34,957 bases of DNA from Spirochaetaceae bacterium (GTDB lineage Bacteria > Spirochaetota > Spirochaetia > Treponematales > Breznakiellaceae), in the NCBI GenBank assembly GCA_031279285.1, contig JAITIR010000119.1, positions 1-34,957 of the forward strand, in the 5' to 3' direction. The notes under the pieces are model-generated. The model saw only the letters and a program-made list of their open reading frames with translations. It did no database searches and was not told the origin of the DNA. Positions 1 through 34,957 of the stretch are shown one piece after another. Positions within the stretch are counted from its first letter, which is position 1, and each line of letters starts with the position of its first letter. Both the position numbers and the translations under genes were made by a program.

Positions 1-26
1 CGTTGGCGCAATCGGTGCTACTTTAA
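1..26. repeat. 26-bp segment identical to the reverse complement of 34384..34409, inside the IS30-like transposase remnant; the window probably begins inside a second, diverged copy
   Basis: Direct comparison: 1..26 'cgttggcgcaatcggtgctactttaa' equals the minus strand at 34409..34384. The two copies diverge after 26 nt but still share short motifs (aacaaagtt, gcgtaat, ttgaca). Confidence 0.6.
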
Positions 27-162
27 CGTAAGGTAAACAAAGTTTACCCTAAAAGAAAGCGGCGTAATCACCGCTTGACATTATCCTATAAATTATATAG
101 GAATGATATAAATAATGCAAGGCCAAATGACCTTCCGTAAATTGTTCAACAGGGAGCTGAAT

Positions 163-966
163 ATGAAAAAGATGCTGTTTTTTTCGGTAATCATGGTACT
201 TACTGTTTTAGGCTGTGCGAAAAAGGAGGAGGCCGGATCCGTTTCGGTACAGCGGCTTCGCGTGGGGACGAGTAACGACTATCCGCCCTACTGCTACCTC
301 GATCCCAATGGTGAACTGGCCGGTTTTGAGAAGGACGTTCTGGACGCTATCGACAAAAAATTGCCTGAATACCGGTTCAGCTACGAGGTTCTTGAGTTCA
401 AAAACATACTTAGCTCCCTTGAAGCGGGCAGAATCGACATAGCGGCCCATCAGTTCGGCGTAAATGAGGAGCGGCAGGAAAAGTTTCTGTTTTCAGACGA
501 GGGCTATATCGGCAGTTACAGCTATATCGTTGTGCCGGAATCCACGAATGACATTCATAGTCTGGATGATCTGCGCGGCAAACACATCAGCGTGCCGCCC
601 GCTTCCGGCTGGGCCTACACCGTGGAATCCTACAACGCCGAACACCCGGACAACCCTGTTCTGATTGACTACTACGAGGCAACCCCGGACGTGCTGATCA
701 CCAACATGACTATGGGGGTGATCGACGCGACTCTGCTCACCGAATCGGATGTCAGGCTGATCAACACCTTCTGGCCGGTGAATTTTAAGATAAGCGGAGA
801 GCCAATCGGGGATTTTGAGGAAAGCCGCTTTGTGTTTCAAAAAAACGCAGGTAAACTCCGCAATGCCGTTGACCGGGCCTTACGGGAACTGAAGGATTCC
901 GGTGAGCTTGGGGCTATCCAAAAGAAGGCGGTGGACGACTTCTTTAAAAACGCGGGGCGGCAATGA
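163..966 (+). CDS. Family-3 solute-binding protein (amino-acid ABC transporter periplasmic component), lipoprotein, orphan
   Basis: ORF 115..966. The likely start is ATG 163 (MKKMLFF), preceded by AGGGAG at 151-156. Signal peptide with lipobox LTVLGC. SBP_bac_3-like residues throughout. No permease or ATPase gene is adjacent. Confidence 0.75.
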   Translation: MKKMLFFSVIMVLTVLGCAKKEEAGSVSVQRLRVGTSNDYPPYCYLDPNGELAGFEKDVLDAIDKKLPEYRFSYEVLEFKNILSSLEAGRIDIAAHQFGVNEERQEKFLFSDEGYIGSYSYIVVPESTNDIHSLDDLRGKHISVPPASGWAYTVESYNAEHPDNPVLIDYYEATPDVLITNMTMGVIDATLLTESDVRLINTFWPVNFKISGEPIGDFEESRFVFQKNAGKLRNAVDRALRELKDSGELGAIQKKAVDDFFKNAGRQ

Positions 967-981
967 TGAAGGGCGGATAGC

Positions 982-2346
982 ATGACGCGCATCCTCTCGA
1001 TCATTTTCAGGACCATTCTGCGGAACATTTTCCGCTTTGCCTGCCTCATCGCAACGCTGCTAAGACCTGGGCATTTCGATCATTCGCAGCGTCAGGACGG
1101 TACACTCCCGACACTCAGGGACAAACTGTTCTGGATATACAAGTACTACTTTAAGCAGATTGAAAAGCCGGAACAGAACTGCGGCATAGCGGAGCATTTT
1201 TCCGCGCAACGTTTTGACTTTGCCCTTCCCGACGGTTTCAGGCGGGAGGCCGAAGCTTCCCTTGCCGCCGGCGGCGACATACTGGTTTCCGATCATGTCC
1301 GGGGGGACAATACCGGATGCCTTTGGGACGATGTTGCGCCGTTCTTTTTTGACGCGGATATAAGCTGCGCGAACCTTGAATCGCCGGTCGCCCCTTCCCA
1401 GCCATTCACGGCCCTGCCCAAGAATCTGCTTAAAAAACTTGAACTGAACAATTCGCCCGAAGTATTTGAGCGCTGCTTTCAGCGCGGCAGGGGCATAACA
1501 CTTTTTACCACAGCCAACAATCACGCGTTGGACCGGGGCGAAAGCGGACTCCTTGAAACCCTGGATTTTCTCGACCAAAGGGGGGCGTACCATACCGGTA
1601 CGTTCCGCAGCCGTGCCGAGCGGGACGATATTCTGGTTATCGAAAAAAACGGCATCCGGTTCGCGTTTCTTTCATATACATTTTCGTTGAATGAAAACAA
1701 GCTTCCCCCAGGTAAGGAGTACCTTGTCAACCTCCTGCCCCTGAACCGGCCCGGCTGCGATACATGGCCAATACGGGAAGACGCGGAAAGGGCGCGAAAG
1801 GAAAAAAGCGCCGACATTGTTAGCGCCTGTCTGCACTGGTCGCTTGAGCATGAATCGTACCCCCTACGGCATTTTATCGATCTGGGACACGAAGTACTTG
1901 AATGCGGAGTCGATGTCATCATCGGGAATCATTCCCATACCTTACAGCCCGCCGAAAAGTACACATACACGGATCCCCGCACCGGCTTGCGGAAGGATGG
2001 TCTCGTCTTTTACGCACTGGGGGATCTGCTTTCATGGCACCCCTCAAAAAATAGCCGCCTAAACGCCCTCGCAAAAATTCGTTTTACAAAGGGGTTCGTT
2101 AACGGCAGGAAAACCACCCTGATAAGCGGCGCGGAACTAAAGCCCCTGTATGCGTACAGTAAGATAAGGCTTGAGCATTGCGGCGATTTCCGGCTTCTGG
2201 ATCTGATGAAAACGGCGGAAGCGATTGAAAAAGGCGGCGATGTTCAGCTCTTTCTTTCAGCAAAAGACCGCCGAGAGATAACCCGGTTAAAAGAACTGGC
2301 CGTAAAACTCATGCCGGGGATTCTGCATAGAGCCTATCTCAAATGA
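982..2346 (+). CDS. CapA/PGA_cap family protein (poly-gamma-glutamate-synthesis-like metallophosphatase fold)
   Basis: 454-aa ORF with CapA-type motifs (ISCANLESPV; IIGNHSHTLQPAEKY ~ GxHxHvlQ). The start is uncertain. Confidence 0.7.
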   Translation: MTRILSIIFRTILRNIFRFACLIATLLRPGHFDHSQRQDGTLPTLRDKLFWIYKYYFKQIEKPEQNCGIAEHFSAQRFDFALPDGFRREAEASLAAGGDILVSDHVRGDNTGCLWDDVAPFFFDADISCANLESPVAPSQPFTALPKNLLKKLELNNSPEVFERCFQRGRGITLFTTANNHALDRGESGLLETLDFLDQRGAYHTGTFRSRAERDDILVIEKNGIRFAFLSYTFSLNENKLPPGKEYLVNLLPLNRPGCDTWPIREDAERARKEKSADIVSACLHWSLEHESYPLRHFIDLGHEVLECGVDVIIGNHSHTLQPAEKYTYTDPRTGLRKDGLVFYALGDLLSWHPSKNSRLNALAKIRFTKGFVNGRKTTLISGAELKPLYAYSKIRLEHCGDFRLLDLMKTAEAIEKGGDVQLFLSAKDRREITRLKELAVKLMPGILHRAYLK

Positions 2347-2591
2347 AGCGCCCCGTCTTAGAGCGCGCAAGACGCGTTTGAGGTGAAGGTTCATTAGGGC
2401 TGCCAGACCGTCGCATACGGCCGGAACGGTGTATGTAAACAAACTATGGGTTGATTTTCTAAGTGAGGGCAACAATAATTTAGTAAGATGTGGGTTCTAC
2501 ACAGATTAAGGGGCTTTTAGGATGAAAAACCTGTGTAATTTCCGGCTCCTTTTGTGGGCTCATCAAACTCACGTTGGCAAGGAGGCGTGGC

Positions 2592-3206
2592 ATGAAGGTT
2601 GTAGCGTTTAACGGCAGCCCGCACGGAGAGGGTGCTTCGTATAAAGGGATAGTTACCGTTACATCGGAGTTGGAAAAGGAAGGAATCGTATCCGAAATCC
2701 TGCATATAGGCGATAAAAACATACAGGGATGCGTAGCTTGTCAAAGCTGCTACAAGACCAGGCGCTGTAAATTTGACGACATTGTAAACCAATGCGCCGA
2801 AAAACTCGAAAAGGCTGATGGAATAATACTTGCTTCGCCGGTTTACTATGGCGGAATAGCGGGAAATTTCAAGTGTTTTCTTGACCGCCTGTTCTACAGC
2901 GGCCCCAAACTAACGCACAAGGCCGGCGTTGCTATAGCGACGGTACGCAGAACAGGCGGCATAGGCGTGTTTCATCAGCTTAGCAACTACCTAACGCTGG
3001 CAGGCGTGATAGTTAGCCCGACCGTCTACTGGAATGTCCTGCATGGGAATAACGCGAACGAGGCTGGGGAAGATGCGGAAGGGCTCTACACGTTGCGTAC
3101 TGTGGGCCGCAACATGGCCTGGCTGCTCAAAACGTTGGAACTCGGAAGCAAAAGCATCCCGCTCCCTCCGGAAGAACCGCGTATCCGTACCAATTTTATC
3201 CGCTGA
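2592..3206 (+). CDS. Flavodoxin-fold NAD(P)H-dependent FMN reductase / iron-sulfur flavoprotein family
   Basis: Start ATG 2592 (MKVVAFNGSPH), with GGAGG at 2581-2585. Cys cluster GCVACQSCYKTRRC, and the motif ADGIILASPVYYG typical of the NADPH-FMN reductase/Isf family. Confidence 0.7.
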   Translation: MKVVAFNGSPHGEGASYKGIVTVTSELEKEGIVSEILHIGDKNIQGCVACQSCYKTRRCKFDDIVNQCAEKLEKADGIILASPVYYGGIAGNFKCFLDRLFYSGPKLTHKAGVAIATVRRTGGIGVFHQLSNYLTLAGVIVSPTVYWNVLHGNNANEAGEDAEGLYTLRTVGRNMAWLLKTLELGSKSIPLPPEEPRIRTNFIR

Positions 3207-3288
3207 CCAGGGCTGTTTAAAAACAAAGCCTGGATTAGGCACTACGCAAGAATGCCATGCATTTTATTCTGACTTGGAGTTTAATACC

Positions 3289-3372
3289 CCGCCACAAAAC
3301 AGCGTTAAGCTGTTTTGCTTGACGTTTTGCCGCTTGCCTAACCCGATAAGGAAGGGTAGGCGGGGTATCTAT
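3289..3372 (-). repeat. Copy A of an ~80-bp repeat family with terminal inverted repeats CCCCGCC...GGCGGGG
   Basis: Its reverse complement matches 23944..24022 with about 3 mismatches. It contains the hairpin caaaacagc-ttaac-gctgttttg. It is intergenic, between the flavoprotein gene and gatC. Confidence 0.8.
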
Positions 3373-3490
3373 TGTAAGCGTTGCATTATTTACACGGTTC
3401 GATCGGCCGCGGAAATTTATCATCGTATATGTTTTTAACCATACCGCCCCATCGTAGACACAAACTACTAAAAAATGTCATCATTTAGGC

Positions 3491-3880
3491 ATGGAAAATG
3501 AAGGCGGAGACAAGGCGGCGCCAATTATGGCGGCGCCAATTATGGCGGCGCCACAACCTGTAGCGGAAATACCTATTGAGGATTTGCGGATAACGGCGTC
3601 GCTGGCCCATCTTAACACAGGCGAAGCGGAACTAGAGGCGGCGCTGCCTGCTTTTCGTGATATGCTTTCCTACTTTGCCGCGATGCAGGCGGCGGACAAC
3701 GATGAAAAGGCGTTTGGCGGCCCAATCAAGGGGCTTTCGTTTGCGGGAAAAAGCGTTGACGCCACCCACTTTAGGGCGGATGCGGCGTTGCCCGGTGCGG
3801 CGGAGGATTTAACCGAAACGATGCTGGATAATTCCGGCGAGAGGGACAGCCATTTTATCGTTGTCCCGAATGTTTTATGA
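3491..3880 (+). CDS. gatC: Asp/Glu-tRNA(Asn/Gln) amidotransferase subunit C, with an N-terminal extension or ambiguous start
   Basis: IPIEDLRITASLAHL...HFIVVPNVL matches the GatC pattern (IS.EEV..VA.LARL ... VP.V). It lies directly upstream of gatA and gatB. Alternative in-frame ATG starts sit inside a tandem repeat (3537, 3552). No clear Shine-Dalgarno sequence for any start. Confidence 0.65.
   Translation: MENEGGDKAAPIMAAPIMAAPQPVAEIPIEDLRITASLAHLNTGEAELEAALPAFRDMLSYFAAMQAADNDEKAFGGPIKGLSFAGKSVDATHFRADAALPGAAEDLTETMLDNSGERDSHFIVVPNVL
3525..3563 (+). repeat. 2.6 copies of the 15-bp tandem repeat gcggcgccaattatg, in frame in the gatC 5' region (AAPIM x2)
   Basis: Direct reading: gcggcgccaattatg gcggcgccaattatg gcggcgcca. 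Confidence 0.85.
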
Positions 3881-4019
3881 AATGAGGCTGTTCCCTTGAA
3901 CCGAAGGTTCGCACAGTGCCCCGGCTATGCCGGGGCCGTTTTGCGCGTAAATGATTAGTTTTGGAACAGGTTCAAATACTAATGTATTATTAAATACTAT
4001 TGATAATATCGAGGAAAAT

Positions 4020-5471
4020 ATGACCCTGCCGGAAGGCTACGAACAGTACTTCAAAGAATGGGAAGACAAGACGGGCGCTTTTATCGAATTCGCGCCGGAT
4101 AAGGCGGTTTTTGGGCTGGCGGAAGCCGCGCCCTCAGCCTCTCCGCTGTCTGGCCTGCCGTTTGCCGTAAAGGACAACATCGCGGTAAAAGGTTTTTCGC
4201 TGAGCTGCGGCTCCAAACTGCTTGCGGAACTGAAGGCGCCGTACACGGCGACCGCCGTGCGGAAGCTGGAGGAGGCGGGCGCCGCCGTGATAGGCAAAAC
4301 CAACCTTGACGAGTTTGGCATGGGTTCTTCCACCGACAATTCCGGGATAAAACGCACGAACAATCCATGGGACACCGACCGTGTAGCGGGCGGTTCATCG
4401 GGAGGTTCCGCAGCGGCGGTGGCGGCGGGACTTGTGCCGTTTGCGCTCGGCTCGGACACGGGTGGTTCAATAAGGCAGCCCGCCTCGTTTTGCGGCGTCG
4501 TCGGTCTAAAGCCCACCTGGGGCGCGGTTTCCCGCTACGGCCTTGTGGCTTACGCCTCAAGCCTGGACACCGTCGGCGTGCTTGCCGGCAGCCTCGCTAT
4601 GACCCGCGACGTGTTCAACTGTGTGAAGGGCGCAGACCCGTTTGACCAGACGAGCCGGGACACGCCGTCCGGCGGCGTTCCCGCGGGAAACCTTATAGGT
4701 GTGCTGTCGCCCACCGCTATCGCGCAGGCGATAGCGGACGATTTTCCGGGCGAGGTGGCGAAGGCCGCCGTTCTGGAGCGGGAGGTCGAAGAGGCCTTCG
4801 ATCTGGCAAAAGAAAACCTAAAAAAACTGGGCTATAAACTTGTAGAAGTGGAGATAACAAGCCTCAAGTACGGGGTTCCCGCATATTACACGATAGCTAC
4901 GGCGGAGGCAAGCGCGAATCTGGCCCGTTTCGACGGTATCCGTTATGGGAAAAGGCCGGACTGGGCCGAAAACCCGGATGAGCTGATCGATAAATCCCGC
5001 GACAGCGGCTTTGGAAACGAGGTAAAGCTCCGTATCCTGCTGGGAACTTTCGTACTCCGTTCAGGTTTTCAGGACAGGTACTACCTTCGCGCCCAACGGA
5101 TACGCGCCGGCATAAGGCGCAATTTTGAAAAGTACCTTGGGTCGTTTGACGGTGGACCCTCCGGTAACGGCGGCGAGAGCTGCGCAGCAATCCTTATGCC
5201 GGTATTCCCGACACGGGCCTTTGGGCGTGGCGGAAGCGGCCTCTCGCCTTTTGCGCAAAAAGCCGCCGACCTGTACACCTGCTGCGCGAACCTTGCAGGG
5301 CTTCCCGCGCTCGCGTTCCCCGTGTCCGCGGAAGGCGGCCTGCCGGCGGGCGTTCAGCTTCTGGGGCGGCCCTTTGGCGAAGAAACGCTGTTTTCCATCG
5401 CTGAAAAGTACGAGGCTGCCCACCCGTTCCCGCACCCGCCGGGTTTCAAACGGTTTTGGGAGCGGAGCTAA
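4020..5471 (+). CDS. gatA: Glutamyl-tRNA(Gln) amidotransferase subunit A
   Basis: Amidase signature GGSSGGSAAAVAAG...GSDTGGSIRQPA. Start ATG 4020 (MTLPEG), with GAGGAAAA 8 nt upstream. The ORF-track start at 3951 is likely too far upstream. Confidence 0.9.
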   Translation: MTLPEGYEQYFKEWEDKTGAFIEFAPDKAVFGLAEAAPSASPLSGLPFAVKDNIAVKGFSLSCGSKLLAELKAPYTATAVRKLEEAGAAVIGKTNLDEFGMGSSTDNSGIKRTNNPWDTDRVAGGSSGGSAAAVAAGLVPFALGSDTGGSIRQPASFCGVVGLKPTWGAVSRYGLVAYASSLDTVGVLAGSLAMTRDVFNCVKGADPFDQTSRDTPSGGVPAGNLIGVLSPTAIAQAIADDFPGEVAKAAVLEREVEEAFDLAKENLKKLGYKLVEVEITSLKYGVPAYYTIATAEASANLARFDGIRYGKRPDWAENPDELIDKSRDSGFGNEVKLRILLGTFVLRSGFQDRYYLRAQRIRAGIRRNFEKYLGSFDGGPSGNGGESCAAILMPVFPTRAFGRGGSGLSPFAQKAADLYTCCANLAGLPALAFPVSAEGGLPAGVQLLGRPFGEETLFSIAEKYEAAHPFPHPPGFKRFWERS

Positions 5472-5488
5472 AGGGAAAAGGAGCGAAA

Positions 5489-6970
5489 ATGTATCAAACA
5501 TTCATCGGACTCGAAGTTCACATCCATCTTTTAACAAGAAGCAAGGTCTTCTGCGGCTGTCGTTCAGCGTTTGGCGACGAGCCGAACAGCAATGTCTGCC
5601 CCGTCTGCATGGGTTACCCCGGTGTGATGCCCGTCCTCAACATTGAGGCTATGCGTATGGGCTGCCTCGTGGCGCGCGCACTTAACTGCCGCATCCCGGA
5701 AAAGACATGGTTTGAACGCAAGCAGTACTTTTACCCCGATATGCCCAAGAATTACCAGATTTCCCAGTTTGCCTCGCCGCTGGGGCAGGAAGGCTGGGTA
5801 GAGGTTGAGGGGGGTGGGGTTAAGAAGAGGGTGCGTATCCGTGAATGTCATCTTGAGGAGGACGCGGGAAAGATGATCCACACGGGGACGGTCTCCCTCC
5901 TCGACTACAACCGCGCCGGGGTGTCGCTGCTGGAAATCGTTACCGAGCCTGACATGGAATCGGGAGAGGAAGCCGAGCTTTTTGTCCAGCAGTTGCGCCG
6001 CGCCGTCCGTTATCTCGGCGTCTGCGACGGCAACATGGAGGAAGGCTCACTCCGCGCCGATGCCAACGTGTCGCTAAACCTTGCCGGGCAGGGGCTCGGC
6101 AAAAAGGTCGAAATCAAGAACTTGAACTCGTCCCGTTTCATAAGGCTTGGTCTTAACTACGAGATAAAACGCCAGTCCGCTATGCTGGACGCGGGAAGGA
6201 CAATAGTCCAGGAAACGCGCCTTTGGAACGAAAACCGCGATGAGACAGCCCCGATGCGGACAAAAGAGAACGCCCAGGACTACCGCTATTTTCCGGAACC
6301 CGATTTGCCGGTCTTTACGCCGGATGAGGACTTCTTAAAGTCGGTGGATGCCGGGCTTGTGGAGCTTCCGTTGCCCCGCGCAAGGCGTATCGAGGCGGAT
6401 TACGGGCTCAATGAGGAGCAGGCCTTCCTAATCTGCGAGGAAAAGGCGCTCGCCGATTACTACGAGAGCGCGGTTGAAGAGGCCGTGAAGCTCGGTTTGG
6501 AACAAAAGGACGCCGCGCTTCGCGTCGCTAACAGGCTTTTGACCGAGGTAAAGCATATTTTAAGCCGCGAAAAGATAGAGCCGGCCAGGATTGGCGAGCT
6601 AAGGCTCAGTTCCCACCGGCTTGCGGAGCTTACCGCGCTTGTCGCCTGCGGAAAAATCTCGAACAAGAATGCAAAACAAGCGCTGGAAGCGGTTTTTGCC
6701 GAAGACAAGGACCCGGCGACGCTTATAAAAGAGCGCGGCTGGGAACAGATAAACGATCCTGCCGTCATTTCTGAAGCGGTAAAACAGGTATGGGAGGCGG
6801 AGGCTGAGACCGTCGCGAGCGCCCGCGCCGCGCTGGAGGCGGGCAACCAAAAGAAGGTAAAGTCACTCTCGGCATACCTCGTGGGCAAGACGCTTGCCGC
6901 CACAGGCGGGCGCGCCTCTCCCGAAATAGCAGGCGCCCAGGTTGAGGCGCTGTTGCGCGTAGATGACTGA
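5489..6970 (+). CDS. gatB: Asp/Glu-tRNA amidotransferase subunit B
   Basis: MYQTFIGLEVHIHL...GYPGVMPVLN is canonical GatB. AAGGAG sits upstream of ATG 5489. GatB/YqeY-like C-terminal domain. Confidence 0.9.
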   Translation: MYQTFIGLEVHIHLLTRSKVFCGCRSAFGDEPNSNVCPVCMGYPGVMPVLNIEAMRMGCLVARALNCRIPEKTWFERKQYFYPDMPKNYQISQFASPLGQEGWVEVEGGGVKKRVRIRECHLEEDAGKMIHTGTVSLLDYNRAGVSLLEIVTEPDMESGEEAELFVQQLRRAVRYLGVCDGNMEEGSLRADANVSLNLAGQGLGKKVEIKNLNSSRFIRLGLNYEIKRQSAMLDAGRTIVQETRLWNENRDETAPMRTKENAQDYRYFPEPDLPVFTPDEDFLKSVDAGLVELPLPRARRIEADYGLNEEQAFLICEEKALADYYESAVEEAVKLGLEQKDAALRVANRLLTEVKHILSREKIEPARIGELRLSSHRLAELTALVACGKISNKNAKQALEAVFAEDKDPATLIKERGWEQINDPAVISEAVKQVWEAEAETVASARAALEAGNQKKVKSLSAYLVGKTLAATGGRASPEIAGAQVEALLRVDD

Positions 6971-7107
6971 CCGGAGAACAGACGGGGGACTGTAAATTGG
7001 GCATGGATATTTATACCGTTATATTTCGTGTTGCGTAGACAAGACAAATGACACAGAATAGGGGTAAAAATCCCATAGGGGCTGTGCAGTTCCCAAGGCG
7101 CGGGTCA

Positions 7108-9090
7108 TTAGATGGTTTCTATCTTTTGTATTTCATCGCGCAAGACAGCAGCCTGTTCGAACTCAAGCCTTTTGGCGTGATCGAGCATCTCCGCGTTGAG
7201 CGCAGCAATCAGCTTTTTGCGCTCGGCGGGTATCAGGATGTTGTACGATTTCTTCAGCGCCTCGGTTGATTTTTCTACCGCGCCCCGCGCTTCCTCCGTG
7301 TGCCGCTCCAGGATGTTCGCTATCGCCTTCTTTACCGTGGCCGGCGTTATGTTGTGCGCCGCGTTGTAGTCGATCTGTATCCTGCGGCGGCGTTCCGTCT
7401 CGTTTATCGCGTCCCGCATCGCGTCGCTCACCCTGTCCGCGTACATCACAACCTTGCCGGCGGCGTTCCGGGCGGCCCGCCCTATTATCTGCACGAGGCT
7501 CGTTACCGAGCGCAGAAAGCCTATCTTGTCCGCATCGAGGATGGCGATGAACGAGACTTCGGGCAGGTCTATCCCTTCCCGTAGCAGGTTTATGCCGACG
7601 AGCACGTCAAAGTTTCCCTGCCGCAACTGCGTCAGTATTTCCACACGTTCTATCGTCTCAACCTCGCTGTGTATGTAGCGCACTTTAAGGCCAAGGTTGA
7701 GGAGGAAGTCCGTCAGGTCCTCCGCCATCTTCTTAGTCAGCGTGAGGATGAGGCTCCGCCCGCCGGACCCTATCGTTTTCCGTATCTCGGCGTAGATGTT
7801 CTCCATCTGGCCCTCGCTGGGGCGCACCTCGATTTCCGGGTCAAGCAGGCCAGTCGGGCGTATAAGCTGTTCAACGACGCGGGCAGACTGTTTTATCTCC
7901 GTCTCGCCGGGCGTTGCGGACACATAAACCGTCTTGTCGAGCAGGTCGGCGAATTCATCGAAGCGGAGCGGGCGGTTGTCCAGCGCGCATGGCAGGCGGA
8001 AGCCGTAGTCTACGAGGTTCTGCTTGCGGCTCCTGTCGCCCGAGTACATCGCGCCAATCTGCGGGAGGCTCACGTGGCTTTCGTCTATGAACGTAAGGTG
8101 CTGTTTTGGGAAGTAATCTATCAGGGTGTCGGGGCGCTCGCCCGGCTTCCTGCCGGCAAGCGGCGCGGAGTAGTTCTCTATGCCGGGACAGTAGCCCATC
8201 TCGCCCAGCATCTCTATGTCGTACTCGACGCGGGTCTTGAGCCGCTCCGCCTCCAGATTCTTGCCTTCGTTCTTTAGCTCCTCGTAGCGGGCGGCCAGTT
8301 CTGCCTTTATCAGCGGCAGCGCCTCCGAAACCATTATCTGCGGCATCACAAACTGTTTTGCGGGGTACAGCATCGCGCTGTCAAGTTCCTCAAAGATTTC
8401 GCCAGAGACCGGGTTGAAGCGGCGTATGCGGGCAACGGTCTCCCAGTCCAGGTCGACGCGGTAGGCGTCCTCAAGATAGGCGGGGAATATTTCCAGCGTG
8501 TCGCCCCGCCGCCTGAAGCGCCCGCGCTCCAGCACGGCGTCGTTCCGCTCGTACTGAAGCTCGACAAAGCGGCGCATCAGCGCGTCAACATCCACCGTGT
8601 CGCCCCGCGAGAATGTCGCCGTCATTTTTTTGTAAATTTCAGGAGTCGCAAGCCCATAGATGCACGAGACGGTTGCCACGATGATAACATCCTTGCGCTC
8701 CATCAGGCTGCGCGTCGCGGAGAGGCGCAGGCGCTCAATCTCTTTGTTTATCGAAGCGTCCTTTTCGATATACAGATCGCGGCTTGCGACGTACGCTTCA
8801 GGCTGGTAGTAATCGTAGTACGAAACATAGTATTCCACCGCGTTGTGCGGGAAGAAGCCTTTAAACTCGCGGTAAAGCTGGGCGGCCAGTGTTTTGTTGT
8901 GGCTGATGATGATTGTCGGCATCTGCACGGCTTCAATTATCTTTGCCATCGTGAAGGTTTTGCCGGAGCCGGTAACGCCGCGCAGTGTCTGAAACCTGTC
9001 CCCAGCCGCGATCCCTTTAGCCAGGGTTTCAACCGCCTGCCCCTGATCGCCTGCCGGCTCAAACGGGGATACCACTTCAAAACGCCGCAT
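7108..9090 (-). CDS. uvrB: Excinuclease ABC subunit B
   Basis: 660 aa. N-terminus PAGDQGQA; Walker A GVTGSGKT; helicase motifs; C-terminal UVR domain (AAVLRDEIQKIE). Confidence 0.95.
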   Translation of the reverse strand: MRRFEVVSPFEPAGDQGQAVETLAKGIAAGDRFQTLRGVTGSGKTFTMAKIIEAVQMPTIIISHNKTLAAQLYREFKGFFPHNAVEYYVSYYDYYQPEAYVASRDLYIEKDASINKEIERLRLSATRSLMERKDVIIVATVSCIYGLATPEIYKKMTATFSRGDTVDVDALMRRFVELQYERNDAVLERGRFRRRGDTLEIFPAYLEDAYRVDLDWETVARIRRFNPVSGEIFEELDSAMLYPAKQFVMPQIMVSEALPLIKAELAARYEELKNEGKNLEAERLKTRVEYDIEMLGEMGYCPGIENYSAPLAGRKPGERPDTLIDYFPKQHLTFIDESHVSLPQIGAMYSGDRSRKQNLVDYGFRLPCALDNRPLRFDEFADLLDKTVYVSATPGETEIKQSARVVEQLIRPTGLLDPEIEVRPSEGQMENIYAEIRKTIGSGGRSLILTLTKKMAEDLTDFLLNLGLKVRYIHSEVETIERVEILTQLRQGNFDVLVGINLLREGIDLPEVSFIAILDADKIGFLRSVTSLVQIIGRAARNAAGKVVMYADRVSDAMRDAINETERRRRIQIDYNAAHNITPATVKKAIANILERHTEEARGAVEKSTEALKKSYNILIPAERKKLIAALNAEMLDHAKRLEFEQAAVLRDEIQKIETI

Positions 9091-9173
9091 AACCTTCCGC
9101 TATACCATCCATCGGGCTGTTACCTGCTTACCTCTTACATTTGTGTGCCGTTTCCGGCCCCTGCCCCAGAAAA

Positions 9174-10637
9174 TTATGTGTCCGCTTCAAACAGGCCTGT
9201 AATTTTCCTGACCAGCGCCTTGCCAGCTTCCGTCTGCCCAAGACCCGCAAAGAGCCCATTCAGGGCCGCCGCCCCTTTCGACGAAAACAAATCAACCACC
9301 CTGTTTAACCCCGATTCCACGTTGCCCGCGTTAGCCAGTATTTCTATTTTCGCATTGCCAATGTTTTTCGCCTGTTCAATGCCTACATCCCGGTTCGCTT
9401 TTATCTGCTCGATCGTGATAAGGTACTGCTGGTACTCCTTGTTCTCGCCGACTTCTTTTGCAAGCGTTGTCTGCGCCGTAACGGACGCAAGCTGCCTGGC
9501 CTTTTCGGCCTCCGCTTCCGCAAGCCCGATGGACTGCTTTCCCTTCGCTTCGTTCTGCTGCTGGACAAGCGTTGCGGCGGCAACCTGCTCAATCCTGAAC
9601 TTGGACGCCTGCGCCTCCCATTCCACCGCCGTCTTCTTTGCCTCGGCCTCTATTTCGATAACGGATTTCTCCGCCTGCGCCTGCACTTCGCGCTGATACT
9701 TCTCCGCGTCCGCACCGATGCTGACAATCTCTTTCTGCTTGTTGGCGCTCACTATGGCCGCTTCCTTTTCAATCTCCGCCGCGCGGACGGTATTCACCTG
9801 GCTTACCGCCATCATCTTTTCCGCGGTAACCTTGCTCTCCTCCGCGACAGCCTGCTCCGCCTGCTGTTTCGCGATGCCGACAGCCTGATCCGATTTCGCC
9901 ACCGCCTCGCCCGACGCCTGCGCCGCAACGGCTTTTTTGACCTCGACCTCTTTTGTCGACTCAATCTCCGCTTCCTGCGCCTTCTGCCGGTTGAGCGCCA
10001 CCGTTACGCGGGACTCCTTCTCAATCTCCGATTTTTTCTTGGCCATAATATCCTGAATGACGCTGCTGTCTTTCGCGTCTTTGATATCCATCAATTCGAT
10101 ATTCTTTACCGGCACGACGCCCCATTGCGCAAGCTCTTCCTTCACATCGGTGGTAAACTGCTCCCCATAAATCGACCGTTCCTGCATGATCGATTCAAGG
10201 TCCGACTTCGCCATGATCGACCGCACCGAACCCTGCACGATCCCCGCGAGGTGGTCTTTCAGTTCCGCCATGCTCTCGACCTTCTGCGCCGCCTGATTCG
10301 TGTCGGCGATGCGGAAAAAGGCTTTGACATCAACGGTAAAGGGCAGGCGGTTCTTGTCGTACGCCTCGTAGCTGTTGAGGTCAAGATCGAAGTTGCTCAC
10401 CGGAAGCTCGCGTACGGTAACGCCCAGGAGGGGCAGCCAGACCGGCCATTTGTAGTAAACATTGCCCGCTTGCTGTCCCACCCCGTACGATACGGTCGTC
10501 TTGGACCGCTGAATGATGTGGACGGTATTTGCCGGCACGATGCGCCGGAGCTTAAGTACGTTGCGTACCAGCAGAAGCAGGATGATAAATCCTACAGCGA
10601 TACCCGCAATTGAAAGTATTTGGGTTAACTGAATCAT
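9174..10637 (-). CDS. SPFH/band-7 flotillin-like protein (YqiK/FloA-like) with a long Ala/Glu-rich coiled coil
   Basis: N-terminal TM helix (ILSIAGIAVGFIILLLLV), then an SPFH domain, then AEAEAEKARQ-type repeats. Start ATG 10637 (MIQLTQ), with AGGAGG 7 nt upstream. The ORF-track start at 10733 is likely too long. Confidence 0.8.
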   Translation of the reverse strand: MIQLTQILSIAGIAVGFIILLLLVRNVLKLRRIVPANTVHIIQRSKTTVSYGVGQQAGNVYYKWPVWLPLLGVTVRELPVSNFDLDLNSYEAYDKNRLPFTVDVKAFFRIADTNQAAQKVESMAELKDHLAGIVQGSVRSIMAKSDLESIMQERSIYGEQFTTDVKEELAQWGVVPVKNIELMDIKDAKDSSVIQDIMAKKKSEIEKESRVTVALNRQKAQEAEIESTKEVEVKKAVAAQASGEAVAKSDQAVGIAKQQAEQAVAEESKVTAEKMMAVSQVNTVRAAEIEKEAAIVSANKQKEIVSIGADAEKYQREVQAQAEKSVIEIEAEAKKTAVEWEAQASKFRIEQVAAATLVQQQNEAKGKQSIGLAEAEAEKARQLASVTAQTTLAKEVGENKEYQQYLITIEQIKANRDVGIEQAKNIGNAKIEILANAGNVESGLNRVVDLFSSKGAAALNGLFAGLGQTEAGKALVRKITGLFEADT

Positions 10638-10747
10638 AAAAACTCCTCCTTTTGTGTGTCTTTCTGCCAAGTAAATTGTAAAATGAAACGAATTGTCATG
10701 TATGTTGAAAAGTTTCAGGTTTTTTAGGCTCACACCCAGCGCTGAAC

Positions 10748-11431
10748 TTACGAACCGTAGGCTATGGCGTACAGGTTGTTAAGGATATTTTTGATCTTTT
10801 TGCCGTATTCCCTGTCCATAGCCCATGAGCCGGCAAGCTCATAGATCGTTGAGGCTGAACCGTAACGAACCAGACGGTAGCGTGGGTCAACAAGGGGGAG
10901 TTTGAGCGGTTCTTCTGTGGCGTAGGCCTTTAGGTGCTGAATCTGGGCTCGTATCCCTATCTGCGGGGACGGAAAACTTTCGCCTTCATAGCCCGGCCCT
11001 ATCGCGCCCAGTCCACAAAAATTGTTCATCTCCTGCCTTACCAGGCCGCCGAAAGACAGAAAACCGGTCTCCAGGCACATCTGCGAAAACGCTACGTCGT
11101 GATTCACGCCTTCCACTGCCGCCTCCTCGACATACAGCCGCGCAAACTCGTATGCAAAGGGTTTATCAATTTTCGGATTCACGAGCAGCAAAAACTCGGC
11201 AAGTTTTTCACTGCCAACCGAACCGCGTCCAAGTATCGATTCGGGGGGCAAAGGAATCACAGGCGAAACACTTTCAGGCTTGCTTAAGTTTTCAGTATGT
11301 TCCGGCGCTGCCGCCTTTACCGGTGCATCCTTGCGGACAAACACCTCTTGGCTGTGCGGCGCGGAACTACAGGAAAATAGCAGAAACGACAAAACGACAA
11401 AACTAAAAAAACTGAACTTTAGAGCTTGCAT
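10748..11431 (-). CDS. Lipoprotein with a glucosaminidase (GH73 / FlgJ C-terminal-like) peptidoglycan hydrolase domain
   Basis: Lipobox LLFSCSS. Glucosaminidase-type motifs: DVAFSQMCLETGFLSF...EMNNFCGLGAIGPG. Confidence 0.65.
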   Translation of the reverse strand: MQALKFSFFSFVVLSFLLFSCSSAPHSQEVFVRKDAPVKAAAPEHTENLSKPESVSPVIPLPPESILGRGSVGSEKLAEFLLLVNPKIDKPFAYEFARLYVEEAAVEGVNHDVAFSQMCLETGFLSFGGLVRQEMNNFCGLGAIGPGYEGESFPSPQIGIRAQIQHLKAYATEEPLKLPLVDPRYRLVRYGSASTIYELAGSWAMDREYGKKIKNILNNLYAIAYGS

Positions 11432-11489
11432 GACTCAATATCGGCATGAATTTACCGGATTTAAAAGATAAATCGCGTGACAGCGGCCT

Positions 11490-13274
11490 TCACGCAAGGG
11501 TTCTTTCCATAGCCAGAATCCGCTCCTCGATCAAGCCGATTCCCCGCGCCCAAAAACCGGCGTCCGTAATATCAAAACCGGCCTTTAGCGCCAGGCGTTC
11601 GGCGGAGCAACACCCGGTCGCTTCGAGCAGGCTTCTGTACACGCCGGTAAATGAGGCGTCCTCCCTGCCGCGGGCATAGAGCGACAGCGCAAAAAGCTGA
11701 CCGAAAGCATAAGGGTAGTTGTAGAACGGCAGAGCCGGGCTGTAGTAGTGTATCTTTACCGCCCACATGTAAGGGTGAAGTTTTTCCGCGTCGAGCGCGT
11801 CCCCATAAGTCTTTTGCTGCGCGTCAAGTATCATCTCACAGAGCTCCGCGGCGGAAAGCTCCCTGTCTTCCCGCCTGGAAAACAGTTCCTTTTCGAAGTA
11901 GTACCGCGACAGGATGTCCACGAGGGTCTGGCACGAGTCCTTCACGCTGCCTTCGATATGACTAAGCCTTTCAGACGGCGGCGCTTTCGTGAGCGCCGCT
12001 TCAAAGACCAGCGTTTCAGCAAAGATGCTTGCGGTTTCGGCCAGCGTCATCGGGTAACGCGAAAGGGCGCGGGGCAGGCCCTTGATCAGTTCATGATGCC
12101 AGGCGTGTCCTGTTTCATGGGCCAGAGTCAGCGCCGCGTCGAATGAGCCGTCGAAGTTGCAGAGGATGCGGACCTCCTTTGCTAACGGAAAGTCCGTACA
12201 GTACGCCCCGCCTATCTTGCCGTCCCGCATTTCTGCATCCACCCAGCCTGAAGCGTAGGACCTCCTGGCAAAGTCCGCCATCGCCGGATCAAAACTGCCG
12301 AAGCAATCCACGACAAGGTCGCACGCTTCGTTCCACGACAGGCAGGCCTGTCCAAAAGATCCCTCGCCCTGTTCTAGCGGCGCGAACAGATCGTAAAACG
12401 CGCACTTTTCGATGCCGAGCAGCCGCGCCTTGGCGGCAAGGTAACGGCGAAACAGCGGGAGTGCATCTTCTATAGCCGAGATCAGGGCGGTAAGCGTTTT
12501 TTCGCTTATACGCGACTGAAAAGCGGACTTTTGCAGCGGGCTCTTCCAGCCCCGCCGCTTGTCAACGGTGATCGCAAAGCCCTTTACGCCGTTAAGCGCC
12601 GCCGCCATCGGGATTTCTACCGCCTTCCACGCATCAAGCTCCGCCTCGTACGCGCGCCGGCGCAGTTCCCTGTCCGCGTTGTTCGCAAACGCGCGCAGTT
12701 CTGTAACCGTTTTCCGCTCCCCGGTCGAAGTGTTCCAGGTCGCGGAAGCCGTTGAAGCAAGCGCCTCGTGAAGCCGCGCCCAGGCGTCCCCGCCCGAACG
12801 GCACAGATCGTTGGCCAGGTCTTCCATTTTGCTTTCCATTTGAAAAGCGGCCCTCTCTATCATTTCCGAAAGAAAAAAGGCGTAAGGTACTACCCGGCTG
12901 TCCTCTCCCGCGAGGGACAGGATGCGCTCTTTTTTTGAGGCAAGCGCGTTGCGAAACTCAACAGCAGCCTTGCCCAGCGGCAGCTTCAACGCCTCAATGC
13001 GGTTTATCTCCGCCCTCGCCCGTTCATTCCGTGTATCGGCAGTATAGATCGCCTCGGCATAGGCGCCCAGGTTTTCCGCGTACTCGCCCGCATCCTCCCA
13101 TGCCTTAACAAGCGCAAGCAACGTTTCCGCGCTAAGATTCCGCGTCAGTTCCCCGGTCCGCGTCATCAAGCCCTCAATCTTTTCTGTCAAAAGATGGCAG
13201 TCCCGCCTGTATTCCGCGCAGTCAAAAGAACTGTAAACGGAACTCAAATCCCACCTGGGTGCATTAGAACTCAT
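11490..13274 (-). CDS. pepF: Oligoendopeptidase F (M3B family)
   Basis: HETGHAWHH zinc motif (HExxH) in an M3-like context, with length and helical N-domain typical of PepF. The start is either 13274 (MSSNAPRW) or 13310. Confidence 0.85.
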   Translation of the reverse strand: MSSNAPRWDLSSVYSSFDCAEYRRDCHLLTEKIEGLMTRTGELTRNLSAETLLALVKAWEDAGEYAENLGAYAEAIYTADTRNERARAEINRIEALKLPLGKAAVEFRNALASKKERILSLAGEDSRVVPYAFFLSEMIERAAFQMESKMEDLANDLCRSGGDAWARLHEALASTASATWNTSTGERKTVTELRAFANNADRELRRRAYEAELDAWKAVEIPMAAALNGVKGFAITVDKRRGWKSPLQKSAFQSRISEKTLTALISAIEDALPLFRRYLAAKARLLGIEKCAFYDLFAPLEQGEGSFGQACLSWNEACDLVVDCFGSFDPAMADFARRSYASGWVDAEMRDGKIGGAYCTDFPLAKEVRILCNFDGSFDAALTLAHETGHAWHHELIKGLPRALSRYPMTLAETASIFAETLVFEAALTKAPPSERLSHIEGSVKDSCQTLVDILSRYYFEKELFSRREDRELSAAELCEMILDAQQKTYGDALDAEKLHPYMWAVKIHYYSPALPFYNYPYAFGQLFALSLYARGREDASFTGVYRSLLEATGCCSAERLALKAGFDITDAGFWARGIGLIEERILAMERTLA

Positions 13275-13372
13275 AGCCCGATTATATAGTAAACAATTAG
13301 CAATTAACAATGATGACTAAGCGGATAGTCTGTTACCTTTCAAGGATTACACCGGTACAGTTGTCTGTAGCC

Positions 13373-14956
13373 TTAGTAGCCGTCGGACATTGCGCGGTTT
13401 TTATCACGCTGGTAAAGTTCCTGGTATATGAGGTTGCGGTCTTTCAATTTTTCTTTTATCTGCTGGGTAAAAGGCATATAACGCCAAAATGTACCGCGGA
13501 TATCCTTGTCAAGCTTCTGCGTGCCCTCGCTTTCCTTTGTCATCCAAACTATATAATCCTGGATAAAGTACGCTTTGACATCGCCCTTTAACTTTTGCGC
13601 CTGAAACCATTGATAGTAGTTCCCCGTCAGTCCCTCCTCCATCCAGTAGAACGAAGCCTTTTCTTTGGCAACCTGCCATCGCATATCGCCCACCGCGGAA
13701 AGGAGGGCAATGGTAAGATTTTTTGGATACATCGGTACCGCGATACGTCCTTTGCTTGTGGCCCTGTTTGCCTTGTCGAAGGGTTCCCAGCACATTCCAA
13801 AATCGCCGTAAGTGGGCAAAAGTATCACGAACGGGACGATACGGGTTGGTTTATTCTTGTAAAAACGTATGAAGGCTTCAGCATCAATGCTCTCTATCCA
13901 CGCAAGCTGTTTAATAACATTTTCCCTGAAACCTACGCCGTTTGGGCTGACGCGGAAGAATTCACTTGTCAGAATCGGAAATGCGTTCCCCTGCCGGCCT
14001 ACCGTCATTTTTGCCATCTGCCGTATTGAGCTAAACTCCGTATTGATAGACTCCAGATCGACGGAATATGCCTCCGCAGACCCGGCGGCTTCCAGTTTTT
14101 CGTTCAATATTTGAAGATCATCGCAGCCCTGCTCAAGGTCCCTCATGTATACCGTTGTTTCACGGTCAATCTTTGAAAGCGTTTTTATGCAATCCTGAAT
14201 TTCTATGAATTTATGCTTCTGTTCCTCGGTGTAATGATCGAAAATTTCCGGAAATATTTCATAGTGTGAATGATCGGTAAGTTCCTTTACCAGGCAGAGG
14301 AGTTTATTTTCAGCTGCCACGCGTTCTGAATTTTTTGAACGGAGCAGGCCCTGCGAGCCTTCAATTTTTCCCTGCGCCCTTTCCTGCAAAGTCTGAAGGT
14401 GGGCGTTCAGCCTTCCCTGTCCGCTGCCCGGCCTCGCTTCGTCGGTGGCGGAACATTTTATTTTGCCGCGCCCTATCATATTCATCCATTCATCAAGGTA
14501 GTAGACCGGCTGACCAAGGCCGCTTTCCACCGGAATCTTTGAAAGGAATTCCTTTGCCTCGGTGCTTAACAGGTTTGGGTGCAAGATGCCGAAACGCAGC
14601 AGGTATTTTTTTGACTCGGGTATTTTCCCGGAAGTTTCCTGCGCTACCTTGCTCATGAATTCCCAAAAAACACTGATTACCTGTTGACGGAATATGGACT
14701 TGTCCTTGGGGTCCTTCGTCGTGGCATACTTTTGAAAGATAGTGTGCAGGCGCTGTTCCAGGTTTCCGCTGTCGGCAAGCACGGTTTTGTAGTATGCCGG
14801 ATCGTCAAAGGCCTTGTGACCCGTATCTTCAAACAATTTCTCAACCGGGGGAAAGCCGCTCTGAATCGCTGGCTCTGTAGATGGAGAGGCAGCCTCTTCG
14901 TAGTTCGCCTGTTCCGCTGTAATTTGTTGGTTGGAATTACTTTCTGAAATGTTCAT
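13373..14956 (-). CDS. Hypothetical protein (527 aa): acidic low-complexity N-terminus, no recognisable domain
   Basis: Long ORF with coding-like composition, divergent from the flagellar rod gene. I could not recognise any family motif. Confidence 0.5.
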   Translation of the reverse strand: MNISESNSNQQITAEQANYEEAASPSTEPAIQSGFPPVEKLFEDTGHKAFDDPAYYKTVLADSGNLEQRLHTIFQKYATTKDPKDKSIFRQQVISVFWEFMSKVAQETSGKIPESKKYLLRFGILHPNLLSTEAKEFLSKIPVESGLGQPVYYLDEWMNMIGRGKIKCSATDEARPGSGQGRLNAHLQTLQERAQGKIEGSQGLLRSKNSERVAAENKLLCLVKELTDHSHYEIFPEIFDHYTEEQKHKFIEIQDCIKTLSKIDRETTVYMRDLEQGCDDLQILNEKLEAAGSAEAYSVDLESINTEFSSIRQMAKMTVGRQGNAFPILTSEFFRVSPNGVGFRENVIKQLAWIESIDAEAFIRFYKNKPTRIVPFVILLPTYGDFGMCWEPFDKANRATSKGRIAVPMYPKNLTIALLSAVGDMRWQVAKEKASFYWMEEGLTGNYYQWFQAQKLKGDVKAYFIQDYIVWMTKESEGTQKLDKDIRGTFWRYMPFTQQIKEKLKDRNLIYQELYQRDKNRAMSDGY

Positions 14957-15018
14957 TTGTTCATAATAGTAACAATGATCCCCCTGTATTTCAATACCCG
15001 ATGATATGTAACGACCCT

Positions 15019-15047
15019 TAAAGGTGATTTTTACGAATTCCGATACT
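15019..15047 (+). promoter_or_regulatory. Candidate sigma-28 (FliA)-type promoter upstream of the flagellar rod gene
   Basis: TAAA (15019-15022), about 16 nt of spacer, then tCCGATAc (15039-15046), resembling TAAA-N15-GCCGATAA. It lies about 95 nt upstream of ATG 15144. Confidence 0.3.
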
Positions 15048-15143
15048 TTAGTAACGAAGGGCGGCAGACGCTTTCATGTTAAGCCATAGCCGCTTACGGA
15101 TCGAAAGCATGGGCGAAAGCCGACTAAGGCTTGGAGGCAGCGG

Positions 15144-15989
15144 ATGATTAGAACATGGTTTACGGGGGCGAGCGGTATGCGGGCCCAGCAGTGGCGGCTT
15201 GATGCCGCGTCGAATAACCTGGCGAATGTAGATGTTGACGGGTACAAAAGGGATGTTGCCGTGCACAAGGCGTTCCCTGAGCTTCTCTTGCGGCGCATGG
15301 ACGATGACGGCGTGTACCGGCACCCGTTCGGATCGGCGGACATCGCTCCCGTGATCGGAAAGCTCGGTACCGGCGTGGAATTTAACGAGTTGTACACCGA
15401 CTTCCAGCAGGGTGAGTTCAAGGAGACGGGCAGCGACTTTGACCTGGCGCTGGACGGCAACGGGTTTTTTACCGTGCGGACGCCCTGGGGCGAGCGCTAT
15501 ACGCGGAACGGAGCGTTTCACCTTGGGAAAGAAGGCTTTTTGGAGACGAAGGAAGGCTACCCCGTGCTCGGCGAGAACGGCCCCTTGCGTGTGCAGGCAA
15601 ACAACTTTCAGGTTGACAAGGCCGGACGTGTCTGGATCAACAGGGAGTACGTAGACGACGAGCTTGTGGAGCGGGAACAGAACACTTGGGAAGATACGTT
15701 CATGCTGGACACGCTTAAAATTGTTGAGTTTGACATAGACCGCTACCTTGAAAAGCAGGGCTCTAACCTGTACCGCGCCACGGACAGTTCCGGCGAGGCG
15801 CGTACCATGGACATTGAGGTGCGTCCCCGCGTAGTTCAGGGCTTTACCGAAGGTTCAAACGTGGACCCGGTGCTGGAGATGGTTCACATGATCGAGGTGA
15901 ACCGCGCGTACGAGGCAAATCAAAAGGTGATACAGTCAGGCGATTCGATGCTCGGCACGCTGATAAACCAGACCGCCCGCGTAGGTTAG
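15144..15989 (+). CDS. flgG: Flagellar basal-body rod protein (FlgF/FlgG family)
   Basis: N-terminal ASGMRAQQWRLDAASNNLANVDVDGYKR and C-terminal VVQGFTEGSNVDPVLEMVHMIEVNRAYEANQKVIQ are rod/hook family signatures. GGAGG sits upstream. Confidence 0.85.
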   Translation: MIRTWFTGASGMRAQQWRLDAASNNLANVDVDGYKRDVAVHKAFPELLLRRMDDDGVYRHPFGSADIAPVIGKLGTGVEFNELYTDFQQGEFKETGSDFDLALDGNGFFTVRTPWGERYTRNGAFHLGKEGFLETKEGYPVLGENGPLRVQANNFQVDKAGRVWINREYVDDELVEREQNTWEDTFMLDTLKIVEFDIDRYLEKQGSNLYRATDSSGEARTMDIEVRPRVVQGFTEGSNVDPVLEMVHMIEVNRAYEANQKVIQSGDSMLGTLINQTARVG

Positions 15990-16060
15990 CAGCCTGTTGC
16001 ACTTCGCACATATAATACCAGGCTATAATGTTGCTTTTGTGAGCCGTCCTTTCGTACTAT

Positions 16061-16533
16061 ACTTTTTCCATGCCGCTTTCATCGTTTCACCCGCTGGTTC
16101 GCTCATGGTTTACCCGCACGTACGGCGCGGTTATGCCGTACAGGAAGCCGCCTGGCCGCTGATTGCCGGCGGGGAAAACGTGCTGGCCATCGCGCCCACC
16201 GGAAGCGGCAAGACGCTGACCGCATTTCTGGCCGCCATCTCCTGTTTCATTGACGGAAGCTACGATCCCGCCGCCCTCGCCGTCCTTTACCTGTCCCCGC
16301 TCAAGGCCCTCAGCGAGGACATAAGGCGAAACATCCTGGAACCCCTCCGTTCCCTCAGGAGTCATTTCGCGCTTGCCGGGTCAGCTTTTCCCGACATCAG
16401 GGTTGAGACCCGTTCCGGCGATACACCGGAATCCGAGAGGCGGCGTTTCTTCGCCATTGACGAAATTCACCCCGCGCTTGCTGTGAAAAGCGGCGGCGGA
16501 ATTCTAAGGATGAAGCATCCGGAAACGATATGA
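16061..16533 (+). pseudogene. N-terminal fragment of an Lhr-type DEAD/DEAH-box helicase, frameshifted and truncated
   Basis: Frame 1 reads MPLSSFHPLVRSWFTRTYGAV (Lhr N-terminus), then hits a stop. Frame 3 continues QEAAWPLIAGGENVLAIAPTGSGKTL...PLKAL...SGDTPESERRR (motifs I/Ia), then diverges and stops at 16533, about 158 aa in. A full Lhr protein is >700 aa. A 1-nt indel near 16128 separates the two frames. Confidence 0.6.
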
Positions 16534-16712
16534 CCTTTGAGGCGACCAGCGGGAACATTACCGGCTGGGTTGACAAGTTTGCCTTAAACTTTAACCTGCA
16601 CGGGGGCTTAGCCCTCAATTTCGGCAACGGTTTCAGGCTGGATCTGGACTTGATGGCGGACCTTATTCACTTTGAATTCGGCGCAAGCGTTGGCTTCAGG
16701 TATCAGCAGTGA
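16530..16712 (+). pseudogene. Orphan C-terminal fragment resembling an outer-membrane beta-barrel protein tail
   Basis: Alternating hydrophobic pattern ...ALNFNLHGGLALNFGNGFRLDLDL...FEFGASVGFRYQQ*. No N-terminal part or signal peptide. It is followed by about 400 bp with no long ORF. Confidence 0.3.
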
Positions 16713-17120
16713 GTCCCACCCCTCCGGTAATGTTCCTCCCGTTCCATTCCCGCCGCTTGTATTTCCGCTTTAGTTCCTGTTGAAAGTTCAGCATAGAAGG
16801 ATGTTGGAAGAAAAAGCGGACTCAAGTCCGACGCCGTAAGCGCTCTTGATAGCATCCGCATAGTCGTATTTGAGGTCATATTTTTCCCGCCGCCGGGGCC
16901 GAATCTCACAGTCAGCCCGCTGACCAATCTGGTCAAAATCGCGCAATTGCGCCTTGAGTATTCCCCGTCCCATGCCTCATTTTACCACATTTTCTAAATG
17001 TAAAACGGCTGTTTTTTCACTACAGCAGGTTGTAGCGGCGGCGGATGGCAGGATATAATGAACAGACTGACCGGCCTGCGGAAAGAAGTGTGCGCCGGCG
17101 CCGGGCCGGTTTAAACAAGG

Positions 17121-18044
17121 TTGTGTATGGTAAAAGATTTTAGGAAAGGCGCGTCGCTTGCCGTGCTGTCGTACTGTATTTGGGGCGCGCTGCCGCTGTT
17201 TTGGAAGATGCTGTCGGCGGCGGCGCCAATGCATATACTAGCGTTCAGGATAGTAGGCTCCCTACTCTTTGTCTCGGCGATACTTTTGCACGGAAAAAAC
17301 TTTACATTTTTACGGCATTTCAGGGAGCAGCGGGAACGCTTCTATATTATCTGCGCCGCCCTCCTCGTAACGTTCAACTGGGGGCTGTACATCTGGACCG
17401 TGAACACCGGGCACGCCATCTGGGCCTCGCTCGGCTACTACATCAACCCGCTCGTGTCGATCGCGATGGGGCTGGTCTTCTTCAGGGAACGGCTTTCGGC
17501 GCTGCAATGGGCGGCCTTTGCCTGTACGTCCGCCGGCGTGATCGCGCTCACCGTGATGTCCGGCGAGCTTCCCGCCGCCTCGCTCGCGCTTGCGCTATCG
17601 TTCGGCGCTTACGGCCTCGTCAAAAAAAAAATGAGCGCCGGAGCGCTCCAGGGACTGGGCGCGGAAACGCTTGCGGCGCTACCGGTCGCGATCGCGCTGA
17701 TATTCTTCCCGTTCGGCGGCATATTAGGCGGCGGGACGGTCTCTCTGTTCGGCACTCTGCCGGATCTTGCGCGTTACAGCGCGCCGTTATGGCTGGGCTT
17801 ACTGCTTGCCGGCCCGGCCACCGCTACGCCGCTACTGCTGTTCTCCGAGTCGACCCGACTCATACCGCTCTCCGCGCTCGGTTTCATACAGTTCCTCTCG
17901 CCGACATTCACGCTGCTGATCGGCGTATTCGTGTTCAAAGAACATTTTTCAACGGTTTACCTCTCCGCCTTTTCCTTCGTGTGGCTGGGCGTACTGCTGT
18001 ACTCGATCTCCATGTTGAAAAAGCGGCCGGCGGCTAATCACTGA
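17121..18044 (+). CDS. rarD: EamA-family transporter RarD
   Basis: 10-TM DMT pattern; N-terminus AVLSYCIWGALPLFWKML matches RarD. The start could be ATG 17121 or 17127. Confidence 0.85.
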   Translation: MCMVKDFRKGASLAVLSYCIWGALPLFWKMLSAAAPMHILAFRIVGSLLFVSAILLHGKNFTFLRHFREQRERFYIICAALLVTFNWGLYIWTVNTGHAIWASLGYYINPLVSIAMGLVFFRERLSALQWAAFACTSAGVIALTVMSGELPAASLALALSFGAYGLVKKKMSAGALQGLGAETLAALPVAIALIFFPFGGILGGGTVSLFGTLPDLARYSAPLWLGLLLAGPATATPLLLFSESTRLIPLSALGFIQFLSPTFTLLIGVFVFKEHFSTVYLSAFSFVWLGVLLYSISMLKKRPAANH

Positions 18045-18051
18045 GCGCCAA

Positions 18052-18882
18052 TCACTGTTCACTGCTGATTGAGCGGGACCTGCCGGCGGCCTTATGGGCG
18101 GCCTCTATGATGGTGGAGCGGAAAGCGCCCGATTCGAGGACGCGCACGGCTTCTATCGTCGTACCCGACGGGGAACAGACGGAATCTTTCAGGGCGGCAG
18201 GATGACGGCCGCTCTTGAGCACTAGGGAGGCCGCTCCTTTCAGCGTCTGCGCGGCGAAGGTGTAAGCCTTTTCACGCGGCATCCCCAGACCCACGGCCGC
18301 ATCGGCAAGCGCCTCTATAAAGATGAAGCCGTAGGCCGGGCCGGAGCCGCTTATCGCGGTAACACAGTCCATCAGGTCCTCATCAACCTGCTCAACCGGC
18401 CCTCCCGGAGACAGGAGTTCCCGCACCAGCGCGAGGGCCCACTCCACCGTTTCCGGCGCGGTCTGTTCGACGGCAAGCGCCGTCATGCTTTCGCCTATGC
18501 TTGCCGCTATGTTCGGCATGACGCGGAACAGCGCCGCCGGGGACACGCCTGAAAGCTCGTCCTGTATCGAGGCCAGCGTGACGCCCGCCGCCACCGACAC
18601 AAGCACCTTGCCTGTGCAGTGCGGCGCGATCTCATGCAGCACAGCGGGAAGCTGCCGCGGCTTTACCGCAAGGAACACCACATCGCAGAGCAGGACAAGA
18701 CTTGCGTTGTCCTGCGCCGTCCTCACTTTCAATTCTTTTGCCGCGCGGTCGCGGAGGGCGACAGTACGGTCCGTTACAAAAATCCGCGTTCCGTCTACCA
18801 CGCACGCGGCGGCCTTTGCGAGCGCGCTTCCCATCGCCCCAACGCCTATAAAGCCCGCTTTAATTTCGTTCAATGTTTTCAT
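18052..18882 (-). CDS. proC: Pyrroline-5-carboxylate reductase
   Basis: FIGVGAMGSAL NADP-binding motif plus a P5CR C-terminal domain. Last gene of proA-proB-proC. Confidence 0.9.
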   Translation of the reverse strand: MKTLNEIKAGFIGVGAMGSALAKAAACVVDGTRIFVTDRTVALRDRAAKELKVRTAQDNASLVLLCDVVFLAVKPRQLPAVLHEIAPHCTGKVLVSVAAGVTLASIQDELSGVSPAALFRVMPNIAASIGESMTALAVEQTAPETVEWALALVRELLSPGGPVEQVDEDLMDCVTAISGSGPAYGFIFIEALADAAVGLGMPREKAYTFAAQTLKGAASLVLKSGRHPAALKDSVCSPSGTTIEAVRVLESGAFRSTIIEAAHKAAGRSRSISSEQ

Positions 18883-18894
18883 GGTCCACCTGAA

Positions 18895-19692
18895 TCAATT
18901 TTCAGCCAAAAACAGGGTGCCGCGCAAGGTTCCCGAAGCAAGGGAGGCAAGCGCTTTGTCATGGCTCCCGTTTGCGAGAATCAGCGGTATGCCGTAAGCG
19001 CAGACCTTTTCCGCCGCTTCAATCTTGGTGGCTATACCGCCCGTACCGAAACCGTTCACCCCGCCCATCGTGATCCGCTCCCTGAGCGCCGCTATGCTGT
19101 CAACCGTTTCTATCAACTTTGCGGCGGGATTGGTTTTGGGGTTATCAGTGTATATGCCGTCAATGTCGCTAAAAAGAATCAGGGCGTCCGCATTCCACAG
19201 GATGGTGGTCAGCGCGCTCAGGTTATCGTTGTCGCCGATGCGGATCTCGTCACAGGCGACCGAATCGTTCTCGTTGATTACGGGGATAACGCCCTCGTCC
19301 ACCAGCGTAAACAGCGTATTCCGCATATTTAACGAACGCCTTGAGTCGTCAAAGTCTTCCTTTGTGAACAGGAGCTGACCTATATGCAGCCCGTGTTCCC
19401 TGAACGCGCCGCTCCACTCGTTCATCAGTTCAACCTGACCGATCGCGCAGAGTGCTTGCCTGTAGTTCATGTCCGTCTTTCGCGTCCACCGGTCAATCTT
19501 CGAGATACCGGCAACCTGTGCGCCGGAAGAGACGAGCGCAAACTGCTTGCCCGCCCTGCTCATCGCGGCGCACTGAGCGGCAAAATCCCGCATAAAAGCT
19601 ATATTTATCGTGCCGTCAGGCTTTGCCAGGGTTGCGGAACCGATTTTTACAACAATTTTTCGTGCGGCCGCTATCGTACCGGCTATCGTCAT
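18895..19692 (-). CDS. proB: Glutamate 5-kinase (short form, no PUA domain)
   Basis: KIVVKIGSATL...NENDSVA amino-acid kinase motifs. 265 aa. ATGA overlap with the proA stop. Confidence 0.9.
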   Translation of the reverse strand: MTIAGTIAAARKIVVKIGSATLAKPDGTINIAFMRDFAAQCAAMSRAGKQFALVSSGAQVAGISKIDRWTRKTDMNYRQALCAIGQVELMNEWSGAFREHGLHIGQLLFTKEDFDDSRRSLNMRNTLFTLVDEGVIPVINENDSVACDEIRIGDNDNLSALTTILWNADALILFSDIDGIYTDNPKTNPAAKLIETVDSIAALRERITMGGVNGFGTGGIATKIEAAEKVCAYGIPLILANGSHDKALASLASGTLRGTLFLAEN

Positions 19693-20957
19693 CGTACCTG
19701 CCCTTCGCCGTTGATCAAATACTTTGTTGTGGTAAGCGCGCGAAGGCCCATCGGGCCGCGTACATGGAGTTTTTGGGTGCTTATTCCAAGTTCCGCCCCA
19801 AAGCCGAACTCGCCGCCGTCGGTAAAGCGCGTCGAGGCGTTGACGTAAACGCAGGCCGCGTCAACACCTTTTTGGAAAGCCTGCGCGTTTTCAAGATTCC
19901 GCGTAACAATCGCTTCGGAGTGTTTTGTGTTGTGCGCGTTTATGAACGAGACTGCCTCGTCAACGCCGGAAACGGTTTTGACGGCAAGAATAGTGTCCAG
20001 GAATTCGAAGCCGAAGTCCGCCTCCGCCGCGGGAACCGTGCGCGGAGCCGCCGTCTTTTCATGCGCAAGAATGCGGTACGCCTCTTCGTCAGCGCGAAAT
20101 TCGGCGCGTCCGGCAAAAACTTCCGCAAGGCGCGGCAAAAAATCGTCCAGCCGTTTCCGGTGTACCAACAGTGTTTCAAGCGCGTTACACACGCCCGGCC
20201 TTTGTAGCTTGCCGTTTTCCGCAATCCGCACGGCCTGCTCAATATCCGCGCTCTCGTCAACAAAAAGATGACAAACGCCGCTTCCCGTTTCGATCACCGG
20301 CACACGGGCGGTTTCCGCGACAAATTTGATCAGTTCCACACCTCCGCGCGGCAGAACCACGTCGATAAGGCCGCGCGCGCCGAGTATCACGTCAACCTCC
20401 GTCCGTTCCCCGCCGCCGGCGAGCGCGAATGCGGACGGTACGCCGTTATCCCCCGCCTGTTCAAGGCCGTCCCGTACCGCCGAGGCGAGAGCGCTGTTGG
20501 ATTCTAGCGCCGCCGCGCTTCCCCGTAGCAGGATCGAGTTTCCGCTCTTGTACGCAAGCGCGAATGCATCAACGGTAACTTCCGGGCGCGACTCGTAAAT
20601 AATCGCGACCACACCAAGCGGCGCGCGTATTTCTTTAATTTCAAGTCCGTTGGGTAAAACACGCCCGAATACGACTTCCCCGACAGGATCCGGCGCGTCG
20701 ATCACGACTCTTACGCTTCCGGCAATTGAGGCAAGGCGGGATTCGGAAAGCCGTAACCTGTCCAGCAGCGGAGCGCTCATTCCGGCCTCTCGAGCCCGTT
20801 CCATATCACGCCGGTTCGCCTCAAGAATCCTGCCGCTCTGCTTCTGTAGTTCTCCGGCGACGCAGGAAAGAGCGTAGTTTTTTTGGCCTGTACTTTGCCG
20901 CGCCAAAGTCAAAGCGCCCCGACGCAGCTCACCGCAGACACCGTGTATATCAAACAT
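19689..20957 (-). CDS. proA: Gamma-glutamyl phosphate reductase
   Basis: 422-aa ALDH-fold protein with ProA-specific motifs. Operon position upstream of proB. Confidence 0.9.
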   Translation of the reverse strand: MFDIHGVCGELRRGALTLARQSTGQKNYALSCVAGELQKQSGRILEANRRDMERAREAGMSAPLLDRLRLSESRLASIAGSVRVVIDAPDPVGEVVFGRVLPNGLEIKEIRAPLGVVAIIYESRPEVTVDAFALAYKSGNSILLRGSAAALESNSALASAVRDGLEQAGDNGVPSAFALAGGGERTEVDVILGARGLIDVVLPRGGVELIKFVAETARVPVIETGSGVCHLFVDESADIEQAVRIAENGKLQRPGVCNALETLLVHRKRLDDFLPRLAEVFAGRAEFRADEEAYRILAHEKTAAPRTVPAAEADFGFEFLDTILAVKTVSGVDEAVSFINAHNTKHSEAIVTRNLENAQAFQKGVDAACVYVNASTRFTDGGEFGFGAELGISTQKLHVRGPMGLRALTTTKYLINGEGQVR

Positions 20958-20961
20958 CAGT

Positions 20962-21894
20962 TTACAACAGAGATTTTGCCCGTTTTGCCAAGGTTTCCGC
21001 GTCCAGGCCGAAGCGTTTTACCAGATAGTCCTGCGTGCCCACCTCGCCGAACTCATCGTTCACGCCGATACGTGTAAACCTGCCTTTAAAGCCGTTTTCG
21101 GCAAGAATTTCCGCGACGGCGCTGCCCAAAGCCCCTGAAATCTGGTGGTTTTCCGCACTTAGCACGGCCTTCACCTTCGAGGCCTCGTTCAGAATAGCCT
21201 CGCTGTCGATAGGTTTCAGGCTGAGTACGTCCAGTACGCCCGCGTCAACGCCGTCTGCCGCAAGAAGTTCCCGCGCCTTGAGCGCTTCATTTACCATCAG
21301 GCTTCCCAGCGCGACAAAGCAGACATCCTTGCCGGACTTGAGAACCTTGGCGCGGCCTATGCTGAATTTCTCACCCTGCTGGTACAAAACAGGCACCGGC
21401 TTTCGTGGAAAGCGGAGGTACACGGAGCCGTAAATCTCCGCGGCCTCCCTTATCAGCGCGCCGGCGCTGATCGCGTCGGAGGGTTCCAGGATCGTTAGGT
21501 GGGGGATCGCACGCATCAGCGCAAGGTCTTCAAACGGCATGTGGGTGCCGCCGTTAAACGCGGCTGTAACGCCGGGGTCGGTGCCGACCAGTTTTACGTT
21601 AAGCTTCGCGTAGTTGGCGGATATAAAGAACTGATCGTACACCCGCCGTGAGGCAAAACAGCCAAAAGTCGCGGCAAACGGTATCTTGCCCGCCGCGGAA
21701 AGTCCGGCCGCGACACAGACCATGTTGGCCTCCGCTATACCTACGTTAAAAAAGCGTTCTGGGTACGCCTTTTTGAAAAGGCCTGTGTTCGTACAGGACA
21801 TGAGGTCCGCTTCCAGCACGACAATATTCGGGTTCTTTGCCCCCAACTCAAGCAGGGTATTCACATAAGTTTCGCGTATCTCTTTTGTTTCCAT
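20962..21894 (-). CDS. Transketolase, C-terminal (pyrimidine-binding) subunit
   Basis: 310-aa split-transketolase second subunit, immediately downstream of the N-terminal subunit gene. Confidence 0.9.
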   Translation of the reverse strand: METKEIRETYVNTLLELGAKNPNIVVLEADLMSCTNTGLFKKAYPERFFNVGIAEANMVCVAAGLSAAGKIPFAATFGCFASRRVYDQFFISANYAKLNVKLVGTDPGVTAAFNGGTHMPFEDLALMRAIPHLTILEPSDAISAGALIREAAEIYGSVYLRFPRKPVPVLYQQGEKFSIGRAKVLKSGKDVCFVALGSLMVNEALKARELLAADGVDAGVLDVLSLKPIDSEAILNEASKVKAVLSAENHQISGALGSAVAEILAENGFKGRFTRIGVNDEFGEVGTQDYLVKRFGLDAETLAKRAKSLL

Positions 21895-21897
21895 CGT

Positions 21898-22725
21898 TTA
21901 CTCCTCCGCCTCAAGCGCGACAATTGCTTCTTTAGCCTTTTCAAGGTTAAAAGCCATGCTGTGGTTCTTTTCAATTCCCTCGGCAAAACAGCAGCCCTTT
22001 CCCTTGATCGTGTCCATCACAATCATTGAGGGTCGTTCTGCCTGCGTCTGCGCCTTTTCGATCGCGTTATCAAGCGCGGCAATATCGTGGCCGTCCACCC
22101 GCTGCGTAAACCAGCCGAATTCCCGCCACTTTGCGTCCAACTCACCCAGGTCAATGATGTCTTTGGTATAACCGTCAAGCTGCTGTTTGTTGTAGTCCGT
22201 AAACGCGATAAGGTTGGAAAGCTTTTGCGACGCCGCAAACATTGCGCCTTCCCAAACCTGCCCCTCATTCGACTCGCCGTCGCCAATAATCGTGTACACA
22301 TGCGCGTTAATTTTGTCGATGCGGAGCGCTAGAGCGATGCCCATCGCGGCGGAAAACCCCTGTCCCAGAGAGCCGGCCGTCATATCAACGCCGGGGGTAA
22401 GGTTCCGGTCGCAGTGGCTAGGCAGCCTTGTGCCGCCCTGATTCAGCGTCGCAAGCCATTCCACCGGGAAAAACCCCCTGAGCGCCAGCGTCGCGTACAG
22501 GGCAGGCCCCGCGTGTCCCTTTGAAACCACAAGCTGATCCCTGTCTTTCATCCTGGGCTGGGCCGGATCTATATTCATCCGGTGAAAGTACAGCAGCGCC
22601 AATATGTCCACTATTGACATGGAGCCGCCAATATGCCCCGTTCCCAGCGTACCTATCTCTTCTATCGTAAGTTTCCGTATCTCTTTGGCCCTGGATTTAA
22701 GGTAATCCAGTCGTTCTTTATCCAT
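21898..22725 (-). CDS. Transketolase, N-terminal (TPP-binding) subunit
   Basis: GHIGGSMSIVDIL...GDGESNEGQVWEA TPP-binding motifs. 275 aa. Confidence 0.9.
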   Translation of the reverse strand: MDKERLDYLKSRAKEIRKLTIEEIGTLGTGHIGGSMSIVDILALLYFHRMNIDPAQPRMKDRDQLVVSKGHAGPALYATLALRGFFPVEWLATLNQGGTRLPSHCDRNLTPGVDMTAGSLGQGFSAAMGIALALRIDKINAHVYTIIGDGESNEGQVWEGAMFAASQKLSNLIAFTDYNKQQLDGYTKDIIDLGELDAKWREFGWFTQRVDGHDIAALDNAIEKAQTQAERPSMIVMDTIKGKGCCFAEGIEKNHSMAFNLEKAKEAIVALEAEE

Positions 22726-22820
22726 AAAAAGGCCCCCTGCTTCAATAAAATTATTATAGCTTCTTAAAATACTATTAAATGCATAAACAATAGTCCATAA
22801 CTCAATCTATCGTCACTATT

Positions 22821-23793
22821 TTGCGCTGCCCCGCGGTATGCTCTCCGTTTCCCCAACTATACCACAGCCGGAAAATTCCAGTAAGCGGTTCAAACCTGCA
22901 ACCTGAGCTGACCGTAACGGCTCTCGATACCGTTACAGCGATAGGGTACTATCTTTCCTCTAATAGGGCTAATTTCAGTATGGTTTATAATGTTGTCATA
23001 AAAACCATTGTTGATTCAATAATAATGTTTATGCTGTTTGTCATGCTGTTACCCGTTGAAATTAAATTCAAGAACAAATCTTTTTATGTTAATGCCGGGA
23101 AGAAATATCAACAGACAGCGGCAGCGGTTTTTTTTGTATCAGGAATATGCTTTTTTACAGTGACTATGGGGTTTCCTTCCTACTTGTATTCCCTGCGGAA
23201 AGAGCCGTCGACATTTTATGAAGAGAACTACATCGATCCTAATGATGTTGAAATAGCATTTCCCGAAAAAAGAGAAACCTGATAGTGATACTCATCGAAT
23301 CGCTGGAAACCGGCTTTTTAACGCTGGAAGACGGCGGTGCGTTCTCCGAAGACTTGATACAATAGCCGTAAGAATGTTTGCTTCTCAGTATAAAAATGTT
23401 TTGTTTGACATGGACAGGCAGTTGAGCAATTTTTTGGAATGGCTTGAAGGGCAGGAATTCTACGAAAATACAACCGTGGTTATTCTGGGAGATCACTTGT
23501 ATATGGACTCACATAAATATATTTATCAACTCCATGTTAACGGGAAAAAATACCAAAACAGGATTTTTTCGCATTTTGATATTTTCCCCGCGCTGATAGA
23601 TTCAATCGGAGGCGTTTACGATGCAAAAGGGCTGGCACTCGGACGTTCAATGAATAAAGGTGAGCATACCCTGCTCGAAGAATTTGGCGTTGACCATGTA
23701 AACAACGCCCTACAGCGCTGTTTGTGGCGGGGAAGTTCATCAATTACAATGAACTCCCTTCGCAGCCGTTGTAGGACAAAGATTTATGATTGA
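22821..23793 (+). pseudogene. LtaS/sulfatase (alkaline-phosphatase superfamily) gene remnant, low GC, frameshifted and internally deleted
   Basis: ORF 22821..23282 encodes TM helices plus an FYEENYIDPNDVEIAFPEKR linker, LtaS-like. Between 23283 and 23373 a different frame reads IVILIESLETGF (catalytic-region-like) and then stops. ORF 23374..23793 encodes the C-terminal sulfatase part (TTVVILGDHLYMDS...IFPALIDSIGG). Total about 970 bp versus about 1.9 kb for an intact LtaS. AT-rich relative to its flanks. Confidence 0.55.
23713..23745 (+). repeat. Copy D (partial) of the repeat family, between the LtaS remnant and tRNA-Lys
   Basis: acagcgctgtttgtggcggggaagttcat matches the core ctgttttgtggcggggcggttcat. 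Followed by the local inverted repeat agttcat/atgaact. Confidence 0.6.
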
Positions 23794-23863
23794 GCCGCCC
23801 GGAGATCGAATCCAGGACCCACGCCTTAAAAGGGCGTTGCTCTACCGACTGAGCTAGCGGCCC
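23791..23863 (-). tRNA. tRNA-Lys (anticodon UUU)
   Basis: The 73-nt cloverleaf folds by hand: acceptor stem GGGCCGC/GCGGCUC (one G-U pair), D-arm GCUC-AGUCGGUA-GAGC, anticodon stem ACGCC/GGCGU with loop CUUUUAA, T-arm CUGGA-UUCGAUC-UCCGG, discriminator A. No encoded CCA. Confidence 0.9.
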
Positions 23864-23937
23864 GAACAATTCATGCTAACATATTTCAGAAAAAGAGGTC
23901 AAGCGCCTGATCCGGAATGGGAGCTTCATTCTGTCTT

Positions 23938-24030
23938 GGGGTTTAACCCCGCCTATCCTTCCTTATCGGGTTAGGCAAACGGCAAAACGTCAGGCAAAAC
24001 AGCTTAACGCTGTTTTGTGGCGGGGCGGTT
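23938..24030 (+). repeat. Copy B of the repeat family (full ~80-bp unit plus the right flank cggttcatt shared with copy C)
   Basis: aaccccgcctatccttccttatcgggttaggcaaacggcaaaacgtcaggcaaaacagcttaacgctgttttgtggcggggcggttcatt. It has the 7-bp terminal IRs ccccgcc/ggcgggg and the internal 9-bp stem hairpin. Confidence 0.8.
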
Positions 24031-24189
24031 CATTCGCCAAGCCGCCGTCAAACCCGGCGAAGCGGGAACGGCGGCGTATGAAACTATTGTGTATTGAGCC
24101 TGTTCCAAAACTAATCAAGTGTGCGCTAAACGGCCCCGTCATAGACGGGTGCACGGTGCGAACCTTCGATTCGATGGAACAGGCTCAAT

Positions 24190-24753
24190 TTACATTGAAG
24201 CGGCGTTTTTGTATCCGGAAAACTCCCCGGTGGACGGCACGAAACGGCTCAAAGAGACGATATCCGCGCTACTATGGGCACGGCTTAGCTCCTCGCCGTC
24301 CTTGTCAAGGAGTATGGCGGTCGGGGTTGACATGACATTTCTGCGCATCGCCTCCGCAAGACCATCCTCATTCGCCGTGTCGATCGTGTCAAAAGGTATA
24401 CCAAGCCTCCCGGCAGCGGCTTTTGCGCTTGGACAAGCCGGACATCCGGGGCGCACGAACAGCAGAACATGCGGTTCTGACGAGTTAAACGGTTCGACTT
24501 TTTCTAGGACAGCGGCGGACACGGCGGCCGCGTTTGCGACGTGGGGCGTAACGCCTTCAGTATGCGCCGTAGAAGTTTCTATGTCGTAGAGGCGGCGTTC
24601 ACCGTACTCTTCGCGTTTGCCCTTGTTCCAATTACGGACTGACCGGTAGTAGCCCACGATCCTGCTATAAACCTCGGCAGGCGCGCCTTTCACGCTGGAA
24701 AGCGCCCCCCTAACCTGCTCCAAATCCTTCTCAATTTCCTCAAGTTTTCTCAT
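24190..24753 (-). CDS. NrdD glycyl-radical C-terminal domain fused to a glutaredoxin/NrdH-like CPAC redoxin domain, encoded separately from nrdD
   Basis: SRIVGYYRSVRNWNKGKREEYGERR matches the class III RNR glycyl-radical motif (R[VI]xGY...WNxGKxEE...R). The C-terminus LLFVRPGCPACP...STPTAILLDKDGEE is thioredoxin-fold. AGGAG lies 7 nt upstream of ATG 24753. Confidence 0.7.
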   Translation of the reverse strand: MRKLEEIEKDLEQVRGALSSVKGAPAEVYSRIVGYYRSVRNWNKGKREEYGERRLYDIETSTAHTEGVTPHVANAAAVSAAVLEKVEPFNSSEPHVLLFVRPGCPACPSAKAAAGRLGIPFDTIDTANEDGLAEAMRRNVMSTPTAILLDKDGEELSRAHSSADIVSLSRFVPSTGEFSGYKNAASM

Positions 24754-24843
24754 AAAGTTCTCCTAAATTAAATATGCGGCAATCTGCCGTATTATATAAA
24801 TATGCGGCTGCCTACCTCCACTGAACACGGCCCCCACCCCCTT

Positions 24844-26982
24844 TCAGCCGACCTTCAGTACCATTTCACGCTCCGCTTCCAACTCCGCGATACGGCTGCG
24901 CAGTTCATCTTCGCGCTCTTTTTTACATTTGGGGCAGGTAAAATGTTCACCCTTTAGATAGCCATGCACGGCACAAACCGAAAATGTCGGCGAGATTGTA
25001 AAGTATGGAATTCTGTAGTTGTGAGCCACCGCTTTTACCAAATCCCGGCAGGCGCGCCAGTCATCTATAGCCTCGCCCAAGAAAGCATGAAAGACCGTAC
25101 CTCCCGTGTAGGCGTTCTGTAGCTTCTCCTGTAGATCGAGGGCGTCGAAAATGTCATCGGTTTGCATCACGGGCAACTGCGTAGAGTTTGTGTAGTAAGG
25201 CTCATTTTCGCCGGCCGTGATGATATCCGGGTAGTGCGACTTGTCGTGTCTGGCAAGCCGGTACGAGGTAGACTCGGCGGGCGTTGCCTCAAGGTTGAAA
25301 AGATCGCCTGTTTCCTCCTGAAAGTCGGCAAGTTTGTTACGCATGAATTCAAGAACCTTAAGCGCGAAGGCGCGCCCATTATCCGTAGCGATGGTAACAT
25401 CCCGTCCCAGAAAATTCAGCAGGCACTCGTTCATACCGACAAGCCCTATCGTGTTAAAATGGTTGTTCAGTGTGCCAAGATAGCGCTTTGTGTACGGAAA
25501 AAGCCCCGATTCCAGCAGTTTATTGACCACCTTTCGCTTTATAACAAGCGATTCTTTGGCAAGTTCCATCAAAACGAGCAGTCTGTCGAAAAATTCACCC
25601 TCGGTTTTTGAAAGATAGCCGATGCGGGGCAGGTTGATCGTAACCACGCCTATTGAACCGGTAAGCTCATCTGAACCAAACAGGCCGCCGCCGCGCTTAC
25701 GCAGCTCGCGTTTGTCAAGCTGAAGGCGGCAGCACATAGAACGGACATCACCTGGATTCAGGTCCGAATTGACAAAATTCTGGAAGTAAGGCGTGCCGTA
25801 ACGCGAAGTCATCTCGAACAACAGGTGCGTATTCTCACTGTCCCAGTCAAAGTCCGCCGTGATATTGTACGTGGGGATCGGGTACTGAAACCCGCGCCCA
25901 TCCGCGTCGCCATCCAACATCAACTCAATGAAAAGCCTGTTGACCCTGTCCATTTCCGGCTTGCAATCGCCGTAGGTAAAATCCATCTCTTTACCACCCA
26001 CGACAGCCTTGCTATCGCGAAGATCGCCCGGCACAGTCCAGTCCAGCGTGATGTTGGTAAACGGCGCCTGGCTGCCCCAGCGGCTTGGCGTGTTTACGCC
26101 GAAAACAAAACTCTGAAGGCACTGCTTGACTTCTTTGTCGCTCATACCGTCAGCCTTGACGAACGGGGCTATGAAGGTGTCGAAGGAACTGAACGCCTGG
26201 GCGCCGGCCCATTCATTCTGTAGGCAGCCCAGAAAATTCACTGCCTGTTGCATCAACGTAGAAAGGTGCTTTGCCGGTTTGCTCGTTATCTTGTCCGGCA
26301 CGCCGCCCAAACCCTCTTTTATAAGCTGCCTCAAGGACCATCCGGCGCAGTAACCGGAAAACATCGACAGATCGTGCAGGTGAAAGTCCGCATTCCGGTG
26401 AGCGTCCGCGATTTCAGACGTATAGATGTTTTTAAGCCAGTAGTTCGCTGTAATACTGCCGGAATTGTGCAGTATAAGGCCGCCAAGCGAGTAGTTGACG
26501 TTAGCGTTCTCGTTGACTCGCCAGTCAGACTGCTTCAAGTAGCCGTCCATCGTCTCATCAATGTTGAGCATCAGTTTTTTTACGTCCCGCATCGCGTCAT
26601 GTTTGGCGCGGTAGAGGATGTAGGCCTTGGCAACGGCCGTTTCTCTGAACTCGATCAGCGCGTTTTCAACCAAATCCTGTATCTCTTCGATCGCGGGTAT
26701 AGATTTTTCATGCCTGGAAGACATCATATCCTCGATCAGCTCTTCGACACGGCTCGTGACAGCCTCGATTTTTTTATCGTCTGCCCCGCAGCCGCCCCTC
26801 ATGGAGGCCGTACCCTCACGGCCACCATGGACAGAGCCCGCACCTACAGTCCCAAGCTGTTCCGCATAAGCACTTCGGTTGCCTCCGGCAACAGCTATGA
26901 ACGCTTTGGAAATAGCGTTTTTAATTTTCGACCGGTCGTAAGGTTTTACCTCACCAGACCTCTTAACCACGTTTTTTATCAC
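24844..26982 (-). CDS. nrdD: Anaerobic ribonucleoside-triphosphate reductase catalytic subunit (class III); ends after the Zn ribbon, with no glycyl-radical motif
   Basis: ATP-cone (VIKNVVKRSGEVKPYDRSKIKNAISKAF), NrdD core (NLEATPAESTSYRLA...YYTNSTQ), and a C-terminal Zn ribbon CxxH...CPKC. Probable GTG start at 26982 (GGAGAG-4 nt-GTG), overlapping the nrdR end. The ORF-track ATG at 27033 would overlap nrdR by 71 nt. Confidence 0.9.
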   Translation of the reverse strand: MIKNVVKRSGEVKPYDRSKIKNAISKAFIAVAGGNRSAYAEQLGTVGAGSVHGGREGTASMRGGCGADDKKIEAVTSRVEELIEDMMSSRHEKSIPAIEEIQDLVENALIEFRETAVAKAYILYRAKHDAMRDVKKLMLNIDETMDGYLKQSDWRVNENANVNYSLGGLILHNSGSITANYWLKNIYTSEIADAHRNADFHLHDLSMFSGYCAGWSLRQLIKEGLGGVPDKITSKPAKHLSTLMQQAVNFLGCLQNEWAGAQAFSSFDTFIAPFVKADGMSDKEVKQCLQSFVFGVNTPSRWGSQAPFTNITLDWTVPGDLRDSKAVVGGKEMDFTYGDCKPEMDRVNRLFIELMLDGDADGRGFQYPIPTYNITADFDWDSENTHLLFEMTSRYGTPYFQNFVNSDLNPGDVRSMCCRLQLDKRELRKRGGGLFGSDELTGSIGVVTINLPRIGYLSKTEGEFFDRLLVLMELAKESLVIKRKVVNKLLESGLFPYTKRYLGTLNNHFNTIGLVGMNECLLNFLGRDVTIATDNGRAFALKVLEFMRNKLADFQEETGDLFNLEATPAESTSYRLARHDKSHYPDIITAGENEPYYTNSTQLPVMQTDDIFDALDLQEKLQNAYTGGTVFHAFLGEAIDDWRACRDLVKAVAHNYRIPYFTISPTFSVCAVHGYLKGEHFTCPKCKKEREDELRSRIAELEAEREMVLKVG

Positions 26983-27439
26983 TTTTCTCTCCCAATTTTT
27001 TGATCTCCTGGATAAATTCGTCAAGATCTTCAAAATGGCGGCATACGGACGCGAATCTTATGTAAGCCACCTTATCGAGCTGCCCCAATTTTTCCAGCAC
27101 CATCTCGCCTATGATATTTGTAGCCACCTCACGGTCCAAACCGGCGGAAATGACGGCCTGATCCTCAATTTCGTTTACAAGCCGTTCAACGTCCATCCGC
27201 GACACAGGCCGCTTCTGGATAGCCCGTTCCAAACCCACCTCGATCTTATTACGGTCGAATGGCTCGCGCCTGCCGTCCCGTTTTATCACCATAAACGGTT
27301 TTTCTTCTATCCGTTCATAGCTCGTAAACCGGTAGCCGCAGACCGTGCACTCCCTGCGGCGCCTGACGGCATCACCGTTGGCAAGGGTTCTGGATTCAAG
27401 GACTTTATCATCGACGTTACCGCAATGAGGACAACGCAA
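26963..27439 (-). CDS. nrdR: Transcriptional repressor NrdR
   Basis: MRCPHCG...CTVCGYRFTSYE zinc ribbon plus an ATP-cone. 158 aa. Directly upstream of nrdD. Confidence 0.9.
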   Translation of the reverse strand: MRCPHCGNVDDKVLESRTLANGDAVRRRRECTVCGYRFTSYERIEEKPFMVIKRDGRREPFDRNKIEVGLERAIQKRPVSRMDVERLVNEIEDQAVISAGLDREVATNIIGEMVLEKLGQLDKVAYIRFASVCRHFEDLDEFIQEIKKLGEKSDKKRG

Positions 27440-27463
27440 AGTTAGCTCCCAAATTCATCATGT

Positions 27464-27479
27464 AATTTATATATAGTGT
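27464..27479. promoter_or_regulatory. Candidate NrdR box upstream of nrdR-nrdD
   Basis: aatttatatatagtgt matches the NrdR-box consensus acaCwAtATaTwGtgt at 12 of 16 positions, with a perfect right half. It sits 25-40 bp upstream of the nrdR start. Confidence 0.4.
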
Positions 27480-27519
27480 TTTGTTTTGGTAGAGTCAAGT
27501 ATGGTACGCTAGGTATTGT

Positions 27520-27537
27520 GGCGCTTGAACAAGCGCC
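27520..27537. repeat. Perfect hairpin ggcgcttg-aa-caagcgcc, flanked by an 11-bp direct repeat tgtggcgcttg (27517-27527 and 27538-27548)
   Basis: Direct reading of the sequence. Confidence 0.7.
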
Positions 27538-27547
27538 TGTGGCGCTT

Positions 27548-27605
27548 GTTTCCGGCAAGCAAAACAGCTTAACGCTGTTTTGTGGCGGGGCGGTTCATTT
27601 CTGTG
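27548..27605 (+). repeat. Copy C of the repeat family (right half only) in the nrdR / radical-SAM gene intergenic region
   Basis: gcaagcaaaacagcttaacgctgttttgtggcggggcggttcattt is identical to the copy B core. The 13-bp segment cggttcatttctg (27591-27603) has an inverted partner at 27757-27769. Confidence 0.75.
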
Positions 27606-28020
27606 CAGTTCCTTATCATTTCAGGCGGTTTATGACCCGTGGGAAGGGCGGAGTGAGGTGCGAGTCGCTGCTGCTCTGCTTTGGCTATAATCTGTCCGTG
27701 CCGGGGAACAGACCGGACAAAACAGCGGATAGGGAGGGAAAGCAACCTGACAGCCGCAGAAATGAACCGTAAACATGGAAAACTGTCCGCCTGAACCTTC
27801 AAAAAACAGCCCTTATTGCACTTCGTTTACAGCCCTTTTTGCTGCGTGGAGGCTCATTGACATTCGCGCACGTTTTAAACGGAACAGTATCTATGAAACC
27901 CGCCGGCGGACGCCGATAATTAAGCATGGGGAGTTTGCGCGCTCGCCTCCGCAAGCAAGCCCGGATAGGTTTGTACGCAGGGTGTAAATTGAAGCCGGAA
28001 GGCGGAATGGGGAGGATGTT

Positions 28021-29619
28021 TTGAAGACAGAATACAGCGCCGCCGCGATACTTTTTGCCGGAGAACTACATGACGAGGCGTTTAAAAAGTGTTTTGGCGG
28101 CAAAAGCGCCTTTGAGTTGGCGTTAAAACGGGCGGCTGCGTTTCCTCACGTTGTAAAAATAACTGTACTCGTGTCAAGCGATTTTGATACTACGCTGATG
28201 CCATGCGGCATTGAACGCATGGAATTTGTGCAAAAAGAGGCGTGGAACGTCAAAACTTTTTTGTATGAGCTTGCCCGCGCCGGCGAGGGTTTTGACCTGA
28301 GTTATTTTTGCTGGGCAGACACCCCTTTCCTTGACGGCGGCCTTGCGGAGGCCATTGCCGGGCGGCATCTGCGTGGCGCTGCGGAGTATTCCTATGCAGA
28401 CGGCTGGCCGGACGGTCTCGCGCCTGAAATTCTATCTCCCGGGACGGCGGGGATTCTTGCCCGGATAAACGGCGAAAACGAGGCGCCGGTGGAACGGGAC
28501 ACGATTTTCGCCGTTTTGCAGAAGGACATTAACACGTTTGACATCGAAACCGAGATTTCGGCAGTTGACTTGAGGCAACACCGGCTGAACCTCGCGGCCT
28601 GCTCGAAACGCAACCTGTTGCTACTTGAGCGTTTTTGGGAGGCGGGCGTAGCCGGCGCTATGAGCATGGCTGACACCGCCGGACAACTCATCATCAAGCA
28701 GCCCGAACTGCTCCGCAGCCTGCCGGCATTCTACCCGATTCAGGTTGTATCCGCCTGTCCCCAGCGCTGTCCTGTCTGCCCCTATCCAAAGTCGGATCAC
28801 TTTGCTTTCTTTGACCCCTTTCATAGGGAGGAGGGGCCTGTAGAAGATGATTTTTCGATCATGAAGCTTGAGGATTTTTCAACTTTACTCGATAGAATCG
28901 TGGATTTTTCAGGCGACGCCGTGGTAGACCTGTCGTTATGGGGAGAAATCGCGCTCCACCCGCAAAGAATTGAGCTTGTAAGGGAGGTTTTACGGCGTCC
29001 GGACCTGTCTCTTGTGATAGAAACTTCCGGGATTGGCTGGGAAATAACGGATTTTCAAACGCTTGCCGGTGAAGCGGCAACGGCCGTGCCGCGAAAGAGC
29101 GGCATGGCAGCGCTTTCGTGGATAGTTTCACTCGATTCGAACGATGAGGCGGAATACCGCGCCGTACGTGGTGACGGTTTTGGCGCGGCGCTTGAAAACG
29201 CCCACACCATCGTTTCGCTTTTTCCGAAAGACGCCTACGTACAGGCCCTGCGGATGAAGGGGAACGAGGCGTACATAGAAAAGTTTTACCGGTTTTGGAA
29301 GGGCGAGGGGGCCAACGTGATAATCCAGAAGTACGATTCGTTTTGTGGCTCCTTGCCGGACCGTTCCGCCGCCGACCTTTCTCCGATAAAACGCTATCCC
29401 TGCTGGCACCTGATGCGCGATATGCCGATCCTGCTGGACGGAAGCGTCCCCGTCTGCCGTTCGGCCCTGCCGGGCATAACCGCCGTGCTTGGCAACGCGT
29501 TTGGAGAGGGCCTGGACGCAATTTGGCAGCGCGGGGAGGAACGCTACGAGCGACACTGCGCTCAAAACTACGATGGCCCTTGCTCAAAGTGTGATGAATA
29601 CTATACCTTCAACTTTTAA
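28021..29619 (+). CDS. Fusion protein: N-terminal cytidylyltransferase-like nucleotidyltransferase domain (SpsF/NeuA/IspD-type), then a radical-SAM domain (CX3CX2C), then a C-terminal SPASM/twitch-like Cys cluster
   Basis: TTG start at 28021, with GGAGG 5 nt upstream (the in-frame-shifted ATG at 28016 hits TGA after 2 codons). Residues 1-200: AAAILFAGE...FCWADTPFLDGGL...YADGWPDGLAPEIL, nucleotidyltransferase-like. C246-x3-C250-x2-C253 (ACPQRCPVCPY). C-terminus: C-x14-G-x4-C ... C-x7-C-x2-C. Confidence 0.7.
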   Translation: MKTEYSAAAILFAGELHDEAFKKCFGGKSAFELALKRAAAFPHVVKITVLVSSDFDTTLMPCGIERMEFVQKEAWNVKTFLYELARAGEGFDLSYFCWADTPFLDGGLAEAIAGRHLRGAAEYSYADGWPDGLAPEILSPGTAGILARINGENEAPVERDTIFAVLQKDINTFDIETEISAVDLRQHRLNLAACSKRNLLLLERFWEAGVAGAMSMADTAGQLIIKQPELLRSLPAFYPIQVVSACPQRCPVCPYPKSDHFAFFDPFHREEGPVEDDFSIMKLEDFSTLLDRIVDFSGDAVVDLSLWGEIALHPQRIELVREVLRRPDLSLVIETSGIGWEITDFQTLAGEAATAVPRKSGMAALSWIVSLDSNDEAEYRAVRGDGFGAALENAHTIVSLFPKDAYVQALRMKGNEAYIEKFYRFWKGEGANVIIQKYDSFCGSLPDRSAADLSPIKRYPCWHLMRDMPILLDGSVPVCRSALPGITAVLGNAFGEGLDAIWQRGEERYERHCAQNYDGPCSKCDEYYTFNF

Positions 29620-30640
29620 CCGCGATTTTCCCACCTACACCGTGATCGGCGGCTCCAGGCGGAACGCTTCTACGGGGATTTGTGCCGTTTTGCTGAGCCG
29701 GGGCGACCGCTATACCAGAAGCGCCTGTTTCAGGGAGCTTGAAAACAGCGGTTTTGACTATGTTCTGTCGATGGAAAGCGGCGACCATTTCGATATTGAG
29801 GAATTGAACAGCGCTTTTCCGTTTGTCAGGTTTGTTCTGTTCAAGGATGCTCCAAGCATAGGCAGTCAGATAAATGTCGCGGCCGGCGAGGCGGACACAC
29901 CGTTCTTTTTTGTGCTGTGGAGCGATTTCCATCCAATTCTGACCCTCAACGCCGAGCGTATAGCCGAACGCTTGTTGATAAAACCGAATGGCACACCAAA
30001 AAGCTCGTACGGCAGGCTCTGTACAACGCCGACCATACAAAACCCGCGGTTTGAGGTGCTTCCAACCATGTACGCGCCGGTGATAAACGGCAAAAAGTTT
30101 GAGACCCTGCCGTTTGCACCGTTAAAGGAGGCCTCGCCGACCTTGTATCCTTTCGACGCTGCCGGCGTTTACGACAGGAAACGTTTTATTAACCTGGGCG
30201 GTTTTGATCCCCAACTGAATTCGCGGCACTGGCAGCTTTTGGATTTTGGCCTGCGCGCCTGGCTCTGGGGCGAGGAAATACGCTGCACCCAACAGGTACG
30301 TTTTAGCCTTGATGGTGAGCCACATGCGGAAAACATCACTGCCGACGAAAGTTATCTCCGGTTTTTCCTGAAAAACCTTGCCCCCGTGATTCGCCCCGAA
30401 GCGGTGGAGACCTCCGCCAAAGACGACGGCGGCGCCGTAAGCAAGCGCCGCTCCGCAGGCGGCGAGGCCCGCTTGCCGCTCCGCCGCTTCATACCCTACC
30501 TGCTCAAAGCCGGCTGCAGCCCCGTAAGGGCTGCCTGTTACTTTTCAGAAATCCGCCGTTGGGTAGACGCAAACAGCCGCTGCTTTGTGAACGATGTAAA
30601 CGGAATCACGGCATTTTGGGGCCTGCCACCATCCGTTTAA
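29594..30640 (+). CDS. GT-A fold / family-2-like glycosyltransferase (tentative)
   Basis: ATG 29594 overlaps the upstream stop (29617-29619) by 26 nt, indicating translational coupling. Motif RFINLGGFDPQLNSRHWQLLDFGLRAWLWGEEI resembles the GT2 'GGFDE...ED.DL.lR...G' region. The start is uncertain. Confidence 0.5.
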   Translation: MNTIPSTFNRDFPTYTVIGGSRRNASTGICAVLLSRGDRYTRSACFRELENSGFDYVLSMESGDHFDIEELNSAFPFVRFVLFKDAPSIGSQINVAAGEADTPFFFVLWSDFHPILTLNAERIAERLLIKPNGTPKSSYGRLCTTPTIQNPRFEVLPTMYAPVINGKKFETLPFAPLKEASPTLYPFDAAGVYDRKRFINLGGFDPQLNSRHWQLLDFGLRAWLWGEEIRCTQQVRFSLDGEPHAENITADESYLRFFLKNLAPVIRPEAVETSAKDDGGAVSKRRSAGGEARLPLRRFIPYLLKAGCSPVRAACYFSEIRRWVDANSRCFVNDVNGITAFWGLPPSV

Positions 30641-32043
30641 TGCGGTGGCGTCTTTACAAACTCGCGTATCTCGGCGGCGAGGTAGAACGAGCCGATGCCG
30701 AGCAGGGGCAACCCTTCTTTTTGGGCCCTGCCAAGCGCCCCCTTTATACCGTCCGTAGTATTTTTTACAAAGTCTATTTCCGTTTTCGCGTTTTCCCCTG
30801 CACTTGCCGCCTGCCGCCGCTTAAACGTATTGTAAACCTGTTCCGGACCGCTAATTTTGAACGTGCCGGGCGTGGTTATCACTATGTATGAGAAGTAGGG
30901 CAACAACGCGTCCGCCATCGCCTCCTCATTTTTGCCAAGTGCGCAACCAAAGATGAGTACGCCGCCAAAGCCGTACAGTTCCGCAAAGGTTTTAACGCAG
31001 AGACGTACGCTTATGTCCGTATGGGCGCCGTCCACGATAACGGCCGGATCTTCGCGCAACTTTTCAAAACGGGCGGGAAGGCTAAAGCCGGCAAGTCCTT
31101 TTTTCACCGTTTCCGCCTCTATCGCGGGAAAGGCCTTTTTGACGGCAAGCACAGCGAGCGCTGTGTTCTGCCCCTGAATCTCGCCGGGAATGGCAACGGA
31201 CAGGTCCAGTGGCCCGTCAAAAAATCCCTTTTTCTTGAAGTTGAGCGTAAAGTCTGTGCCACCGCGGCCCACCTTAACGTTCTCAACGGAGACGATTTCG
31301 GGACAGTAAAAAAGTTCCGCACCTCGTTCTGCCGCCACCCGCTTAAAGACGGCAAGCGCCTCGTCCGGCTGTTCGGCAAGGATAAGCGGGCGCCCAGGTT
31401 TAATGATGCCCGCCTTCTCCCCGGCAACGGCGCTCAGCGTGTTTCCCAGAAACTCCGTGTGCTCAAGCTCGATGCCGGTGATGACGGCGCAGGCGCTGTC
31501 AACGATGTTGGTCGGATCGAGCCGCCCGCCCATACCCGTCTCTACGACAAGTGCGTCGCAACCGGCCTCGCGGGCGCATAGGAAGTACAGCAGCGTCAGC
31601 AGCTCAAAAAAAGTAGGTTCTGGGCTGCACCCGTCCGAAACATCCAGCATCGCCCGGTACGGTTTTGACGAAGGGTCGCATAGGATTCCGGCAAGGCGGC
31701 GCAACTCTTCCCCCGCGTCAAGGTAGATCGCCTCGTCAAAAAACTCGTCTCCCAGCGTGATCCGCTCGCGGTATTCGACAACGTGCGGCGACATATACCT
31801 GGCGGGCCGCATCCCGGCCGCCAGAAGGATACTGGTAGCCATAGCCGTTATCGATCCCTTGCCTTTGGAACCGGCAATATGTATGGAAGGGGCAGAGAGT
31901 TCCGGGTGTCCGGCAAGTTCCCCAATAATCTGCATCCGCTCCGGTCTCATGCTCGGCGGCTTGTAACCCTGCTCCAGATTTATAAAGCGTGAAAGCCAGT
32001 CAAAAATCTCCGCACTCTGTGAAAATCTACCTTGTCCGTTCAT
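30637..32043 (-). CDS. folC: Folylpolyglutamate synthase / dihydrofolate synthase
   Basis: Mur-ligase P-loop IHIAGSKGKGS, FolC-like throughout. Start ATG 32043 (MNGQGRF), with AGGA 7 nt upstream. The ORF-track start at 32229 adds 62 non-conserved residues. Confidence 0.85.
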   Translation of the reverse strand: MNGQGRFSQSAEIFDWLSRFINLEQGYKPPSMRPERMQIIGELAGHPELSAPSIHIAGSKGKGSITAMATSILLAAGMRPARYMSPHVVEYRERITLGDEFFDEAIYLDAGEELRRLAGILCDPSSKPYRAMLDVSDGCSPEPTFFELLTLLYFLCAREAGCDALVVETGMGGRLDPTNIVDSACAVITGIELEHTEFLGNTLSAVAGEKAGIIKPGRPLILAEQPDEALAVFKRVAAERGAELFYCPEIVSVENVKVGRGGTDFTLNFKKKGFFDGPLDLSVAIPGEIQGQNTALAVLAVKKAFPAIEAETVKKGLAGFSLPARFEKLREDPAVIVDGAHTDISVRLCVKTFAELYGFGGVLIFGCALGKNEEAMADALLPYFSYIVITTPGTFKISGPEQVYNTFKRRQAASAGENAKTEIDFVKNTTDGIKGALGRAQKEGLPLLGIGSFYLAAEIREFVKTPPH

Positions 32044-32391
32044 CTGTACATCCTGTGCAAACCACCGCGGGTTTGTAATTTTTGGCGTATGCGGGTAACT
32101 TGATGCTGTTTCGCCGCTTGCCGCGGGAGGCTCATACACTCGCACATTGCATCCAGCATATTGGAAAATATTCAGAATGGGTAGCGGGGAATAGTGAGCA
32201 ATAAGGGCACATTTAACTGCTCGGCTCAATGCGAGGCATCAAGCCGTTAAGCCAATTGCTTTAAATGATGTCCGAAAAAAGTTTTATCCTATCTCGTGAT
32301 GGTTATTATCAGCCATACTATCGTATAGAAAGTATTATGTAACCGTTCACGGATCCGGTGCGAAAGGAACACAGGGGCAGTATTGGGAGTT

Positions 32392-32406
32392 CCCCGCACC
32401 GCGGGG
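32392..32406 (-). terminator. GC hairpin ccccgc-acc-gcgggg, 3 nt after the stop of the vWA gene
   Basis: Perfect 6-bp stem. There is no U-tract, so an intrinsic terminator is uncertain. Confidence 0.25.
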
Positions 32407-32408
32407 TA

Positions 32409-33878
32409 TTAAACCAAACTTTGCGAATGAGGCGGGGAGAGCAGTACCATGTCAAAAACCGCAGAGAATTCTTTCAGCGTTACCTCCGTCGTGTGCGAGT
32501 TTGCGTTTGAGCCAGCGCGCGAAAACCATTCCGAAGGATTCACGCGGGGGCCCGGGCCGGCATACCCGACCGCGGTTTTTCGTGCGTGAATATTTTTTGC
32601 GGCCATTACCCAGTCGCCGATATCATCCTGAAAATCACTGACAATAAAAAAAGAAGAATTTTCGTCCAAATATTTTTTGCAATACTCAATGCCTGATGCC
32701 AGAATCGTGCCGCCGCCCGCCGTCAGCTTTTCAAGCTCATTTAATGGGGTATCGGAACAAAGGCTGTCGGACCAACATACAAGGCGGCTTTTTTCTTTGT
32801 TAAAAAAACCTTCCGCCTGGATTATCGTATGTACAATCCGTTTCAGAAATGCAACGGGAACGCTGCCAGATACATCAAGCAGTATGCAGACAACCGCAGG
32901 CGTCTTATCAATCACGCGACGGCGGCGCGGGATAAAAATATCAGAGTTAAATTTATTACGGTTGGTATTGTAAAGCATATCCGTAAAAATTCGGTGTTGT
33001 TTATCCACCATGCCGCGCTCGCGCAGAATATTTATGAATTGATCAAAATTATCACATTCACTTACGGAATGGATCGCGGCTGTACCGGTAATTTGCGTAG
33101 TTCTGCCGCGCCGGACACGTTCATCATCGTCCGTTCCGCAGCCGGCAACGATGGTTTTGCGCGTTTCATGCGTTTCTTTAATCCGTTTTTCATCGCGTAT
33201 TTCATTGTTATACGCGCTTATGTCGCCGGTTTTTATTTTATTTCCATCGCCACTGCCGATCTGATCGAGCGCCCAGCGCATATCGCCGCATAAAAGCAGC
33301 ATGTACGTCATCCAATCGAGACCCTTAGACCAGGTTTCTTTTGGATACGAAAGGTACTCCTGTTTTCGTACGCTGGTCCGGGTGTTTTTTTCTAGCAAGG
33401 CATACACTTCCGCCCAGTCGTCTCTAAAAAGTCTGCTGTTTACCTCCATCGCCTGTGAAATCCCGGCAAAACGTTCATAGATGTATGTTGAGTACAGCCC
33501 CATACGTTGATTTGTGTTTTTGTCTTCAGGCAGCCTGAAAAAAATTACCGGCATATTTCCACGAAAGAAAGTATCGAATTGTTTTTTCTGCGCTTGCGGA
33601 CGGGTAAAATGGTTGTACAGTATCCGTCCTTTTTCACGCAGATCGCAGACGGCATGGACCTGTCGATCAATACTTTTTTTGATATATATGCAGTATTCAC
33701 CACGCGCCGCACGGTGCGAAAACGATAAAACAGAATCGTTTTGGACTTCGTTGTTTATGTAAGACAATGATATATTGAGCCGCTCAAAGAGCGCGTCCAT
33801 TTCGGCGCGCCGCCCGTTCAAACAATCCTGATCAACCATGCAAGTCTTTCCGCCCGAATTACCACAACCGCCCGCCAT
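32409..33878 (-). CDS. vWA-domain protein with a MIDAS motif (C-terminal) and an uncharacterised N-terminal domain
   Basis: AVVCILLDVSGSVP (DxSxS MIDAS) followed by a vWA-like beta-alpha pattern. The N-terminal 300 aa are unrecognised. No MoxR-type AAA+ partner gene is present in the window. Confidence 0.65.
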   Translation of the reverse strand: MAGGCGNSGGKTCMVDQDCLNGRRAEMDALFERLNISLSYINNEVQNDSVLSFSHRAARGEYCIYIKKSIDRQVHAVCDLREKGRILYNHFTRPQAQKKQFDTFFRGNMPVIFFRLPEDKNTNQRMGLYSTYIYERFAGISQAMEVNSRLFRDDWAEVYALLEKNTRTSVRKQEYLSYPKETWSKGLDWMTYMLLLCGDMRWALDQIGSGDGNKIKTGDISAYNNEIRDEKRIKETHETRKTIVAGCGTDDDERVRRGRTTQITGTAAIHSVSECDNFDQFINILRERGMVDKQHRIFTDMLYNTNRNKFNSDIFIPRRRRVIDKTPAVVCILLDVSGSVPVAFLKRIVHTIIQAEGFFNKEKSRLVCWSDSLCSDTPLNELEKLTAGGGTILASGIEYCKKYLDENSSFFIVSDFQDDIGDWVMAAKNIHARKTAVGYAGPGPRVNPSEWFSRAGSNANSHTTEVTLKEFSAVFDMVLLSPPHSQSLV

Positions 33879-33995
33879 TTAATATTACCACACTCATCAG
33901 GGTGTAACATTTTAGTTTCATTCGCAATGGGGTCTGCCCTGCCGCAAACACCAATTCAATTGTAAAGTGCGGAAAGATAGTCCGAGAGAACCTCG

Positions 33996-34420
33996 TTAGG
34001 AGCCCGGTATCCTTACATCCTTGCGAGTGCGGTGAGTAATAGCCTTGATTTTTCTACAATCCGGTCAAGCTGCCTTTGGGTCAGCCCCTCAAATAATGCC
34101 ACTTTTGGCAGATACTGCCGTGTCAATCCGTTGGTGTGTTCATTCAACCCCCGTTCCCATGAATGATAGGGATAGGTAATGCGCAAAACCCCGCCGGCGG
34201 GGTTTTGCGCATTGCCTTCAGTACGAAAAAGGCGCTTTGCATACGCTGCTGGAGGCGGGGTTTGGTTTGACCTTTTGGAAACCGCGAATTAGGGCAACGC
34301 TGATTAACTTGAGGCCAATCATCGTTGCCTATGTATTTGCTCATTTCATTACGCAAATGTGTCAACAAAGTTGATATTCGCATTAAAGTAGCACCGATTG
34401 CGCCAACGTAGTTGGCGAAT
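33996..34420 (-). pseudogene. IS30-family transposase remnant (C-terminal catalytic region, multiple frameshifts)
   Basis: As described for the mobile element above. The frame breaks at an A-run (gaaaaatcaagg) and at the 36-bp palindrome. Confidence 0.5.
34178..34213. repeat. Perfect 36-bp palindrome aatgcgcaaaaccccgcc|ggcggggttttgcgcatt inside the transposase remnant
   Basis: Exact reverse-complement symmetry by direct reading. It coincides with a reading-frame break in the IS30-like ORF. Confidence 0.85.
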
Positions 34421-34957
34421 TCTCGATTGAATAAATCAGTGCTTCCTTAGCTGTACTCACCCCCACTCCTGCATAGTTTGTGTTACGAACTGTATGATGG
34501 CTCTTTCATTCTACCCTTCTTCCTTTGACCCGTAACAGAAGGCCCATTACTGACGGATTATTGAGGAATGACAGTAGGGACTGTCTAAGGAACCTCCTCC
34601 GACCTGAAGGCGCAAACAAGTTTGCGCGCAAAATCTGCGGCGGAGTATCTTGTAAGCATTACATTATTTGAGAGGAGGCTTGTTCTGTAAGACAAGCCGC
34701 TCTGTGGCTTGCCGCGTGGCTGGTATGCCGGCGGCACACCAGCCACGTGGTAGTAGACAACGGTCTACTACCAGATATTTGTTAGTGTTGCTGACTCGAA
34801 GCGCCCCGAAGGGCGGGGAATTAACCCCTAAAGTGATTAAATCTACAGAATTATCAAAATAATTGCTCTTATATTGACTTTAGAATTTCAAAGACAGTCC
34901 GAGGCTTACCACTTGCAACCCACTGTATCCCAATTCAAGATAGGCGCCAATATTATT

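Follow-up and report, generated by a model that had tools for sequence, protein, structure and literature searches.

The window, by which we mean the whole 34,957-nt stretch analysed here, contains ordinary genes near the repeat copies (among them FMN reductase, gatC, gatA, a split nrdD, nrdR and a radical-SAM gene), together with a tRNA-Lys at 23791-23863 on the minus strand, near a repeat copy that begins at 23931. This copy lies just upstream of a promoter-like site for the tRNA-Lys. A repeat search of the window recovered an 80-nt inverted repeat between 3287-3366 and 23946-24025 (96% complementary, three differences), a 47-nt pairing of 23988-24034 with 27553-27599 (96%), and a 20-nt pairing of 23721-23740 with both 24014-24033 and 27579-27598 (90%). 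The 31-nt core CAAAACAGCTTAACGCTGTTTTGTGGCGGGG occurs exactly three times (0.00 expected from 100 shuffles), as does the right-hand motif GGCGGGGMRGTTCAT (0.02 expected). The window copies carry the inverted pair CCCCGCC...GGCGGGG, and a perfect 9-bp stem, CAAAACAGC/GCTGTTTTG with a TTAAC loop, is found at 23995-24017. These results confirm much of an initial annotation of the sequence, which had described an ~80-bp repeat with two long copies three mismatches apart (placed here at 3287-3366, minus, and 23946-24025, plus), a conserved internal hairpin, and two partial copies, both of which prove to be 5′-truncated (27553-27599 and 23721-23740). An nhmmer profile of 15 composites, the two-hairpin form of the element described below, matches five places in the window, including the copy at 34587-34835, whose match is circular. 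The features are as follows.

3263-3286, plus strand: TTTATT and leader CTGACTTGGAGTTTAATA, fused to the clamp of the 3287-3423 copy (sequence).
3287-3423, minus strand: right-hand part of a composite, comprising the 80-nt module (3287-3366) and the internal segment ...ATAAATTTCCGCGGCCGATCGAACCGTGTAAATAATGCAACGCTTACAATAGATA (3367-3423) (nhmmer model positions 115-250, E=3e-37; sequence comparison).
23716-23740, plus strand: short putative right-end fragment (..GCTGTTTGTGGCGGGGAAGTTCAT), then an inverted partial tail (ATGAACTCCC); a weak assignment standing alone (nhmmer E=0.008).
23925-23930, plus strand: TTCATT, the conserved motif abutting the left end (target or transposon-adjacent motif), identified from the motif before left ends.
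23931-24034, plus strand: 104-nt one-hairpin ("solo") element, the feature originally noted (sequence, fold, and nhmmer, where 23946-24034 covers composite-profile model positions 169-259, E=5e-26).
23931-23946, plus strand: leader of the 104-nt unit.
23947-23953, plus strand: its left clamp, CCCCGCC.
23954-23994, plus strand: its imperfect hairpin A plus linker.
23995-24017, plus strand: its perfect 9-bp hairpin B.
24019-24025, plus strand: its right clamp, GGCGGGG.
24026-24034, plus strand: its tail, CGGTTCATT.
27553-27599, plus strand: 5′-truncated right end with hairpin B, right clamp and tail (nhmmer model positions 213-259, E=2e-12).
33917-33945, plus strand: TTCATT and a leader-like fragment, CGCAATGGGGTCTGCCCTGCCGC, left end only (leader at 33923-33945).
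34424-34435, minus strand: unoccupied insertion site, reading ..CACTGATTTATT and CAATCGAG.. on the two sides of the insertion point, with TTTATT at 34430-34435.
34587-34835, minus strand: 249-nt two-hairpin composite without the 80-nt module (alignment with 14 composites from four MAGs).

The initial annotation listed four copies; it overlooked the 249-nt relative at 34587-34835 and the leader fragment at 33923-33945. Three of the four are intergenic as claimed, but the 23716-23740 fragment overlaps the 3′ end of an ORF at 23374-23793 that looks like a fragment of a sulfatase gene. The limits given for the element were too narrow: conservation extends beyond them to a 104-nt unit at 23931-24034, preceded by TTCATT, and what was taken for a shared right flank, ggcggggcggttcat, belongs to the element as its right end. 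Only one of the two supposedly full copies, 23931-24034, is clean. As judged from its sequence, the 3287-3423 copy is chimeric and rearranged, its tail missing and replaced by the inverted leader at 3263-3286; this leader variant is common to the window copy at 23931, L019 and L031 (loci from other genomes are numbered L###), and L023 has a similar arrangement of a leader fused to an inverted right part. The composite at 34587-34835 is diverged (tail GGTTCCTT, left flank TTTAAT) and holds GCAGATTTTGCGCGCAAACTTGTTTGCGCCTTCAGGTC in its right hairpin in place of the 80-nt module. Its nhmmer match (model positions 3-259) is circular, the copy being part of the profile, and its assignment is based on the alignment.

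One genome from each of 185,579 species was scanned with the query AACAGC-N5-GCTGTTTTGTGGCGGGG. The core was found in 31 contigs, all from four termite-gut MAGs labelled Spirochaetaceae or Treponema (Im510_bin105, Pcl387_bin63, Pcl387_bin1 and Cd354_bin111), and the flanks of the copies are unrelated between contigs. We refer to this family as F1. It has not been described before, and no report of it was found in the literature. At least ten core matches are no more than 400 nt away from a contig end, which fits repeats that break assemblies. The 81-nt module is identical at 11 loci of Im510_bin105, and the composite profile has 54 matches in the 239 kb searched, while no copies were found in viral contigs or plasmids. 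Fifty of these 54 matches fall outside ORFs of at least 150 aa, though such ORFs make up 77% of the sequence searched. No orientation bias was observed relative to neighbouring genes, either upstream (9 same, 16 opposite) or downstream (10 same, 15 opposite), which fits a DNA-level selfish element. Neither a terminator-like feature, including a T run, nor a conserved promoter-like feature coincides with the copies. An NrdD-based metagenome scan for empty sites orthologous to those at 23931 and 27553 returned 80 loci, none carrying the element; the best relative is 78% identical and differs in synteny, with a tRNA-Met where the window has the tRNA-Lys. BLAST of the window flanks against all loci recovered no orthologues.

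When copies are aligned with their flanks, conservation continues past CCCCGCC/GGCGGGG for 16-18 nt leftward (the leader) and 9 nt rightward (the tail). On this alignment the 7-bp pair is the base of a hairpin within a larger unit and not the ends of the element, contrary to the termini first proposed. Each F1 unit opens with a leader, either CGCAGTGGGGTCT.. or CTGNCNTGGGGTTTAATA, continues with one or two hairpins, and closes with the tail (A/C)GGTTCATT. Two-hairpin composites measure 200-304 nt and have the leader CGCAGTGGGGTCT(GCTC/AATA). Their hairpin 1 (CCCCGCC-loop-GGGGCGG) lies 17 nt from the left end and their hairpin 2 (CCCCGCC...GGCGGGG) 9 nt from the right end. The interior between them is conserved, running from TTAGAAT.. 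through a small stem-loop, ACAAAAAATGGTAGTAGAC and variable hairpins to ATGATAAATTTCCGCAGCCGATCGAACC..ATAATGCAACGCTTACAAGATA. Upstream of the right hairpin, about 150 nt of non-coding sequence is conserved, and it ends precisely at the boundary of the element.

By the same comparison, the 80-mer first noted corresponds to hairpin 2 with a 66-nt filling, itself made up of the imperfect hairpin A (which uses the left clamp), the linker CAAAACGTCAGG and the perfect hairpin B. In L004 and L024 this filling sits inside hairpin 1 instead. In other copies the filling is absent (a tetraloop), is a perfect 17-bp hairpin (L003, L021 and L023), or is other sequence (L008, L018 and window 34587-34835). 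One-hairpin forms of 46 nt (L006), 66 nt (L031) and 104 nt (L008 733-836, L018 and window 23931-24034) were also recovered, so that F1 units form a size series of 46, 66, 104, 162-304 and 1162 nt, with no ORF in copies of 46-304 nt. At L014 (875-964) and L028 (5139-5176) an inverted tail is present on both sides, which creates a perfect 16-bp inverted repeat, and neither locus has a flanking duplication. Because such rearranged forms exist (L014, L028, L023 and window 3263-3423), recombination at the palindromic clamp, besides transposition, evidently shapes F1.

The boundaries of the unit were further defined by a pair of filled and empty sites. L017 reads CTAAGGAAGCACTGATTTATT, a 273-nt composite, and CAATCGAGAATTCGCCAACTATGTTGGCGCAATCGG, while the minus strand of the window at 34455-34383 reads CTAAGGAAGCACTGATTTATTCAATCGAGAATTCGCCAACTACGTTGGCGCAATCGG, with the insertion point between 34429 and 34430. 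The flanks are identical on both sides, and a query of the joined flanks matches the window over 56 nt at 98%; this comparison is a single pair, located inside another small repeat and drawn from two different genomes. The insert begins with CGCAG and finishes with GGTTCATT, with a 3-nt ATT ambiguity. The whole unit is therefore cleanly inserted, with a duplication of at most 3 nt (a 3-bp ATT duplication is possible); the search for target-site duplications proposed in the initial annotation thus yields none longer than 3 nt for L017 against the window. The inserted unit has no inverted repeats at its ends, the tips being CGCAGTGGGG vs AATGAACCTC, and in both this pair and the family alignment the unit ends CGCAGTGGGG... 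and ...AGGTTCATT are not complementary. Of the 25 true left ends in the window and the loci, 24 directly follow TT(T/C)ATT or a sequence one base different (TTTATT in 19), with random positions further upstream. At approximately 40 right ends the sequence is (A/C)GGTTCATT, or differs from it by one base, before passing into unrelated sequence. With the left flank mostly TTTATT and the right end TTCATT, there is no 4-6-bp target duplication. The element's own 3′ end, TTCATT, recreates the target, so new copies can land directly behind old ones in head-to-tail arrays; tandem junctions joining ..GGTTCATT to CGCAGTGGGG.. are present at two loci, L027 and L019. These comparisons directly show which copies belong to the family, its boundaries, a single clean insertion, a target motif, and intergenic dispersal in several genomes, and F1 is very probably a mobile, non-autonomous repeat family with the boundaries given here.

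Two other accounts of the repeats fare poorly against these data. A local segmental duplication confined to the region would explain several copies within 35 kb and nothing further, and it is extremely improbable given that the core, far from being confined to the window as such a duplication would predict, recurs among unrelated flanks in 31 contigs from four other genomes. The second account is a classical MITE, a deletion derivative of a DDE-transposase insertion sequence, in which CCCCGCC/GGCGGGG or the longer AATGAACCTCCCCGCC/GGCGGGGAGGTTCATT would form the terminal inverted repeats (TIRs). F1 does resemble MITEs in being small (46-304 nt), non-coding and multi-copy (the 54 matches in 239 kb), nearly all copies have the 7-bp inverted pair, and L014 and L028 carry the 16-bp perfect inverted repeat with the tail on both sides. 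In most copies, however, the left side is the leader and not an inverted tail. The filled and empty sites place the boundaries at leader and tail, without TIRs and with a duplication of no more than 3 nt. The one-sided TT(T/C)ATT flank is not a duplication either, the other side reading TTCATT regardless, and L014 and L028 themselves are without flanking duplication. The MITE account is thus largely refuted and very improbable. Of the reading first offered, a MITE or REP-like element, what holds is a dispersed, multi-copy, non-coding, intergenic, mobile and hairpin-based repeat, to which REP-like comes close, but not a MITE with 7-bp TIRs.

Folding predictions were compared with shuffled sequences. 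The 104-nt unit folds as DNA at -20.8 kcal/mol (z=-3.35) and as RNA at -45 kcal/mol (z=-4.4), with z=-2.9 for the minus-strand RNA. In the folds predicted for the plus strand there is no pairing between the two halves of the clamp; CCCC is paired instead to GGGG of the leader, and GCC starts hairpin A. The clamp closes in the minus-strand fold. Pairing of the clamp and hairpin B reaches 96% over 21 distinct sequences of the module, with invariant helices, and no covariation was detected in the 80-nt module (none of 16 pairs changes on both sides). The small stem-loop in the left part of composites does show changes on both sides (CGG/CCG, AGG/CCT, TTGG/CCAA, GGC/GCC, GTAG/CTAC and GCGG/CCGC). 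It is 77% paired, with a covariation of 0.336 vs 0.20 in shuffles in a hand-picked, hand-made sub-alignment, a value reached by 4 of 500 shuffles and higher than in all slid controls. This is modest evidence that the internal structure of composites is under selection. RNAalifold on a MAFFT alignment of composites was uninformative because whole hairpins come and go. Only the tRNA-Lys reaches the gathering score in an Rfam 15 search of the window, and permissive scans of L007, L012, L023 and window 23870-24200 gave matches at chance level (E of at least 0.19).

A partner enzyme was sought in the window and about 240 kb of loci. No transposase gene or autonomous copy was found between an F1 leader and tail there, nor any leader and tail more than 1.3 kb apart. 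The sole ORF found within any F1 copy encodes 197 aa in the 1162-nt copy at L027, with a Pfam Y1_Tnp match of 25.2 bits (cut-off 23) and a weak NCBIfam REP_Tyr_transpos match. This copy was rejected as an autonomous element, since the ORF belongs to a separate unit, roughly 830-900 bp long and bounded by inverted repeats of 17-20 bp (CTAAACTTGACCCRCAA). The unit is nested in F1 in either orientation (L027 and, inverted, L009) and also occurs without F1 (L015 and L112-L116).

The Y1-like protein belongs to a large family, with 700 matches, more than 45 clusters at 88-100% identity in Spirochaetaceae MAGs, and 376 clusters at 50% identity (E <=1e-10). The structure prediction is confident over the first 110 residues of the protein, and the closest folds are those of the TnpA proteins of ISDra2, IS608 and IS200 and of the E. 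coli RAYT; searches of PDB by sequence, with the protein or a profile, gave no match, and the fold search alone did. Both profile matches break off before the end of the model, the Pfam one at position 108 of 121 and the NCBIfam one at 115 of 146. In place of the NH-x-H and F-x-Y-I-x-x-NP of distant relatives, the family here has an invariant (R/W)-L-x-F-Y-I followed by a low-complexity tail. With the HuH and Tyr motifs absent, both catalytic motifs are gone from the family, which would be catalytically dead; the L027 protein itself lacks the two HuH histidines and the catalytic-tyrosine helix. Y1-fold genes are abundant in the same MAGs as F1. In genomes further removed, dead-Y1 loci lack any F1 copy within 10 kb. 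Related MAGs do contain canonical relatives; one of these, a HuH/Y--NP Y1 gene at L118 in a MAG labelled Treponema sp., is flanked by GGGGACAG repeats and not by F1. The accession of this MAG lies in the same JAIR/JAIS/JAIT series as those of the carrier MAGs, which suggests a termite-gut origin.

Several known systems share parts of this anatomy. IS200/IS605 elements and PATEs have subterminal hairpins and adjacent as well as encoded motifs, and their non-autonomous copies are mobilised in trans (PMC10055086, PMC6006769). In both, a Y1 (HUH) transposase binds the subterminal hairpins and moves the element in single-stranded form (PMC6006769, PMC10055086). Like PATEs, F1 elements are protein-less and lack both TIRs and, at the one empty site, a target duplication. 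They have similar left and right subterminal hairpins on the same strand in composites (one-hairpin forms have one), are inserted beside the short left motif TT(T/C)ATT with the related TTCATT as the last bases of the element, and are multi-copy and presumably mobilised in trans. They differ from PATEs in several respects. In the window and about 240 kb of loci, no cognate IS sharing their ends and encoding tnpA (or tnpB/iscB) was found. One-hairpin forms occur often, the large 66-nt insert is optional in the hairpin of either end, and many copies are rearranged around the palindromic clamp.

REP/BIME repeats with their RAYT enzymes are domesticated cousins of IS200/IS605 systems, a REP being defined as a short imperfect palindrome that carries GTAG or CGTC at one end (PMC3733652). 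F1 resembles them as an extragenic, high-copy hairpin repeat found in mosaic units with other conserved motifs and in varying orientations, and in the presence of Y1-fold, RAYT-like genes in the same genomes. However, no GTAG lies beside the clamp hairpin, and a CGTC lies 3 nt away from hairpin B without abutting it. At 18 to 80 nt, the hairpin region is also longer. No single-copy RAYT gene with F1 repeats on its flanks was found, and the Y1-like genes near F1 are multi-copy, have their own inverted repeats and lack the HuH motif and Tyr helix. The defined one-sided target motif and clean insertion of F1 are not established properties of REPs.

TIRtrons, or TIRYTs, and TIR repeat families were described by Di Nocera et al. 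2013 (PMC3733652). As in those systems, Y1-like genes in the carrier MAGs are flanked by inverted repeats of 17-20 bp, and the GGGGACAG repeats at L118 fit the published GGGGWSAS motif, which is also resembled by the F1 leader (GGGGTCTG) and by the antisense of the C-terminal repeats of the dead family (CGCTGTGGGGTCTGACCCC). This likeness is only suggestive. F1 itself differs in lacking terminal inverted repeats, and the Y1-like family here differs in being multi-copy with HuH and Tyr lost, while all published TIRYTs and RAYTs keep both motifs (PMC3733652, PMC6006769). F2, a second family of repeats present in the window, resembles the TIR-repeat families.

Pneumococcal BOX and neisserial NIME and Correia elements are likewise small and intergenic, fold strongly, and, as in F1, are built from modules that are present or absent. 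To our knowledge these have no sequence relation to F1, and we know of no defined target motif for BOX. Correia elements, unlike F1, have terminal inverted repeats and a TA duplication. An integron attC site was considered on account of the resemblance of GTTAGGC to GTTRRRY, and Treponema denticola has an integron, but this was rejected, as the F1 copies are scattered among housekeeping genes in both orientations and not at cassette ends. An element of the IS110/bridge-RNA type was rejected given conservation limited to 6 nt on one side of the insertion point. IS91-type rolling-circle movement is less likely because both F1 ends carry the same hairpin.

Since the anatomy of F1 matches that of IS200/IS605 elements and PATEs, we infer mobilisation in trans by a Y1 enzyme. 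F1 elements are probably small protein-less mobile elements that move as single strands through a Y1 (HUH) transposase, the 80-nt repeat being an elaborated form of their hairpin. The unit of leader, hairpins and tail inserts immediately 3′ of TT(T/C)ATT. The two-hairpin composites (200-304 nt) are the full form, and the 46- to 104-nt forms, including 23931-24034, would most simply be deletion derivatives between the two like hairpins. As in IS200/IS605 PATEs and REP/BIME-RAYT systems, both the enzyme class and its single-strand chemistry would correspond to "peel-and-paste" mobilisation in trans by a tyrosine transposase recognising the hairpins. One-hairpin forms, if they move as such, would be at odds with the canonical two-end IS200/IS605 reaction, which counts against Y1 mobilisation.

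A different possibility is that F1 is a REP-like structural repeat adopted by the host, with hairpins useful to the cell and little or no current mobility. The hairpins might protect mRNA 3′ ends, act in termination, or serve as sites for a nucleoid or hairpin-binding protein, and the abundant, catalytically dead RAYT-like proteins could be what binds them. The strong intergenic preference, the stable predicted hairpins, and a module sequence that is highly conserved in the window and all four MAGs are consistent with such a role, as is a dead-Y1 family that is conserved and multi-copy in the same genomes and has the short motifs GGGGTCTG and, antisense, CGCTGTGGGGTCTGACCCC in common with the F1 leader. 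We nevertheless consider host adoption unlikely: orientation is unbiased relative to flanking genes, a terminator-like T run is missing, truncated and scrambled copies are many, and the dead-Y1 loci of distant genomes lack F1 within 10 kb. Ongoing spread is also indicated by a recent, clean insertion and by the identity of eleven copies within one MAG. F1 might instead be, or carry, a functional structured RNA, either a small RNA family or an omega-RNA-like guide scaffold for a TnpB/IscB-type nuclease acting in trans. PATEs often encode omega-RNAs acted on in trans (PMC10055086), and the ~150 nt of conserved non-coding sequence up to the element boundary, the compensatory changes in the small internal hairpin (0.336 vs 0.20 in shuffles) and the RNA fold (z=-4.4) would suit such a function. 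Against this stand the lack of any Rfam family even at permissive thresholds, the absence of covariation in the 80-nt module, the hand-picked nature of the covarying sub-alignment, the absence of a conserved promoter or terminator, the unbiased orientation, and an unsystematic look at the loci in which no TnpB/IscB gene was noticed. The "small structured RNA" option of the initial annotation is therefore unsupported by the Rfam, orientation and covariation results, and a functional RNA seems a rather improbable explanation.

Mobilisation of F1 by a Y1 enzyme, if correct, means that termite-gut treponemes carry active, undescribed, hairpin-ended miniature transposons with a clear target motif. 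Copies at contig ends would then explain the fragmentation of these MAGs and copies in general would provide markers for strain typing, while the hairpin plus TTCATT would offer a defined substrate for finding a Y1 transposase in a phylum hardly studied for such systems. Hairpin repeats moved by Y1 enzymes are a familiar feature of enterobacteria, pseudomonads, Deinococcus, Helicobacter and Geobacillus. F1, a hairpin-ended, target-specific, non-autonomous repeat, is of a kind already known and leaves general concepts unchanged.

More unusual is the RAYT-like family co-resident with F1, which has lost both catalytic motifs, yet is conserved and multi-copy. It is doubtful, though conceivable, that one of two further readings holds, with either the two-hairpin composites supplying a working guide-RNA scaffold used in trans by a TnpB/IscB-type nuclease or the F1 hairpins acting as ligands of the dead RAYT-like proteins. 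For a guide RNA, the scaffold would be the conserved ~150 nt ending at the right boundary, with flanking DNA as the guide. As ligands, if true, the F1 hairpins and the dead RAYT-like proteins would make up a partnership of repeat and binding protein of an undescribed kind.

The Y1-ORF unit, a repeat unit with its own inverted repeats that is nested in the F1 copy of one locus from another genome (L027; F1 being the hairpin-ended mobile family), is multi-copy, roughly 830-900 bp long, and bounded by 17-20-bp inverted repeats. Copies and products are as follows.

L027 6245-7083, Y1-ORF unit
L113 2350-3193, Y1-ORF unit
L114 ~2095-2822, Y1-ORF unit
L115 9448-10279, Y1-ORF unit
L015 ~7870-6976, minus strand, Y1-ORF unit
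P0001-P0120, Y1-like proteins encoded by the family

The product (147-199 aa) has a Y1-transposase fold, but both HuH histidines are replaced by an invariant F-Y-I region, and the helix bearing the catalytic tyrosine is also gone. Despite this loss of catalytic motifs the protein is strongly conserved, and distant relatives (26-32% identity) retain NHxH and Y--NP. Whereas all RAYT/TIRYT proteins in published surveys retain both the HuH and Tyr motifs (PMC3733652, PMC6006769), the family described here contains neither. It could represent a catalytically dead, DNA-binding derivative that is still spreading.

The variable C-terminal tail of these proteins consists of GVRPHSGKRLAGR.. repeats, encoded by tandem units of 66-69 nt each (L027 6700-6900 and the equivalent 3' parts of other Y1-like genes). 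In antisense these units read ..TTTCC followed by CGCTGTGGGGTCTGACCCC.., closely similar to the F1 leader, TTATT followed by CGCAGTGGGGTCTGCTCCCCC.

A second small repeat family, F2, is unrelated to F1, measures ~97 nt, and ends in 14-bp terminal inverted repeats (TTGAGCCTGTTCCA...TGGAACAGGCTCAA).

Window 3880-3975, F2 copy
Window 24094-24190, F2 copy
L112 ~2218-2332, F2 copy
L028 ~4589-4746, F2 copy
L029 55-112, F2 copy
L010 ~2376-2491, F2 copy

The two window copies are 84-86% identical. The Y1-ORF unit has a similar inverted repeat (CTAAACCTGTTCCGCAA), and F2 may therefore be its miniature derivative. One window copy occupies the gatC/gatA intergenic gap, and 60 nt separate the other from F1 at 23931.

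The end of a third small repeat, F3, reads ..CTCGATTGAATAAATCAGTGCTTCCTTAGC, and an unoccupied F1 insertion site sits within F3.

Window 34283-34455, F3 copy
Window 1-26, inverted F3 copy, 100% identical to 34383-34408
L017 19-105 and 372-393, F3 copy
L115 ~9483-9640, F3 copy

Since the first base of the window falls inside an inverted F3 copy, the 34-kb window is flanked on both sides by inverted F3 copies.

The CCCCGCC/GGCGGGG pair of F1 is also present in a near-perfect 44-nt palindrome that truncates an IS30-family transposase remnant. The remnant matches positions 219-260 of the 267-position NCBIfam profile transpos_IS30 (E=5.5e-13).

Window 34013-34186, minus strand, IS30-family transposase C-terminal fragment
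Window 34174-34217, palindrome AGGTAATGCGCAAAACCCCGCCGGCGGGGTTTTGCGCATTGCCT

Canonical Y1 transposase genes, with motifs HVH / HFH and YIDDNP / YVDENP, were found at two loci, and short repeats adjoin F1 at three.

L118 2270-3200, canonical Y1 gene (Treponema sp. MAG, JAIRNO010000360.1)
L117 4735-5620, canonical Y1 gene
L015 7640-7720, minus strand, short tandem or palindromic repeats adjoining F1
L003 ~320-360, same
L030 ~120-160, same

Around both canonical genes, several copies of GGGGACAGAGCT(G/C) occur in both orientations and match the published TIRYT motif GGGGWSAS (PMC3733652); they are probably one more repeat family of these spirochaetes. The repeats beside F1 comprise TTGGGAGACAAGCCTTGC units and GACAAGCTTGTC palindromes. 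Nested small repeats crowd the intergenic DNA of these MAGs.

In window 22821-23793, the ORF at 23374-23793 matches the sulfatase profile only at positions 204-245 and extends into an F1 fragment (23716-23740) and the tRNA-Lys gene; it is probably what is left of a gene that was disrupted. The anaerobic ribonucleotide reductase gene appears split (window 24190-27033, minus strand): after a 729-aa NrdD ORF comes a second, distinct ORF of 187 aa, in which the final ~30 residues of the NrdD profile are fused to a glutaredoxin-like domain.

Follow-up and report, generated by a model that had tools for sequence, protein, structure and literature searches.

Architecture of the nrdD locus

The analysed window is the 34,957-bp contig JAITIR010000119.1 of assembly GCA_031279285.1, from a termite-gut spirochaete (Spirochaetaceae bacterium). 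Three genes follow one another on its minus strand, nrdR, nrdD and a small gene (ORF2), and their features are collected in Table 1. NrdR was assigned by its match to TIGR00244 (184 bits; cut-off 124.65) and by Zn_ribbon_NrdR and ATP-cone matches, and the order nrdR–nrdD–small gene is also kept in the related loci L083, L085 and L086. Read from a TTG codon, nrdD encodes 729 residues; the database call (P0121) has 712 and begins at the GTG at position 26982, which is likely to be the true start.

Table 1. Features of the locus (positions in the window)
Feature	Position	Strand	Description
nrdR	26963..27439	−	transcriptional repressor for RNR genes; heads the cluster; overlaps the nrdD start
nrdD core	24844..27033	−	class III RNR catalytic subunit without glycyl-radical domain
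ATP-cone of NrdD, residues 83–146	26596..26787	−	allosteric nucleotide-binding domain; PF03477
SGYCAGW	26338..26358	−	conserved β-A active-site cysteine, Cys229; aligns to the T. maritima Cys125 segment
SMCCRL	25723..25740	−	double-cysteine finger-loop motif with methionine, MCCR type; aligns to T. maritima SCCR
C-terminal Zn ribbon	24925..24975	−	C687-x2-H690...C700-x2-C703; aligns to the 4COI Zn ribbon
NrdD tail helix KKEREDELRSRIAELEAEREMVLKVG	24847..24924	−	26 residues; conservation by position, 73 loci
Intergenic spacer	24754..24843	−	90 nt; in-frame TAG, RBS AGGAG, two GCCGCATATTTA copies
Small subunit gene (ORF2)	24190..24753	−	187 aa; N-terminal helix, glycyl-radical domain, linker, glutaredoxin-like domain
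N-terminal amphipathic helix MRKLEEIEKDLEQVRGALSSVKG	24685..24753	−	conservation among homologues
Glycyl-radical domain	24586..24684	−	APAEVYSRIVG34YYRSVRNWNKGKREEYGERRLY; PF13597 533–562/562, NF006358 592–623/624
Linker, residues 57–94	24472..24585	−	low complexity; variable in length and sequence; pLDDT <50
Glutaredoxin/thioredoxin-fold domain	24241..24471	−	C104-P-A-C107 (24433–24444); cis-Pro T143-P144-T145

The large protein matches the class III ribonucleotide reductase (RNR) models Pfam NRDD (PF13597; 585.7 bits, model positions 1–539 of 562), NCBIfam NF006126 (1075 bits, positions 2–659 of 684) and TIGR02487 (487 bits), and its best solved relative is Thermotoga maritima NrdD (4COI, E=2.6e-39). 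Searched as a whole, it scores 71.5 bits against the ATP-cone model. Cys229 aligns with the segment of T. maritima Cys125, for whose role we follow PMC4493059, and the finger loop belongs to one of the motif classes described in PMC9669993, where the methionine of MCCR enzymes is linked to formate chemistry. Judging by these motifs, the MCCR loop and the β-A cysteine would fit a thiol-based reduction. Three related NrdDs carry an intein-like insertion in this loop. Three cysteines of the Zn ribbon (C670, C683 and C686 in fused numbering) show no variation in A6, and H673 almost none (at least 90% conserved). The chain then ends: CAVH...CPKC is followed by the tail helix, and the glycyl-radical motif is absent. 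The NrdD core is 75–93% identical across lineages, which indicates strong constraint.

As the original prediction had proposed, the motif absent from NrdD lies on the next ORF. ORF2 aligns with the final 30 positions of NRDD and with positions 649–683 of 684 of NF006126, and the two proteins are thus complementary matches to one family model. Its radical motif (SRIVG34YYRSVRNWNKGK) is a perfect NrdD-type motif in which Gly34 (codon 24652–24654) is presumed to be the radical glycine, and across 24 homologues there is no variation in 27 of the columns between G23 and R53. A comparison of ORF2 with Pfam Gly_radical gave no match, placing it outside the GrcA/Gly_radical family. The CPAC thioredoxin-fold domain, likewise predicted, was recovered as a glutaredoxin (PF00462; 29.4 bits, cut-off 22.9) whose nearest solved relatives are the glutaredoxins 2MZC and 2KHP and the NrdH 1R7H. 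Its residues C104, P105, C107, P108, T143, P144 and T145 are invariant among homologues, the cis-Pro motif sitting in STPTA (24316–24330). Two AlphaFold2 models of the fused chain, both built from flawed or shallow alignments, have mean pLDDT values of 70.6 and 61.5, with 50–60 for the radical domain, and in neither is the radical loop seated in the barrel; the redoxin domain is predicted with a β-α-β-α-β-β-α fold (pLDDT ~95). The small gene is under purifying selection, with dN/dS of 0.09–0.29 for the whole gene, ~0.07–0.16 for the helix and radical domain (residues 1–58), 0.10–0.29 for the Grx domain and 0.25–1.1 for the linker.

The split is conserved among related genomes

The elements that had been pointed out between the two genes are all present in the sequence. 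ORF2 shares the nrdD frame across the 90-nt spacer, two in-frame stops occur (the TGA at 24844–24846 that ends nrdD, and the TAG), AGGAG stands 7 nt before the ATG of the small gene, and the 12-nt direct repeat GCCGCATATTTA has copies at 24769–24780 and 24797–24808. The whole window holds three matches to this repeat when one mismatch is allowed, a number that none of 100 shuffles reached; among related loci it is otherwise found once, as a single copy in L001; it is thus a genuine repeat, but a local and incidental one. Across 76 related loci (window included) spacer length varies between −4 and 384 nt, and the small gene falls in the three possible frames relative to nrdD 29, 31 and 16 times. 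Because both vary freely among relatives, the in-frame arrangement seen here is due to chance, and no meaning attaches to the shared frame, to the pair of stops, to the TATAAT-like hexamer or to the repeat, a point on which the original prediction needs correcting. An RBS-like motif precedes the small gene in 73 of 78 loci.

These data bear directly on the idea that stop-codon readthrough, or some other programmed recoding, yields a single fused NrdD–radical domain–Grx polypeptide. The frame shared in the window, and in 29 of the 76 loci, would be compatible with it, but this fraction is the one third expected by chance, in the remaining 47 loci the frames differ (in one the genes overlap by 4 nt), and in the window readthrough would need to pass two stops. 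In addition, a search of the spacer for Rfam elements found none, and the conserved M-R-x-L-E start and RBS argue for independent initiation. We regard recoding as extremely improbable.

A relative is encoded by 385 species genomes. Among the best 80 of these, all have a separate small ORF starting M-R-x-L-E, and in 76 (window included) a truncated nrdD lies upstream of it. Isolates and closed genomes with this layout are Breznakiella homolactica RmG30, Treponema sp. TIM-1, Leadbettera azotonutricia, Treponema sp. J25 and Rarispira pelagica. Homologues of the small protein number 1,546, the best 120 of which are all 154–233 aa long, while a profile search covering 1.84 billion representatives returned 3,631 matches (117 at E≤1e-30), the best 150 all measuring 75–320 aa, and at least 150 clusters of such small proteins at 50% identity. 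The small protein is therefore a large and diverse family. One locus (L019) holds an extra ORF consisting of the radical domain only.

The original prediction had left room for a recent disruption, in which a 90-nt insertion, or errors of sequencing or assembly, would have broken a contiguous nrdD and left a pseudogene. The two ORFs of the window do lie in one frame, 90 nt apart, with a local 12-nt duplication between them. However, the best 80 related species genomes, which come from independent assemblies and include closed isolate genomes, are split in the same way, the two frames are randomly related, the small gene shows a low dN/dS and starts from a conserved ATG with an RBS of its own, and the helices on either side of the break are conserved additions that contiguous enzymes do not have. 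These comparisons refute the alternative, and the chance that the split is a disruption or an artefact is vanishingly small.

Contiguous relatives and the helices flanking the break

Contiguous NrdD–radical domain–Grx proteins are known from Clostridia and from some metagenomes. Many of them are Clostridia metagenome proteins, and a grx::nrdD fusion has been noted in Lachnospiraceae bacterium TWA4. Together with the conservation of the split, their existence upholds the proposal that the radical domain was separated from a contiguous ancestor of this domain order. They share with the split enzyme the succession of barrel, Zn ribbon, radical domain, linker and CxxC redoxin, as well as the MCCR finger loop and the radical motif EVYSRI(V/T)GYYR. 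Their junction reads CPxC-G-x-x-A-EVYSRI, and the C-terminal CxxC domain is present in 95 of 101 matches with a recognised contiguous junction. Unlike the split form, they consist of one polypeptide, in which the Zn ribbon and the radical motif are only ~5 residues (G-x-x-A-E) apart, and lack both ~25-residue helices that flank the break.

In all split pairs, by contrast, both helices are conserved. The NrdD tail has a heptad-like hydrophobic pattern (L8, I12, L15, V22/L23), the N-terminus of the small subunit has hydrophobic residues at L4, I7, L11, A/V14, L18 and V21, and both segments are predicted to be helical in the two models. In 74 pairs no pattern of covariation between them was detected, and the net charge of both is negative (−1.6 and −2.1), so that a simple heterodimeric zipper is not favoured. 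Both helices are amphipathic and flank the fission point, and they probably keep the two chains together or set their position.

Inteins are common in RNR genes, and the intein-like finger-loop insertions of the three related NrdDs, along with the fact that the chains are made separately and must act together, could point to protein trans-splicing, the NrdD tail and the N-terminus of the small subunit being split-intein halves that ligate the chains after translation. Nevertheless, these segments have only ~26 and ~23 residues and are helical and of heptad type, and no Hint or intein match to them was obtained even at E≤10. Moreover, the residues at the NrdD end vary (G, V, A, S and others), the small protein starts with M-R, and a Cys/Ser/Thr nucleophile is absent at the junction. 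We give trans-splicing practically no credence.

The activase gene

The original prediction had also remarked on the lack of an adjacent nrdG. This holds for the contig, from which nrdG is absent: throughout the 34,957-bp window a CX3CX2C motif is found in a single place, within a 532-aa spiro-SPASM protein. In the closest relatives no nrdG was found within ~6 kb of the locus. As a general trait, however, it does not hold, since nrdG (NrdG2 family; TIGR02495, 146 bits, cut-off 131) directly follows the small gene on its 3' side in 35 of 74 related loci, and the complete order nrdR–nrdD–small gene–nrdG occurs in L033, L083, L085 and L086. The missing adjacency is a peculiarity of the sub-lineage of the source organism, which has lost it.

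A probable two-subunit class III reductase

On the strength of these comparisons, we consider it likely that the locus encodes an obligate two-subunit class III (anaerobic) ribonucleotide reductase. The large subunit carries the ATP-cone, the Zn ribbon and a ten-stranded barrel that holds the β-A cysteine and the MCCR finger loop, while the small subunit would provide the glycyl-radical domain in trans. Hydrogen abstraction from Gly34 would be the task of an NrdG2-type activase, acting on a small protein that is either free or loosely tethered. The radical loop would next enter the large-subunit barrel, giving rise to a thiyl radical on the finger loop. The Grx-like domain, carried behind the radical loop on a flexible linker of ~40 residues, would most likely re-reduce the active-site disulfide after each turnover, in the way that thioredoxin serves the Neisseria bacilliformis enzyme. 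A search of the accessible literature found no earlier description of such a split class III RNR, in agreement with the view that the physical separation was new.

A different possibility is that the small protein is not inserted into NrdD at all and serves as a regulator, as a decoy substrate or chaperone of the activase NrdG, or as a redoxin acting on some unrelated target. The radical loop was left undocked in the models, the test for helix covariation was negative and complex formation with NrdD is deduced from sequence, all of which would accord with such a role. Yet more than 25 residues of the radical motif do not vary, just as in catalytic NrdDs, what the large subunit has lost is exactly the radical segment and no more, and in contiguous relatives a single polypeptide shows this order of domains. 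A role without insertion is, in our estimation, quite unlikely.

Several features of the proposed two-subunit enzyme have counterparts in known systems. Like the NrdDs of N. bacilliformis and T. maritima, it combines a double-cysteine finger loop and a β-A cysteine with a protein dithiol as likely reductant; those enzymes, however, are single chains served by free thioredoxin and have an SCCR motif without methionine, whereas the present enzyme combines an MCCR motif with a redoxin that is attached to the radical domain. That a redoxin can be an RNR reductant was shown experimentally for the Grx–ATP-cone–NrdB fusion of Facklamia ignava. This fusion and the NrdH redoxins likewise have a dedicated redoxin linked physically or genetically to an RNR, but of class I, where the redoxin sits on the radical-generating ferritin-like subunit or is free-standing; NrdH has CVQC in place of the CPAC of ORF2, which matches NrdH 1R7H weakly (E=0.0035). 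An RNR catalytic chain encoded by two adjacent genes is described for the class II NrdJa/NrdJb of Pseudomonas aeruginosa (Crona et al. 2015, cited in PMC9669993). This enzyme depends on adenosylcobalamin, has neither a glycyl radical nor a fused redoxin, and differs in its break point and added elements, making the likeness an analogy that implies no homology of the split. The second gene of this pair reportedly carries the C-terminal part.

A further parallel is provided by GrcA/YfiD of E. coli and Y06I of phage T4, the autonomous glycyl radical cofactors by which pyruvate formate-lyase (PFL) is repaired after cleavage by oxygen; reviews up to June 2026 know spare parts only for formate-lyases. 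Both cases involve a small stand-alone protein with a glycyl-radical domain and, as predicted here, activation by the enzyme's own radical-SAM activase and a loop supplied in trans to the barrel. The analogy with GrcA made in the original prediction is apt in function but not in descent: the radical domain of the small subunit is of the NrdD type, its partner is a class III RNR instead of PFL, and a fused redoxin and an N-terminal helix take the place of the disordered N-terminus of GrcA/YfiD. Nor does it seem to be a spare. If it were a facultative part of this type, a complete NrdD would be encoded elsewhere, and the pair would serve repair only or the truncated NrdD would be inactive. The precedent of PFL and the additional radical-domain-only ORF of L019 could be read in this way, but the adjacent nrdD lacks the radical domain in every locus, and thus NrdD cannot work without the small protein; moreover, the pair occupies the canonical nrdR–nrdD–nrdG operon position, and the NrdD core is under strong constraint. 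We judge a facultative spare quite unlikely. As an obligate subunit, which it would be since its partner, unlike PFL, has no radical domain of its own, the small protein may still offer an advantage, namely the cheap replacement of a 20-kDa part after oxygen has cleaved the backbone at the radical glycine.

A class III RNR encoded by two genes

The NrdD chain of the window has an ATP-cone and an NRDD barrel and scores above threshold against the curated family models (585.7 bits for PF13597, cut-off 26.2; 1075 bits for NF006126, cut-off 548; 487 bits for TIGR02487, cut-off 326), its closest solved relative being T. maritima NrdD (4COI, E=2.6e-39). In the public annotation the start is placed at a GTG at position 26982, giving a protein of 712 aa (P0121). 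The finger-loop motif SMCCRL (residues 432–437) aligns with the SCCR motif of the T. maritima enzyme, and the segment SGYCAGW (residues 226–232) with that around Cys125, the beta-A cysteine (finger-loop motif classes MGCR and MCCR/SCCR are defined in PMC9669993, and the beta-A cysteine in PMC4493059). The Zn ribbon (C687-x2-H690...C700-x2-C703) aligns with the ribbon of 4COI and is conserved both in relatives that are split into NrdD and a separate protein and in those that are contiguous. The large subunit keeps what class III chemistry needs, the radical excepted. The original prediction held that nrdD stops after this ribbon without the glycyl-radical motif RVxGY, and this is borne out: the motif is absent from the chain, as it is in 76 loci, coverage of the models ends early (positions 1–539 of 562 in Pfam NRDD and 2–659 of 684 in NCBIfam NF006126), and the ribbon is followed by a 26-residue C-terminal tail, KKEREDELRSRIAELEAEREMVLKVG.

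The missing model end is supplied by the product of the next gene, ORF2, which matches positions 533–562 of 562 in NRDD and 649–683 of 684 in NF006126 and contains the radical motif AEVYSRIVG34YYRSVRNWNKGKREEY, with Gly34 as the presumed radical glycine. This glycyl-radical domain (GRD) is joined to a glutaredoxin-like domain (Grx) that matches PF00462 with 29.4 bits (cut-off 22.9) and has a C104-P-A-C107 active site; C104, P105, C107, P108, T143, P144 and T145, that is, the CxxC motif and the cis-proline region, are invariant in 24 homologues. The complementary NRDD and NF006126 matches, together with PF00462, thus confirm that an intact radical motif and a CPAC redoxin domain reside on the adjacent ORF. 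Among solved structures, the domain finds glutaredoxins (2MZC and 2KHP, E=4e-5) and, weakly, the NrdH 1R7H (E=0.0035). The hallmarks of NrdH are a CVQC active site and a WSGFRP motif; ORF2 has CPAC in place of the former and lacks the latter, and no NrdH family model is among its NCBIfam matches. Neither Pfam nor NCBIfam gives a match that spans the entire small protein, and its public names are inconsistent (hypothetical protein, glutaredoxin family protein, ribonucleoside-triphosphate reductase).

A split intein was rejected as an explanation for the two segments at the break: neither the NrdD tail nor ORF2 matches a Hint or intein family at E<=10, the segments are just 26 and 23 residues long, the junction residues vary, and ORF2 begins with M-R and so has no +1 nucleophile.

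Features of the window discussed in the text
Feature	Position	Strand	Remarks
nrdR	27439..26963	minus	first of three genes nrdR, nrdD, ORF2
nrdD	27033..24844	minus	729 codons from TTG
ORF2	24753..24190	minus	187 codons, next gene after nrdD
NrdD tail segment resembling part of ORF2	24847-24924	minus	
ORF2 segment resembling the NrdD tail	24586-24753	minus	
YKxAASM tail of ORF2	24193-24213	minus	
tRNA gene and two ORFs	22821-23282, 23374-23793, 23791-23863	plus, plus, minus	downstream of ORF2, where relatives have nrdG
Transketolase, two adjacent genes	21898-22725 and 20962-21894	minus	N-terminal TPP-binding part; pyrimidine-binding and C-terminal part
Spiro-SPASM radical-SAM protein	28021-29619	plus	TIGR04321, 558 bits; family restricted to spirochaetes

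The spacer between the two genes

The spacer described originally, a 90-nt gap that leaves both genes in one common frame with two stops, an AGGAG before the ATG and two copies of the 12-nt repeat GCCGCATATTTA, is present in the sequence in every detail. Across related loci, the two genes overlap by as much as 4 nt or lie up to 384 nt apart, and the frame relations divide 29/31/16, so that the shared frame in the window is a coincidence and the frame statistics rule out readthrough or recoding as a general mechanism. In 73 of 78 loci the small gene has a motif resembling a ribosome-binding site ahead of its start. The repeat occurs once in the closest related locus (L001) and in no other, which identifies it as a local duplication. 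An Rfam search found no RNA element in the spacer (its sole match is the tRNA downstream of ORF2), a scan for promoters and terminators gave nothing exceeding shuffle expectation, and a weak 5-bp hairpin is not conserved.

Conservation of the split form

To what extent the arrangement is shared is evident from several collections. A search of 5.8 billion proteins returned 1,546 relatives of the small protein, the best 120 of which are all 154–233 aa long and come from Spirochaetaceae/Treponema, mostly from termite-gut MAGs; a profile search through all of 1.84 billion cluster representatives yielded 3,631 matches (510 at E<=1e-10 and 117 at E<=1e-30), of which the best 150 all measure 75–320 aa. 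The family of the small protein is large and old. In a collection of species-representative genomes, 385 encode a relative, and comparison of the related loci, window included, showed in 76 of them a truncated nrdD ending shortly upstream of the small gene. These split loci include the complete genome of Breznakiella homolactica RmG30 and Treponema sp. TIM-1. The same tail also ends the NrdD cores of Leadbettera azotonutricia and Treponema sp. J25, and a divergent member of the family is found in the marine spirochaete Rarispira pelagica.

A recent disruption of a once intact gene, which had been put forward as the alternative, fails against these data: in the best 80 of the 385 genomes the small protein is in every case a separate ORF starting with M-R-x-L-E, the start is preceded by the RBS-like motif in nearly all loci, and dN/dS is low. 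When the window was compared with its six closest relatives, the ratio was 0.07–0.16 for the helix and radical domain and 0.10–0.29 for the redoxin domain, the linker giving 0.25–1.1. Judged from these sequence comparisons, the split is almost certainly genuine and functional.

Two loci contain additional copies. In L019 (3059-3346), a 96-aa ORF consisting of the radical domain only lies between nrdD and a normal GRD–Grx gene, while L040 (4368-4844) has a second copy of the small gene (an open frame of 159 aa, called as the 154-aa protein P0262) in which one active-site cysteine has been lost; spare copies, duplicates in decay and artefacts of MAG assembly are all possible explanations.

Contiguous relatives and the point of fission

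Some of the proteins recovered together with the small subunit are one-piece NrdDs. In the contiguous protein P0351, whose gene has nrdG directly downstream, the NrdD part continues as ...PYFTISPTFSVCPNHGYLAGEHFTCPHC-GADA-EVYSRIVGYYRSVRNWNRGK..., behind which come a linker and a redoxin domain with a CPNCPP motif. A search with P0351 found many contiguous proteins, of which most are fragments; they come from Lachnospiraceae, Oscillospiraceae, Erysipelotrichaceae and other Clostridia; among the matches listed, the contiguous junction was recognised in 101, and 95 of these have a CxxC domain behind the radical motif. A grx::nrdD fusion has been mentioned for Lachnospiraceae bacterium TWA4 (PMC6187632).

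The contiguous forms have only about five residues between the Zn ribbon and EVYSRI; to these the split forms add a 24–33-residue tail on NrdD (consensus K-E-E-x-E-x-x-L-[RK]-x-R-I-A-x-L-E-x-E-R-x-x-[VA]-L) and a 23-residue N-terminal helix on the small protein (M-R-x-L-E-x-I-E-K-D-L-x-x-A-R-E-A-L-S-x-V-E-G), both strongly conserved and with hydrophobic residues spaced by 3–4 positions. Two partial Treponema sp. proteins, P0399 and P0402, are contiguous (NrdD–GRD–Grx) and carry an insertion of 30–50 residues (AAEERRKMEQ...GTRTEVY) at the exact site of the split in the other enzymes from spirochaetes; possibly they are evolutionary intermediates or secondary re-fusions. A neighbour-joining tree of the radical and redoxin region, rough and without support values, interleaves some contiguous with split forms.

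MAFFT repeatedly aligned the NrdD tail helix (ELRSRIAELE) with EVYSRIVGYY and with the N-helix (MRKLEEIEKDLE), and the NF006126 matches of the two chains overlap (to 659 and from 649). Behind this resemblance there may be a partial duplication at the fission point, or no more than a similar helical composition.

Apparent fusions of the radical domain, redoxin and NrdG were seen in P0380/P0391, on a 2,076-bp contig, and in P0320 (L082:6001-6768). The latter comes from a long-read contig full of frameshifts and is probably artefactual, so the triple fusions P0320 and P0380 were given no weight. Separately, the NrdD cores of three loci (L010, L014 and L024) reach about 1014 aa owing to an insertion of ~323 residues exactly inside the MCCR motif (...DVRSMC|PLLGTT...LITHN|CRLQL...). 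The ends of the insertion resemble those of an intein (HN followed by Cys), but no Pfam domain was found in it.

nrdG and the gene neighbourhood

That no nrdG adjoins the two genes, as the original prediction stated, extends to the whole contig: none was found in the 34,957-bp window, where the sole CX3CX2C motif belongs to the spiro-SPASM protein, nor within about 6 kb in the closest relatives. Of the related loci, 74 extend far enough downstream to be judged, and in 35 of these a gene encoding the cluster motif GCNLRCPWCHN begins at the stop codon of the small gene or immediately behind it; its Breznakiella copy scores as an NrdG2 (TIGR02495, 146 bits, cut-off 131). The full order nrdR, nrdD core (687–701 aa), small gene, nrdG is found in the divergent lineages represented by loci L083, L085 and L086. 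The sub-lineage of the window has lost the adjacency of the small gene and nrdG. This sub-lineage is marked by the C-terminal tail YKxAASM of the small protein; the tail occurs in the clade of the window and, as QEAASM, in the TIM-1 group, and is never seen where nrdG adjoins.

At the corresponding place in the window, one of the two ORFs that accompany the tRNA gene has no Pfam match and the other contains a 42-residue piece of Sulfatase (positions 204–245 of 301). The pair looks like fragments of one disrupted sulfatase-family gene at a rearranged spot. The transketolase encoded nearby by two genes is a known arrangement.

Structure models and helix pairing

A direct fusion of NrdD and ORF2 was modelled twice as a single chain with AlphaFold2, the quality of both models being limited by the alignments. 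For the first, MAFFT had set the radical motif of the homologues on the NrdD tail helix, so that no information guided the loop, which was predicted as a helix of low confidence, and the helices on either side of the junction merged into one long helix. Because the small subunits align correctly only when no more than about five cores are present in the row set, the core alignment behind the second model is shallow, and its modelled core is of low quality (mean pLDDT 61.5, pTM 0.45). Here a break at the junction keeps the two helices apart. In neither model is the radical loop docked. In both, the redoxin domain forms a beta-alpha-beta-alpha-beta-beta-alpha arrangement (residues 807–883 of the fusion) with a pLDDT of about 95. 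The models are confident only in the thioredoxin fold of this domain and in the helical nature of the junction segments.

It is conceivable, and we propose it tentatively, that the helices specific to the split form are a docking device holding the chains together. Analysis of covariation between tail and N-helix (mutual information with APC correction, 74 pairs) revealed neither a parallel nor an antiparallel register, and both helices are net acidic.

Discussion

Taken together, the sequence data describe a variant of class III RNR that is real, conserved and, it appears, new to the literature; it is predicted to consist of two subunits, the smaller of which joins the glycyl-radical domain to a redoxin. 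Since the large subunit is devoid of the radical motif, the radical loop must come from the small protein, which probably provides the catalytic radical in trans. In such a cycle, NrdG2 would form the radical on Gly34, the loop would enter the NrdD barrel, and the redoxin, on its flexible linker, would re-reduce the disulfide between the beta-A and finger-loop cysteines. On balance, the redoxin is likely to be the dedicated reductant. In the enzyme of N. bacilliformis this disulfide is re-reduced by thioredoxin (PMC9669993). The methionine of MCCR has been tied to formate chemistry (PMC9669993), so that an enzyme with this motif may also use formate. In glycyl radical enzymes the buried loop leaves the barrel to reach the activase (PMC4493059, PMC13450708); a free radical domain would remove this loop-exit problem.

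The nearest functional analogue of the small protein is GrcA/YfiD of pyruvate formate-lyase, and to this degree the spare-part comparison made originally stands. Like GrcA/YfiD, ORF2 is small, stands alone and carries the radical glycine; it has its own RBS and is conserved at 150–230 aa. Unlike that family (PF01228, IPR011140), it has no PFL-type Gly_radical match even at E<=10, its radical segment matching only NRDD, and is therefore not a member. Moreover, whereas the partner of GrcA/YfiD possesses a radical domain of its own, which is replaced after cleavage by oxygen, the NrdD partner has none in all loci examined, which makes the small protein obligate rather than spare.

Reviews place the radical glycine of the glycyl radical enzymes they cover at the C-terminus of the large chain, with the spare-part proteins of PFL as the only exceptions. 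According to two papers from the field (one of them PMC13450708), formate-lyases are the only enzymes for which such proteins are known, and whether other glycyl radical enzymes have them is an open question. Among other RNRs, a split class II enzyme, NrdJa/NrdJb, is cited in a passage of PMC9669993, and a redoxin fusion is known in class I, in the NrdB of F. ignava (PMC6187632, where a fusion to NrdD is mentioned in passing). Full-text searches and targeted reading of the searchable literature, outside which lie most subscription journals and RNRdb, turned up no description of a class III RNR whose radical domain has a gene of its own, in agreement with the original statement that the physical split of NrdD was not previously known.

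This natural and widespread class III RNR, whose radical domain is always a separate protein, offers a ready-made system for studying activase access to a normally buried glycine and the entry of a radical loop into the barrel in trans, and allows testing whether loop exchange is a route to oxygen tolerance. The physical link between the radical domain and a dedicated redoxin also bears on thiol versus formate use among class III RNRs. Cultured hosts with genomes are at hand in Breznakiella homolactica, Leadbettera azotonutricia, Treponema sp. TIM-1 and Rarispira pelagica.

A further reading, which we regard as possible but rather doubtful, is that the small protein serves as a 'radical cartridge' that diffuses and can be replaced. 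Its activation by NrdG would take place away from the enzyme, the glycyl-radical loop would plug into the NrdD barrel, and the tethered glutaredoxin would recycle the active-site disulfide; were oxygen to cleave the backbone at Gly34, only the 20-kDa part would be discarded and exchanged. If true, this would be the first glycyl radical enzyme with its radical cofactor on an obligatorily separate subunit and the first spare-part-like system beyond pyruvate formate-lyase. It would also represent an adaptation by which these spirochaetes cope with the micro-oxic wall of the termite gut and with comparable habitats, where, purely by inference, the cheap replacement of a small part after oxygen cleavage would be a selective advantage.
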